Translations under genes and position numbers: made by a program
Notes under the pieces: model-generated
What the model was told of the DNA's origin: nothing
Database searches by the model: none
The model's input: the letters and a program-made list of their open reading frames with translations, nothing else
Shown: in pieces, positions 1-64,000 of the stretch
Position numbering within the stretch: position 1 is the stretch's first letter
Layout: each line of letters opens with the position of its first letter
DNA from: Paramoeba atlantica
Taxonomy: Eukaryota > Protista > Discosea
Reading direction: 5' to 3'
Assembly (NCBI GenBank): GCA_977017575.1
Contig: CDRNVI010000053.1
Span: 372,001 to 436,000 of the forward strand
DNA length: 64,000 nt

Positions 1-2
1 CA

Positions 3-326
3 CGTGGTTTGATTATTTGTCTGGATTTGACACAAGACGGAAATACGATAGGAGTCGGCATGGCCAGAATTTTTGTGTCACACGTACAGCAAATTCGTAA
101 ACGCCGTGGTCTCCGTATAGAAGATGAAATCGTGGTAGAATATTACACAACCTCTTCGCTGCTGAAAAACGTCTTTCGCGATTATGCTCATGTTGTAAAC
201 GGTACGATAAAAGTTCCGTGGGGCCCAGCCGTGCAAGGCAGCAACAAGGCTAAAATGATTGGATCAGAAGATCTCGCAATAGGAGACGAGGCCATAACAA
301 TTAGTCTGTATTGGCCCAGTAGATAA
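3..326 (+). CDS. ILS1: Isoleucyl-tRNA synthetase, C-terminal end (gene starts before the window)
   Basis: Frame is open from the window start. ICLDLTQD...GMARIFVSHVQQIRKRRGLRIEDEIVVEY resembles the eukaryotic IleRS C-terminal motif (LLD.T.D...EG.ARE.INRIQ.LRK..GL...DEI.VYY). Confidence 0.7.
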   Translation, partial: RGLIICLDLTQDGNTIGVGMARIFVSHVQQIRKRRGLRIEDEIVVEYYTTSSLLKNVFRDYAHVVNGTIKVPWGPAVQGSNKAKMIGSEDLAIGDEAITISLYWPSR

Positions 327-932
327 GATGTTAGATAAAAGTAAATTTACTCATTGACTCAATTTTTTTACGTAACAAAAACTCTGCTTTCTGATATCAA
401 GGCGGGATGTGAGATTGCAAAGGTACGTAATTTCGATGCATTATAGTTTATGGTCCTTAAATTAGCGTGTTTTAGGCTCCTTACATTTAAACTTTGCTCA
501 CAGTTTATCTTTACTTTCTTAGCTCAATGACGAATAATTACAATACTGTCATTGTTATTATTTTGTTAAGCCTATCTTATTGGCCAGTTCTAGTACTTTT
601 TATTTTAGTGACTCAATACGGCTCTAATGCTGAACATCCACTCCTGAATACTAGTTCGTTACCTTACTTATGCTTCCAATTGTACGACATTGTGATTAAA
701 AGCATGTTTTGCATACCAAATACATGGAATGTCTAAGTAAACATTTATACCTGTAGGTGCACGTTCTGTACGACTACATACGAGTAAAAATGTTGTTAAG
801 CATCCCTCATTGTAATTAGAAAACATGTTCACTTAAGGGAATCAGGTCACATTTTTGTGGCAAATACCTCCGTACACAAATGTATACTGGGTATATAAAT
901 CTCTCGTTTTCTACTTAACTATTGTCCTGTGA

Positions 933-1154
933 ATGAGTGCTCTTTTTAACTTTGAAAGTCTTCTCTACGTAGTTCTTCTTACTATCTGCGCTTCAACGTA
1001 TGCAAAATCACTGCGAAACAGTCTTTTTGAGCGAGAATCTCCACATCTTTATCAAAGGTTTCTTTACAAATGCGCTATAGTAGGTGAAAGGCTAAGTCCA
1101 TGGGTCTCTTTAGGGTGTATCCTTATGGCCATAAGAGTCTTGTTTTACCGATAG
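933..1154 (+). CDS. KSH1: Protein Kish (TMEM167 family)
   Basis: 73 aa. MSALFNFESLLYVVLLTICASTY and YKCAIVGERLSPWVSLGCILMA match the Kish family. Confidence 0.88.
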   Translation: MSALFNFESLLYVVLLTICASTYAKSLRNSLFERESPHLYQRFLYKCAIVGERLSPWVSLGCILMAIRVLFYR

Positions 1155-1513
1155 CAATACCATCGGTATTACTGATACTAAGTATCGGTCAGCTTTGCTG
1201 GCCAGTAACATCATTTTAAGGTGAGTTTCGGTCGTTCGGAAGCTTTTCTTTACCCTTTTCTTCACCGCACTTCAATTTGGGTAGTTGGATATGCAAGGAT
1301 ACTTTCATGAATAGTTTACTTATCCATAAGTCCAATATGAAACACAATTTGGACATTGTTTTGCGAAATGGAGAATACCACATAGAGATTCGATAGCTAT
1401 CTTTCACTTTAATGTTGGGAAGAAATTCGAGCTCTTATGAACTACTGCCCTTGGAGTGGTATCTTCGAATCATCAACCGGTCGTTGCCTGAATGTTTTGG
1501 ATCTCTATTACGA

Positions 1514-2545
1514 ATGAGACAACGCGTACAATCGGGCAACAAATCAATGAATCACTCATATATCAAGAGTTCGTTTCGACGCGAGAGCGATCTCAGCATG
1601 CGAATTGTACTGTGGTCGTTGGGAATATTTCGTTATCAACCGTACCTGCGCTGTATATTTATGCATAACACCCTGAAAGCCTATCGAGATGGAATAAATG
1701 ATGCTTTGGCAATTGCCTTACATCTCTTGTGGGATCTTTACAATGATAATACGAATTTAATTTCCCGGTGGGAGGCGACTTGTCGTTTAACGTTAGTACA
1801 CGAAAATAATATTTCCGTTTCCTTGGGCAATTCTGAGGACGGCAGTTCATTGGTTCCGACATCGACCTTTGAGCAAGTACATGTGTCCCCAAATATCAGT
1901 GATAGAGAGGATTCATGTAGAAGCGATGAGTATTCATGTGACGCGGAAGACACCCAATCGTCAGGGATTGTCCCTTCCGAATTACCTACGCGTGCGGAAT
2001 TATTCGACACTATTGATGTAACCTCATGTAAAAACGATAATAAATATGAAAGTCTTAAGAATACTGATGGCGTTCTCTTTGCTCTGATCTCTCTGCGACA
2101 CATCGCGTTTCGAAAGCTGTTTTCGATGGCACCGCAACCCAGTCTTTTTATCGCACCCTCGAATTGTCCATTTGCCGGGCTGGGGCTATTCCTATGTGGC
2201 AGCGTCGCGCCGAATACTTTCCTGGGAGATTACATCGGTGAGTCTATGCGGAGCGACGAAGCCCAATTCGTTTCTTACGCCCTCGAGCAGTCGGCGAACA
2301 ATATTGTAGATGCAACTCGTCTGCGGTGCTCTGCTTCAATGGCAAACGACTACCGTGATGGACGGCCGAATACGACACCGAACGCCCGCCTCTGTACGTC
2401 GAGTGCCAAGGCGACAACCACACTAAGAAGTACTCGATGGATTAAGGATGAAGAGATACTTATTAATTACGGGCCAGACGTCCGTCATTACCCAAAAAAA
2501 TGCATCGGAATCATTCAAAGAACACGAGGTGAAATCTTATTATGA
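1514..2545 (+). CDS. SET-domain protein (putative lysine methyltransferase)
   Basis: C-terminal SET motifs: IAPSNCPFAGLGLF, LGDYIGE, SMANDY...NA, RWIKDEEILINYG. First in-frame ATG is 1514 (the ORF track starts at TTG 1412). Confidence 0.7.
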   Translation: MRQRVQSGNKSMNHSYIKSSFRRESDLSMRIVLWSLGIFRYQPYLRCIFMHNTLKAYRDGINDALAIALHLLWDLYNDNTNLISRWEATCRLTLVHENNISVSLGNSEDGSSLVPTSTFEQVHVSPNISDREDSCRSDEYSCDAEDTQSSGIVPSELPTRAELFDTIDVTSCKNDNKYESLKNTDGVLFALISLRHIAFRKLFSMAPQPSLFIAPSNCPFAGLGLFLCGSVAPNTFLGDYIGESMRSDEAQFVSYALEQSANNIVDATRLRCSASMANDYRDGRPNTTPNARLCTSSAKATTTLRSTRWIKDEEILINYGPDVRHYPKKCIGIIQRTRGEILL

Positions 2546-3102
2546 TGCCTGAACTAGAGGAAAAGACAATACTATTAAAAAACTATGATAATGTGTTCTG
2601 ATCTGTTTTACTTCGGATTTATTTCTTATCCAAATGTTTTTATTCATGGTTTTACTTCTTGCATTGGTTTTTGGGGGTTGCGCTCCTACTTGATTCAAAT
2701 TAGTTTTTACGCTTGCCTTTGATTTGGTTACTTTTTTACTGAAGCGCCGTTTCTTGATTAGGTATGGCCGTTTTTTCTGCTCTCAGGGGCTTGGAAATGT
2801 AGGAAGTGGGGGATGAGTGGGGTTTACAAAAGAAATGTAGTATAACAAAGCAAGCTCTGCGTTGCCAAAAGCTTTCCAGCAATAGACGTACCCCCCTTAG
2901 TACACTTCATACCACCTGAGTGGTGGAAATTATCATTCGCTGAAACAAAACAAGTGATATATGCTTTCTATAGAAATGTCAGTACGTTTATTTATTCAAC
3001 TGCATCAAAGAAATATGTCTGTTATTACAGAAATATTAAAGAAATATCACTGTTATTATTCCTACGTATTATTCCTACTGCACTAAATATTCCTGTTTTA
3101 GT

Positions 3103-3294
3103 ATGGGGCGAAGTAACAACCAGAGGCGAAGAACGGCAAAAAGGACAGGACGTCCGTTGCTTCTCAAGAAAACGAAATCAAAGTGGAAGAAACTTGCCGC
3201 ACAAAGTTCCTCAGAAAAATTTAAAAATTCCCGTCTTCGTAAAGGGTATACCAAGAACGAGAAAGGACGCGTCAAAAAAAGGAAGTATACTTAG
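3103..3294 (+). CDS. Small, highly basic hypothetical protein (63 aa)
   Basis: ATG start on the coding strand, directly after a T-rich tract ending TTTTAG (possible trans-splice acceptor). K/R-rich composition. No family recognised. Confidence 0.4.
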   Translation: MGRSNNQRRRTAKRTGRPLLLKKTKSKWKKLAAQSSSEKFKNSRLRKGYTKNEKGRVKKRKYT

Positions 3295-3605
3295 CTCCAT
3301 CCGCTGCATTCGCATAAAGCACCTCGGAAGATTCCATGACTCGAACTTCATAAATATCTTCCTTCGCCTGATGCTGTGACGGTCAATAGGGATTGGGGAA
3401 GTTTGAATGCGAACGCACAATTTTTCTGGTATTCCAGTGTTCTTACATAAAGTGTATGTGTTCATGACGTTGTTTTATGACCTAACTAGTAGGCGTTGTT
3501 TTACGGCATATTTGATATTTTATATGGTTTTTGTAGGTTCAAAGCTTTATAAATAATATTTTCTTATAATATTTTCCTATAATGTTTCCTATAATATTTC
3601 CTATA

Positions 3606-5145
3606 CTGTGACCCCCCCTTTAATAGAGACACCCCCTCAGACCCCCCTTTAATGGAGACAAAATTAGGGGAAGAATTTTTTGGATGGAGCTATTTTTTTT
3701 TTGGGGGGGGGGGGCGAAGTGGATAAGAAAATTTGGATTGTCCCTTAAAAAGAGAAGAAAAATTAGAATTCACTGAACATTCTATTTGTCGCTTCGTTAA
3801 ATGCGGTGGTTGTTTTCAAAATAGACTGCCGGGGAGGGAGCGGAGTTGAGGACGGCGCCTATTTCGTCCGACTGACAATTATGTAGGGAGGTGAATTCAC
3901 TATCTTTTCCCAGAACTGACAAATAAACAGGGGGTGGGCGGTGACAAATAGATGTATGTAGGGGGGTGACGATAGATGTACATAGTTGCTATATACAGCA
4001 TATATACTGCATAGATGTATCATAGTTGCTATATACAGTTGCTATATATAGTTGCTATATGTAGATGAACCCCTCCTACCCTGGAGCTGTTAATTATTGA
4101 CTTCCTCTTATAGGAGGATAAGTCAGATGTGTGCCCTCTATGGTTGAGATTACTCCTGTGTTGGCACAGATGCTTCGAGCATCAGCATTCGCACAGCGGA
4201 CCTAGGCTGGAACTAGGGGGCTGGAACTAGGCTGGAACTACTACTACTATATAGATAAGGGGTTGGGGGTATGATCTCGTGTGATCTCACGTGATCTCGC
4301 ATTAACTCGCGTGATCTCGTCTTGGGCCTAACCCGCAGCCCCTCAAATGTAGGGGGGATAAAATCCTTTGGAAGGCAGAGTGCGGAATTTCAACCGCGGC
4401 TCTCGAATATCCGTTGTTTCTTAATAGTCAGAGCGTCATGTAACCCCTGAAACCGCACTCTCGATGGCAAAGTGACCGCTCCAAGGAAAAAGAGCAAGTA
4501 TGCACCCATTTTACCAAAAATAAGAACCATTCTATTTTTTAACGTATAGTGGTTTCAATTGAACTTCCCCCCGGCGGAATTCGAACAAAAGCTTTTTTGT
4601 CCGTTTTTGCTCATTTTTGTTGCAAACGAGAGATCTCGTTTCGCTAGTGAAGCGCTTTGGCACCTTTTTTTCCCTAGTGCTCATATGGTGACCCGAAAAA
4701 CAGCCAAAACAAAATTCTTGATGAATACGAACCTTGGAAGGAAGTCTAAAACCATATGTTTCTGACCCAGGGGGTACCAGGGGGTCCCTACAAAAAAAGG
4801 GCAGCAAATCGCTTAACCAGGAAAACGAAATCTATCCAATGCTGCGAAAAAGAAGAAAAACTGATAAAAAAACTCAAAATTCCGCGGCGGGGAAGATATC
4901 TTGAAACCACTCTACTTTTGTTCCTCACCACGTTTTCGCATTAACACGACTTTTGTTGACACAACATTTGTCGCCTCGACTTTTGTTGAGATAACTTTTT
5001 AGCCCCCTGTAAGGAAAGGCTTCTGAAACTGAGGCGCCGCGAAGCGGCGCCGATTTTTTTTTCCTGTTTCGGATTTTCATTTCATCCCCCCCTTTAATAG
5101 AGACAAATGACGAAATTGTGTCTACATTAAAGGGGGGGGTCACAG
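3606..5145. mobile_element. Non-autonomous TIR DNA transposon (1540 bp, TA target)
   Basis: Left end TA|CTGTGACCCCCCCTTTAATAGAGAC, right end GTCTACATTAAAGGGGGGGGTCACAG|TA. Subterminal repeats CCCCCCTTTAATRGAGACAAA near 3643 and 5088. Inserted into a (TATAATATTTCC)-like minisatellite that continues on both sides. No transposase inside. Confidence 0.85.
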
Positions 5146-5215
5146 TAATATTTCCTATAACATTTCCTATAATATTTTTGACAGAGATTATCAGCATATT
5201 TGTTTCTACTATAAA

Positions 5216-5515
5216 ATGGTCTATACCAGTTGGAAGTGCGATCGTTACCTTATTTTCGCACCGAAATATCACGCGTCCTGGCAAGCCATGCCCATGATCG
5301 GCTACTTTGTAAGTGGTGTACTGGTGTGGAAATACTTCGCATTCAACACTGAGGAAACAGAAAGACGCAATGCGTGGTGGAGCGGATATCCCTGGTGGAG
5401 AGACCCCATAACATTGCGAAAGGAAGTGAAATACAAGCAAATGATTAGAGACAATGATGTGGATATATCCGAGGCAAAGTGGACGGGGGTAGAGAAAAGC
5501 AAACTGGTTCATTGA
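5216..5515 (+). CDS. Mitochondrial F1Fo-ATP synthase subunit i/j-like (kinetoplastid type)
   Basis: MVYTSWKCDR...EETERRNAWWSGYPWWRDPI...KYKQMIRDNDVDI...KWTG closely resembles the T. brucei subunit i/j sequence as I recall it. Single TM segment. Confidence 0.7.
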   Translation: MVYTSWKCDRYLIFAPKYHASWQAMPMIGYFVSGVLVWKYFAFNTEETERRNAWWSGYPWWRDPITLRKEVKYKQMIRDNDVDISEAKWTGVEKSKLVH

Positions 5516-5810
5516 ACCAGCCGCCATACTTTGACGGAACCGGAGGAGATGGTGGGTACGCTCAGGTGGGTAGGGTATTTGTAAAAAGGTGTGAAACAGA
5601 GACTGGAAGTTGGAAAACTCAATTACGATTTCGAAAACGCTATACACGCTGTATACAATTTTGCTAACGTTTACCAGGATGAAACAATTCTTGAAAACCT
5701 CCTTTTGGTTTCTTTGGAATTGGTTTCTTTAGTGTTGCAGCTTGTAAGAAAACATCACGCTTTTTATGTCTAGCTTAAAATTTACTTTTCTCTTGTATTT
5801 TACATAAAGA

Positions 5811-6227
5811 ATGGTAGGCTGCAAAGGAGCCAAGGCGAACAAATTTCGTATCACACTGGGTCTCCCCGTTGGGGCGATTATGAACTGCAGTGACAATACG
5901 GGGGCGCGCAATCTATATATTATTGCCGTAAAGGGAATCCGTGGTCGGCTTAACAGACTGCCCGCCGCCGCAGTCGGCGACGTCGTATTGGCCACAGTAA
6001 AGAGCGGCAAACCGGAACTCCGCAAGAAAGTGCTCCCTGCGGTGGTCATACGGCAACGACAAAAGTGGAGACGGAAGGACGGCACCGTGATCTACTTTGA
6101 GGACAACGCAGGAGTGATTGTGAATCCGAAGGGGGAGATGAAGGGATCAGGTATTGCCGGGCCTGTGGCAAAGGAATGTGCTGATCTCTGGCCGAAGATC
6201 TCGACAAATGCACCTGCAATAGTGTAA
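5811..6227 (+). CDS. RPL23: 60S ribosomal protein L23 (uL14)
   Basis: [26 protein letters not shown]...RLNRLPAA...KGKPELRKK-like...[19 protein letters not shown]. Confidence 0.98.
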
Positions 6228-6540
6228 TTATTGCAAGTAGAAAGTATCGAAGTAGTGAAAATTGCTCACCTAAATTAGCGCAAAAGGAAGGAGAAAGAAT
6301 AAAATGAAGGGAAGGAAGGGAAGGAACAGCAATACGTTCCATACTATACCAATACTATACCAGCATATCATTTACTGTATCGATATTTGAACACTGATTG
6401 CAAACTGTTTTGCAAATCGTGAATGAAGTCATCTAAAAAAATTCGGACTTGTCTTAGATCGTTACACGTATTACATTGCACAGAATACAATTTATTTCCC
6501 TTATTCTTGTTAAGGAGTTTTTGGAAAATTCTTTCACTAC

Positions 6541-7242
6541 ATGTCGAAATCTGTTTTAATTTACGGTGGTTGCGGAGCCCTAGGTAGGGCATGTGTAACA
6601 CACTTCGTCAGTAAGGGATGGAATACTATCAGCGCGGACATCCATGAAAATTCGGAAGCGTCTTCTAATGTTATTGTTCCTTCATTTCGTTTCGCTACAA
6701 CGAACACTGAGCTTGACGATTTCTTTTCTGCGATGCCTGAGCTTCATTGTATACTGAATGTGGCGGGAGGCTGGCAGGGTGGCAGTGCTGCCTCAAAGCA
6801 TTTGGTGCGCAATGTCGATTTGTCGTACACTCAGAGCGTTGTGAGTTCCACATACTGTACGGAAATAGCGGCACGTAAGCTCTTGGGAGGTGGGTTATTG
6901 TTGCTTCCCGGCGCCGCTGCGGCACTTCAGCCGACTCCGAAAATGTTAGGCTACGGGATGGGAAAAGCAGCAGTTCATCATCTCGTACGTAGCTTGGCCG
7001 AACCCGAATCCTGCGGACTGCGTGTAAACTGTTGCACGATCGGGTTGCTGCCTATTACCCTCGACACAGCGCAGAATCGTGCTTCGATGCCAAATGCAGA
7101 TTTCAATGAGTGGACACCCTTGAACGAGGTGGCATGGGTGGTGCAGCAGTGGGCGGCCGACCCTGAGACCCGTCCGCAAAGCGGTAGTCTGGCTGTATTT
7201 CGAACACGAGAGGGGCGAACTCGTGTGGCATATGAGCAGTAA
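6541..7242 (+). CDS. QDPR: Dihydropteridine reductase (quinonoid)
   Basis: VLIYGGCGALG, LNVAGGWQGG, LQPTPKMLGYGMGKAAVHHLVRSL, LPITLDTAQNRASMPNADFNEWTPL. Confidence 0.93.
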   Translation: MSKSVLIYGGCGALGRACVTHFVSKGWNTISADIHENSEASSNVIVPSFRFATTNTELDDFFSAMPELHCILNVAGGWQGGSAASKHLVRNVDLSYTQSVVSSTYCTEIAARKLLGGGLLLLPGAAAALQPTPKMLGYGMGKAAVHHLVRSLAEPESCGLRVNCCTIGLLPITLDTAQNRASMPNADFNEWTPLNEVAWVVQQWAADPETRPQSGSLAVFRTREGRTRVAYEQ

Positions 7243-7766
7243 AAAGCTTTACGCCGATCAATTTCTTTTCTTTTGATTCGCACTACGCAATCAGTGCAAG
7301 TACGCGCAATTCATAGATGATGGCCTACTCTTCTATTAATGTACACTACTTGGGCAATATGCTGGCGTGTGTAGAGGTGCTGATGGAGCCTTTTCTAGTT
7401 TTTGATACGCTTCGTATTGTTATATCGTATGCCATGCTATGTATTTATTTTAAATAAATACATAAATTAATACATAAATTAATACATAAATAAATTCTTT
7501 GTGTCCCTTGTCTAAAGGTCGTATGCTAAATCCATCGTTGCACCCTGAATGTAAAGTGAAGTTCAGTATTCATCTTATTCGGAATTTCATTTCCTCGTAA
7601 AAGCGTATTGTACATATTGTATATCAGTTTGTACCATTTACACCACTTACTCTTCTTTCGAATTTTAATAGGTTATTTATGAAGATATTTCTGTTCGAAA
7701 ATTCGTGTACGCACTTACTTACACCGTGCCGTTTCGCCAAAACCAGGGGCACTATAACTTATAATA

Positions 7767-8114
7767 CAGTGCGTGGTGTTACTACGGGACGGGTTAATTA
7801 CGGGACGGGTTAATTACGGGACGGGTTAATTACGGGACAATATGGGGGTCGGGTCATATATTTGGAATGGGACAAAAGAACTACAAGTGTAGCTCCCAAA
7901 TCACAGAGCGCGCAAGTTATCAAGCACACATAAAAATGTTTTTGTAAGATAAGGGAACGAAAAAGGAGACAAGTAAAGGAAGATAATGGAAAGAAAAAGG
8001 TATATTAGGGCCTTGAAAAAAAAGGAGAATTAAAGGACGGTTAATTACGGGACACTTTGGCCTTGATGGGGGGTGTCCCTTAATTAACCCGTCCCGTAAT
8101 AAGGCCCCGCACTG
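7767..8114. mobile_element. Tc1-type MITE (348 bp)
   Basis: TA|CAGTGCGTGGTGTTACTACGGGACGGGTTAATTA ... TAATTAACCCGTCCCGTAATAAGGCCCCGCACTG|TA. About 34-bp imperfect TIR with CAGTG ends. Nearly four tandem copies of the 16-mer TTAATTACGGGACGGG at 7779-7838. Confidence 0.88.
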
Positions 8115-8287
8115 TACGTGGTTTACAATAAGTGGGAGGAGCACACTACTATATATACTTTGATAAATTTTATAATTAAGCTGAAGCTACTGCATTTGTA
8201 GAGTACTTGCCCCACATGACCAGCTCTCTTATTTTTTGATGCACTTCGAAATCAACTATATCACCGTTTGTTGATCTATTTCGACTG

Positions 8288-8947
8288 ATGACGAATTATT
8301 CTGATGGGCGGTGGACCCCTGAGGAACTTGCCGTTTTGCAGACCGTATTTAGTGATGTATCACAAATTAAGCTGATGGATCTGGTCGAGGAAGCTAGAAT
8401 ACAACTCGTGCAGCAGCTTCGCTCGTATCGCGATCCAAAACGAATAAAGGCTTATTTTCTATTGTTCTCACGTCGCATGAAAAGAACTACGAGCTCGATC
8501 GTTTCTCAAGCACCCATACGAAATCGTCATGCTCCATCAATATATAGCGAGAAGGAAGAAACCGAATCCCCAAGGGATGAGATGAGCGTGGAAGCAGGCG
8601 TCAAATTTTCCATCTCTTCGCGCTCTGTGCCTGTGACTGCTGCGCGATCACGTCCCTGTTTGCTACATTGTAAATTAGGTCACGTTCTGCGACTTGATCG
8701 CATGGAAAGTGGGGAACTTGAAGTATATTTGAACCTTATTTACCAAGCATTGCTTAATCATAAAAGCAAAAGAGAAATCGGTACTGCGACAGTCGACGTG
8801 CTAGACGAAATTATGAGATTGTTCCCCGAGTTCTGTGTATATGCTGAAACACCTTACATTCTGAAGGAATTTCTGAAAAAAATGTGCAGGCAGATCGACA
8901 GAAATGGAAATGTTGGACTTGTTGATTTCGCATTTAGCAATTGTTAG
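8288..8947 (+). CDS. Hypothetical protein with N-terminal Myb/SANT-like motif
   Basis: 219-aa ATG ORF on the coding strand. GRWTPEELAVL resembles Myb helix 1. Confidence 0.6.
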   Translation: MTNYSDGRWTPEELAVLQTVFSDVSQIKLMDLVEEARIQLVQQLRSYRDPKRIKAYFLLFSRRMKRTTSSIVSQAPIRNRHAPSIYSEKEETESPRDEMSVEAGVKFSISSRSVPVTAARSRPCLLHCKLGHVLRLDRMESGELEVYLNLIYQALLNHKSKREIGTATVDVLDEIMRLFPEFCVYAETPYILKEFLKKMCRQIDRNGNVGLVDFAFSNC

Positions 8948-9286
8948 GTGAAAACATTTTTGGGAACACGCTAATTATGAAAGTAGACACTACATGTGCA
9001 CTATGTGCACTATTTTTCTTGTGTTTCGATCTTATACTGTAGATCGAAAGATGGCATAGTTAACACTAGTTCACCTAGTACTAGTTCACTTAAAAAGTTG
9101 ATCGCGGCTCTCAACGTGCGTATAAACCTTTGAGTGTTCAAAGGCTTTTTTACAAGAAACATATGAAGGAAGAGATATTAATTAAACGTCAATTTTATGG
9201 TTCGGAAACGTTGGCTGCACTCTTGGTTCATGTACAACTATTTTAGAGCGCGTTGCTATGGTGAACTGAAAACTGTGGGATAATCT

Positions 9287-10162
9287 ATGGGTATCGCGTT
9301 TTCGCTTCCCCCTCGGGCCGCACGTTCATGTTCCAAGACTGGTGAATACAGCACGGGAGTGTCTCGCAGCACACAAACTTCTATGGATTCCACACGATCC
9401 GTTTCTCCCAAAGAAATACATTCAGTGGGCAAACCGTCTCACATCACGCGTAGCGATGTGACCACTGGCATCAAGTCAAATCAGCCTACTGGAAGCGAAC
9501 TTTGCCCCGCATTGGGGAACGGTCTGGGAATTCCCATCTCGAGTCCCACTATTTTTCACGCGAGTAGTGCAGCTACCCCATCCCAGGATCTTACAGTTCG
9601 CCAAAACGCTGCCTATGAGCGTGGCCGTCGAGATGGAATGGAACTTGCAACCGGTGAGGCACGAGCTCGAGGTAGTGGAGATCTGTGGCTAATGGGAGGT
9701 ACATGCATCTGCGTGCTGTGCACCATAGGGCTCATTTTCTTACGTAAAGCGCAACTTACGCTTCGTCAAATGGAACACATGCGTCAGGATTCTACCACGC
9801 TTCTTCACCTCAAGGAAAAGGAGCTCTCCACGGAACAGGCACAGATTCAACACCTGCAAGGAATGCATCGTGAGTATCTCGCGAGGTGTCAGAAACAGGT
9901 CGCTGTAATTTCTAGACTCCGCAAGCGGCAGCATGCCCTAGCTCGAATGCTTCGAAACCGTGAGGTGTCGGAAACGCTGCAACAAAAGAAACATAGGCAT
10001 GCTATCACATCTTTCTATGAAGAGAAAATAGGTATCGCAGATGCAAGCTTCAAGGAAAGGTTTGCTGAATATCAAGTTAAGGAAGCGCTAAATATGCTGG
10101 CAGGGGCTCTTATGTGCCTCTCCATGTGGATATCCTTTCAACTAGGACTGGCATGTGGCTAA
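9287..10162 (+). CDS. Hypothetical membrane protein with coiled coil
   Basis: 291 aa: S/T-rich N-terminus, TM segment LWLMGGTCICVLCTIGLIFL, Q/E/R coiled coil, C-terminal hydrophobic tail. Confidence 0.7.
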   Translation: MGIAFSLPPRAARSCSKTGEYSTGVSRSTQTSMDSTRSVSPKEIHSVGKPSHITRSDVTTGIKSNQPTGSELCPALGNGLGIPISSPTIFHASSAATPSQDLTVRQNAAYERGRRDGMELATGEARARGSGDLWLMGGTCICVLCTIGLIFLRKAQLTLRQMEHMRQDSTTLLHLKEKELSTEQAQIQHLQGMHREYLARCQKQVAVISRLRKRQHALARMLRNREVSETLQQKKHRHAITSFYEEKIGIADASFKERFAEYQVKEALNMLAGALMCLSMWISFQLGLACG

Positions 10163-10396
10163 ACGTAACTAGTTTAAAGCAGCGGCGCACTATTTTTTAA
10201 TAGTCATGTCCTTGTACTTTGTAAGTACACGAAATTTTTACAAATTTGTATATAAAAAAAAGTTGTATATGATTCGTAGAAACCAAGGAAAATTGTACGT
10301 ATATTGGGCAGTGATTTTTTACGTTTTTTGAAATGGCGTCTAAATTCTAGTATTTCTTGGATCAATTTTTTTCTATACATACGAGTAAATCCGAAG

Positions 10397-12355
10397 ATGG
10401 CTGTAAACAAGATACAAAAAGAATTAAAGAAAACTTCTATAAGCGTTTCACCTGATCCCGCTTCCAAGTACTCTGACGTTAATCTTTCTGCAAAGACTGT
10501 ATTCGAGGATCTGGAAATAGCTCCTCGTCTTTTGCAGGGTGTTAAAGCTATGAATTTAACAGAACCGACCGCCATTCAAAGCGCGGCATGGAAAAGCGTT
10601 ACAGATCCTGATTGTCGTGACATTGTAATACACGCTGAAACAGGAAGTGGCAAGACTCTCAGTTATCTTCTTCCTCTCGTGAATTTGCTTTTGCGGGAGA
10701 ACAAGCTAGACGGCCAACCCCCAATAACGCGCTCGATGGGTGTACTTTTACTTGTGTTGGTTCCCACTCGCGAGTTGGTCACACAGGTGTTAAACGTATG
10801 CCGCACTCTATTGCGGTATATTCCCTTTCTCATTCCAGGGTGTGTAATGGGCGGTGAGGCAAAGACAAAAGAGAAGGCGCGACTACGTAGAGGGAACCAT
10901 ATATTGGTCGCGACACCGGGCCGACTTTTGGATCACATGCGCAGTACACAGAGTTTTATATTGTCGCATCTAAAGTTCATTGCGTTAGACGAAGCTGACC
11001 GCCTACTCAGCGAGGGCTTCGAACAAGACATTAGAACTTTTAGTGAAATTATAGGAGACAAACTTGGTGATAAAGAGCTCTGCAAGAAAATTCTGATTTC
11101 CGCAATGCTGACGTCTTCGGTACTTCGGCTAACTCACTTCATGCTGCGAAACCCGACTGTAGTACGTGTAGGAAGTGAACAGGGGAGCATTGATAGTACG
11201 AAACTTGCGCAATGTCAAACGATGAAGAGTGATTCCATAGGTGCCGGCATGCCCCATACAGTGATTGATAGAGAGAGCATCATCATACCTAGTGCACTCG
11301 AACAAGCTTACGTTATTTGTCCAGCGAAGCATCGTTGTGTTATCCTGATTGCATTTTTGTTTGATCACCTTTTTCGCGATTCAATACCATCCGACCATGC
11401 GCGGTATGAAGTGTATCCCCCTGTAGGAAAAGTTATTGTTTTTGTAAATACAACGGCCGAAGTGGAATTCCTATATCTTTTGCTTTCAAAGTTGTCAGTA
11501 CCTTCCCTATGGAACTCAACACGACATGCTACTCGATTTTCTTCACACAATTCCGTAGATGGTGGGGATGAAGGTATTTGGCATTCTGGTCAAAACACAG
11601 TTTTGGGCTCCAGCAACACAGAAGATTTTACTCTTTTTCGGCATGTCAATGTTTACCAATTGCATGGTTCCATGACGCAAAATGACCGAAATGCTGTTTT
11701 CAAATCTTTTGACGCGCAAATTAGTGGAGTACTTGTTTGCACCGATGTGGCCGCAAGAGGTTTGGACATTGCCGAGGTCCAAAGCGTAGTTCACTATGAT
11801 CCCCCACTCGACGAGACGATGTACATTCACAGAACAGGACGTACAGCTCGTATGGGTCATAAAGGTAGCTCTTGTATTTTTCTTTTACCGCACGAGGCTG
11901 AGTTTGTTGATCATTTGCTTTCTCTTGGTGTTGTCGTAGAGCGCAAGAGTCACTTTAACTGGTTATATGGTTTATTACGTGCCAGTGGTCTTTCCAAGAC
12001 TAATACTATATGGGACTGTGCTCATCAACTGCAGCAAGAAGTCCAAGGAGTTGTCGGACGGAACCAGAGAGTAAATAGTGCTGCAACTTCCGCATTTATC
12101 CAATGGAGAGCGGCCTATTCAACTTACGCATCTCACTTACGCAAGTTTTTTGATGCAAAAGAGATTCATCTCGGATTTCTTGCACGTTCTTTTGGGCTTG
12201 CAATGCCTCCAAGCCAGATAGGACGTTTTGCAATGAAAAACAACACACTGGAAGGCAAACGAGGCAAATCCTATCCAGAGTACGGTGAATGTAGCAAGAA
12301 GAAAAAAATTGATACTGCTGTTCGAGATAATTCTTCGCTTTCTGAATTTATGTAA
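10397..12355 (+). CDS. DBP7: DEAD-box RNA helicase DBP7/DDX31
   Basis: AETGSGKT, PTREL, GGEAKTKEKARLRRG..ILVATPGRLLDH (DBP7-typical), DEAD, SA, HRTGRTAR. First ATG is 10397. Confidence 0.88.
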   Translation: MAVNKIQKELKKTSISVSPDPASKYSDVNLSAKTVFEDLEIAPRLLQGVKAMNLTEPTAIQSAAWKSVTDPDCRDIVIHAETGSGKTLSYLLPLVNLLLRENKLDGQPPITRSMGVLLLVLVPTRELVTQVLNVCRTLLRYIPFLIPGCVMGGEAKTKEKARLRRGNHILVATPGRLLDHMRSTQSFILSHLKFIALDEADRLLSEGFEQDIRTFSEIIGDKLGDKELCKKILISAMLTSSVLRLTHFMLRNPTVVRVGSEQGSIDSTKLAQCQTMKSDSIGAGMPHTVIDRESIIIPSALEQAYVICPAKHRCVILIAFLFDHLFRDSIPSDHARYEVYPPVGKVIVFVNTTAEVEFLYLLLSKLSVPSLWNSTRHATRFSSHNSVDGGDEGIWHSGQNTVLGSSNTEDFTLFRHVNVYQLHGSMTQNDRNAVFKSFDAQISGVLVCTDVAARGLDIAEVQSVVHYDPPLDETMYIHRTGRTARMGHKGSSCIFLLPHEAEFVDHLLSLGVVVERKSHFNWLYGLLRASGLSKTNTIWDCAHQLQQEVQGVVGRNQRVNSAATSAFIQWRAAYSTYASHLRKFFDAKEIHLGFLARSFGLAMPPSQIGRFAMKNNTLEGKRGKSYPEYGECSKKKKIDTAVRDNSSLSEFM

Positions 12356-12571
12356 GAGGTTAATCATGATCACCAGAAGTAGATAGCACACGTGCTCTCA
12401 TCGGGCGTGGCGATCGGTATTACCATGACCGTCAAGCACAAATAGAGCACAAGATAAAAAGAATTACACCTTATTACGGTGCCAACAACATGTTGGTTGG
12501 TTACGACTTAAACAAAGCTTTGAACCAAAAGTAAGATCTAACATGTTTTAATTTTTTGTACACTTACGATC

Positions 12572-13147
12572 ATGTTCAAACGTTTGAGCGATAGAGTACT
12601 TTCGAGTTGGCGTGGCGGAATATTTACTGGAATAGGGGCGGTAATGGGTTGCGGAGGTGTAGTCTACTTATTAAGACATCCGTTGCGTTCGGACACGGTA
12701 CATCAGACTGCGGATGTCGCTAGTGAAGCATTGAGCGACATACGACTGCGCCAACAGGCAATCGTATTATCCAAAGAAGTCGTGAATAATATTCTACGGA
12801 ATGATGAAAGTTTAAATTTGTTAAAAGATCTCCTATTGAGGCTTCTGCAGCAAGAAGAGACCCGAAATGGATTGATGATGCTCCTTCACGGCGTCTTTGA
12901 AGATCCTTACTTTCAGGAGACCACCAAAAAATTCGTCGTTCGTATACTCAGCGATGCATGGATTATGGAGCGCTTAACTCAGATGACACATGAATTAGGA
13001 GGTGATCTCCTTGCTAATGAAACTACGAAGTCGCAAATGGTTGAATTCTTGCAGTCTACTGCAGGAACCGCCATAGAATCACAAGAAGTTAAGGAGAAAG
13101 CTATGAGCACTGGCCGTGAAATTGTTTGGGGAGTTTTTTGGAAATGA
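12572..13147 (+). CDS. Hypothetical membrane-anchored helical protein (probably mitochondrial)
   Basis: 191 aa. Basic N-terminal leader, TM segment GIFTGIGAVMGCGGVVYLL, amphipathic helices. Confidence 0.75.
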   Translation: MFKRLSDRVLSSWRGGIFTGIGAVMGCGGVVYLLRHPLRSDTVHQTADVASEALSDIRLRQQAIVLSKEVVNNILRNDESLNLLKDLLLRLLQQEETRNGLMMLLHGVFEDPYFQETTKKFVVRILSDAWIMERLTQMTHELGGDLLANETTKSQMVEFLQSTAGTAIESQEVKEKAMSTGREIVWGVFWK

Positions 13148-13729
13148 GTCACATTTTCTCTTGTCCTGCTAGTATGTAATTGTTTTACTCCGTTCAGTAC
13201 TTTCCCTGTCTCATGACATAATTTGGAAGTAAACTTAAAATATGCACCTATGGCGACCAATGTGGAAAACAGCAAGGCGATTCGATAACAAGCCTCCACA
13301 GTAAAATTCACAACGTTATAAACGTTTATAACAACGGAACACTTTCGCGGAACTTTACGTCGGCTATAGCCCAACATGTATGTAAATTTCTGATGACTGT
13401 TACCGAAGATAACGACAAATAACATTCTCCAAATAAGATTCGTCATTTACAATTTGTAAGAGGAATGTATGTAATCGGGTAGTGAAATCTGAAATTTTCA
13501 GCTGTGTGATATGTATGTTTTGTCCCTCTTATATTGGTATTGTTGATTAAAGAGCAGATTCAAGAATAATAGACTAAGCGACGTTTCTGACACAATGTGT
13601 TCTACGTATTGCTACGACAATGAAAATAGGGGTCCGAATAACTTTAAAACTTTATGACTTTAAAGGAACTATTTTTTTTTGTACCTTGCATTGCTTTTCT
13701 CTCTGAGATATTTATTGTTAATGTTCACT

Positions 13730-13812
13730 TCGTTAAACGCGATGATTGTTTTCAGTGAAGAAGTCACCACTGCTACGCGCATCGCGTTGAAAACTACCGC
13801 CGCGTTTAACGA
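13730..13812. repeat. Inverted pair of a 25-bp motif (TCGTTAAAYGCGRYGRTWGTTTTCA)
   Basis: Copy at 13730-13754 (+) and 13788-13812 (-). Further copies at 13887-13910 and 3794-3818. Confidence 0.7.
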
Positions 13813-14469
13813 GGACAATATACATATTGTATAGTATAAATAACGAACTTCGTAGAAACGGCATAAATGTCAGCGTGCTAACTGCTTCGTTAAAAAGCGG
13901 TGGTTGTTGGTAAACGGGCTTCGCAAATTGCTTCCCACTAACAACGTCGCGTATGGAAGAAAATATAACCGTCGGGAGTGGAACCTGTGACCACCAGATT
14001 ACAAACGGCGGGTCTTATTAAATGGACTATCTGGTTCGACTCCTGAGACCTACGTTTTCGAGCACCGTGATTTGTGCCCAAATCGAGGCTGGGGGGGGGG
14101 GGCTAGACCCCCTTTTCTCACTCTCCTGGATCCATCCTACCCCGGACACCATAAAGAAGGGAGAGGCAGAGGTTGTAAACAACCCCCGCAATAAACATGA
14201 TACTTCGAATGTGCATTTACTTGTGCGCTTGCGAAGGCATTCTACTTGATTCCTCGATTGATGTTAATCTAACGTTGTGTGCTTGTATAAAATACGGTCG
14301 TTTAATGCAGTACCTGTATTCGAAAACGAAGAGAATTGTTTTGCGACTGAAAATTAGTTAAATCCTAGGAAAGAAAAAGGGATTGCTCAGTGCACAGATA
14401 AGTACAAAAGGTATATCGAAAGATCGTTTTTCAATACGTGGCGATTTATAGACCAGGAAAAATTTTTAC

Positions 14470-15594
14470 ATGGAATGGAGTCGACATACCGAAGAAGCAA
14501 GTGGAGAGCTGTTCTGGTGGAACTCGCGCTATCAAATATGTGTCTGGAACAGAGGGTTGAGCATTTCGACGAGCGAAAAAAATACAGCATCCTTGCGGGA
14601 CGACGATATCTGGTGTAGTTTCCTACGTGCCAAATCACGGTGTGTCTACACATTATGCATTTTCTGTTCGATGGGTCCCTACGTTGACAACTTGTGTATC
14701 TGTGTGCGGTGCGCTGGCACAGTACACTTCCAATGTTCAACTTCTTGCGAGGAATGCGAGGATGCCAATCTCTCTTCTACAACTATGCCTTCAAGCATGC
14801 GGAGAATCTGCCACACTTGTGTATCGCAAAGTGTTAGATTAAAGACTTTGTACACGGGTTCATCACATAGTGAATTGTTACAAATCATGTGGAGACTGGA
14901 AAAAAATTCTGTTGAGTATCCACAAAGCGTGAGACATAGTCTACTACAAATAAAGAAAATGCGTTACACAGATCAATCCATTGCGATTAAACAAGTGCAA
15001 AATATTATGTACATTTTCCATCATCCTTTGAATACTCTACGCCTTCAAAGAGCTTGCGTCAAGTCCAAAGGTGGGGTGTTCGGAGTGTATGCCCTACAAA
15101 GCATACCACGCTACACTCACGTCGGCATTTACCCGGGATATACGGACATTTTTGCCACTGAACAGTGTTATCGAGGCCGAAAACCTCCGAAATATACCTT
15201 GCTAGGCCTCAATTGTGCCGATTATAATAATCAAGTTTTTCCAGAATTCGAATCGACGTTCCTTCCATATCTCAATGAGCCCTCGCCAGGTGAATCTGCC
15301 AATTGTGCCTGGATTCAAGAGCATAATGTTGCTGAAGGTAGGCTCAGCGTCTTAACTGTTAAAAATGTGTCAAAAGGAGATGAGCTACTCGTAGGATACG
15401 GACCTTTGTACGACAGGTTATATCCATTTGAGTACGACTCATACTCGTTTCATAAAACGGAAACGATGCTATCGGGAAACTATTTTGTGCTCGGTCATTC
15501 TACATGCGCTGAAGCTGAAAGCAATGTGGTCGGTTATGTATTATGGGATGCTGCAACTCGGGAGTACAGTGAAGTGAAAATTGCCGAATTCTGA
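14470..15594 (+). CDS. PHD-finger plus SET-domain protein
   Basis: C4HC3 pattern CIFC...CVRC...HFQC...CHTC. SET motifs: GVFGVYALQSIP, VGIYPG, YLNEPSPGESANC, VKNVSKGDELLVGYG. Confidence 0.78.
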   Translation: MEWSRHTEEASGELFWWNSRYQICVWNRGLSISTSEKNTASLRDDDIWCSFLRAKSRCVYTLCIFCSMGPYVDNLCICVRCAGTVHFQCSTSCEECEDANLSSTTMPSSMRRICHTCVSQSVRLKTLYTGSSHSELLQIMWRLEKNSVEYPQSVRHSLLQIKKMRYTDQSIAIKQVQNIMYIFHHPLNTLRLQRACVKSKGGVFGVYALQSIPRYTHVGIYPGYTDIFATEQCYRGRKPPKYTLLGLNCADYNNQVFPEFESTFLPYLNEPSPGESANCAWIQEHNVAEGRLSVLTVKNVSKGDELLVGYGPLYDRLYPFEYDSYSFHKTETMLSGNYFVLGHSTCAEAESNVVGYVLWDAATREYSEVKIAEF

Positions 15595-16067
15595 CATACG
15601 TGTAATTTCCTGATATGAAACGTTCTGGAAAAAATAGCGTTAGCGGGCGAAGAGTGCTTTTCGCGCTAGTGGACATTTTTTTTCAAACTAAGTTCATCTT
15701 GCACAGCTACGGGCATCACACCATATGGGCATGACAACAACATGCGCAAACAGCTTCTGACGCCAACAACCTTCTTATAGAACACTTCTCGTCAGAAAAT
15801 GCATAACGTGCATGAGAACGGGCAAAGTGGAGAGTGAGTAACAATAAGAAAATAACTAAGTACAAAACATGGAAAAGTGGGTGCAATATAAGTGGTCATT
15901 ACCCAAAATGTCTTATAGTTTAGATACAGATTTCGATATTTCGGATTTATTGGTGATGTAGAATGCTCACGGCATTGTACATCGTTATCGGCTTTCCATT
16001 TCTTCTCGTTTCTTATTCAGTCTTTTACATCAATTCAGTAGTAAATTAGAACAGTCGGTGAGGTATC

Positions 16068-16808
16068 ATGAGACAGAGCTTGTACGCCTGTATGGACGAG
16101 TGTGCATCTGCCAAAACGGATGAAAAGTTCTCTGTTCGCAGGCAACAAAGTGCAAAAGTTAGAGGTGCGATTATTCCAGCTGAATATGCCATGGAGAAAT
16201 TTCTGCAAACGATCCAACACACACAGCCTGCATGGAGCACGAATACTCCAATATGTGAATGGCCTGGTATCCTATGCGACACCAAATTGCAGGTCGAGTC
16301 GATCAAGTGGACCTCTCAAGATCTCAGTGGCACAGTGCGTTGTAGCATGGTGCCTTCTACAGTAGAGAAGCTGAATCTGTCCAATAACCTTCTGACGGGA
16401 TCGCTGCATTTGGCAGATTTGCCGTATTGTTTACAACAGTTTCATGCGCATCATAATGATTTTGAGGGAAATTTGGAGCTTGCAGATCTACCTCCCCATA
16501 TGGAGAGGCTTATGTTAAGTAGTAATCGGTTTTCTGGTTCGATCGATCTGCGCCACTTGCCGAACTTGCTCCAGTCATTGTGGATTGATCGAAATCTTCT
16601 TACAGGATCGCTAGAGCTCGATGCATTGCCCTCGCAATTGCGTATCCTTAAACTAAGTGACAACCTATTTTCTGGGTGCGTCAAATTTCCTGAAGTACTT
16701 CCCTCGTGCCTCATTGAGATCAACATCAATCGCAATGCGCTGCATATTCCTTCTTCCCTTCCCTGTGGTGTGGTAGGCTGGGATCAAGACACCTCACGTA
16801 TTCAGTAA
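16068..16808 (+). CDS. Leucine-rich repeat protein (plant-type LRR with WxxxTPICEWPGILC cap)
   Basis: Repeats such as LNLSNNLLTGSLHLADLP, LSSNRFSGSIDLRHLP, IDRNLLTGSLELDALP. Confidence 0.88.
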   Translation: MRQSLYACMDECASAKTDEKFSVRRQQSAKVRGAIIPAEYAMEKFLQTIQHTQPAWSTNTPICEWPGILCDTKLQVESIKWTSQDLSGTVRCSMVPSTVEKLNLSNNLLTGSLHLADLPYCLQQFHAHHNDFEGNLELADLPPHMERLMLSSNRFSGSIDLRHLPNLLQSLWIDRNLLTGSLELDALPSQLRILKLSDNLFSGCVKFPEVLPSCLIEININRNALHIPSSLPCGVVGWDQDTSRIQ

Positions 16809-17120
16809 GTGAAGTTGTGCAATTCTTGAATATTTTAAATGAACATTATGTCGTTTATTCAAAGATCCCTCATAAATTTCAGAACGTTTGTGGAAAAGTG
16901 TTGTTGTCCTAGCACTATACAGTCGTACCTTATTAATGATATGACAGTAACGGAGAAAAACGATGCTATAACTCTACGTAATACTAAACGTTTTTGCTAT
17001 GTATGGTAGGATAAGTAAGGTACAAAGTAAGTAAGGTAAGTAGTAACGTACTACCAGATTGTACATGTAGTACTGCGTAAACATCTTTCTAATATTATTC
17101 AGTTTATTGCTTTGAAAGTG

Positions 17121-18110
17121 ATGACGTACGATCACACGAATCCTACAGTTAAGCGACTTTTGAGGGAATTAAAGAGCATGACAGAAGCAACATCTCCATA
17201 TTTTCTTGCGTATCCATTGGAGGACAATCTTTTTTGTTGGCATTTTACTCTACTTGGTCCGCCTGACTCACCGTACGCCGTTGGCTATTACCATGGGAAA
17301 CTTTTAGTGCCCTCAAATTATCCTTTTTCTCCTCCCGACATCGTTTTGCTCACTCCCAGCGGTCGGTTTCAAACAAACAAAAAAATATGCGTCTCTATTT
17401 CTTCTCATCATCCCGAGAACTGGAAGGTGACATATAACTTGCATACTGTGTTACTTGCGCTTCGCGAATTTATGTCAACTGCGGGTAACAATGCTATAGG
17501 AGCATTAGAATATCCGGACGCAGTGCGAAAGGAGCTAGCGAAGAATAGTTGGGACTTTGTGTGTCATTTATGTGGCCAATCCATCGCATCGCATAGGGAC
17601 AATTTACAAAAAAATGAACGAAATTTAAGTCACCAAGATGATTCCGCAGAAACAATTGCTTTTGTGTATGGCTCGCCAGCTGAATCACATATTACTCCGG
17701 ATAATGATTCAGAAACTCTCGAAGGTCATGACGAAATTTCCCCAACTTTGGAACCGTTACATGATACAACTTCCCAGGTCGTACGGCGGAGTGATTCACT
17801 AAATGCTGCACAAACCCTTGATGAGGGTGGGATTTCGGAGCCTTCTGGTGGCGACTCTTGTGAGCATCTACTAAGCAATGTTAACTCCGAGAAAAACGTA
17901 TCAAAAAGATCTCAAGACGTGGGAGAAAATGCATCGCTGCAAGCTGTACGTACAAAAGAGCCCGCGACAAATGAACTTTGTCAAGTTGTCATCAACGCTG
18001 AAACATTAGACTGGAGTATTGCTTTTGTCCTGCTTGCCATTTTTGCAATCCTGATAAAGAAATGGTTGAGCGGTACGTTGGATGACGTTGCTATTTTTGC
18101 CCACGTATAG
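17121..18110 (+). CDS. UBC6: ER ubiquitin-conjugating enzyme UBC6/UBE2J
   Basis: PLEDNLFCWHFTLLGPPDSPY..GYYHGKL, PPDIVLLTPSGRFQTNKKICVSISSHHPENW, C-terminal TM anchor. First ATG is 17121. Confidence 0.92.
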   Translation: MTYDHTNPTVKRLLRELKSMTEATSPYFLAYPLEDNLFCWHFTLLGPPDSPYAVGYYHGKLLVPSNYPFSPPDIVLLTPSGRFQTNKKICVSISSHHPENWKVTYNLHTVLLALREFMSTAGNNAIGALEYPDAVRKELAKNSWDFVCHLCGQSIASHRDNLQKNERNLSHQDDSAETIAFVYGSPAESHITPDNDSETLEGHDEISPTLEPLHDTTSQVVRRSDSLNAAQTLDEGGISEPSGGDSCEHLLSNVNSEKNVSKRSQDVGENASLQAVRTKEPATNELCQVVINAETLDWSIAFVLLAIFAILIKKWLSGTLDDVAIFAHV

Positions 18111-18336
18111 AAATACAAAAGCATGGTATCCTGCATAATGAACTACTGTTCTTACTGTAAATACACTGTTGCTACTGTGACCCCACTATACTTTTCACGA
18201 AAGGAAAAAATAATACTAAGGGTGTAGCAAAGATTAACTCTATACGTTTCACTAAAACTTATGCATAGTGCAGACTTCTGTAATTGGGCTAGATGCAAAC
18301 TCGTTTCTTGAATTCATATTTACTACTCGAGTTCTC

Positions 18337-19632
18337 ATGAGTGCACCGAGTAGTCGCTTTTTTTGCCCCGTATATTGCAAGAGATCCGAAGCAAACGATG
18401 TCCTTCTTGTTTGCGTTCAGAAAAATGTTTGCACTGCATGTTTATTCTCAGAGTTCCATCCGCGTGAAACTAAACATGAAACGTCCCGTTATTTTAAAAT
18501 AACAACAGGGCCTAGTGAATGTGACGATGTCACACTCTTTATTTCGCAAGAAGATACACTGCATTTCACAGAAGATCAAACTTTAGCATGTTGTACTCTT
18601 TTGTCGCTACATGGCAAGTATTGCCTCTTCTGGCAAGTAGTTCTGGAGTGGGATGGATGCTTTCGAGTCAAACAAGTTCATTTTAGCCATATCTCGAGCG
18701 CTTTTCCCAAGCGTCTGACCTGTGCTCATTTCCTTGACCTTGCAGCGACAAAACCGAGTGAAGCAGTCTGCGTACTTATTGGCGACGCCACAGGTTGTGT
18801 TTTCGAAGTACAGTGGCGGGGAGTAGGCGGTTCAGATCTTGTCTGCACGTCCACAAAAGGCTTTGCACACATCTCAAGCATTACCGCGATTGCGACTCAC
18901 CGGTTGAATTCCTCACTTGCTGATGCATGTCACGCTGCACGGTCTGTCACCCACAGCACGAACTTTACCCCATCACATTTGGTTGCAACCGCAGATAAAG
19001 ATGGGAAGATTCGGGTCTGTAGTCTCCCTCAGCCCCATTACCTACTTTGTGTCTGTCTCATGCACGAGCCAACAACCGTTAGTGGTCTTTTGCTCCATCC
19101 TACCCACTACCATGAACGAGAAGATAAAGAAGAAACCCAACTGCTGTGCTTCTCCAGTACGACAAATGGGACACTTGTCGTGCATCATGTCCTAAGCGGT
19201 GAGATTTTGCATATTATACGACAGTGGTCGGAAGTTCCTTTTTCTGTGGGTCAGAGTATGACCCACTCGGGGTACCGTGTTGTAGCACACTTCGTCAAAT
19301 ATGATGAAAGATCGCTAGATTTCTTTGTAGTTGTCGCAGACGGTGGCGTAAATTTCCGCGCAGCCAAGGCATGCGCTTATAGAGGTGAGCATGGTAAATG
19401 GTTGGTTGATAGTGCCCCGTTGTCTAGTGTAGAAAAGAAAGTGATTAGTGCGGATAGTGTCGCTTATGCAAGCAAGTATCTTTGCGAAACAACAGGTCTT
19501 TTCACTTCTTCGGAGAATTTTATACAGAAATATGCGCTATTTTATACTGCAGAGTGCATTGGTCGGAAAAGTACTGCGGTAAGAATGGAATGGGAAGACA
19601 TTACTTCCGACTTTTTGTCGTATATTTCGTAG
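18337..19632 (+). CDS. TRM82: WD40 protein, tRNA m7G46 methyltransferase subunit TRM82/WDR4-like
   Basis: VATADKDGKIRVCSLPQPHYLLCVCLMH resembles WDR4 TADRDEKIRVS..PH.IE.FCLGH. Also AHISSITAI. First ATG is 18337. Confidence 0.65.
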   Translation: MSAPSSRFFCPVYCKRSEANDVLLVCVQKNVCTACLFSEFHPRETKHETSRYFKITTGPSECDDVTLFISQEDTLHFTEDQTLACCTLLSLHGKYCLFWQVVLEWDGCFRVKQVHFSHISSAFPKRLTCAHFLDLAATKPSEAVCVLIGDATGCVFEVQWRGVGGSDLVCTSTKGFAHISSITAIATHRLNSSLADACHAARSVTHSTNFTPSHLVATADKDGKIRVCSLPQPHYLLCVCLMHEPTTVSGLLLHPTHYHEREDKEETQLLCFSSTTNGTLVVHHVLSGEILHIIRQWSEVPFSVGQSMTHSGYRVVAHFVKYDERSLDFFVVVADGGVNFRAAKACAYRGEHGKWLVDSAPLSSVEKKVISADSVAYASKYLCETTGLFTSSENFIQKYALFYTAECIGRKSTAVRMEWEDITSDFLSYIS

Positions 19633-20027
19633 GGAAGGTTGTTGACTGCCCCAAAAAATCTTTTAAAAGTCGCTTACACAAGGGCGAGGCTTCTTGGGTT
19701 CGTGCTTCCTTTTTTCGAGTGCTGTCTTGAAATGGAAACACGATTTACAAAAAATGGAGCACTAGCGTAGTAATGCCGTTCGAATATAGTTTCTTGCTTC
19801 CCGGCTTGAATTATGGTGTATGTAACCCTTCTTTTAAAAAGAGTTCTTGTAAAAGGCGGCATTATGTATAATAATTTTTTTTATAATTATTGGTAATTAT
19901 TAACGTCATAATTTTAACTGCTGCTATGGAGACATACAGGACTTTACACTGCAGTGTTTTAATTTGAACATTTTTTTTACATGTAGTGCATAAGTACGAT
20001 AAAACATTGGGTTTAATTGATTACCGA

Positions 20028-20378
20028 ATGGGGATGGAGAGCAGTATTTTAAATGTCAAAAAAATTCTTGACGAAGAACTGAAATCTTGGCGTCGGGAAC
20101 CGAGAAATAAAACGACTGAGCTTTCGAGCCCCGAAAAAAAATATAATTGCGCTGTGCAGAATGAGTCGGCGAAGCTTGATAGAAATCTTCCCTTTGATGG
20201 ATATAGCTACTATGATGCACTCATGCCACCTAGCAAATACGCACGTCTTTTCAACTGTGTTGAATGTGACAAAGCATCACAGGGATTGTATCGCTGTGTT
20301 CGATGTTCAGCCAAATACTGTTCTCTAAGATGTCGAGATTTACATGAAGAAACGAGTTGTACAAACTTGAAGCTCTAA
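20028..20378 (+). CDS. SWC6: zf-HIT protein, SWC6/VPS71/ZNHIT1-like
   Basis: YYDALMPPS...CVEC...YRCVRCSAKYCSLRCRDLHEETSC matches the ZNHIT1 C-terminus. First ATG is 20028. Confidence 0.7.
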   Translation: MGMESSILNVKKILDEELKSWRREPRNKTTELSSPEKKYNCAVQNESAKLDRNLPFDGYSYYDALMPPSKYARLFNCVECDKASQGLYRCVRCSAKYCSLRCRDLHEETSCTNLKL

Positions 20379-20696
20379 ATTTTCTGTATTGTATCAGTAA
20401 ACGGAATATAATACATGTTCCTGGTCATACATACAGGATATGTAGGCCTAGGGGGGTGCGCACGAAAAAAAAAGATATACTTAACCGACTGTGTTCACTC
20501 CATGTTAAGTATTGCAGATTTATCAACCTAGATACACAACGTATTCTTGATTGTTATGCGACCAACATAACATTACATGCGACCAACATAACATTACATC
20601 AAACACATGATTGTTGAAACTTCATTTAATTGATGTACATTATACTTGCGAATTACATGAAATGTCCGCATAATTCAGCCCTATTACACTACTGTC

Positions 20697-21770
20697 ATGC
20701 AGGTTTCGGCACGATTGCTGCACCACGCTGATAGGCCGAAGTTAGAACACCTGTCCCGGCGCCTTACTGAACTAGTCCGTCTTAGCTCTTCTCGTGCAAT
20801 TGACCCTAGCATCGCACGCCAAACATACGAGGCTATGGAGCTCCTCGGCGTACGCTCCCCGAACCTTCACCTCTGGGTGCTGCAGAAACCACCTACCTCT
20901 TCATGCTGCCAATTTACAGTTGAGATGGCTCGCTTTCCTGAAGTTTTTTTCTGCAGAGAAATATTTTCTGTAGTACAGCGGCTACTGCCTTCTGAGGTGA
21001 TTCGTATGTTGGGTATTGCATATCGAATGCGTCAGAATATTCAAAACTCTGTTGTGAATGAAAGCCCGTTTACGTGCGTTGGTGGGTCACAAGGTGAGAG
21101 CGTCGGTTCCGCTGTACTTCCTTTCGCTGCAGATCGAGAGGACCATATAGAGGAGGTTGTAGCCCAATGTGCAAAGCGGATCACTGAGCTTCGAACAGCA
21201 TTGTCAGCTCGTGAACTTGCAGCTTCTCTTACTCGATTCGAAAGCTTAGGCTTTTTCGGAAAATGCACGCGCCAGGAGCTTTTGAACAACTTACTGCGAC
21301 GGTTTTGGTGTGTTATAGATGATTCTTCATCAGGCTGTCTCCGTGACATTTTACTCACATTCACAACCCATTTTTCGAGACTCCCTAAAGACAGTGTTCC
21401 GGATATACTGGAAGCTGTAGCTCAACGCGCTGTAGATTGCCTTGGAGAAGCTTTGACAACGCAGGAAAACGTTTCGCAGTCCTTCGAAGGGTCGAAACGG
21501 CATGTTCAGAGTCATAAAGAACGGCAAAAAGTTTTATCTAATACTCTGGAAATAATATCATTATGTCATAGCTTTGGCTGGGAACACAATGGACTAAATA
21601 ACGCAGTTCGTTACTTTGTGGAAACAGAACCTCCAGAAACTGGTGAGCACATTACGGCACTGGTCGACGAAAAAGACAACAAGAATGATCAATGGAAAAA
21701 ATGGTGTTCCTTGCTTCTCCCACAGCAACGTAAATTACTTGAGCTGTTGATGCAGCTCCCGGGAGCTTAA
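20697..21770 (+). CDS. Hypothetical helical protein (possibly mitochondrial)
   Basis: 357-aa ATG ORF on the coding strand with an Arg-rich leader. No family recognised. Confidence 0.65.
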   Translation: MQVSARLLHHADRPKLEHLSRRLTELVRLSSSRAIDPSIARQTYEAMELLGVRSPNLHLWVLQKPPTSSCCQFTVEMARFPEVFFCREIFSVVQRLLPSEVIRMLGIAYRMRQNIQNSVVNESPFTCVGGSQGESVGSAVLPFAADREDHIEEVVAQCAKRITELRTALSARELAASLTRFESLGFFGKCTRQELLNNLLRRFWCVIDDSSSGCLRDILLTFTTHFSRLPKDSVPDILEAVAQRAVDCLGEALTTQENVSQSFEGSKRHVQSHKERQKVLSNTLEIISLCHSFGWEHNGLNNAVRYFVETEPPETGEHITALVDEKDNKNDQWKKWCSLLLPQQRKLLELLMQLPGA

Positions 21771-22135
21771 AAGATGAAATCGATGAAAACCAAACTTGAG
21801 TGATGGAAGTGCGAGTACAATGTATTACAGTACATGATAATTCCTGTATATTCCGCATCATTCTTCTCCTTGTACTTTTTTATCCCAATTGAACTACCTA
21901 GCAAATATTGCCACTGAAAAATTGTAATCTGATTCTGATTATCAGAAGACAGAAGTACACTGCGATCACACACTTTTGTATTATGTTTGGAGAGTGGCCT
22001 AATATAATAACTAAACGGGACACTTTCGCGGAGCTTCACGTTGGCCGGCGGCCTACTTTTACGGAAGTTTCTGATGATTGTTCCCGGAGATTCCGTACAT
22101 CTCAATTATTCTCCCACGTACATCCATGTTGAAAT

Positions 22136-23527
22136 ATGCTAGGATATACTTGTAAAGATTGTAAAGATTGCAAATCATCACAGATACCAACAAAATTTAT
22201 GACAGTTGGGAGCAGTTCATTATTAGTGCCTCTCCGAGAAAATACACATACTCAGAGCAAAGCCCAAGCTGCGACATATAACGCAAAATTCCTGAGACGA
22301 TATGTCTCCACTCGGGACGACACACGCTCTATTCTTCGTATTGATCAGCTTGACGCTCTCAATCTACAATCTGCTCTTCTCCGTGTTCTTTACACCCAAC
22401 TTTCTCAGATATTTCTTCTTTTTCCCCAGGGGAATTCGGTGTCTCACTTATTTACTCACTACATCTCAGAGCTTCGGAGTATTCTACACGCACTCCTCCT
22501 ATTTGTGGCACTACCACAAGTGTACGGTGATCGATTGCATAACCTTTTCTACGGGACGTATTTTACTTGGAAATTGAAAGCAGCGTACATATCCTTGGAG
22601 GTTCTCTTACCGTACGCCATTCAAAAGACTTCTGCTCAAGTTTTTGAAGCGAATTGGGATCCTGATCCGAGCGTGTCTTGCTTTTCGTCGCGACGTGTAT
22701 TCATATCTCGCATATTGGATTTTGGTGAAATAGCAGCGCAGTCATTCAGTTTAGTAAACACTATTCTTTTTCTGTGGGTGGGAAAGTATCGCAACCTTAC
22801 TGATCGTGTTCTTGGTTTGCCTTTACGCTACGGATCGCAACGCATGATAAAAATATTGTATGCCCCATTCGTTCTTCGCGCACTGTCTTGGAGAATCCTT
22901 TCAAGTTTTTTACATACCACAGGACCATGGTTACGTCCCATATTCCTAGGCTTACTCCGCGGACCACAATGCTTGATACAATATACGCAAGTATTTTTTC
23001 ATTCGGTAACTCAAATAATATCTGTATCACTGCGTATATTGGTCCTTTATCTGAAGCCAATAATGGAGCGGAGTCCTACGTTTGGGCCCGGTTCCAACTT
23101 TAATTCTTTTCGTCGATTCCTTTTTGAGCGGTTTCTGTCATTGACCCCCTCTATAACTCGTCAAAGCAATTCTATAAATATGGAAACGGGTGGTGCAAAA
23201 ACTTTGTCAAACCCTCTGTCAAACCCTGATGATGGAACTGAGATTCGGCACTCGCTGCTTTCCTCTTTATCTTCCTGTGGAATATGCTGTGCTTGCCCGA
23301 TCTTAATATCTGTGCACTGCATGCCATGTCGCCACTCCTTTTGTTACTATTGCATCGCTCGCATTCTTCCGCTGCGATGCGAGACTTCCGAAACTAGTCA
23401 AGAGAGTTCTAAGCGGCGACCTAGTCTTACACCTGGGGGAACAAACTTAATTTATCTGAACGCTGATGATGAGAGACCCATGTGTCCAAAATGTGATCAT
23501 TCTGTATCGCATCTCATTCGTGGGTGA
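22136..23527 (+). CDS. PEX2: Peroxin 2 (RING E3 ligase)
   Basis: LRIDQLDALNL (PEX2 RVxQLDA motif), GKYRNLTDRVLGL, C-terminal RING CGICC...CRHSFCYYCI...CPKC. Confidence 0.85.
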   Translation: MLGYTCKDCKDCKSSQIPTKFMTVGSSSLLVPLRENTHTQSKAQAATYNAKFLRRYVSTRDDTRSILRIDQLDALNLQSALLRVLYTQLSQIFLLFPQGNSVSHLFTHYISELRSILHALLLFVALPQVYGDRLHNLFYGTYFTWKLKAAYISLEVLLPYAIQKTSAQVFEANWDPDPSVSCFSSRRVFISRILDFGEIAAQSFSLVNTILFLWVGKYRNLTDRVLGLPLRYGSQRMIKILYAPFVLRALSWRILSSFLHTTGPWLRPIFLGLLRGPQCLIQYTQVFFHSVTQIISVSLRILVLYLKPIMERSPTFGPGSNFNSFRRFLFERFLSLTPSITRQSNSINMETGGAKTLSNPLSNPDDGTEIRHSLLSSLSSCGICCACPILISVHCMPCRHSFCYYCIARILPLRCETSETSQESSKRRPSLTPGGTNLIYLNADDERPMCPKCDHSVSHLIRG

Positions 23528-23687
23528 TCATTTAAAAACTTGAATTTAAATTTATCGCCTCAATCAAGAGCTCTCACCTCATCCTTTAGGAAGGGGCCTT
23601 TACGTTCCTTAAAAACTTTTCGATCAAATTCTATGAATATTTTTGAATTGTAGTCACTGAAAAATCGTAGGGTTTAGCGTTTTAGAG

Positions 23688-25307
23688 ATGTTTAGAGAAT
23701 ATATTACGCACTTCTTTCGTATCCAAGAATTTCTGTGTAAAAAAATATATTTTCGCATTGGTGGCACCATGCAATTTTCTCATCGTTGTCTTCGAAGACC
23801 ATTTCTGGGGTTGACTCGCAGGGTAATCTTATGCAACATTCAAACCGCATATCTCGCTCAACAAGCTACCCCAGCAATCAGTGCGGTCACCTTTGCCAGC
23901 ACACGAGGTCTAGCAAGCGAGGCCCTCAGTAAGACCGATGACGGGAAAGTAGTCGCCGCTCCCTCAATGGATCGGGTCTGGGAATTGTGGAGTGAGGGAA
24001 ATCTTTTTGCTCTGCCTATCGCGGAGCTACAAGCGTTTCTTCGCGAACAGAAGGTCCCCGTAGACTTGACATGGAAAAAGACAACTCTAGTCAAACAAGT
24101 AGAGGAGTTAGTGGGCAAACAGAAAAATACAGGACGGAATGTGAAGGATATTACCCCAGTCTCCGGTTTAGCCAAAACCGCAGAGGGTCCCGGAGGTGCG
24201 CTCAATCCCGCGGATGTCTACGGAGAGCTCGCCGGTGACGGCATCCTCGAGAGTCAGACCTTTGTGGACGTGCAACAAAGTGGGCTCTACACGGGTGCCG
24301 ATGCCATGGGTCCGATCATCCCCCGTGCATTTCAGCTTATGCATGAGTCCATCTGTCCCGACGTCCTACTCAGTCGTATCAACACCTCCGCATTTCCCGG
24401 GGGAAATGCCACTCTCCAGGCCTTTACTTTAATCCAAGCTAAGGCCGCGAGTGCGAACAAAGCTCGCTTTAACAAAGCCTTCCAGTGGTGTGTGATGAAT
24501 TTATGGAATATGAATATGGACGGGGAGGCTCATGTCTCCCTCGGGCGTCTGTTGTTGTGGAAAGGAGCGCAGGGGAAGCAAGTCCAAGCCCCGCTCCCCG
24601 GGGGCGCCGATGAGTACCAGACGCTGTGGACGCTGCAGCAACAGCTCCAGGCGGCGCAACCCTACAGCTGGCTTGGTATTGCCCATGGCGATTGTGGGAA
24701 ACATGTTGCGGAGTTCCTGTCACAGAACGGGTGGACGGAGACGCAAAATGGGGAAACCACCACGACCTATCGTGTCAGTGTGCAGCGACAAAAAGAAGTC
24801 CTGGAGGGGGAAGTGGGGGTAGACGGAAAGACGATTAGCTTACAAAAAAGCTGGGAGCGGTTTCTACTTACGTTCTACGTACGAGACGCCATGCCCGATG
24901 TGCGTATCCAGCTTCGCGCACGTATGCCACTGAAAAAGAAGACGGCAGAAATGTTTCAGAACGTGAATTTGATTAACGTCCTTCCGGGTGGCGAAAAGGT
25001 CAGTAGTGCGCTCCCTGGTGATCTCGGCGAGGTTGTCTATGTCTTGCGACAAGAGACCAAGAGTTGGGAAAAGAAATTGAACTCAGGTATTCTGTTAACA
25101 CTATCAGAAACGACCACCAACGTTGCGTTTACGAAGAAGGACACACGTGAGAAAAGGTTGGAGTATGAATTAAGCACAAAGCTACCGACGCAGGACAGCA
25201 AGCCAGATCTGACAGCGCTAAGTGACGAGCTTTGGGAGGCGGTGCTGTCGTTTGCGTCGGCGGTGCAGCCTGGTATGCAGGCTTTCCGTTGTTCTCCTAA
25301 GTCGTAG
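23688..25307 (+). CDS. Hypothetical mitochondrial-type protein with SAP/HeH-like motif
   Basis: 539-aa ORF; the likelier ATG at 23769 gives an Arg-rich presequence. LPIAELQAFLREQKVPVDLTWKKTTLVKQVEE is SAP-like. Confidence 0.75.
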   Translation: MFREYITHFFRIQEFLCKKIYFRIGGTMQFSHRCLRRPFLGLTRRVILCNIQTAYLAQQATPAISAVTFASTRGLASEALSKTDDGKVVAAPSMDRVWELWSEGNLFALPIAELQAFLREQKVPVDLTWKKTTLVKQVEELVGKQKNTGRNVKDITPVSGLAKTAEGPGGALNPADVYGELAGDGILESQTFVDVQQSGLYTGADAMGPIIPRAFQLMHESICPDVLLSRINTSAFPGGNATLQAFTLIQAKAASANKARFNKAFQWCVMNLWNMNMDGEAHVSLGRLLLWKGAQGKQVQAPLPGGADEYQTLWTLQQQLQAAQPYSWLGIAHGDCGKHVAEFLSQNGWTETQNGETTTTYRVSVQRQKEVLEGEVGVDGKTISLQKSWERFLLTFYVRDAMPDVRIQLRARMPLKKKTAEMFQNVNLINVLPGGEKVSSALPGDLGEVVYVLRQETKSWEKKLNSGILLTLSETTTNVAFTKKDTREKRLEYELSTKLPTQDSKPDLTALSDELWEAVLSFASAVQPGMQAFRCSPKS

Positions 25308-25636
25308 ACTTAAAGCTCGAAGTGAGCGCTTTCTTCGGGGAAATCAGGAGAAAAGTGATTTGGTTCTTGGATACGTAGTGCAGATCTATAAATGTACTAC
25401 ACTCATCACATATATTTTGGTGCGCAGAGCACGTCACAAAATACAATGATTCTTCCTGTTTATCTTGTAACAAGGCTGATACAACGTTCTTACGCATGCG
25501 CTTGAGAATTTGGTACACATGTATTCGATTCAGATTTTTGTGTAAGCTGTTTGGTGCTAAAATTAGTGTTTTTTAACGAGTAGGAACCCTTTTTTGTCTT
25601 TTTGAGGGTAACGGGAACTCTGAATATTAATTTACA

Positions 25637-27016
25637 ATGAGCTATGAGACAGATAAATCCAAACAAAATCTCGGAGCCACAGAGGAGTGTGCGCTAGACA
25701 TCCGGACATCCGAGGCTCCTGTCCATCACCAGGCGAGTTTATTTGCCACTGTGGCCAACATTCTATGCACTATGATTGGAGGTGGGCTCCTTAGTCTACC
25801 CCTTGCCTTCGCCCAGGCTGGCCTTTTTCCCGGTCTTCTCCTGACGGCGGTTTGCGCGTCCACATGCTTAATTGCCGTCTACTTCATAGCTCGAAGTTGT
25901 GAGAGTATTGGTGTGTTTTCGTTCCGAGGTCTTGTAGTTCATTCATTTTGCCACCTGCCCTCTCGCTTGCTAGGGGCGCTGGCGGAAGGGATTATATTAT
26001 TCAGCAACACAGGCTCTCTGCTGATCTACGCAGTGGTGATTACAGACTCCATGCCGGGGATGGCAGCCCACTACTGGGGTGTCGCTGGACCTTGGACGGA
26101 GAAATATTTCTGGCTTCTCACCTGTGGAGCATTTTTCCTGCTCCTCAGTCCAATTCGCCGTTTACATGAAATTGTTGCCATTGCGGTGTTTGGTTTTCTC
26201 GCAATGATATACATTTCTGTCGTATTGTTTGTGCGGTGCGGTAAAAATCTCACCGTTCTTCCAGAGAATAGCACGCACTGGGGCGTCGCGTCGACCTCTT
26301 TGCTCACCGCGTTTAGTCTAATCAATGGGGCTTACATGTTTCACATGAACGTCCCCCCGCTCTATGGTGAACTTTACAACGCGTCTCCACGGCGTATGCT
26401 CTTCGCAGGGGGTATTTCCCTTGTCATTGCCTTCCTGCTATACGCGAGTGTGGGTATTTGTGGATACTATCTTTTTGGAACCCCAGAATTGCTCTCACTC
26501 AGCTCTGGGGGGAACTTTTTAAACAGCTTGCCCGCAGAAGCGATTGATGTGAATCTAGCCCGGCTGATGATCGTGCTTCACATTGTGTGCGCGTTTCCTA
26601 TTTATGCTTTTGTCGCTCGCCGGGCCCTGCACATTATCTTCACAGGGCAGGATGAGGAGGAAAATTTTCTGCGACGTGCAATAACGGGAGGGAGTCTGGT
26701 ACTCCTCACAATGGGCGTCGCACTCTTTATTCCCGATCTCGCGTTATTGTTGTCCTTTACCGGGGCTGTCTTTGGTTGTACATTTGGGATGATTCTTCCT
26801 TCCGTGATTTATTACCGAATTCATGGTGGGGCCTGGAGGCAACACAGAGAACGAAATATATCAGTTGGCGATTCCAACGTTGTACAATCGTCGTCTCATG
26901 TACCCTCCACGCACTTAATGAAGCTTGCCCCCGTACTAGCGATTCTTGGATTCATAGCAATGATCACAAGTGTAGTAGTAATGGCCCGTGACCGTGCCTT
27001 AAAGGATACATTGTAG
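25637..27016 (+). CDS. Amino acid transporter (AAAP/SLC38 family)
   Basis: ANILCTMIGGGLLSLPLAFAQAG, AYMFHMNVPPLYGEL, YASVGICGYYLFG, about 11 TM segments. Confidence 0.92.
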   Translation: MSYETDKSKQNLGATEECALDIRTSEAPVHHQASLFATVANILCTMIGGGLLSLPLAFAQAGLFPGLLLTAVCASTCLIAVYFIARSCESIGVFSFRGLVVHSFCHLPSRLLGALAEGIILFSNTGSLLIYAVVITDSMPGMAAHYWGVAGPWTEKYFWLLTCGAFFLLLSPIRRLHEIVAIAVFGFLAMIYISVVLFVRCGKNLTVLPENSTHWGVASTSLLTAFSLINGAYMFHMNVPPLYGELYNASPRRMLFAGGISLVIAFLLYASVGICGYYLFGTPELLSLSSGGNFLNSLPAEAIDVNLARLMIVLHIVCAFPIYAFVARRALHIIFTGQDEEENFLRRAITGGSLVLLTMGVALFIPDLALLLSFTGAVFGCTFGMILPSVIYYRIHGGAWRQHRERNISVGDSNVVQSSSHVPSTHLMKLAPVLAILGFIAMITSVVVMARDRALKDTL

Positions 27017-27367
27017 GAGAGGAAAGAAATGACAATCCTGTAAATGCAGTACATGTCAAGATTGGGTCAAGCATTTTTTAGCGCATTTTGATCAACGTTT
27101 TACACTGCCATTTAAAATGAACCCCACAAAAAGATTTATAGCGAAAATGATACTGGCCAATCACATACCGTATCCTAATTTTCGTCATCCTTTTTCTTTC
27201 TAGTTGGTTAGTATGTAAACGAGCTTATATGGCACATGTACTTGTTCTAACTTGGTGGCATCAACTTGGTTCCGAAATACCTGAACTTTTCCTAATAAAA
27301 TCTATTCAAATAAAAAATACCCGTACGTATTTTTTAGAGCAAGCAGGCTTTCTTTTTCATTTTTGAC

Positions 27368-28198
27368 ATGACATGGGGGCAGCTTGTTATTGGCCCCGCG
27401 GGAAGCGGCAAAACGACGTACTGTACTGGCATGTACGATTTTCTCACACAACTTTCTCGCTATGTTGTGGTAGTGAATTTGGACCCAGCACAAGAGTCGG
27501 ATCCCTTGCCTTATCCATGCAAAGTCGATGTTCGAAAATTAGTCAATTGTCAAGATATCGCAGAAAAAGAAAAACTTGGTCCCAACGGTGCACTTCTATC
27601 TGCCATGGATTATCTTGCAATGCACACGGATTGGCTTATATCGACTCTCCTCGAGATAGAGGAGTTCGACAAGGCCTATGTTCTTTTTGATTGTCCAGGA
27701 CAAATTGAACTCTACATTCATCATGATGGAATGAAAAAGATTGTTGCTCAGATATGCAAACAAACTAAAATGCATCTCGTAGGTACACATCTGATAGATT
27801 CTTTGTGTTGTCGAGGTATGGAAAGTTACATCGCAGCCGTATTGGTATCACTTTCGTCAATGATACCTTTTGAAATTCCTTTCGTTCATGTCCTTACCAA
27901 AGTTGATTGTATTGTAGCGCAAGATTTGTTATTTGACATGGACGTTTACGAATCTGCGCAAGATCTATCAGCCTTTCTCGCAAGATACCTACGAAACAAT
28001 AAGAAGACTAAAATATTGGGAAAGCGAAACTTTTTCTTGAAGAGCACTGCAGACTTTCTTGACAGTGTTGGTCTAGTGGAATTTTGTTTTCTTGATATTC
28101 AAGATAAGGTTTCAGTGGGAAAATTAGTTTCAATTATAGATGTCATTGGCGAGTACTGTACTTGCGAAAATATGATCAAAACATCTTGCGACACATAG
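27368..28198 (+). CDS. GPN2: GPN-loop GTPase 2
   Basis: GQLVIGPAGSGKTTYC.GM..FL, VVNLDPA, LPYPCKVDV, LGPNG, FDCPGQIELYIHH. Confidence 0.85.
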   Translation: MTWGQLVIGPAGSGKTTYCTGMYDFLTQLSRYVVVVNLDPAQESDPLPYPCKVDVRKLVNCQDIAEKEKLGPNGALLSAMDYLAMHTDWLISTLLEIEEFDKAYVLFDCPGQIELYIHHDGMKKIVAQICKQTKMHLVGTHLIDSLCCRGMESYIAAVLVSLSSMIPFEIPFVHVLTKVDCIVAQDLLFDMDVYESAQDLSAFLARYLRNNKKTKILGKRNFFLKSTADFLDSVGLVEFCFLDIQDKVSVGKLVSIIDVIGEYCTCENMIKTSCDT

Positions 28199-28400
28199 GC
28201 GTATCAAATTATTGATAGTATCTGAATTTTCAAAACTTCCGAATTTTAATGCTTTGATAAATAAGATTAATTTTGAATTTTCAAGCTCATATCAAGAATA
28301 GCAAGTTATTGAGCTTTTTGCTTTATTTCGCGAATATCTTGCAATGAAACTCCACATAAAATCATACCGGACAGGATACCAGTAAACGTTTGTCGGGACT

Positions 28401-30317
28401 ATGTCCCCATCCTTCCGAATATGGTGCGGTCCTAGGCGCCACGCTTTGTCCCGAATCTGCTGTTTATCACGGCAATCGCAGCCCTTTGGATCACGATGTC
28501 GGATGGCAAAGTTCAGTTCCAGGTTCTACGAATATGAAATACACATACCAATTCAATGTTTTTCATTGCTAAGAACATGTCGTCGCGAATATTCAGCCGA
28601 AAGCGCGAGTAATGAAGAGGAATGCGGACCAATTTTATTAAGCCCCTTAATTCGAGAGCTTAAGGCATTGCCAACACGTGAGGAGATAGTAAAAAATCTT
28701 AGTGAGGTACGCACGCAAGAAGAGTTTGAGACGTGTGTGAATCAAGTGAGACAGTTTATAGCACAAAATCCAACGTTCGGCGTAATTCACGATCGTAGCG
28801 ATATCCTCCACCGCCTCATGGAAGCATCTTACCAAGTGCGCGAAATTGAAGTCTCGTGGAACACGATGCTTCTTTTCCGGGAGAACGGGATGCATCTGAT
28901 TCGGCCTCATGTGTACGCCGTCCTTAACCTTATTCGCAGAAATATGGAATATCGTTTGGAAAATGAAGGGAGAAATCCGTCTGTGGTAATAGAAGTACTC
29001 GCTCGTCTCCGACAATTCATCCACTATATGGACGTAGATGAAATTTTAATGGACTATATGCTATGGACACGCATCATCGTTGTACTTTTACAACTAGTGA
29101 GTCTTCTCGATAGGCAGCTATTGTACCGGGATCGATGGAGCTACAATACTACGAAAAAGCGGGAAGGGCTTTACATCGACTTTGTCGTAACACATGAGCG
29201 CCTTACTGACTACGATTTTACCGTTCAAGAGACATATCGTTTTATAGATGAAATACTTGTACGCATACGCAGTGTTGTCCCCTCTCGGCCGAATTTCGCT
29301 TTTATGCACCGCATGGCAGAGCTCATGTTTGCATGCGACGATTTTGATCGCATGTATTCCATACTGGAAGATATGAAAGGTATGGGCATGTATTACTCGG
29401 ACTCCCTTACTTCCCGCCTCCTACAACTTGCAATTGGATTCAACTATCCAAATGCAATGCAGTTGTTCGTTGAATGGAGAGTTTTTCACGAGGGGTCCGT
29501 GCTTAATGCATTTGATTGCTTCCGTATACTGGCATACTACTGTCGCTCCGGAGGGGGGAAGCCATGCCCAAAATGTGGCGAGTCCTTCAATCATCGCAAC
29601 GGTTCCTTGGATCATTGGATAAACTGCACTAAGCCGGAGCACAGATCATGTTCGTACCTTCAGCTCGCTCGAACCTCGAAGGGGCTTTACAATGACCTTC
29701 GAGATATTCCGCAAAATTCAGACTGGTCATCGCAGGCCTTCACAGTTCTAGAATTCGCTCAGCAACGTAGCATTACTTGGGGATCCGGAGAGTGGCGCCT
29801 GTTCTTGCTGTGCTGTACCTTTTCCCCGAGAGCAGTGGAGGCAATAGAAGCCATGGAAAAAGAATATCCTCTCAAGAAATGGGATGACATTATTTCGTGT
29901 ATGGTTTGTCGTTTATTGCGCTTCAATAAACCTTCAGAACAACTTAAGCTTTGTCATCGGTTGAAGTCTGAAGGGAAATACATACATACGATGGTGCTCA
30001 ATGAAGTGCTCTTGGGTAGTTACCACATAGAGGACGCTGGAGCTCGAGAAATGCATCTCGACTACTGCGTCCAACTAATGCAAGCCACTGGAAGTGTTCC
30101 ATACTTGTGTACACTGGACACACTTTTGTCACACTTCAAGAAGATCAAAGAAAATGGCGAAGCGACCGATCATGAGCATACGTTGGTAAATCAGATCATC
30201 CTTTGGGCTCAGCGTACCAGCGGAACTGCAAAACGTAGCTTCTGGGAAACTGTGCCTGGAACCTCTCGGAAGCACCGCACCTATCCTGTACCTGAACTTT
30301 CACATTTCTCACAATGA
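28401..30317 (+). CDS. Mitochondrial-type helical-repeat (PPR-like) protein with a Cys/His motif
   Basis: 638 aa with an Arg-rich leader. PPR-like helices (MHRMAELMFACDDFDRMYSILEDMKGMGM). CPKCGESFNH...HWINC motif. Confidence 0.7.
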   Translation: MSPSFRIWCGPRRHALSRICCLSRQSQPFGSRCRMAKFSSRFYEYEIHIPIQCFSLLRTCRREYSAESASNEEECGPILLSPLIRELKALPTREEIVKNLSEVRTQEEFETCVNQVRQFIAQNPTFGVIHDRSDILHRLMEASYQVREIEVSWNTMLLFRENGMHLIRPHVYAVLNLIRRNMEYRLENEGRNPSVVIEVLARLRQFIHYMDVDEILMDYMLWTRIIVVLLQLVSLLDRQLLYRDRWSYNTTKKREGLYIDFVVTHERLTDYDFTVQETYRFIDEILVRIRSVVPSRPNFAFMHRMAELMFACDDFDRMYSILEDMKGMGMYYSDSLTSRLLQLAIGFNYPNAMQLFVEWRVFHEGSVLNAFDCFRILAYYCRSGGGKPCPKCGESFNHRNGSLDHWINCTKPEHRSCSYLQLARTSKGLYNDLRDIPQNSDWSSQAFTVLEFAQQRSITWGSGEWRLFLLCCTFSPRAVEAIEAMEKEYPLKKWDDIISCMVCRLLRFNKPSEQLKLCHRLKSEGKYIHTMVLNEVLLGSYHIEDAGAREMHLDYCVQLMQATGSVPYLCTLDTLLSHFKKIKENGEATDHEHTLVNQIILWAQRTSGTAKRSFWETVPGTSRKHRTYPVPELSHFSQ

Positions 30318-30401
30318 CCCGTATGCCAAATTCTCTTTTTACTATGTTTCGGTATTCGTAAATATACGTAGATGTATAGAATATCGTTTTAGCAGTTAGT
30401 A

Positions 30402-30951
30402 CTCATCCCATATGGTCCTCCGTTCATTTTGTATTATGGAACAATTTGCAAGATTCCGCGCAAAGAGTTCGGTCTAGGAACTGATGCAAAATTGTGCGCG
30501 GAATGCGCACGTGGTGTTTGTTTCAGGCCGAAGGACGAACGGGATTTGTCTTGGAGTTCTATATTTGAAACCTTTTGGTATCATTGCATTTCATGAATAC
30601 ATTGTAGAGCGTAGAGTGTTTTCTTTCCTCCTAAGCAGTTTGTGCTCATTCCATATGATCCTTCCATTCATTTTGGAATATGGAACAATATTGCGAGATT
30701 CCGCGCAAATAGTAGTTCGACCTAGGAACTGATGCAAACTTGTGCGCAGCACGCGCACGGTGTTTGTTTCAGGCCGAAGGACGAACGAGATTTATCTTGA
30801 AGTTTTACATCGAAAGCACTTTTGGTATCATTAGCTTTTAATAAATATATTACAGAGTGTAGAGTGTTTTCTTTCCTCCTAAGCAATTTGTGCTCATTCC
30901 ATATGATCATCCATTCATTTTGGAATATGGAACAATATTGCGAGAATTCGC
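30402..30951. repeat. Intergenic tandem repeat, about 245-bp unit, 2.2 copies
   Basis: Units start at CTCAT(C/T)CCATATG at 30402, 30645 and 30893. Conserved blocks include CTAGGAACTGATGCAAA, GGTGTTTGTTTCAGGCCGAAGGACGAACG and GTAGAGTGTTTTCTTTCCTCCTAAGCA. Confidence 0.92.
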
Positions 30952-31195
30952 ATTAAGTTACTCTTATAACTTGTAAAGGGTCTCATCACTTAATACTGGT
31001 TGTTCAGTCTTTGTTCGCACTACGATTCCTAGTGTCATCGGTTGGGAACTTTTTTTTCTTTTTCTAAAAAACGTCCATAGTATTTTACATTATGCCGGAC
31101 GGTGGTTCGAACATGTGTGAAGCAATTTCGCACTTTTAGAGAAACGTAGGATTTATTCATAGACTTCAGCAATTGAGCACTCTTTTTTAAATGAC

Positions 31196-34100
31196 ATGAA
31201 TATTCCAACACTACACACAGATGCCATTTTTCTTTCGGTTTTGTTGCCCGTATCGGATTTGATTCACAGGCGGGATTCAGAAAACTCCAATGACTTCGTT
31301 GCTGCATACCATAGCTTGTATATCATGGGCTCCTCTCAAGATAATGAAGCCGGAAATGTGGATTCTCAGAGAAGCGAAACAATGTACAAAACCCTTAAAA
31401 TTAAGAAGAAATGCGCAAACAATGACATTTTGACTGTTCGCTTGTTTCTCAATGTAGCCAGAACACCGCCGAACACTACGGATCATAAACTCGGGAATCA
31501 GCAAATTAGGAAGAAAGGTAAAAAGACTACGAAACTATATAAAAATAGTTCATATACAAAGGTACAAATGGGATGTACGAAAACTCGTGTCCTACTGACC
31601 GGAAGTACTGCAACGTTATGGAATATTTACCCAATAAACGAAACCGAGTTTTACGTTGCTTATAGCCTCTATTTTCCTCTGTCAGAGGAGCTCTATCTTT
31701 CCAGAGATCCGGAGTCTTCAAACGTATTTCTAACGGCGCTTAAAGCAGAGGCCTCCGTATTTAGTTTTCAGCATGGTAGATTCGGTCCTACATTAAGTAC
31801 TCTGTCTTCGGACGGTATTACACACTACGGGTTTGGCTTGCGGCCTTCGAAAATCCTTGAAATTGAGAACGCAAGGAGTGTGCCCTCGAGCTCGTATTCC
31901 GGAGAACTTTCTTTGGAAAACATTGAAGCTCATGTGAATAGTGTTATCTGTTTCGTTCCTACAGAATCGTGTCTCGTAACTTTTGTTTCGCATAAGACAA
32001 ATTTCGAAAGATTTTCTGCTCTTCATCCGAAGGATTCACAGCACTACACAGATGACTCCGGGAACCCGTTTTTTTATTTTGGTAAGCCGCTCTTACTAGA
32101 AGCTCAAAAACTTGAGTTCGAAACCTCTAAACTATTAAAGAGATCTTTGTCACTGAAGAGAAAAAAGATTGAAAATAATGGGAAAGCAGAACAGTGGAAA
32201 GCGCGCGACCAAATTCGCGTCGGAACTGTACTCGCAACTGAGCAAAATAAATTTTATTCTCTGTTCTTTCCGGAAATTCGATACGAAGGAGACTGTGATG
32301 ACCGGTCAAATGAGCTCCCGCATACGTCGACAGATTCCTCCGCTAACGCCTTGGAGACATCAGTTCGGCTTGGACACCCATACCGCTCCTTTGCCCTCAA
32401 ATTCATCTTTACGATACGTGACATAAAAAAGGATGAACTAATCGTCGTTGTACAGGCTCCAGACTTGGGTTTCGATAGTGATGTCACCATACCCGATATG
32501 GTTGAATGCACTGAATGGCCGCGAGGGGAGCCCTACTATCATGGTATTGGAAAACACACATGTGGTGCTCCCATACTATCCCCACCTTTGAATCGGCTTC
32601 GTATAGTGCCCTGTTCCGCTATCGGAGACAGCCAAAAAGGTTTGATGGCAACAGAATACATTCCTTATGGAGTAGTTTTTCCTTATGGGGGAGAAATCTC
32701 CGATAAAGTGAGTCCCTACTCGTGGGCGACCAGTGATGGTACGCATATTGTTGGTGGAAACATTATGCGGTACGCAAACACGTATCACGGTCTCTCGCAA
32801 TCTCCTAATGCGGTTTTATTAGATATTTCGGTATACCATCCGGACGGAAGCTTCAGCGCTGTTCCTTGTGTCGCATTAATTTCACCGGTATCGCCTGGTG
32901 AGATGATTCTGGTGCATTCTTATGGAAGAGATGCGGACTTCGAAGTCATGAGAAAGATGCTATGTGACAACGAGTATTTGCCGCTGTCGCAATTCCCCTC
33001 GCAAATGCTCCTCCCTGGCATGGAAGCAATGGACAATTGGTATCTTCCTGGTGACGTTATTGCAGTTATTTCACAGAAAAATAGTCCTAAGAGCAACACG
33101 CGGTTTCAAATCTACACTATTCACCAAATTTATCAAGATCGAACAGTATCAGCTTTTCGTCTTCAAGTGAAGCCAGGATCCCTGGTAGATTTCTTTTTAC
33201 GGCGCGGAAGTAAACCGGTTTCACTGTCATTAGACGAGGCGATTCTTCTTATACCTGACGAAGATTACGAAGTTACACAGAAGCAACATTCTTTCTACAG
33301 CAATACGTGTAGAGACATTACCCCTCCCCCAGCCAGTCGTTCAGTGGATAATCAGAAAAATCGATCGATAAGAAAGATGACGAGCCCTTGGAAAACTGTC
33401 AGTCCTGGCTCGAAGTTGCAATGCAGGGGACCAATCGATGAGCTCCTTATGGAGAACTGCGCTCATACTGAGTATATTACGGACACATATCGAAAGGAGA
33501 AAAAAACAGAAATTTTTGCTGTCCGTCTCAACCATATGGTTGCAACACATATTCACTCTCAAGGGAGAACGTCAGATGTAAAGCTTAATGCAAACGAGCT
33601 CGATGAGGTAAGAGAGTCGGAGAGGATCGGTACATTTACATCTAGTGCTAAAATTAGACCTTCAGTTGACCCTAGTATTCTCAAACATGAAAACGATGCA
33701 GAGCATTTAGGAAATGATGATAACGGAAGTCGTTCTGCAAAGCGCTATTTGCCTTTGGCGTCATCAATCTTCAAATCGCCATCAATCTTGAAATCCTCTT
33801 CGTTTTGTGTAAGATCAGCTAATCACACTCCCTTATCCTTACTTTCCTCCCCTTCTCACTACATTTCACAAAGTCGAGACCATGATACGGTTGACAGAAA
33901 GTCTCATAACTGCGAGTTAACTCAAATTTTATTTGAAACTGACGATATGAAGTTTTCTAGCCTTACCCCTCGCTCAAAGATTGGAATTCAAAGATCTAGC
34001 ATAAGTAGTAGTAAGTCTATACTTCTTCCTACAGAATATCCTCACCCAAGTGATGCAATACAAGAGCATAGCATCACAATTTCGCTTCCAAACGGTCCTA

Positions 34101-34342
34101 CTGCAGCTCTTCCGTGGATTTCTCCGCAGACTAACGCCACCACTTCTATTCATGAGCTAAAACCTCGAGCTTCCCTCGGTGTCTCTGAGATCGACGCAAC
34201 CAGTTTTCCTTTACCCCCTCGTCGAGAGTACGACACAGACATCACAAATATAAGAAAAGAAATGTCTGATATTACTTCGCAAAGTAAAGAATCGTCTAAA
34301 CTAGTTGAAGAAATGTATCATGATAGCGTGTTTCTTATATGA
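31196..34342 (+). CDS. Large protein with SET-like domain(s) and S-rich tail
   Basis: Clear SET: LRIVPCSAIGDSQKGLMATEYIPYG, IMRYAN...PNA, PVSPGEMILVHSYG. Possible earlier split SET (YGFGLRPSK...TIRDIKKDELIV). The start could instead be ATG 31325. Confidence 0.7.
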   Translation: MNIPTLHTDAIFLSVLLPVSDLIHRRDSENSNDFVAAYHSLYIMGSSQDNEAGNVDSQRSETMYKTLKIKKKCANNDILTVRLFLNVARTPPNTTDHKLGNQQIRKKGKKTTKLYKNSSYTKVQMGCTKTRVLLTGSTATLWNIYPINETEFYVAYSLYFPLSEELYLSRDPESSNVFLTALKAEASVFSFQHGRFGPTLSTLSSDGITHYGFGLRPSKILEIENARSVPSSSYSGELSLENIEAHVNSVICFVPTESCLVTFVSHKTNFERFSALHPKDSQHYTDDSGNPFFYFGKPLLLEAQKLEFETSKLLKRSLSLKRKKIENNGKAEQWKARDQIRVGTVLATEQNKFYSLFFPEIRYEGDCDDRSNELPHTSTDSSANALETSVRLGHPYRSFALKFIFTIRDIKKDELIVVVQAPDLGFDSDVTIPDMVECTEWPRGEPYYHGIGKHTCGAPILSPPLNRLRIVPCSAIGDSQKGLMATEYIPYGVVFPYGGEISDKVSPYSWATSDGTHIVGGNIMRYANTYHGLSQSPNAVLLDISVYHPDGSFSAVPCVALISPVSPGEMILVHSYGRDADFEVMRKMLCDNEYLPLSQFPSQMLLPGMEAMDNWYLPGDVIAVISQKNSPKSNTRFQIYTIHQIYQDRTVSAFRLQVKPGSLVDFFLRRGSKPVSLSLDEAILLIPDEDYEVTQKQHSFYSNTCRDITPPPASRSVDNQKNRSIRKMTSPWKTVSPGSKLQCRGPIDELLMENCAHTEYITDTYRKEKKTEIFAVRLNHMVATHIHSQGRTSDVKLNANELDEVRESERIGTFTSSAKIRPSVDPSILKHENDAEHLGNDDNGSRSAKRYLPLASSIFKSPSILKSSSFCVRSANHTPLSLLSSPSHYISQSRDHDTVDRKSHNCELTQILFETDDMKFSSLTPRSKIGIQRSSISSSKSILLPTEYPHPSDAIQEHSITISLPNGPTAALPWISPQTNATTSIHELKPRASLGVSEIDATSFPLPPRREYDTDITNIRKEMSDITSQSKESSKLVEEMYHDSVFLI

Positions 34343-34691
34343 CTTTTTTCTGGAAAAATATTGTGAGCTACTTACAGGAAATTAGCCTTTCGTATAAGTA
34401 GCACTTACGTGTAATTACATTTAGTTGTTGTTAGTGTACTATAATATACACTGTAGTTATACAGCTGTTAGTGTGAATAAGCTATTATGAATTCGCCAAA
34501 AGTAAGAAATACGAAACGTTCTTCTGTACTATGAACGCTTTTTAGTTTTAAAATATATTCAAAACCCTCAATTTTATGAATGAAAATGAAAAAAACGTGC
34601 AGTGGATTTAGAAGGGGTAGGAAAAAGAGCTAAGTTCTTTACTTCTTTTTTAGTTGTTTTCCCTTCAACTATTTCTCAAATTTTACTAAGG

Positions 34692-35648
34692 ATGTCGTCG
34701 CTGGAGCAACTGAAGTCTAGCACTCGCGTAATAGCGGACACAGCCAACTTTACTCTACTCGAACAGTACAAGCCGTTCGGAGCCACGACCAACCCGTCAC
34801 TCATCTTACAGTGTGTGAATCTTGAAGAAAATGCCCTACTCGTACGTACGGCTGTGGACTACGCCCAGCGTAACTCTCCTGCTTCGGTTGTTGAAACATC
34901 ACTTGATAAACTAACAGTGCTTTTCGGGTGTAAAATTTTGCAAAAGATCTCCGGACGCGTCAGTACGGAGGTCGACGCAAAGCTCAGTTTTTCAACAGAA
35001 AAATCAGTGGCGAAGGCACGACAACTCATTGCGATGTATGAGGAGGAAGGGGTGTCCCGTGATCGCGTGTATATTAAGCTCGCTGCCACGTGGGAGGGCA
35101 TCCAAGCCGCCCGGGTATTAGAATCTGATGGTATTGCCTGCAACATGACGTTGTTGTTTTCTTTTGCTCAAGCTGTGGCGTGTGCCCAAGCCCGGGTGAG
35201 CCTGATCTCGCCTTTCGTCGGTCGAATTCTGGACTGGTTTAAGAAGCATGAAGGCCGAGAATCTTATCCCGCCAATGAGGACCCCGGAGTTTTGCGGGTA
35301 ACAAAAATCTACAACTACTTTAAGGCACATAATTACGAAACCATTGTTATGGGGGCTAGTTTTCGCAACACGGAGGAGATAATTCAGTTAGCTGGTTGCG
35401 ATTATTTAACCATTTCGCCCGCATTGTTGAAAGCCTTAGACGGAATGGACAAACCAGTACCCAGATTGTTGTCTGTCCAGGAAGCAAAAATGAAGGCAGA
35501 TCCTTTAATCCAAAGTTTTCTCACACAGGATGACTTTTTGTTTCTTCATAACGAGGATGCAATGGCGTCGGAGAAGTTAGCTGAGGGCATTCGTTTGTTT
35601 AATCGCGATGCTAGAAAAGTTGAAGAGGTTATTCAAAAATTTCTGTGA
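34692..35648 (+). CDS. TAL1: Transaldolase
   Basis: VIADT, ATTNPSLIL, GRVSTEVDAKLSF, YIKLAATWEG, CNMTLLFS, ISPFVGRILDW, VMGASFRN. ATG is 34692. Confidence 0.97.
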   Translation: MSSLEQLKSSTRVIADTANFTLLEQYKPFGATTNPSLILQCVNLEENALLVRTAVDYAQRNSPASVVETSLDKLTVLFGCKILQKISGRVSTEVDAKLSFSTEKSVAKARQLIAMYEEEGVSRDRVYIKLAATWEGIQAARVLESDGIACNMTLLFSFAQAVACAQARVSLISPFVGRILDWFKKHEGRESYPANEDPGVLRVTKIYNYFKAHNYETIVMGASFRNTEEIIQLAGCDYLTISPALLKALDGMDKPVPRLLSVQEAKMKADPLIQSFLTQDDFLFLHNEDAMASEKLAEGIRLFNRDARKVEEVIQKFL

Positions 35649-36153
35649 ACATATATTTTAGGTGCGATGAGATTCCAGATAACCCCTTGATGTGATAACC
35701 CGAGATTTAAGAGATGCATAATCTTCAGTTCTGAGCAGAATCAACGATTTCAGTGGGCTAGTATTGGGTATATTGGGCGTTGTTGCCTTTTTTCAATTGA
35801 GTACGCTCCAAATTCATACGCGTGCCATTGTTTATGTGTAGGGAAATCTACACCATGTAAGCTTGTACTCTGCAATTTCGTTTACTCGCATTGAGAACGT
35901 GCAATGTACTCGACTATTTCTCATGTAATAGTGGAGGGTGCAGACTTCATACAATGTACATCGAGTAATACGATTGGATTTTCTTTGACTCTCTGGGCGA
36001 AATAATTCTATGGAAGGAATAATTTATGTACATTTAAGAATGACAAAGTCATGAGATACATTTACGTTTCTGCTCTCGCTCTGTCCATGATATACCATTT
36101 GTGAAGTATTCTGCTTCTAATTTTTTAGTTCGAGTGTTTAATATTTTTCTGTA

Positions 36154-36612
36154 ATGAAATGCTCCAAAGAAGATTCCACGTCGGCAAATGATTCGAATCC
36201 AACTGTTTGTGAGGAATTCGATGACGAAATTCTTTCCCAAAGAATCCTGTCCGAGAGTACATTGGAAGAAGTTGAAAGCATTCTACAGAACAATGAGCAA
36301 AAAATGGAATCCCTTCAAAGTGAGATACAAAGCCTTGTCTATCAAAATTACGATGGATTCATCGAGATATCCGACGTTTTATCAGAGATAGCTGATTTGG
36401 CTCTAAAAATTGATGGCGAGGTCGTCTCTATGAAAGAATCTGTGAAAGAAATTTTTAATGGGGTTGGAAATCTTGAAAACGTGGTAAAAGGTCACGCAAA
36501 CGACTTACATCAGGACAACAAGAATTTTACTATTGAGCCGAAAACGGAGCCTGATTCCGACACCGGCGATCAAGGGATACACGTAGAAATACAAGAAGAG
36601 TTAAACTCATGA
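36154..36612 (+). CDS. Short Vps51/Vps67-domain protein (CATCHR N-terminal coiled coil)
   Basis: LQSEIQSLVYQNYDGFIEISDVL matches the Vps51/Exo84/COG-type N-terminal motif. Only 152 aa. Confidence 0.65.
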   Translation: MKCSKEDSTSANDSNPTVCEEFDDEILSQRILSESTLEEVESILQNNEQKMESLQSEIQSLVYQNYDGFIEISDVLSEIADLALKIDGEVVSMKESVKEIFNGVGNLENVVKGHANDLHQDNKNFTIEPKTEPDSDTGDQGIHVEIQEELNS

Positions 36613-36774
36613 AATTGGCTTTCTCTAGTCCAGGCGAAATCTGATGCTGTCCTGTCTCACAGCTGCCCTACTCCATACACTCTGTCACAACCGAACTCAC
36701 GTTCCGACGTGCGTAACATGTGAAAACATGTCTGCAGCAGAATACACAATATAGAAAATCTAGAGCTCTACATA

Positions 36775-38334
36775 CAGGGGTGCAAATCAGATGCTGGAGG
36801 GGGGGGTCTAAAATTAGCAATGTTTGCGCAATTTTGAAAAATAATAGCGCATTCGAGAGCTCTCGCAGAGATCTATGTATTTGGATAGGCGGTTTCCCGG
36901 GGTGTAACGGGGTGGTCAACTGAGGAGAAGCCCAAAAACGTCAAAATGCAAAAAATGAAAGAAAAATTTTGTACGTTCAATAATTACAACTTTCCCCTTT
37001 TTTTCTACTACTATGTCGAAACGCCGCGGAATGCTGTTTAAAGTGTTTATGAGCATGTCATGACCATCTGTTTTAATGTAATCAACCGCCTTTTCAATAG
37101 AATACAAAAGTTCAGTCCTATTTTCTGGGTTTGTACCATCTTTAATAAAGGTGTCCATGATGTCCCAAATGTTTTCAATAGGGTTAAGATCTGGGGATTT
37201 TGGGGGAAAGTCTAAAACAAAGACTTGGTTTTCTCGAAAGGTTTTAAAGGTGCCATTGTGACAAGGAGCATTACCCATGGCAACTCTAGTACCGCTATGA
37301 CGCTTCAAGTAACTTAAGAAACCTCCCCTTTTTGTCATAGCTGCTTTAAAAACATTTGAAGTAATCGTAACTTTCCCATTTCTGTCCCTGTTGGGAAAGA
37401 TGTGATAAAAAACTCCATAAATAAGGCTTATACCCATCCAAACGTTTACTCCATCCCCCCCAAACCATTTTTGCGCAGCTTTTAGGGGTGGCTTGGGGGG
37501 TCACTCGCTCGGCAAATGTAAGAACGGCTTTCGCACCCAAGTTGACAAGTGAACTTTTTTTCGTCACACCAAATAATGTGACGAAGCTGTGCGACGGACC
37601 ACTTCTGCATTTTCAGTGCAAATGTTAGTCGCTTGGCCTTGTGAACTTCAGTTAAGAACAGGCCTTTAGTAAAAGATCGTTGGATCATCCCTTCGTCCTT
37701 CAAAAAATTTACTAGGGTCGGCCTGCTGCAGGAGAAACCACTTTTCCTAACCTCTCGAAGAATAAAACTCCACGAGGGACAACCTCGCGCACTTGTCGCG
37801 TTGGACGCGTCAATAATTTCGCGGCATGCCTCAAGAAGCTCCGGCGTTGTCACAGTGCGTTCGCGAGGAGGCGTAGCACGTTCAACATCCCCGGTTTCCT
37901 CAAATCGCTTAACCCACAACTTAACAGTGCTGTCGTGGACGCCTTGTCTTTAGCAAGTGGCACTGTAAGAGTTTGTATTCTCGTAATCTTTAGCGAGAAG
38001 CATCCTGTGTGAATATTTTGTGTGCCCCGGGGGTTCATGTGATCTATCAGATAAGCTTTTACTGTTTTGCTTAGAGAGGGATCGCTTTTGCGGCATAATA
38101 GTGAGCTGAAAAACAAAAAAACACGGAAAAATCTGCAAAAATTGAAAAATCTGCAACGTTTAGGGGGGTAAAAAACCTTTAAAAAAATATCTTTTTCAAA
38201 TTTGTTTTCTTTTAACGTGATAATAGCGCCGAAACATAGATCTCTGCAAGAGCTCTCGAATGCGCTATTATTTTTCAAAATTGCGCAAACATTGCTAATT
38301 TTAGACCCCCCCCAGCATCTGATTTGCACCCCTG
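36775..38334 (-). mobile_element. Full-length Tc1-like DNA transposon (1560 bp) with a disabled transposase
   Basis: About 100-bp TIRs starting CAGGGGTGCAAATCAGATGCTGG, TA on both flanks. Minus-strand transposase: HTH region, IIWCDEKKF, VAMGNAPCH, PPKSPDLNPIENIW. Lesions: TAA at 37950-37952, a frameshift near 37490, second catalytic D changed to G. Confidence 0.95.
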
Positions 38335-38696
38335 TATATTTACACATGTATTTACATGTATATTGAACGTAGTGGAAATTAACTGAATGTAGATTAATAC
38401 TGGATTGTCAGCAACATAAGAGTGTTTGACAGGTACATGGAAAGATCACATCACTTTGCATTCTTACAGCGTGGATTCGCGGCTTAGCCATCGCATAGGA
38501 GAGGGTTCAGTTCAGAAAGATATTGTGTATGATTGACAGCTATCTTCCGATGTTGGACATGCACAGAATCGCACAAATAACCCATATCATCCTATATAAA
38601 GAGTAGCAAAAATATTAGTCTATTTATTACCTGGTTTTGTTCTTTTGTTGGATAGTTTTCCATTTTACTGTCGTAGTGCTGTATTCAGTCTATAAA

Positions 38697-39188
38697 ATGC
38701 GGAAAATCACCGCCCCACTTCTGGAAATTACTGAATTTTTCGTGCATAAGAGCGCAGTATACAGTATTAATGTTTTTAATATGATTTCCACTACCCTAAC
38801 AGTTCGGCGAGCAAGAAAGACTAAATTACATCGAAAAATGAAACGATCACAAGATGACTTAGATGAAAATTTAGGAAAGGTGGAAAACCGACTCTTCACG
38901 AAAGTCAGACACGCGGTAGAAACCAAAGTTCACATACCCCCTGAAGTTCTGAGAGGTATAATTACACCAGAATTACGTGCCTTAGAGGCGGACCTTTGTG
39001 GACATGAGCTTCAATCATCAAGCGCTGATTTAAGTAGTGTACCAACAGTGTATGTTGATGATAGCTCACCAAAGAATTACGCCATTCCAAGACGAATGAT
39101 AAGGAGACGGAGAAATCTCTCTTGGCTACGGCTTCGAAATAAGAGATACACTGTTAAAGATGCACTAGGCTCTTTCAAAACTTTATGA
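38697..39188 (+). CDS. Hypothetical basic protein (possibly mitochondrial ribosomal)
   Basis: ATG 38697. Arg/Lys-rich segments TVRRARKTKLHRKMKR and RRMIRRRRNLSWLRLRNKRY. No family assigned. Confidence 0.55.
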   Translation: MRKITAPLLEITEFFVHKSAVYSINVFNMISTTLTVRRARKTKLHRKMKRSQDDLDENLGKVENRLFTKVRHAVETKVHIPPEVLRGIITPELRALEADLCGHELQSSSADLSSVPTVYVDDSSPKNYAIPRRMIRRRRNLSWLRLRNKRYTVKDALGSFKTL

Positions 39189-39391
39189 ACATTTTCTATA
39201 ACGAAGTCCATATGAGCGTCTAATACATTTGAAAGCAACGAAATAAATCCAATGGTACATCCCTCATAATGACCCTACTAACTCTCTTAAAAACTAATGT
39301 ATTGCGGGACAACGTACACGTATTAAAGAAAAGCCTTTTTCACGCAAAAACATTTTTTTATTCCATGAAATCTTGACTTTGATCTAGCATA

Positions 39392-40759
39392 ATGCGTGGT
39401 AAAAACTTTTATCAGTTCCTTCAACGCTCGGCACATGCAAACAAATGCATCAAGTCTGCACCTACGTCTATACCAGCAGTCTTTTCCAACGTACCTCCTG
39501 TTTCTCTATATAGATCCACCGGAAGATTGTGTTCTGTTTCGAAAAAGAATGCTCTCTTTTCAATAAAGACAGATTCTAGCACAATTGCATCTTTGCCCGC
39601 AATGGTTCGCTGCACGAAATGTGGACGACGTTTCACCACTCGGCAGGAACTTGAAACACATACTTATCGTAGTCATCCGCCAAGAACTCGGGCCGAACCT
39701 TCTACCGCTAAAGCTCAGGAAATTGTTTTCAAAAAAGAGCAGGAAGCAGGCACCACTTCGCATTCTACCGTTGCTAACAATAGCACGACCACCTCCACTT
39801 CAGTACTGAATCGTGTGACATCAGTTCCAGATTTAAACGCGGCAAATGAGAGCGTGAAGCCAGCGAAAACGTCTTCTTCCAAAGATGGTAACACTTGCAT
39901 TTTGTGCAATTTGCCGAATTCAAGCCACGAAGAGTTAAGCATACATAAAAAATCAATTGAACACCGCAACACTGCGCGCGATTACTTTGGTGGAGAGCAT
40001 ATTCTTAATTCGGATGGAGATATCGATGGACCATCTGAACTGGTTCAAGAGTTATTGCAGAAGATTCAACAAAGGAGGGTCCTTGAAAAAGAACTTTCGG
40101 AGTTGAGCACTGAAATTGGCGAGCGAAGTGCTGAAACACCTTCTCGTGTTGCGACGGATCTCTCACAAACTACAACTCCTCTGATGGGAATACCACTTTC
40201 GTATCCGTATAAGTTTGTGCCAGATTTTTCGCGAAGCCTGACCTCTGATAAGCCCAATGTAGATGTTACCAAGGAGTCTGCATCCTCCGAAGGGAGCTGC
40301 ACCAGTCCGGGCACTGTAGACAAAAAGGACACATCCAGATTTACCAGCTTCGTGAATACGGCAACTCTTATTGGCACTGTACATCGACAGATACTTTGCA
40401 GTTTTCGCGGTGGCGAGCCCTCAGCGAAGTTTTACGTACTCGTGCGCAGAAGTGTTTTGTCGTCAGGTCTTTCAGATGAATCATCGGAGGAAGCTCAACG
40501 CAAAGCATGCGCTGAAAACGCGTCGCTCCCCCGAGTTATTGAAGAAGAAAGCTTCACGGTCGAATGCCGCGGAGAGCGTTGGTGCAAGCTCGTACAAAAC
40601 TGTCTGTTTAGCGGAGTACTTGTTCATATACAGGGCCGACTTTCTATGCGTCCCCAGTTCCATGAAGAAGATGCCACTTACACTTACAACGCTGTTGTAG
40701 AAGTGAATCAGTGCGAAGGCATAGTAACCGTATTGATGACGAGTGAACCAACAACCTAG
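39392..40759 (+). CDS. RNA editing core complex KREPA-family subunit (2 C2H2 zinc fingers plus C-terminal OB fold)
   Basis: CTKCGRRF...LETHTYRSH and CILC...LSIHKKSIEH. OB fold: VNTATLIGTV...FTVECRG...VHIQGRLSMRPQF...VVEV...GIV, as in KREPA1-3. Paralog not resolved. Confidence 0.8.
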   Translation: MRGKNFYQFLQRSAHANKCIKSAPTSIPAVFSNVPPVSLYRSTGRLCSVSKKNALFSIKTDSSTIASLPAMVRCTKCGRRFTTRQELETHTYRSHPPRTRAEPSTAKAQEIVFKKEQEAGTTSHSTVANNSTTTSTSVLNRVTSVPDLNAANESVKPAKTSSSKDGNTCILCNLPNSSHEELSIHKKSIEHRNTARDYFGGEHILNSDGDIDGPSELVQELLQKIQQRRVLEKELSELSTEIGERSAETPSRVATDLSQTTTPLMGIPLSYPYKFVPDFSRSLTSDKPNVDVTKESASSEGSCTSPGTVDKKDTSRFTSFVNTATLIGTVHRQILCSFRGGEPSAKFYVLVRRSVLSSGLSDESSEEAQRKACAENASLPRVIEEESFTVECRGERWCKLVQNCLFSGVLVHIQGRLSMRPQFHEEDATYTYNAVVEVNQCEGIVTVLMTSEPTT

Positions 40760-41048
40760 ACTTTATGAGATTTCTACAGTTCTGATCATGATTTTTCTGT
40801 CTTGTCGAGCGTCGGTTGGTAATTATTTCGTGCGAATGACAAAAAACTATCGCACATCAATAAAACAATTTTTCGCAAACGGATTCCTTTTTCGGTAAAA
40901 TTAACTGAAGTAAAAGCGCTAATTAGTATTTCACGCTAAAGAAGGTTCCTTTAACATAAACTAGGTCATGTGTCTCTCGTAATTCCTACATTCGGATCTC
41001 TCATCTTGTGTAGATCTCTCCCTATACATTTTACGCACTCTACCTCTT

Positions 41049-42587
41049 ATGTCGAACATACCCTCATATATGAGAGGTACAATGACCTCAAAATGCAAAG
41101 CGCAGGAGCAAAGTTTGCGAAGTAGCACATTACTTGGAAACAACAAGAGGGGAAACAATTCTTTGTCAAGGTCTTTTACCTTCACTCGACCGAACTTTAC
41201 GAAGCCACTTGACGTGCAGCAACAATGCAGTGAACTGAAAACAGGACAAAAGATCGGATTATATCCACTTTCTTCAGAGAGTGACACACGCTATTTTCGT
41301 CGAAGAGGATGTCCCCAAGCGGATGGTATATCGAACTCCGATGCACATCATACAACACATATTCTTGATTCCGGGAAAGCGCCACTTCTGCCCGCATACA
41401 TTGAGTCAACTACTCCTTTACCCGGTGATGTCCCACGAATACAAAGACGTCCTTGTCCTAGAGCCCGAACCACTCCTTGTGCTTCTCTTGTAGAAATTTC
41501 GGAAGGCCTTGCTACGAGCCGTAGTGATAGCTCTACCCATGCCAGCGGCCGCAGGTGCAGTTCCTCGAGCCGCAAGGCCTACTCTAATTTATTGAGCGGT
41601 CCTCCGATCGTTGTTCCCCCCAACAATCATGTGGCTCCGCGTCCATATTGGGTACGTGGAAATGAGACCACACAGTCAGGCATGTCTTGCGGTCGCCGCA
41701 GCGCTCGATCCTGTTCGGTAACTCAAGTCGACACACGTCGGACGCTATTGTGTGGTGAGAGCGGCTCCGTGGGGCCTACCCCAATTCTACCCTCTGTTGG
41801 TCGGCAGGACTCTACCAGTGTCAGCTTACCCGTTCGTACCCACCCTACATGCCGCTCTGCGCGTCAAAACTCCAGTAACCTACTTAATTTCGTCCATGGA
41901 ACGCCGTGCGCCTCGGATTCAACCCCCCGTGGAGGACTCCGTCGCTCCACCTCCATGTCCCAACCCCCTACAGCCCATGTGTTACAACAACACATCGGCA
42001 CCGAACCAGCACATCCCACAAACCCTACAACAGCAGCAGCACCAGCAGCAGCAACTACAGTCTTCACCCCCCTGACACGTCAACCCGTGGCTTCCCACCC
42101 CCAATCCGTACCTTCCCATCACCACCACCATCACCACAACAACAACCCCCTCCTTCCCGGAGCCTCCCCACACGATGATCCCACGCCCCGTCGCTTCTCC
42201 CTTCGCCCCATGTCCGGCCCCCCTCCCTTCACCCCCCCTCCCCTCCCCCCCCTCCGTCTCCCCAACCTGGCCATGAAACGCGCTGCCTCCGCGCGTCGAG
42301 GCGCCAGTGACGTGTTCCATTTCAAGGCGCCAGAGGCCAACACCCGTGACCCGGTGGGGGGACGCGCCACGGGGCGTCGGTCGGTAGCGGGGAGAGGCCA
42401 CGGGGGGAGGGGGGGGGACCCTGGGGTTTCGGGAGGGGGGAGGCACCCGGGGCGGTACAACGGCGCCCCGGCGTTTACGGTGAACCTTCGCTCGTTTACG
42501 ACGTTGGAGCCGTGGGGGAGGGGACGGAAAGAGGTGGGGGGAGGAAAGAGGTGGGGGGAGGGGGGGAAGGCGTATGGGTTTGGGTAG
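41049..42587 (+). CDS. Low-complexity S/R/P/G-rich hypothetical protein
   Basis: 512-aa ATG ORF with recurrent GRR and SNLL motifs and a poly-His run. The 3' part lies in extremely GC-skewed DNA, so the end is uncertain. Confidence 0.55.
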   Translation: MSNIPSYMRGTMTSKCKAQEQSLRSSTLLGNNKRGNNSLSRSFTFTRPNFTKPLDVQQQCSELKTGQKIGLYPLSSESDTRYFRRRGCPQADGISNSDAHHTTHILDSGKAPLLPAYIESTTPLPGDVPRIQRRPCPRARTTPCASLVEISEGLATSRSDSSTHASGRRCSSSSRKAYSNLLSGPPIVVPPNNHVAPRPYWVRGNETTQSGMSCGRRSARSCSVTQVDTRRTLLCGESGSVGPTPILPSVGRQDSTSVSLPVRTHPTCRSARQNSSNLLNFVHGTPCASDSTPRGGLRRSTSMSQPPTAHVLQQHIGTEPAHPTNPTTAAAPAAATTVFTPLTRQPVASHPQSVPSHHHHHHHNNNPLLPGASPHDDPTPRRFSLRPMSGPPPFTPPPLPPLRLPNLAMKRAASARRGASDVFHFKAPEANTRDPVGGRATGRRSVAGRGHGGRGGDPGVSGGGRHPGRYNGAPAFTVNLRSFTTLEPWGRGRKEVGGGKRWGEGGKAYGFG

Positions 42588-42998
42588 AGAAAGGGAGAGG
42601 GAGGGGGAGGGGGGGTAACGTGTAGGGGTAGTGAAAAGCAAAGGTGGGTTTGTTTTTTCTGTGGTTGTTTGGATGGGTAGAATAGAGGAGAGTTGTGAAT
42701 GGCTTGAATGTAGTAATATGGAGTGTATTTATCGTTCTAGATAGTAACTTTTGAAGTGTCAACGGGTATGATGATTCAAGTGATTTCAGAGACGCGCATG
42801 CGGAGTACATTACATGAGTAGTTATGTACATCCTTGAACTGAGTAGCCTACCATTGGAAGTACATGTAGTAGATTCCGCTTGTAAATTACATGTTAACCC
42901 TTATGGACATGGTCATTGTTCGCTTATAAATATTAATAGGCTTTAAATATTAATATATATTCTTATGCTGGCAAATTTAACTTTTCTTTTGAAGACTT

Positions 42999-45563
42999 AT
43001 GTTCGTATCTCTAATGTATAGAACATATAGAAAAAGCGTTCAAACTCGCCTTGACGATAAAATAGATCTGATTTCTTTGTTCGAATCTAAAGCAAAACTT
43101 CGGAACTTTGAGCAGGTGTCTACTCGAAACGTTATGCCTGGTACTGAAGATTGCGCCGCGCCTAACGCACAACAGGCTTTTGAACACATCAGGAAGGAGT
43201 TTAGCGTGAGAAACGACCAAAATAATATGCCGTTTTGCGGTAAGACGCTGCGAATTGCAAGGGAATCTTGTCTCAAGGCCGTAGGAGAGTGTACTAACAA
43301 TGCTGTAGAAAGACAATATAACAACACGTCAAAAAGTAGAAAAATGTCTGATATGTTCGTACACTCTAGCGATGCCAAGATGGGTAGTACAAAGCCATGT
43401 ACCAGCAGTTCTAATACGGAGAAGGCTTTTGCAATTCGTGATAATGTAAATGGAAAGATATTGAATTCGCAAACTGTGCAACACACTGTGTCTGAAAAAA
43501 GGTTTTCAAAAGAACTGACTGAGGTTTTTTCTACTGTGAAAAGGAATGTTGAAAAGCAAAATAATGTCCGCGAGTACAATGTTATACTACTTAACTGCCT
43601 AAAGAATCAGATAATGCCTGCGCAACAAACTTTACTTGAACGATCGGTGAAGAAAGCGCGTACTTTGTATTCAAAGAACAAACAAGAAAAGGTATTGAAT
43701 CTATTACCTGAGGCTGAGTGGCGTTCAATGAAGAGTCTTCCGAATGACCATACATTAGATTTAGAAACGGGTCGCCTATGCAATATCTCCCGCTCTTTTC
43801 AAAGGACTCGTTCAACGTGTCAGAGGACCGAAATAGCAGATGTTCAAATTAACGAAATTACTAGCAACGGAAAAATAGTATTTTCGCCGTCTAATGATAA
43901 TACTCGAAGTGTGGTACCGGCTAGTGAGAACCATCGATATCTCTTATGCGTCTTACATGGTACGGGCAAAGGTACTACACAAGCCATAGAAACGTTGTCC
44001 AGCGTTTTCCGGATTTCAAAAGAGCGGTTTTCGACTACACAGCTTCACGAACGTAATGTTGTTTTCTCGCAGCTAATTTCTATTGAATTTAAGCAACCCG
44101 CTGATAAATTCGTCACACTTGTGAAACGTATCAATAACTGTCAAACTCACCTAATAAAGCTTTGTCCTTTTTCTTGGGAAAGAAATAAACTGCAGGTCGG
44201 AAATTTAAAAGGAAATTATTACTCACTGCTTCTTCGCCATTTCAAGGACAGGACATCAACTCTGGAGCGTCATGTTTCAACTTTGGGCTCAAATGGATTT
44301 ATTAACTATTTCAGTCAGCGTCGATTTGGGTTTTGTTCCTTTGGAAACCATCTAATTGGTCTTTGTGTAGCACGGAAAGACTTTGAGACGGCTTTAACAA
44401 TGATAGTGCAAAATGAAGCCGAGCGTATTGGAACGACAGATGTTCAGTCGATATTTTCTCGTCATCCATGGGTGCAACAGTTTACCTCTGTTCTATGTGA
44501 CAAAAAAGAGGGTGAAAATATTCTGGAATCAATTTATCATAGTCTTCCGATTTCGGAACGAATGTTACATTTTACGGCGCTTAGGAGTTATCTGTGGAAT
44601 TTATTGGCATCTTGCCGATACAGCGCTGCGTTGGTTGACTCTACAAGTGCCTGTGTAGGTGACCTCATTGGTGGCGACAGCCCTGGGATGAGCGCCGTTT
44701 CGTGGGAAAATGTCGATTCTGAAACACCTACTCTAAACAACCACGACAATGTCCATAATCTCCTAGCTCAGCGGTTTCCCAGAGACACAGTGAATTCTAA
44801 ACTTATTACAGAAGTGGATTCTCAAGATCTGGCCACGACCACCAGTATTGAGCAAGTTCTCGTGGCAATACCGTTGAATCCATCCTCACCTTGTTGCTCC
44901 CTTGAAAAAGAAATGTGCAAATCCTTACATATCCGTAAAGGTAATCTTTTACGAAATTTTGGTCTTACTGAAATATTGCGTTCCAAAGATTGCAATGCAG
45001 AATATCGCTACATTATAGCTCGTCCACGAAAATATAGTATCTTTGTAATACCGGAAAGTGAAAAATTAGAGTCAAGTATCCGATTGCGCTCCGATCAAAA
45101 TATCGCATGCACGTCCGAACCACTGCTGTCGCGTACAGAACTCGCCGGTTCACTTCTATCCCTTCGTTTATTTTCTTCATGTTGTCGGGCAGCAAGAGCG
45201 AAGACAACACTTTACGGTTCGTATGCCAGAAGAGGAACTCGAGCTGCAGCTATTGGTTTCATGTTACCTTATCCATCTATGTGCTCTGCCGCCCTTCGAG
45301 AAGTCGTCCGTTTTAAGCGACAAGTACAAAGGTGGCCAGTATGTGGTGCTGAAGGTGATCACGAAGAACCGGCGCAGAGGCCCGTTCGGTTGCGGGAGGT
45401 TGCTAATCTTGACCAACAAGAAGACGTACGCCACGAAGGTGACTACTTGAAGATAGGGTTTCATAGAAAGAGTTTAAGAAATGCTACAAATCAAAAGCTC
45501 ACGGGGACACATCGAGATAAGCTGAAGAAAAAGTTTGAATGGGATGTTGACAAATTGAGTTGA
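42999..45563 (+). CDS. TruD/PUS7-family protein, probably catalytically inactive
   Basis: LQVGNLKGNYYSLLLR, GFINYFSQRRFG, LHFTALRSYLWNLLAS.R. The catalytic GxKD motif reads QLHE. Confidence 0.8.
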   Translation: MFVSLMYRTYRKSVQTRLDDKIDLISLFESKAKLRNFEQVSTRNVMPGTEDCAAPNAQQAFEHIRKEFSVRNDQNNMPFCGKTLRIARESCLKAVGECTNNAVERQYNNTSKSRKMSDMFVHSSDAKMGSTKPCTSSSNTEKAFAIRDNVNGKILNSQTVQHTVSEKRFSKELTEVFSTVKRNVEKQNNVREYNVILLNCLKNQIMPAQQTLLERSVKKARTLYSKNKQEKVLNLLPEAEWRSMKSLPNDHTLDLETGRLCNISRSFQRTRSTCQRTEIADVQINEITSNGKIVFSPSNDNTRSVVPASENHRYLLCVLHGTGKGTTQAIETLSSVFRISKERFSTTQLHERNVVFSQLISIEFKQPADKFVTLVKRINNCQTHLIKLCPFSWERNKLQVGNLKGNYYSLLLRHFKDRTSTLERHVSTLGSNGFINYFSQRRFGFCSFGNHLIGLCVARKDFETALTMIVQNEAERIGTTDVQSIFSRHPWVQQFTSVLCDKKEGENILESIYHSLPISERMLHFTALRSYLWNLLASCRYSAALVDSTSACVGDLIGGDSPGMSAVSWENVDSETPTLNNHDNVHNLLAQRFPRDTVNSKLITEVDSQDLATTTSIEQVLVAIPLNPSSPCCSLEKEMCKSLHIRKGNLLRNFGLTEILRSKDCNAEYRYIIARPRKYSIFVIPESEKLESSIRLRSDQNIACTSEPLLSRTELAGSLLSLRLFSSCCRAARAKTTLYGSYARRGTRAAAIGFMLPYPSMCSAALREVVRFKRQVQRWPVCGAEGDHEEPAQRPVRLREVANLDQQEDVRHEGDYLKIGFHRKSLRNATNQKLTGTHRDKLKKKFEWDVDKLS

Positions 45564-45851
45564 TTTTCCCACATAGCGGTGAAGCGAGCTGTGTTGTCTT
45601 TTATTATAAAAGACCTATACAATATAGGTGGTGAGAATTTATTCCCAGGTTCCCGGGCGAAACGCTTCCTTTATAAAGTTTACTTTCCAATTTTTACAGA
45701 TTTTATTTGTCCAATATATTTGCTTCTCCAATTCGAGTACCCCCCACTAATAGTGCCGTTCGGCTAATACCTGGGGTACGATAAGTGGGGCTCAGCATAT
45801 CAACTTGATAGTGATAACGATTGACTAGCCGTTATTGTGTACAAGTTAAAT

Positions 45852-47348
45852 ATGCTGTTTAGGAGAAGGCTCTTGCATTCAAAAAGTTGTATCTTTGATA
45901 TCTGTCTCGTGGGAGGTGGTGTAGTTGGCGCAACTTTATTCGCTGCGCTGTCAAGATATCCAGAGTTTCGTAATCTTCGCGTTTGTATGATTGATGACGG
46001 GAACAGAGAGCGCGTTCTTTCTTTTGGTGTCGAAAATTCCGAGTATACTGAACTCCGAACTGTGGCACTTTCACCTGCTTCAGAGAATGTAATAAATAAC
46101 GTTTATGGAAAGGCTAAGAGCATCCAAGATTTAGGAAGTAGTTTTAAGGACCATGTTTCACTATTAGACACTCTGCCGATTTGTCGATATTCGCATCTTA
46201 CCGTCAGAGACACCGCAAAGAAAGTCATGACTCTCCCTGGAAAAGGTTGTGTGATCGGCATAACCGCTTTACAAAACTCCTTATTTAAGGCTATGGAAGA
46301 AATTTCCCATACACCGAACGGTTTCTCTAGCATTGGAAAGAAAATACATGACCATGAAAAAGACCAAGTTCGCGAGAAACCACCAAGCTCTCAATATCAT
46401 GATCGCGCAGTTTGGATGAACGGATGTGTAACGCGAGTTGTTCTTCCGTCCGAAACCACAGGCACAGCCACAATACAGTACCGATCGAACACCGACAGAG
46501 TGCAATGCAAAATTACACCACACAAACGTGATTTTATGAGTGAACGCGAAATTCGGGCAAAATTAGTCGTCGGATGCGATGGAATTCGTTCGCTTGTAAA
46601 AACTGCATTGGGGAATACAGTGGTAATGCTTGACTACAACCAGCGAGCGTGCGTGTTTTCTGTACTGTTGGATTCTCATGCCGCTAATGCTGAAAGAAAT
46701 TCGATATGCTATCAGAATTTTTTGCCCAACGGTTCTATTGTGGGAATGCTGCCTACTGGAAACCATTCGGCAAACATTATTTACTCCACCAATACGCTAG
46801 AAGCGCGAAAACTAGAAGCCACTGATGGAGAGGCGAAGATTATTGATGTTTTAAATGCGTCACTGTGCGATCTTGCTCCGCGCGACATTCCACGCATAAC
46901 CGGATTGCAGAAAGATCAGAGTCCGAACCCGTACCACGGACAATACAAAGTTTCCTTTCCTTTGGCAATGATGAAAGTGTCAAAGCCTTACGGACCCAAT
47001 GTCCTTTTAGTTGGTGACGCGGCACGTGCAGTGCATCCACTTGCAGGGCAGGGGCTTAATCTTGGCCTGTACGATGCCGTAGCTTTTCTCAAAGGCCTCG
47101 CCGAAACAATATTCGTAGGCGGTGATCTGAGCAAAGAGGTTGGACCCCGATACACTTCAAATATTAAGTGCTCGTCTTACGTGATGGAAGCAGCTATTGA
47201 AGCGACTCGTATTGGTCTATCTAGTAATAATTTTTGGGTAAAGCACGTGCGTTCTATCGGGATGGAGATGTTTAACCATAGTCCACTGTTACAGAGGTCT
47301 GTTGTAGCTTTGGCATCTGGAAAGCACAGCAATACTACCCTTTTTTAG
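45852..47348 (+). CDS. COQ6: Ubiquinone biosynthesis monooxygenase COQ6/UbiH
   Basis: DICLVGGGVVG, LVVGCDGIRS.VK, DYNQRA, VLLVGDAARAVHPLAGQGLNLG. ATG is 45852. Confidence 0.88.
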   Translation: MLFRRRLLHSKSCIFDICLVGGGVVGATLFAALSRYPEFRNLRVCMIDDGNRERVLSFGVENSEYTELRTVALSPASENVINNVYGKAKSIQDLGSSFKDHVSLLDTLPICRYSHLTVRDTAKKVMTLPGKGCVIGITALQNSLFKAMEEISHTPNGFSSIGKKIHDHEKDQVREKPPSSQYHDRAVWMNGCVTRVVLPSETTGTATIQYRSNTDRVQCKITPHKRDFMSEREIRAKLVVGCDGIRSLVKTALGNTVVMLDYNQRACVFSVLLDSHAANAERNSICYQNFLPNGSIVGMLPTGNHSANIIYSTNTLEARKLEATDGEAKIIDVLNASLCDLAPRDIPRITGLQKDQSPNPYHGQYKVSFPLAMMKVSKPYGPNVLLVGDAARAVHPLAGQGLNLGLYDAVAFLKGLAETIFVGGDLSKEVGPRYTSNIKCSSYVMEAAIEATRIGLSSNNFWVKHVRSIGMEMFNHSPLLQRSVVALASGKHSNTTLF

Positions 47349-48199
47349 CAAGTGTTCCTCTGATATTAGTAGTTCATCTATAGTATGGATACGGGACTGC
47401 GTTAGTCTCCTCAGACTACACATCCATCTGTACGATTGGTCCCAGCTAAACGTTTCATGGTAATTTTTTCAACTAGTTAGAGAAGTCATGCGCAATTGTC
47501 ATGTGCATCAGTGTGTATATGCACTATGCGTCCCCAGCATGTGCCGTATTGCAATGTCTCCCTACTTGAATGTTCGTCTATTTTGTACCTTTAGCCTCTT
47601 AAATAGGGGGTCAAATAAAAATCAAAATTCTTCAAAGCACACATACTAGCAACCAAAATAGTAGATATTCTGAAGTACATAGTAGGCACAGTATCCTGAC
47701 ATCATAGAGGGGGGGGGGCAACGCGTCTGTGGTGATTGGCAGAATATGGCAGAATTCGAAAGTGAACCACAAAAAAATTTCGGCGCCGCTGCGCGGCGCC
47801 TATGTTTTTCCCCCTTATGTGTTGTATTCGTAGCGTGTGGCGTATGGACAGAATTGGTGGTGGTGCTAAAGCTGCAAAATGACTCATCTGGTAAATATTT
47901 TACGTAAAAAATTCACTATCCTGAATTGGTTTCTTCTAATATTTACAAAAATCGTTTTTTTTTAGAATTTTAAATCCTTCTATTTCACCTTACAAACGTG
48001 TAGCATTGATAGAATATTACGTACTTGAGATCAAAAACCTTTTGATAATACTCGATATACCACGTTATCGATTGAAGGCACTCCTGTACTACCGTGGGCA
48101 CAATTTTGTTGCCAAAGATCAGACACTCGCTTTCACCTGCAAAGCAGCAAGCTTGAGTAGAATTTTGTACCGCAATGTTGCAAGAAAATGGAGAGAGTA

Positions 48200-49263
48200 C
48201 AGTAAACGTCACTATTCTGAGAGTCGCTAAAAATGAGAATTGGGCTGTCAACGTACAACTGGCTAAAATGAGAATGCACCTTGGAAAATGAGAATGGAGC
48301 TTCGGTCATGTGACAACGGTCAATTCAATTTTACACTCAAAGATGAGAATTGAAAAAAACGCTTTCGTTCCCTCACTGATTATTAATCAGTGATTAACTC
48401 ACTGCTTCATCTTCGCTCACTGGAGAGTATGCGAGAGATCAGTGAAAATCACTGGGGATACCGTATACTCCCCCAGTAATGGACCCCCCAGTAGCAGATA
48501 TTTCGCCATTTTTGGGCCGGCACACAGTAACAAGGATTTGTCTCGGGGGGGGGGGGGGGGGGGGTTGGAGGGGGGGTGTCTGGACGGGATGAGGGTGGTT
48601 GTGCAGTAGCGAATCGCGTGGTTTCGGGGTTGGCTGGACAGCAAATCAACGCACTCATGAACGAAAAAGGCCTTTGCCCACCCAGCAACGAAAAAGCATA
48701 CCCCACCCAGCAACAAGGATTTGGCCTTTATGGTCCAAAATCGATTCTATTACTGGGGGGGTATAGGTAGGTAGAGATAGATGGGGGTCACAGAGGATCA
48801 CTTGAGATCATTTTTATCGTTGTCCCTTCTCTTCTTCCATTCATGAAAGGCATATAAATGTCTGTGAGACCAAAAAAAGAAAAGAAAACACTGATTTAGG
48901 TGACTACGAGTAATGAAACTTTGTTTTTCTGAAAACAAAACGCTAATACACAAAAGGAAAACTGGCGCTGTTTGACTGCGCGGTGTTCTTCTGATAGAGC
49001 GGGGACTCCGCAAACCAAGGAGATAGTTGGAGATCTCTGGGGGTCGTTTTTGTGCACCCAAAGCGTCCTGTTGCTCCGCTGCTAACATTTTTCTTGCAAA
49101 ACGTTTTCTTTTTTAAAAATGAGAATTATGATTTGACCTCATAAAAAAGTGCCTGTCAACGTTCAATAGACCAATTCTGAGAATAGTGACGAAAAACGAC
49201 AAAAAAGCCGTTTTTTCTGTGTCAACGTACAACTGAGTATTCTGAGAATAGTGACGTTTACTG
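48200..49263. mobile_element. Non-autonomous TA-target element (1064 bp), pogo/Tc1-like ends
   Basis: TA|CAGTAAACGTCACTATTCT ... AGAATAGTGACGTTTACTG|TA. Subterminal repeats AAAATGAGAAT (several) and GTCAACGTACAACTG at both ends. Confidence 0.9.
48468..48761. mobile_element. Nested mini-MITE (294 bp)
   Basis: TA|CTCCCCCAGTAAT ... ATTACTGGGGGGG|TA (12/13 TIR). Internal direct repeat AG(T/C)AACAAGGATTT. Confidence 0.55.
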
Positions 49264-51695
49264 TAATGGTTTATTTTTTCAGCGTCTTGTTTTTTTCCGA
49301 CGAAGCGTGGATGGAAGCGGGGGATTGGTCACGGGGTGCATGGCAAAGCGAGCAAGACCGTATTCCCATGGACTCATCATCCTAGAAAGCTCATGATATG
49401 GGATGCCATAAATCAGCAAGGAACAATTTTACGGCACCGGTGCGATTTTTCTGCGTTTTATGCTGAAAAAGCCACCCGTTTACTATCTCCTGGAAAAAGA
49501 CGAGAACGGTTTCCAAAGGAGCTAAAGTTTGGATCCCTGTACTATCGCAGACAAGTTTTGTCCAGTATTTGGCTTCCCTACAGTAATGACCACGGAAATT
49601 CAATACTGTTAGATGACGGCGCCCCAGCTCACCGAGCAAAAAGACTCAAGACTGGTTCTCGATTATGTACGCCTCTAGAGATGAAGTTCCCTATCTATCA
49701 ATATCAAAGCCCATATGGAAGAGTTTTGCCACCGTGGCCTTCTGACTCTCCGGATCTGAATCCGATTGAGGACCTGTGGTCTAACATGAAACTTTATAGA
49801 AATACGAAATGCCCAATGACCATATCCCAAATTAAAAAAGTTTGCTAAGAGTAAATGAAATTTCCGGACACACTGGCACTTTGTTCAAAATTTCACTTGA
49901 GTTTTAAAAAGCGCTTGGAAGTATGCGTGGCAGTAAAAGGGAAAAAAAATCCGTATTGAGAGCCTTTCCAGGGCAAGTTTCTGTTCTTGACATCCATCTG
50001 TTCTTGACATATTGTGTGTTGAGCAATAAATTGTGCTTCATCTAAATGTTTGTAAAAAAACAGGTAAAAATGCACTTCTCAATAAATAAAAATGGGTAAA
50101 ATCGTCAAAGTAAGGAAAAAAAAAGTAAAAAGGAAAAATTTACTTGAAAATACTTGAAATTTTCGATTTTTCTAGTACTTTTTTCTGCATTTAGTCAGTT
50201 TATTTAAGTGCAAAAATATTCTTCCCGGCAAGTCCTGGACGAGAGCAGCACGAATATGCATTTGTTTTCCCCCAACTCACTCAGATCTTTTGTGCAGAAC
50301 CGTTCAGAAACCCTATGATCGACTCTGTAACAACTTTGGATAGATGCAGTGTATCTACAATATTACACAAGGGCAAACTTCTCTTTAAGACTTTCTTATC
50401 TTATCTTACAGTCTCCATCGGGATCAGTAGAATTGAGTCCGTGTTGGGCCCCAACAATGGCACGAAGTTTCTTTCCCGCTTCGCTAATGAATCCATCCCG
50501 CACGTGCTCGGTGCCAAGCTACCCACCACGAAAGGAGATGAGGTCGAGTATCAACTTGGCGACACCCGCTTCGCGCAACACAAGCATGAACAAACGGTGA
50601 AAGTGAAGCATTATTTCACATAAAAAATATTTTGTTTTTGTAAATTTTTTTATGTGCTCTAGCTGTTGCCTTATTATATTTTCCGTGCATTGAAAGTGTT
50701 TTTCTGACATTTTTTTGCATACAGCTGCACTTTTTCGCCGTGACGGTACGCTTGTTAGTGGGGAAGAAGCGTGAGATAATCGGCTGAAGTTCGCCTGAGA
50801 AATTGTGATACTTAAGCTAAAGAGAGGAGAACAGGAAGATTATGCTCTCCGTCGCTTATTTTAGCACCTCAAACGGTATTGCGAGAACGTAGTAATCGTT
50901 CTTGAACAAGTGCAAGATAGTTAAATTTTTCTTTTTTGCTAGAATAGGGCGATAATAATGTTTTGAAAAAAGTGTGAAATAATGCTTCACTTTGACCGAA
51001 CAAACATATTTGCTCATCATTGCAATTCATATTCATTGCAATGAATGCTGCAAATACACCATAAGCATCCTCGGACCCAATCTGGAAAAAAAACGATGCT
51101 AGCAGGGAGCATGTAAAACCCGTAAATGCGAGGCACTCCGCATCATTCGTAATGGGAAAAATGGACATTGGTGAAGAAAACTATTTATGAGGATGCAAGA
51201 ACATAAATCCAAGAGTGGAAGGTGAAGGCAACAATACAAAAGTAATAAAAAACAGGAGAAAGGGAAAGATTTTTACGCAAAACAATATGCCCACCGAAAG
51301 AAATTTCGCCGGAGGGGTCACCCCCGGGTAGGGGGGTGGAAAATGCGCGCCAAGACCCCGGCTACTGCTTCTGATGGTTTTTTTCGAAAAATATTTTTCT
51401 CAAAAGAAATTTCGTGCGTTATGCCCCCCCTAGACCCCCCCTAAACCCCCTCCCGTAGCCCCCCCCCCCCATAGATCCCCCATTTTTTTCAATTTTTGAC
51501 CACCGGAGCGCCTTTTACATTTTTTTTCTATTTGTATTACTGTGTTCCTTTTTATATTTTTTCTTCGATTATATTACTGTGTTCCTTTTTATACAGTATT
51601 TTCCCTGTTTTTGTTCACTTTTTTTCAATAATCGAGGGTAGAGCGGTAGTTATACAACCACCGCAATAAGTTGATTTACCTTTATCCACTTAAAT

Positions 51696-52130
51696 GAAGA
51701 GGAAGACAGAAGAAGAAGACATGGAGGGCTCTGCAGCGCCAACCGTTAGGGCAGAGTCTCAGGTCACCGACCTTCATTGTCTTGCTACCCCCTTCCCAGG
51801 CGGCACTCGACGCCTTGCGGCCCGAGCACGGCTACCCAACCGTAGCTACCAGGACGGGCGTCCAACCCCGTTGCATCGTGTAGGCTGTATCTCAAGCCTC
51901 CTTTGCGTAAGCAGATCGCAATTTAGCGGCTGCGCTGGAGCCTGGTTCAGCTCGGAGGTTCCGGGTCGGTCCTCCAGGGGAGCGGAGCTGGGTGTGGTCC
52001 TTGAAGGCACTCCTGATCGCTTTCCCTTTGTAGTGAGGCCGCCAGGTTGCGAGTTTTGTCGATAGTGGGAATCGAACCAACAACCTGCAGGTTGTAAGGC
52101 CACCGCCTACGAACTACGCCCGCACCGCTT
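51696..52130 (-). mobile_element. Candidate tRNA-derived SINE (435 bp)
   Basis: Minus strand: GCGGGCGTAGTTC head, A-box-like TAGTTCGTAGG (52116-52106), B box GGTTCGATTCC (52078-52068), (TCT/CTT)n tail at 51696-51720. Exact 11-bp direct repeat TCCACTTAAAT at 51685-51695 and 52131-52141. Confidence 0.75.
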
Positions 52131-52176
52131 TCCACTTAAATACAATTCCACTTAAATACAATTGCGGTGGTTGCAT

Positions 52177-52212
52177 AACTATAAAGATACAATTTCTGTA
52201 CCCTGTTGGTAC
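52177..52212 (+). ncRNA. Spliced-leader (mini-exon)-like sequence with GT donor, probably a relic rather than a working SL RNA gene
   Basis: AACTATAAAGATACAATTTCTGTACCCTGTTG|GTAC. 18/22 identity to the kinetoplastid SL core CAGTTTCTGTACTTTATTG|GTA in exact register, and it starts with AACT. No recognisable SL intron or Sm site follows. Confidence 0.55.
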
Positions 52213-53009
52213 TTTTTCCTTGGCTCATCCTTTCTTTCCCCGGCAACGGGCATAGTCTTACTGTTTTATATGCCCGTTGCCGGCCCGCACTAAGGTCGGA
52301 ACTGGCCCTCTTGTCGCTGAAGCAGGGTACGCGCCATCACCCCTTCACCACTTCCCGACTCACTCCCCTGGAGTGAGTGTGCTTCCCTCCCTCGGCTTCT
52401 CTTTCTCCCGCGCCTGCCTTTCCGTGGAGGCAATGCGTCACGGTGCCTCCCTTGAGGACTACTAGACGTGTCCTGCGCCGACGAGACTCTCGGCTCTCTG
52501 CACCTGTGGGTCGCCCAGCTCTCTGCACCTCGGCTCTGTCGCAGCTCTCCGCACCCGGATTGCCCCCGAAACTGTAATATGGGGATTACGCTCTCTGCAT
52601 ATATGGGGATCCGGCTCTCTGCACCTGCACAAGACAACCGAGCTCTCTGCACCTGGGACCCCAGCTCTCTACACCCGCACACCTCCGGCGAGGACGAAGC
52701 CTCACGTGATGCACCCGTCGTATGCGGGTAAGGATATTGTGAGAATAATCTCTGCACTACAAGTGCATGCCTAAACAAATTCGCCCCAGGCTGCACACTA
52801 CCGTTCCAGGCTGCACACTCGCCAAAGCGGAAGCCGGGAAACTCAAAAAATATGGGGAGATGGCAAGCGACAGAGGAACGGTCCTCTACCCGCTAGCCTT
52901 CACGGTCTTCGGAATCCCGGGGAACGCGACACTCTCCCTTTTGCGGAAGTATAGGAAGAATAGAAAAAGAAATGTCGATACCCTCACAGTAAGTTCGCTT
53001 TCTATATGA
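52213..53009 (+). mobile_element. Internally deleted CRE/SLACS-type non-LTR retroelement
   Basis: GC-rich 5' region with a hairpin and repeats. 52767-53009 encodes KAEAGKLKKYGEMA...YPLAFTVFGIPG, homologous to the RLE C-terminus at about 55760-55880. The 5' extent is inferred. Confidence 0.6.
52493..52760 (+). repeat. About 8 irregularly spaced copies of GCTCTCTGCACC
   Basis: Copies near 52493, 52518, 52544, 52590, 52614, 52642, 52663 and 52749, some with 1-2 mismatches. Confidence 0.85.
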
Positions 53010-53495
53010 TGTCAATTTAAACAAGCATATATTCGACATGAAATGAAAACAGTTATTAACACTGATTAGAGAAAAAAATGTATAAACGATTGTATAGGTA
53101 TGGGGCTCCATTATTCCATTGTTAAAAATAAGGAAGGCCGAATTAAAGTTTCCTCCTTTTGTAAAATTCTGTAGTGCAACTTGAGAAATTAAAATTGCTT
53201 TTTAAACTTTTGCAGACCCTGTGGTGCAATACTTGTCGGTCATATCACATTGCCTAGTGCGCTACTGAATCGTATCAGGACATTCATGTGACCAAGATTT
53301 TATGGACATTCATCGAGTTGATAATTTTTTTGGATTCCCTTTGACTAAGATTTTATAAATGCTATGTTGAACAGTATTGTTCGAAAGTTTGTTATTCAGG
53401 CTGCCCCCCCCCCTCACGTATCTCGCTAAATGATATAAACTCGCAGGATACGATTCCTTTTTATTCACATTTTTTTGAGTCTGTCAAAGGCTCGC

Positions 53496-53689
53496 AATCC
53501 AGGCTAAAGTGGACGAGGGAGATACTAAAGGCACCTTTACAAAACCACCTCGAAACTGGAACGGTATCACCCGTTAAAGATCCTTTTGTCAGTTCAGAAT
53601 GCTCTACAAACCGGAAGATACCGTTTCAATTTCGAGACGGTTTTGCAAAGGTCCCTTTAGTATCTCCCTCGTACACTTTAGCCTGGATT
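53496..53689. mobile_element. Foldback/MITE with 73-bp inverted arms and a 48-bp spacer
   Basis: Arms 53496-53568 and 53617-53689 are about 90% complementary. They contain the mariner-like end motif TACGAGGG internally. Confidence 0.8.
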
Positions 53690-53786
53690 AAATAGCCATC
53701 GGAACATGCTCCCTAGGGCTCTTTACAACTTCCCACGCGAGGAAGTCGTCGTCGCCGAGTCAAAAAGGCAGAGGGCGGAGCTTTCT

Positions 53787-54460
53787 GAGAGCTCTCGCAG
53801 ATTTGTATGTCTTTGGCGTATTAGGAACGCTCGGCTTGAAAGATTTAATCCGATGAGAAAAAACATGTTTTTTTCCTTGTGAAAATATGGCAATTTTTCA
53901 TTTTTGCCCCATTTTACGCCCGAAAAGCGAGTTCGCTCAAGGAATTCTCATGGTGTTTCGAACGCCCGTTCTTATGCTTTGCCAGGGAAGATTAAAGTAC
54001 ACTAAAGATTACTTCTTGTGGCCGACTTCGAGAAAAAACAGTCTTATTCCCGGACTTATCAAAGTGTTTGGGTCCACTAGGGAACTGTGAAACTCTGGGT
54101 GGAACGATTCATGTTTTTTACGATAAACTTCAGACAAAAGATAAAGATAAGTTTGATAATAAGTTACAAAACTTCAGAAAACGTTGTAGAATCATCGTAG
54201 AAAAGAAGGGTGCATATTGTGGATGCAACATGGGTTTCAAAATAATTTTTCCTAAAAATATCTGAGATTTTTTATTATTTCTTTAAGTGACAATTTGCTT
54301 TTTTGGCCTATTCGGTATTTGGAGTTCTAATTTGATATGTCAAAAGCTACCAGTGCAAAGACATACAACTCTGCGAGAGCTCTCGAATGCGGTATTATTT
54401 TCCGAAATTGAAAAGTTTTTGCAAATTTTAGACCCCCCCAGATGGAAGTTTTCACCCCTG
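53787..54460 (+). mobile_element. Tc1 deletion derivative (left TIR truncated), related to the 36775-38334 family
   Basis: Right end ...GATGGAAGTTTTCACCCCTG|TA. Shares GAGAGCTCTCG and TTAGACCCCCCC TIR blocks. Retains the transposase C-terminal relic RCRIIVEKKG near 54180-54210. Confidence 0.85.
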
Positions 54461-54482
54461 TATATATGTTTATATTTATATG

Positions 54483-56014
54483 GCATAACCTCTTTTATAT
54501 ATGGCACTCCGAACACGCTTATTCCGACATCTCCGACCCACCCACCGTTTAAAGCCGTTCGAGGTGTCAGACAAGGAGATCCCCTCGGCCCAATGCTGTT
54601 TTCTATAGCTATTCAGGGGATTCTTGATGGTGTGAAAGCAGATTACAGTGACCTTAAGATATGGGCCTATCTGGACGATGTTACAATCGTGGGTAACCCG
54701 GAAAGAGTAATACAGGCGTACGAAAAATTTATGGCTGGGGCCTCGCAAATAGGTCTGGAAAACAACGAATCGAAGTGCAAGCTCTCGACTCACTGCGCGG
54801 AGCAATACCTTCTATTCAAAGGCAAGAAAATCCGGCAGGAAGACAAAGGTCAAAAGTTGCTTGGTGCATTTGTTTCAAATGAGAGAAAGGTAAAATCGGG
54901 TTGAGTACTTCAGCAGCTTCCGAAGCTACGCTCGTTCTTGGAACGCCTACAGCAACTTTCACTACAAAGCGCTTATACATTGTTGAAGCTATGTGGAATT
55001 CCAAAGTGGATCTATCTCCTGCGATGTCATGAGCCGGATGTTACGGCGGCTGCAAATAAGCTTGCCGATGAGGCTGTCGAGAGATGTGTTACTGAACTGC
55101 TGGGAGGCTTTGGAAACCTAGAGGGGAACCCGTTTCACAATTACCATATGACGGCGAACCTCCTGGGAGCACAGCCTTATTCCACGCAGGCTGAAACTCT
55201 CTACTCGAGGGCTAAAACCTTTTCGTATGGAAGATCCTATTTGGAGAAGCACCTCAGCAGGGGTCCGGAAGTAGAAAAAGAGAGCACTCCTACTAACCAA
55301 GTACATGCACTACAACTCATGGATAAGAGGACTGGCTACTGGATGGAAGCATGGAGAAATCGAGGCGAGTACTACCTACGAAACTCGGAATGGCAAACAG
55401 CGGCGCGGATGCGCTATATGATTGCCCCCGTTTCGAGCCCTATAGTGCAATACGTATGCGGGGAAACGTTAGCAAATGCACAGTTCGTTGTTCATCCACT
55501 AGGCTGTCACAAAGTCAAAGGGGCCACCGCTGCCACTCGTCACAAGATGGTGAAGGAGGTCTTCACTCGAATATTAAAGAAATATGGGTTCTGCCCTGAC
55601 TTACATGAGCCCCGATACTCTGACGGAAAGGGTCCGGACGTTTGTTTCGCGATGGGCAGTAAGCTATGCGTTGTAGACGTCACAATCTGCAATCCGCTGG
55701 CTCCCTCCTACGTGGAAGCGGAACTAAAAACTCCCGGAAAAACACTTGAAAGCACGGAGGCAAAAACAGGGAAAGTGCACGGGGACATGGCGGCGAGCCG
55801 AAATGTAAGCTTTTTCCCTTTGGCCTTCACGGTGTTCGGAGTCGCGGGGAAAGAGACAATGCTGTTTCTTAAAAGACTTGCCCGCACAACGTCAGACCGG
55901 TACGGTTTCGTGAGGCACGTGGTGATGGCGATAGGAATCGCCATTCAAAAGGGCAATTCCGCCATTCTTACGTCGGCTGTCCAGCATTGGAGGGCAGCCG
56001 GCATTAGGACTTAA
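54483..56014 (+). pseudogene. CRE-clade non-LTR retrotransposon RT plus restriction-like endonuclease (5'-truncated)
   Basis: GVRQGDPLGPMLF, WAYLDDV, then after one in-frame TGA (54902-54904) YVCG...HPLGC, RHKMV, HEP, GPDV, VDVT, PLAFTVFG. Both ORF-track pieces are in the same frame. Confidence 0.9.
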
Positions 56015-56106
56015 ATTTGAAAAGTATTTATATTACTTTTTAGAAGGTTTTCAAAAAATCTTCAAAACATATTAAGAAATTAATATCATTTTTTGTCTAA
56101 TATATA

Positions 56107-56636
56107 CAGGGGTGTCAACTTCCATCTGGGGGGGGTCTAAAATTTGTAAAACTTGGCCAATTTTGGAAAATAATAGCGCATTGGAGAGCTCTCGAAGAAT
56201 TGTATTTCTTTGCACTGGTAGCTTTTATCATATCAAATTAGAACTGCAAGTGTTTCACAGTTCCCTCGTGGACACGAAAATTTAGGTAAGTCCGGGAATA
56301 AGTCTGTGTTTTCTCGAAGTCTGCCACAAGAAGCATTCTGTTACATTCCTTAATCTTCCATGATGAAGCATAGGAACGTGCGGTCAAAACACCAGGGAAA
56401 TCCTTGAGAAAACTCGTTTTTGTGACATAAAATGGGTAAAAAATGAAAATTTGCCATATTTTCACGTGAAAAAAACAATACCTTTTTCTCGTCGGATTAA
56501 TTCTTTCAAATCGAGCATTCCGAATATGCCAAAAACATACAACTCTGCGAGAGCTCTCCAATGCGCTATTAATTTCCGAAATTGAAAAGTTTTTGCAAAT
56601 TTTAGACCCCCCCCCAGATGGAAGTTTTCACCCCTG
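56107..56636 (-). mobile_element. Tc1-derived MITE (530 bp)
   Basis: TA|CAGGGGTGTCAACTTCCATCTGG ... CCAGATGGAAGTTTTCACCCCTG|TA with about 100-bp TIRs. The interior is an inverted, deleted copy of 53787-54460. Confidence 0.93.
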
Positions 56637-56820
56637 TATATATAATATATTTTAATCTATTTTTAAGTTTTTGTTTCAAAATTTCAAAAATTGCTATGGT
56701 CACCCTGTTGAGGAGGGGGGGCAGGGGGTACCCATCGGAATTGTTGAAAAACTATCTTGTCACTCAATTTGATTCGTACATCTTTGTAAATATTTTTTTC
56801 AAAAACTCACCTGAAACGAT

Positions 56821-56880
56821 ATCGGGCACGATATCGGGCATGAAATCGTGCCGCAAATCGGGCATGAAATCGGGCACGAC
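56821..56880. repeat. 12-bp minisatellite x5 (ATCGGGCAYGAW)
   Basis: atcgggcacgat / atcgggcatgaa / atcgtgccgcaa / atcgggcatgaa / atcgggcacgac. Confidence 0.85.
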
Positions 56881-57243
56881 GAATTAAACTATGGTAGCAA
56901 GGGAGTAGTATCTCCCTCAATAAACGTGATGATATAAAAAGGATAATGTACAATCTATTAATTTAACTTCATTACAAGATGTTTAACTTGTACTACATAC
57001 TACGTATGTACAAATATACGTTGTATGGTTGTACGTACCGTAACAACTACAAATATACGTACATTGTATATTAAAATTATTTATTTATCCTTGTCTACAT
57101 TTTTTTCTGCTCGCCTTCTTCAGTCCATGAACCCTGCCAGGCCCCCTTTGAAAGGGACGCTTTCATGCTCTAAGCTTTCATAATAAAATGATCGTTGGTA
57201 CGAACTCTCGGATGAATTCCTTCAATCCTCAGCCTTGTGTAAT

Positions 57244-58500
57244 ATGGCGAATCACGTCGTACTCTGTCTTGTAACAGGTTTACCCGGTGCTGGAAAGTCA
57301 ACTTTTTGTCAACTAGTTCTGTTGAACCACAGGCGTTATTCAGAAGAATTCTTATCTGCCAATGCTGCACCTTTTACTGAAGTTACTAAAAATGAGAAAA
57401 GAGCAGTTCAGTCGAATCAAACTGCAGAATCTCTGAAACGATTATGTATTCAATCCGTCACAATTGTTTCCTTTGACGAACTACATCCTATTCAGAACTA
57501 CAGTACATACGACTTGCACGGAAAATTGGTTGTTAATGCCCAAAAATTACGTGACTGTAAAAGGGATTTCCGAAATACAATATTTCAATTGACTTCAGAT
57601 CGTTCCAATGGAAAGGCTATCTCCGATCCCAGTACTTCCATATTACCCTATACTACACATGTGAAACAACATCTTCATATGCATCTTATTCTGGTTGAAG
57701 ATATTTTACAGTATCCATCTCAAAGGCAGGCTTATCATCTGCTAATGCATCAAAAGAGCATGAAGAGAGTTGAACCGCAGAGCGTCTTTTCTCCTATCCT
57801 GGAAGGAACACTAATGATCGCACAAATTAGCCCTAAGGCCGACACAGTGGAGCAAGAAATAGAAATATGTTGGCGTAGAAATTTGAATCGATGTTCGCAT
57901 ACTTCAGTTCCTTCTGATGTATTCAAACGATTATCTATGACCATTACAGGGCCGAGAAAGCATTGGGAAAAGACAGCATGGATTAGTATACAAATAGGTG
58001 ACGCCGACCTTCAAGTGCCGGGTATATCATTCATTCCATTTTTGATGGATCCTTGTGATTTTCATAGGACTATTCGATTTTTTGTGATTTCTTTTTTTCG
58101 AGACGCAATGGAAGGCTCGACTCCGGATAAACCCGTGCAGTGCTCTGTACATTCGCATCAAAATGCTCCAAATATTATTTGTTCATGTCCTTATTTGTGC
58201 GAGAGAGCTTCTGAAAACGAAAAAACGAAACGTTTTTGCAGTCCTAATGAGAACTACCTTCGAAAATTGATCCACGAATTTGTAGATTTGGGAACAATGC
58301 CGATTTGCAATTCCTTATTCAATACAGCATCCATGACAAAAATCGAGCGCTCGCATATCGCGCAAAACGCAAAGAAAATGATGAAAAAAGAACTTTGTGC
58401 ACGTAAAGGTCTTGAAAATGGTGCGGACGTAATCGAACGTTTATTCACGGACATAGTAAAGAATTCCATACCCGACCAAATCAGAATAATACATCAATAA
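57244..58500 (+). CDS. PSTK: O-phosphoseryl-tRNA(Sec) kinase-like P-loop kinase
   Basis: VVLCLVTGLPGAGKSTF, IVSFDEL, ILVEDILQYPSQR, CWRRNLNR...VP..V..RL match PSTK/KTI12-type motifs. ATG is 57244. Confidence 0.65.
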   Translation: MANHVVLCLVTGLPGAGKSTFCQLVLLNHRRYSEEFLSANAAPFTEVTKNEKRAVQSNQTAESLKRLCIQSVTIVSFDELHPIQNYSTYDLHGKLVVNAQKLRDCKRDFRNTIFQLTSDRSNGKAISDPSTSILPYTTHVKQHLHMHLILVEDILQYPSQRQAYHLLMHQKSMKRVEPQSVFSPILEGTLMIAQISPKADTVEQEIEICWRRNLNRCSHTSVPSDVFKRLSMTITGPRKHWEKTAWISIQIGDADLQVPGISFIPFLMDPCDFHRTIRFFVISFFRDAMEGSTPDKPVQCSVHSHQNAPNIICSCPYLCERASENEKTKRFCSPNENYLRKLIHEFVDLGTMPICNSLFNTASMTKIERSHIAQNAKKMMKKELCARKGLENGADVIERLFTDIVKNSIPDQIRIIHQ

Positions 58501-58929
58501 AGTAGAAAAGATGATCATGCGTGTCGATCATATCTCAGAAACGCAGCGCACTTACTATAGTCCCTTCGGAACTTTTGACTTTCACTCGTCATTTTGCTAG
58601 CTTTTTCAATTTGCGTTCCCTACTAGATAGGAAGCACCGAAGATTCATCAAGTAAAATTCCCTTACTAGTACTCAATAAGGCGCTACAGAATTAGCCTGA
58701 ATTTGCCCAAATTTGATTTACTTGGTTTCAGCCCTCTAAATGTCCTGTGTTTCACTTTTGTGTTGCATCTGCATTATAATACGCTTCCATTAAGACATTT
58801 AGAGAAATGATTAATAGTTCATGAACGCACTTTCGTTTGAAATACCTCCATACAAAAATATTTGGTGCACTGTATTTCAAAAATATAAACCGTCTCTCTG
58901 TAACACTTTTATCCACCTCTTGATATCCA

Positions 58930-61302
58930 GTGGTTGGTCCCAGTGCTTCAGACGAATACGTACGCGCGTACGTAAGATTTAAGGGGGATTCAAGGGCTGC
59001 AGGCACGTCGGTCAATACCTTAGATTTGGGAATTAGTGCTGATAATACAGGGGACCTTACGGAACCTGGTAAATTTATCCGATTACATACTAAAGAGAAT
59101 AATGTTACTACGTTTACCTTTACAGATATTTTTGATCCTGCTCAGTCACAAGCTGAAGTGTACTCTTCTGTAGCGGAGCGCATAATCAAAGGCGTTTTTT
59201 CTGGCTATGATGGCTCGATAATCACGTATGGTCAGACTGGCAGTGGTAAAACTCACACAATGTTTGGATCATTAGAGTTTAATGAATTTGATGGTTCTAC
59301 TTTTTCCGGTTCACCGAAACTGCATAACGAGGCAGGTGTGGTACCCCGCGTTACAGCCGATCTTTTTAGTCATTTGAAGACTGAATGTCTTGATGCAGAG
59401 GTAACAATAATGATGCTAGAAATATACAACGAAAAGTTACGCAACTTACTTCCTTTTTCTGACCAAGGATCACAGAAAGCTACGTGCAAAGGTGGTTGGA
59501 GTGAAGTGTCAGTTCTCGGAGAGTTGGAGCTATTTTCTTGTACAACTGAGGAAGATAGATCTTCTGTCCGGATTAAAGGGGCGCAAAGGCACTTAGTAGG
59601 GACTAGTACGGCCGCCCTTTCGCATATAAAAGGAGCAATGAGGCGCCGCACAGTCGCTGCAACTTGTCTCAATGCACATAGTACACGCGGACATTGCGTT
59701 CTTCAATATGAAGTCACATGGAAGAAGCCCACAAACCAAGAACTTTCAAGTGCTCGATTGTATTTAGTTGATCTTGCGGGATCGGAGAATATCTCCAAGG
59801 CGAAATCTGACCTCCATGAAACGAAAAACATTAACCGATCATTGTATTGTCTTACCAAAGTCATCGCTGCGCTTAGTCCAAATACAGATAAGAGAAAGTC
59901 ATGTCAATATGTGCCCTTCAGGGAATCCAAGTTGACACGTCTATTACGAGGGAGCATTGGGGGGAACGCTAAAACAGCGCTTATCTTATGTGTCGACGCA
60001 TCTTCGATACACAGCGAGAGCGCCCTATCAACCCTTCGGTTTGGTGCTCAAGCTCAGCTAATCGCTGCACAACGAACGCAGCACAACGCTAAATATTGGA
60101 GGAGTACCAAGCCTGGCGCTATTCATAATCGTTCTCGAAGCTTCAATACCGTATTTCCCACTGTTCTAAGTATAGTACCAGCACAAAGATTACCGCGTTC
60201 TTCCACGGATATCCTGGAAATTGGACAGACCGAAGCTACATCACGTCCTTGCTTCATCGCTCCGGTTACTCCCGATTCACAGCGCTCTCATTTATTTTCC
60301 ACTATTGTTCATTCTGTTCTTTATGATCAGTCTAAATTGAACGCAACGAATAAATCCAAAATTATCAAAAATCCAACGTGGGCTTCGCTGATTTTGAAGG
60401 ACAGCGAGTTAAGGTATGGGATTCTTCACCAAATTTTGCGAATGTGTGACAAATCTACTTCTGGCGCAAGACTTTCACCCACTTTACACAAAATATTACC
60501 AGAGGCATGCCGTCTGAAACTTTGGCAAGATCAATTACTTGCCCTTCATGAACGCTTACTCAATGAACGTTCAACTAGAATACGTCACAACATGGATGCA
60601 GAATTCAATTTACAAAAGTATTCCCTTGAAAACAACCACGTCAACGAAGATAGGAAACATGTTCATTTTTCCCAATTCATAGTTCATAGAACGCGAAAGA
60701 CGAGTTTCCACGCGCTATCAGCCCTATTAAGTACAGTTTCGAAATGGTTCCCGAATCACCGCTTAAAAAGCGTGCCACGCAAGGCAATTCTTAGGAGTAC
60801 TCTTTTCAATGTGTTGCAGTGTTTTCATGGTCTTGAACATCGCTTTTCCACTATACAACGGGGGAGACAAATAGTAGCGGCTACAAAAGAGGAAAACTAT
60901 CCGCTATCTGAATTATGCTTACCAAAAATCCACATTCATAACCCACAGGAACGTTCCTCACTATCGCTTAAGGCACATGGGTCATTTAGTGCAGGAAAAC
61001 AAATCACCTCTCGAGATTCCACGGACGTTGACACATTAAAAAGTGATATGGCGAAATTGTTTACCTCATGGCGAAGTGAATTTGATGCCATTCGCGGCAG
61101 AAACAAAGTGAGCGACCTCAATGACCTTCGCAATGACAATAATTCGGAGGCGCCTATACCTTCTTTGTCTGACATAGTATCATTACGTCAAGTTTATACA
61201 ACGTCTCGATTTCTCATCCAAGAGGAAGCTATTATCCGTAATATTGTGAGTGATCAAGAGATTCTGCTTTTGCATCTCAGATCGTTGTTGGAAGAAATGT
61301 AA
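58930..61302 (+). CDS. Kinesin (N-terminal motor domain)
   Basis: FTFTDIFD, GYDGSIITYGQTGSGKTHTM, LEIYNEKL, LVDLAGSE, INRSL, VPFRESKLTRLL, STLRFG. No in-frame ATG precedes the motor. Confidence 0.88.
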   Translation: MVGPSASDEYVRAYVRFKGDSRAAGTSVNTLDLGISADNTGDLTEPGKFIRLHTKENNVTTFTFTDIFDPAQSQAEVYSSVAERIIKGVFSGYDGSIITYGQTGSGKTHTMFGSLEFNEFDGSTFSGSPKLHNEAGVVPRVTADLFSHLKTECLDAEVTIMMLEIYNEKLRNLLPFSDQGSQKATCKGGWSEVSVLGELELFSCTTEEDRSSVRIKGAQRHLVGTSTAALSHIKGAMRRRTVAATCLNAHSTRGHCVLQYEVTWKKPTNQELSSARLYLVDLAGSENISKAKSDLHETKNINRSLYCLTKVIAALSPNTDKRKSCQYVPFRESKLTRLLRGSIGGNAKTALILCVDASSIHSESALSTLRFGAQAQLIAAQRTQHNAKYWRSTKPGAIHNRSRSFNTVFPTVLSIVPAQRLPRSSTDILEIGQTEATSRPCFIAPVTPDSQRSHLFSTIVHSVLYDQSKLNATNKSKIIKNPTWASLILKDSELRYGILHQILRMCDKSTSGARLSPTLHKILPEACRLKLWQDQLLALHERLLNERSTRIRHNMDAEFNLQKYSLENNHVNEDRKHVHFSQFIVHRTRKTSFHALSALLSTVSKWFPNHRLKSVPRKAILRSTLFNVLQCFHGLEHRFSTIQRGRQIVAATKEENYPLSELCLPKIHIHNPQERSSLSLKAHGSFSAGKQITSRDSTDVDTLKSDMAKLFTSWRSEFDAIRGRNKVSDLNDLRNDNNSEAPIPSLSDIVSLRQVYTTSRFLIQEEAIIRNIVSDQEILLLHLRSLLEEM

Positions 61303-61808
61303 TCACGTTCTTTTGATCCGAAATAGAAAATAAGGATGTTTTACATAAGATTAATCTACGCATTCGAGTCACTATACATATCATTAAACATGCCTAGTCG
61401 CCACATTCGGTGGGAATAGTTTGCACCTTGCTGGAATATGCCGCATGCTTGTGTATGCGCTTTCTTGGTCTTGCCTTCTTCCTTTAAACATTCTACCTTT
61501 CTTTGCATACCTAGTACTTATTTTTTTATCTTCTGAAATTTATACAATCTACATACGAGTTTACATTGTAGAATACGTTTCTAGGCTACGGTAGGATTCT
61601 ACTACGTGATGTAATACGTGCCACTACTATTTATTTCCATTGCTATGCTACGTTACTACTCAGAAACAAAGGTTTTCTTACTTCCTCATTGCAGAAGCGC
61701 AATTTCACATTGGGCTTTTTGGGAGTCTCCGATCTCGAATTACCTTCAAGGATAGGTCTTCTACAAGCCTTATTGAATTTCATTCTAATAATACGATAAT
61801 ATTTCGAC

Positions 61809-63203
61809 ATGGATTTTTCCGAGCATGCGATTCCCTTCGTTGCCGAATATGTTGAAAATACACTTGTGCTGCTTTCATACCAATGCTGCGATGTCAGAAG
61901 TCTGGGTTGTATTGAACGTCAGTTGACTTCTCTCTACAAAATTTTTCTTGCACGCTATTCTGAGACACTTTCCATCCAGTATTCCGACATTTTTGAACGG
62001 TGGAACGCCACTACATTTTGTACAGTTCTTGCCGAGCATTCCTCCAAAACTTTAGAAGCTTTTAATACCTTGCAATTCAGTGAGCACGAATCCTCTCCTG
62101 CATCACTAATTTCAGAGAAGGAGGCTCATGTGGTACGTAGAAGAGGCATGGATGTCTTTATCGGATTCAAAAACGGTGATAGAATGCGCTTACAATCGAT
62201 TCGTGATGCTTTGGAGCTACCTTCAATATGTCCTGCAATTGTTGTCCAGCACATTCTTAACTACTTGAAGAGCATTCCCATCAGGTATTGCAGTACAACT
62301 CTTATTCTGCAAAACGTGCACGGAATATGCGAAACAATGAAAGAAGTGAAAGGAAAACTAGTTTATAACGAGAATGCACCTCACAAGCATGATAAAGTAC
62401 GAGAGAGGCGAATAGAAAAAATGTCTCACGAAAGCGTTTCTCGATCTCATAAAGATTCTTCAATCGAGTCTTCGGACAAAAAGGCCACTCTCTCAGTCCA
62501 AAACGATTCCATAGCTTCGAGAGTACGGGCTCGTAGAGAAGAACCTGCACAACAAAGTCTTCCAATGCTACGCTTTACGACGTCACCAACTTTAGAAAAA
62601 GAGTCCATGAAGGAGGACGAATTAATGCCGATTGTGTTAAGTTCTCAAAAAAGAAGGCAACGACCTCAACTAGACACCAAAAAGGAATTCGTGGAAACAC
62701 GACTAGTAAAGGGAGATTCTCACATGAAGCATAATAGTTCTGCCACTGAATGCAATTTCGATGATCCTTTCCCAACGGAGAACACTAAAAAATACATAGA
62801 TCATCATGCTGGTGAATATTCAGTGGTAGTTTCAAAGCGACCACCGCCCCCTCCTTTGAAAGACCCACGCCAAGAGATTAAGGGATATGCACTTCCCCCA
62901 GAAATCAAGAAAGCTCGTGAAAAATGTGCAAGTGTCTTCCACGAAAAGTTTGGGGACAACAAAAAAGCCGGAAGGCTTTGTGTGTTTTGTTTAAATTGTC
63001 ATATGTTGGAAAGTCTTTTTAATGGTGCAACAGCGGAATGCGAACTGCATTCCGAAGTTATTCCTTCAACGGAACGTGCATTAAGGTACCGCCTCACCTA
63101 TCACCCTAGGCTTTGCTCTGTGGCTGTGCGGAGATATCGTTCTTACTTACGAAACAATCGCATTTCAAAAATTCCAATTGATCACGTTCTTTGTCTACAT
63201 TAA
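61809..63203 (+). CDS. Hypothetical protein with C-terminal Cys/His cluster
   Basis: 464-aa ATG ORF. CVFCLNCH...CELH...HPRLC may bind zinc. Confidence 0.7.
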   Translation: MDFSEHAIPFVAEYVENTLVLLSYQCCDVRSLGCIERQLTSLYKIFLARYSETLSIQYSDIFERWNATTFCTVLAEHSSKTLEAFNTLQFSEHESSPASLISEKEAHVVRRRGMDVFIGFKNGDRMRLQSIRDALELPSICPAIVVQHILNYLKSIPIRYCSTTLILQNVHGICETMKEVKGKLVYNENAPHKHDKVRERRIEKMSHESVSRSHKDSSIESSDKKATLSVQNDSIASRVRARREEPAQQSLPMLRFTTSPTLEKESMKEDELMPIVLSSQKRRQRPQLDTKKEFVETRLVKGDSHMKHNSSATECNFDDPFPTENTKKYIDHHAGEYSVVVSKRPPPPPLKDPRQEIKGYALPPEIKKAREKCASVFHEKFGDNKKAGRLCVFCLNCHMLESLFNGATAECELHSEVIPSTERALRYRLTYHPRLCSVAVRRYRSYLRNNRISKIPIDHVLCLH

Positions 63204-63667
63204 GTTTTATGGATCTGTATTAAGGAGTAGAGTACCGCATTAGGAATAGTCCGATCTATATTATTATTAAAAAAAATCGAAATAGAATATCGGTACAGTA
63301 AATCTATTCGTATTTTAAGCGCCACGAAACATTTATGCGCTAGCGCTTTCTATTCTACGTTGAAAAAATGGGTCTTTAATTCTACGGTCTATATGATTGA
63401 TTTATCAAGCGACATGCTCACAAGGAGAACTATTGATTCCATTTCTGTTTAGCAATTTAGCATTGAAACCTCTTCGTGCTTATCTATTGACTCAGAAATG
63501 GTAATCAGAACTGCTCAAAGTAACAATGGACACCGCTCCAAAAATGATTTCAATTAAGCTTGCTAATTATTTCCCAATGAAGCTTACTAGTAAATATTTC
63601 GCAATGGGAAATTCTAGTAAGAAACAGATTGACGCTACAAGCTAGTAAGGGGTCTTGTTACACTCTA

Positions 63668-64000
63668 ATGCTCGAAGGCCTTTCGCTCGCGCAAAAGGGT
63701 ATTGCTGCTCGCTTGTGTTTTGGCTTAAACAAACAAGATTCCGATTTGTTGCGACGAATACTTCATAAAAGTCCTGCTATGATGTGCGTTACAAAGTCCC
63801 GTCCAGACGCAAAGAAATACAATGCGCTTCTGCAGCATTTATATGGGCTAGATTGGATAACATCATTAAAATTGTACAGCGAACTCTTTAACACGAATGG
63901 ATCTAAGGAACCATTAGTGCTGGAAGAGGGGGGAAAATCATATAAGGCTAATCCAGACAAAGCCACTTTCCGGGTGTTATTATCCACCCTAATTTATTCT
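63668..64000 (+). CDS. PPR-like protein, 5' part (runs off the window; absent from the ORF track)
   Basis: My translation from ATG 63668 is open for 111 codons to the window edge: MLEGLSLAQK...PDAKKYNALLQHLYGLDWITSLKLYSEL...PDKATFRVLLSTL, with two PPR-type starts. Confidence 0.7.
   Translation, partial: MLEGLSLAQKGIAARLCFGLNKQDSDLLRRILHKSPAMMCVTKSRPDAKKYNALLQHLYGLDWITSLKLYSELFNTNGSKEPLVLEEGGKSYKANPDKATFRVLLSTLIYS

Follow-up and report, generated by a model that had tools for sequence, protein, structure and literature searches.

The window, by which we mean the whole stretch of 64,000 nucleotides analyzed here (C53:372001-436000), contains 22 open reading frames (ORFs) of at least 250 amino acids, all 22 of which are on the plus strand. 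Their products include a kinesin, a TruD pseudouridine synthase, a transaldolase, and an FAD monooxygenase. Within a gene-free stretch at 47348-54938, we find an insert of 433 bases on the minus strand (52128-51696), antisense to these ORFs and flanked on both sides by an exact ATTTAAGTGGA. Both flanks are themselves repetitive: upstream, as far as about 52181, lies a member of a repeat family with 220 candidates that begins with a spliced-leader-like sequence, and the downstream flank (about 51547-51671) comes from a repeat family with more than 1000 candidates. The genome also encodes KMP-11 (151 bits), a kinetoplastid marker family. From KMP-11, the co-directional intronless ORFs, and the spliced-leader-like sequence beside the insert, the genome is that of a kinetoplastid.

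Read along the minus strand from 52162 down, the locus consists of ATTGTATTTAAGTGGA twice, AA, GCGGTGCGGGCGTAGTTCGTAGGCGGTGGCCTTACAACCTGCAGGTTGTTGGTTCGATTCCCACTATCGACA, about 340 nt of GC-rich sequence, TCTTCTTCTTCTGTCTTCCTCTTC, and ATTTAAGTGGA (Table 1). Tandem Repeats Finder reports a 16-bp repeat at 52130-52163 and a degenerate GAA/TTC run at 51696-51719. In its plus-strand form, TCCACTTAAAT, the flanking 11-mer has three exact matches in the window (51685-51695, 52131-52141, and 52147-52157), where 0.06 are expected. Searches of the window detected no tRNA (ARAGORN) and no RNA family (Rfam, gathering thresholds).

Table 1. Parts of the insertion and its immediate surroundings, in minus-strand order. 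Positions are those of the window.
Feature	Position	Strand	Basis or remark
Remainder of 16-bp tandem repeat (ATTGTATTTAAGTGGA twice)	52142..52162	-	Period 16, 2.1 copies, 100% match
Upstream target-site duplication (TSD) copy ATTTAAGTGGA, 11 bp	52131..52141	-	Exact 11-mer matching
Junction filler AA between upstream TSD and element base 1	52130-52129	-	
tRNA-like head, 72 nt here (family consensus 73 nt)	52057..52128	-	tRNA position 1 = first element base
A-box-like segment, element bases 8-19	52110..52121	-	Consensus GGGCGTAGTTGG; window copy GGGCGTAGTTCG, G18 broken
B box GGTTCGATTCC, perfect match	52068..52078	-	
GC-rich non-coding body	51747..52056	-	
3'-terminal hairpin directly before tail	51721..51746	-	Inverted repeat; consensus ACGGTTGGC-GCTGCAGA-GCCCTCCGT
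Degenerate (TTC)n tail TCTTCTTCTTCTGTCTTCCTCTTC	51696..51719	-	Sequence and Tandem Repeats Finder
Downstream TSD copy ATTTAAGTGGA, 11 bp	51685..51695	-	Exact 11-mer matching

The original prediction saw in this arrangement a candidate tRNA-derived SINE. The head parts it listed (GCGGGCG-TA-GTTC, a CTTACAA loop, AGGTT, and GTTGG-TTCGATT-CCCAC with a perfect B box) are all present on the minus strand, as are the GC-rich body of about 340 nt, the simple-repeat tail (51719-51696), and the exact 11-bp direct repeat. Some of its details change. What it took for a 7-nt leader is 5 nt of the element plus 2 nt of filler; family comparison sets the first base at 52128 (GCGGTG...). It was right that the head is no real tRNA (ARAGORN negative), but its acceptor register was off by 5 nt, and the T-arm, present with its perfect B box, carries one mismatch in the stem. 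Most family matches run from base 13-14 to base 431-447 of the query, and we therefore place the 5' end of the element at 52128 and its 3' end within the tail. The window copy is 96.3% identical to the consensus, in a family that ranges from 87% to 98.6% with most copies at about 98%. Its A box is mutated from TTGG to TTCG, and the 3' arm of its terminal hairpin carries a G-to-A change. It is an old, damaged member of a SINE family.

The consensus head comprises 73 nt: GCGGTGC GG GCGT AGTTGGTA GACG G TGGGC CTTACAA CCTGC AGGTT GTTGG TTCGATT CCCGC TATCGAC A. We compared it with 17 universal tRNA positions (U8, A14, R15, G18, G19, A21, U33, R37, Y48, G53, T54, T55, C56, R57, A58, Y60, and C61). 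In an ungapped register from base 1, the consensus agrees at 16 of the 17, with only U8 failing. Agreement is at most 8 of 17 at other register offsets and at most 14 of 17 in any of 127,850 window frames. Base pairing in the same register shows that the stems have decayed (acceptor 2/7, D 1/4, anticodon 2/5, and T 4/5). UAC (Val) occupies the place of the anticodon.

The internal promoter motifs are better preserved. The B box is perfect in 25 of the 26 distinct sampled copies (GGTTCGANTCC kept), and TAGTTGGTAGA is intact in 18 of the 26. The textbook A-box consensus is TRGCNNAGTGG; the consensus A box of the family, GGGCGTAGTTGG, matches all of its consensus positions but T8, and the spacing between the putative A and B boxes is tRNA-like.

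The Rfam tRNA model gave 22.3 bits on copy L006 and did not reach its 29-bit threshold (481 nt compared with all families, E = 0.033), with a parse in which the D arm is deleted and a different acceptor pairing, GUUGGUA with UAUCGAC, is used. ARAGORN detected no tRNA in any copy tested nor in the consensus. Local alignment of the head to 24 host tRNAs scored 33, against 17.4 ± 2.2 for shuffled heads (about 7 SD). The best host partners were Asn-GTT, Thr-CGT, and Gly-CCC, with matches mostly on generic tRNA positions. No parent tRNA gene emerged from two acceptor-restoring patterns, and the best of the 24 sampled tRNAs share only generic positions with the head. We read the head as derived from a tRNA and no longer foldable as one; judged by its motifs, it appears to retain what a Pol III promoter needs.

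Behind the head, the element continues to a length of about 415 nt plus the tail, within the limit of about 700 bp for SINEs. Its consensus has 62% GC, compared with about 43% in the window. The body has no Rfam family at E up to 10, and the element as a whole has no protein-family or RNA-family match. The longest stop-free stretch, 113 codons, lies in GC-rich sequence and is accompanied by no further coding sign. Folding gives no support to a structured body, whose stability does not exceed that of shuffled sequences (z = -0.70). The element contains no TTTT run, and a Pol III transcript could thus pass through it. Directly before the tail is a terminal hairpin formed by ACGGTTGGC and GCCCTCCGT, with a 9-bp stem and two internal mismatches. 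A hairpin followed by a repeat is the layout used by LINE reverse transcriptases that recognize a specific 3' end (UnaL2/UnaSINE1). By analogy, the hairpin and (TTC)n end of the SINE may be a LINE-recognized 3' end.

We surveyed the genome to which the window belongs (45.7 Mb in 248 contigs) for further copies, using the 457-nt stretch as query. The search returned 213 candidates, and all 40 of those scored were 93 to 100% identical. Pattern searches that allowed few mismatches gave 111 matches for a head 22-mer, 152 for a mid-body 25-mer, and 113 for a 23-mer just before the tail, while reversed control patterns for head, mid-body, and tail gave 0 matches each. Thus, the many copies anticipated by the original prediction are found: the genome holds about 110 to 210, whose 5' end is fixed and whose (TTC)n tails vary in length.

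Many of these copies are in regular arrays, on C40 (960-1000 kb), C61 (3740-bp period), C71 (3420 bp), and C10 (~3966 bp). Further arrays carrying SINE copies are found on C12, C87, and C88, and the contig pairs C53/C15 and C2/C12 resemble duplicates or haplotigs. Because many copies come from tandem arrays or duplicate contigs, independent insertions are fewer than the pattern counts; we estimate that there are perhaps 60 to 100. The SINE has reached more than 100 places, and many copies were later multiplied within tandem arrays.

At about 30 sampled loci, the flanks differ, and a direct repeat of 7 to 14 bp brackets the element, following right after the tail. At least 20 copies have unrelated flanks and a TSD of their own; among the TSDs of independent copies are TATTAATATCATCG, TTCCGGTTCTGAG, TATTGCATTATC, TCTGAATTCAG, CATATCCAGGG, TCACTTTTGA, TTCAAACCC, and TTCAGAACA. 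In the sampled loci, TSDs therefore differ between copies, as the original prediction had proposed for a mobile family. Tail length in other copies varies from about 3 to 75 TTC units. The first bases of most TSDs are T, TC, or TTC, which is what would be expected if base pairing joins the 3' end of the nicked target to an RNA tail of (UUC)n.

Truncated copies give a second line of evidence. Copies lacking their 5' part begin at consensus positions 159, 164, 230, 319, 335, 343, 379, and 389, with differing flanks, and one truncated copy has a 15-nt inverted snap-back at its 5' end. Copies that are 5'-truncated and have flanks of their own indicate target-primed reverse transcription of the LINE type.

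A third line of evidence comes from a SINE copy that landed in a LINE. This copy (L076, on C60) lies inside a LINE reading frame with TCTACCGAATG on both sides and three filler bases. Another copy of the LINE (L081, on C30) is uninterrupted at the insertion point and reads ...AACAATCTACCGAATGGGGGTATCC...; the insertion made an 11-bp duplication. This empty site is precise; the original prediction had called for an ortholog, and the site is a paralogue in another copy of the host LINE. For the window locus there is no empty site, because both flanks are high-copy repeats and the only paralogue carries the SINE: the sole locus with both flanks, on C15, also has it. We conclude that the SINE family spreads by LINE-type retroposition.

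The 5' junctions of the family are untidy. Many copies have extra bases between the TSD and the first base of the element (e.g., CCC, GT, CC, and AA). In L007, L008, and L077, 9 to 13 nt at the 5' junction partly repeat the target, and at the start of L009 an 18-bp unit, which joins the first 15 nt of the element itself to GGG, occurs five times in tandem. Reiteration at the 5' junction thus involves the element's own template in one SINE copy and re-copied target in the window copy, whose 16-bp duplication is also seen in the C15 duplicate. The extra ATTGTATTTAAGTGGA in the window copy may be target sequence that was written again during insertion, and the L009 reiteration and the window ATTGTATTTAAGTGGA repeat may both be products of one untidy 5'-end joining step.

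These junctions bear on a caveat in the original prediction, which would have given up the insertion if the flanking 11-mer proved to be part of the local tandem repeat. Literally, the 11-mer does lie within the 16-bp repeat. This membership is no refutation, because the family evidence is independent of the locus and re-copied junction sequence is also seen in other copies.

The insert in the window is likely an old and probably inactive copy of a tRNA-derived SINE of about 415 nt plus tail. The copies, the differing TSDs, the empty site, the truncations, and the register of the head all support the tRNA-derived SINE that the original prediction proposed. In the proposed cycle, RNA polymerase III would presumably transcribe master copies of the family by way of the A and B boxes within the head, giving an RNA with a short hairpin and then (UUC)n at its 3' end. 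The reverse transcriptase of a resident LINE might take up this end, start synthesis at a nicked target whose own 3' end can pair with the UUC repeat, and copy the RNA into the genome. Each insertion would be expected to create a TSD of 7 to 14 bp; its 5' junction would often carry additional or re-copied bases, and some copies would be 5'-truncated.

The RNA of the same retroposon could instead be cut from the long Pol II read-through transcripts of kinetoplastids, whose genomes are transcribed over almost their entire length; the head would then act as an RNase P-type signal and fix the 5' end. The 5' end of the element falls exactly at tRNA position 1, the RNase P cut site, and the Infernal parse offers an acceptor-like helix of 7 bp (GUUGGUA/UAUCGAC). 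However, in the register that fits this 5' end, only two of the seven acceptor pairs form, which would make a poor RNase P substrate, while the alternative helix puts the cut 14 nt inside the element. Furthermore, no parts of the head are better preserved than the A and B boxes, a pattern consistent with selection on a promoter. We consider an origin from read-through RNA unlikely, and favor transcription of the SINE from its own A and B boxes.

If a resident LINE provides the reverse transcriptase, it might be recognizable by its 3' end, and the original prediction suggested a LINE that shares the SINE 3' end or (TCT)n. None was found in roughly 360 kb examined, nor near the best 150 of the genome's 1851 reverse-transcriptase candidates, and the same 360 kb contained no other (TTC)n-tailed elements. 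The sole LINE 3' end that could be read is (TAGGA)n, not (TTC)n. Several candidates were rejected along the way. Twenty places with the tail pattern and without the head pattern, considered as LINE ends, all proved to be copies of the SINE, either complete or truncated at the 5' end. Beside a foldback element, a diverged tail fragment of 63 nt was an old truncated SINE and has no family of its own. Among the best 150 reverse-transcriptase candidates, the sole pair with a tail place that was close by contig, strand, and distance (C30:602243 and C30:605507) was a truncated SINE inside an inverted LINE.

A further alternative is that the family is a deletion derivative of an autonomous LINE, as RIME, NARTc, and SIDER are of ingi/L1Tc, and that its likeness to a tRNA is due to chance or convergence. 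The short retroposons described from trypanosomatids are LINE deletion derivatives (PMC12278014, PMC2323293), the genome with its 1851 candidates is rich in LINEs, and L009 reiterates its own 5' end in 18-bp units. Against this, agreement at 16 of 17 universal tRNA positions is far beyond chance, given that the best of the 127,850 window frames reaches 14. In addition, the SINE has no similarity to the LINE sequences examined outside the family's own copies, and no ribozyme or Pr77-like match was found in Rfam. We regard a LINE-deletion origin as very improbable.

Spread of an immobile segment by segmental or tandem duplication only, with the 11-mer as part of a local tandem repeat, would agree with the place of the 11-mer in the 16-bp repeat, with the C15 copy that has both window flanks, and with the many copies in regular arrays on C40, C61, C71, C10, C12, C87, and C88, but it can practically be dismissed in view of at least 20 copies with unrelated flanks and their own TSDs, the truncated copies, and the precise empty site; the differing TSDs and the empty site refute immobility of the family as a whole.

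The preferred reading, a tRNA-derived SINE moved by LINE-type retroposition, has well-known counterparts among eukaryotes. tRNA-derived SINEs with a LINE-type hairpin and a short repeat include UnaSINE1 (eel, with UnaL2), SmaI (salmonid), and the tortoise Pol III/SINE (CR1). Such SINE-LINE pairs are attributed to Ohshima et al. 1996, as cited in PMC2323293. In common with the window SINE, these elements have A and B boxes within a tRNA-like head, a body of unrelated sequence, a hairpin plus repeat tail at the 3' end, variable TSDs, 5' truncations, and hundreds of copies. The window SINE differs from them in its kinetoplastid host, its TTC tail unit, and its fully decayed tRNA stems.

A 2025 survey of 57 trypanosomatid genomes lists no more than four clades of retrotransposons and treats RIME, NARTc, and SIDER as short forms derived from LINEs (PMC12278014); SIDER is defined by the 79-bp signature of ingi (PMC2323293). 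Like the window SINE, RIME, NARTc, and SIDER are short, non-coding, dispersed, and LINE-dependent, with TSDs of ~12 bp (PMC2323293, PMC12278014). They differ in being deletion derivatives of ingi/L1Tc with a 5' Pr77 or 79-bp signature and poly(A) tails, whereas the window SINE has a tRNA-like head, a (TTC)n tail, and no ribozyme family in Rfam at E up to 10. SIRE of Trypanosoma cruzi is also a kinetoplastid short interspersed repetitive element, and its length of ~430 bp is similar. However, SIRE combines both ends of VIPER, a tyrosine-recombinase retroelement (PMC6681497); it neither resembles a tRNA nor carries a simple-repeat tail. Our search of the open-access literature returned no description of a tRNA-derived SINE for trypanosomes, kinetoplastids, or Bodo saltans. 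The kind of element is thus familiar among eukaryotes, and the host group is new within the open-access literature searched.

We tentatively suggest that this family may be the first Pol III-type (tRNA-derived) SINE lineage described from Kinetoplastea, carried on resident LINE machinery that, at the 5' junction, also repeats about 18 nt from the start of its template, a possibility to which we give somewhat less than even weight. The trypanosomatid short retroposons described are all derived from LINEs or VIPER, and a young, tRNA-headed kinetoplastid SINE would extend the SINE-LINE partnership to this group. Its copies can serve as markers when strains and populations are compared. They also provide a route to studying, in these protists, both Pol III promoters and reverse transcription by LINEs. 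If a Pol III SINE does use reiterating LINE machinery in this genome, which is otherwise read by polycistronic Pol II, the two processes of LINE 5'-end joining and Pol III-driven retroposition would have in it a compact natural reporter.

The window SINE copy lies between repeats of two families, and both families open with the same 21-nt string, ATTGCGGTGGTTG[C/T]ATAACTA, in opposite orientations. On the plus strand, this string continues into spliced-leader-like sequence (AACTATAAAGATACAATTTCTGTACCCTGTTG|GTAC). Genome-wide, we find about 220 candidates for the upstream flanking family and more than 1000 for the downstream, 125-bp family.

Coordinates of features in the window and in other stretches (L-numbers, each with its own internal coordinates) of the P. 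atlantica genome, G000
Feature	Location	Contig	Strand	Remark
21-nt string ATTGCGGTGGTTG[C/T]ATAACTA	window 52161-52181	C53	+	start of one flanking repeat family
21-nt string ATTGCGGTGGTTG[C/T]ATAACTA	window 51649-51669	C53	-	start of other flanking repeat family
SINE copy with reiterated 5' end	L009:1427-1515 and 1910-2135	C86		
5'-truncated SINE with snap-back	L064:2930-2960	C14		
Truncated SINE in inverted LINE duplication	L067:2830-3200 and L081:4770-5140	C30		
LINE family with (TAGGA)n tail	L081:4050-4075 and L009:2189-2214			
Foldback element	L030:351-875	C65		

The SINE copy in L009 begins with five tandem 18-bp units, each combining the first 15 nt of this copy with GGG. Its tail is (TTC)75, and we see no clear target-site duplication around it. 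The 5'-truncated copy in L064 opens with a snap-back, in which 15 nt of the adjoining SINE sequence are repeated in inverted orientation, and is enclosed by an 11-bp target-site duplication.

Many SINE copies lie within 1.5 kb of a foldback element that measures about 520 bp and whose inverted arms are about 155 bp long; the SINE in L007 sits inside one. Besides L030, the element is present in L007, L009, L015, L020, L021, L026, L027, L062, L063, L067, L072, and L073. SINE copies are also often hosted or adjoined by copies of a (TAGGA)n-tailed LINE family, which has a 1211-aa ORF with a reverse-transcriptase match at G000:C30:602243.

Contig pairs C2/C12 and C53/C15 have reverse-transcriptase ORFs, a KMP-11 gene, and a SINE insertion in common, with flanks 93 to 97% identical. 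These pairs may be haplotigs or large duplications, in which case SINE copy counts would be inflated. Stretches L031 to L060 (contigs C137-C185) contain clusters of tRNA genes (Lys-TTT, Ile-AAT, Ser-AGA, Ser-CGA, Asp-GTC, and Thr-TGT), repeated many times on the same strand on contigs C143, C144, C149, and C177. Reverse-transcriptase matches on the tRNA-cluster contigs are short (about 480 nt), which suggests that the assembly includes sequence of another kind or from another organism. Among the SINE matches listed, none falls on contigs numbered above C109, except a 61-nt tail fragment on C185.

On C30, part of a LINE reading frame, at least 70 nt long, is duplicated in inverted orientation on either side of a SINE whose truncation point is consensus position 230; this arrangement occurs twice, 23 kb apart. 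When the SINE in L024 (G000:C65:13591-14022) is compared with those in L015 and L016 (both G000:C11), its upstream flank matches one insertion and its downstream flank the other; these two insertions are separated by 7.2 kb on C11. Judged from its flanks, the L024 SINE looks like the product of recombination between two SINE copies.
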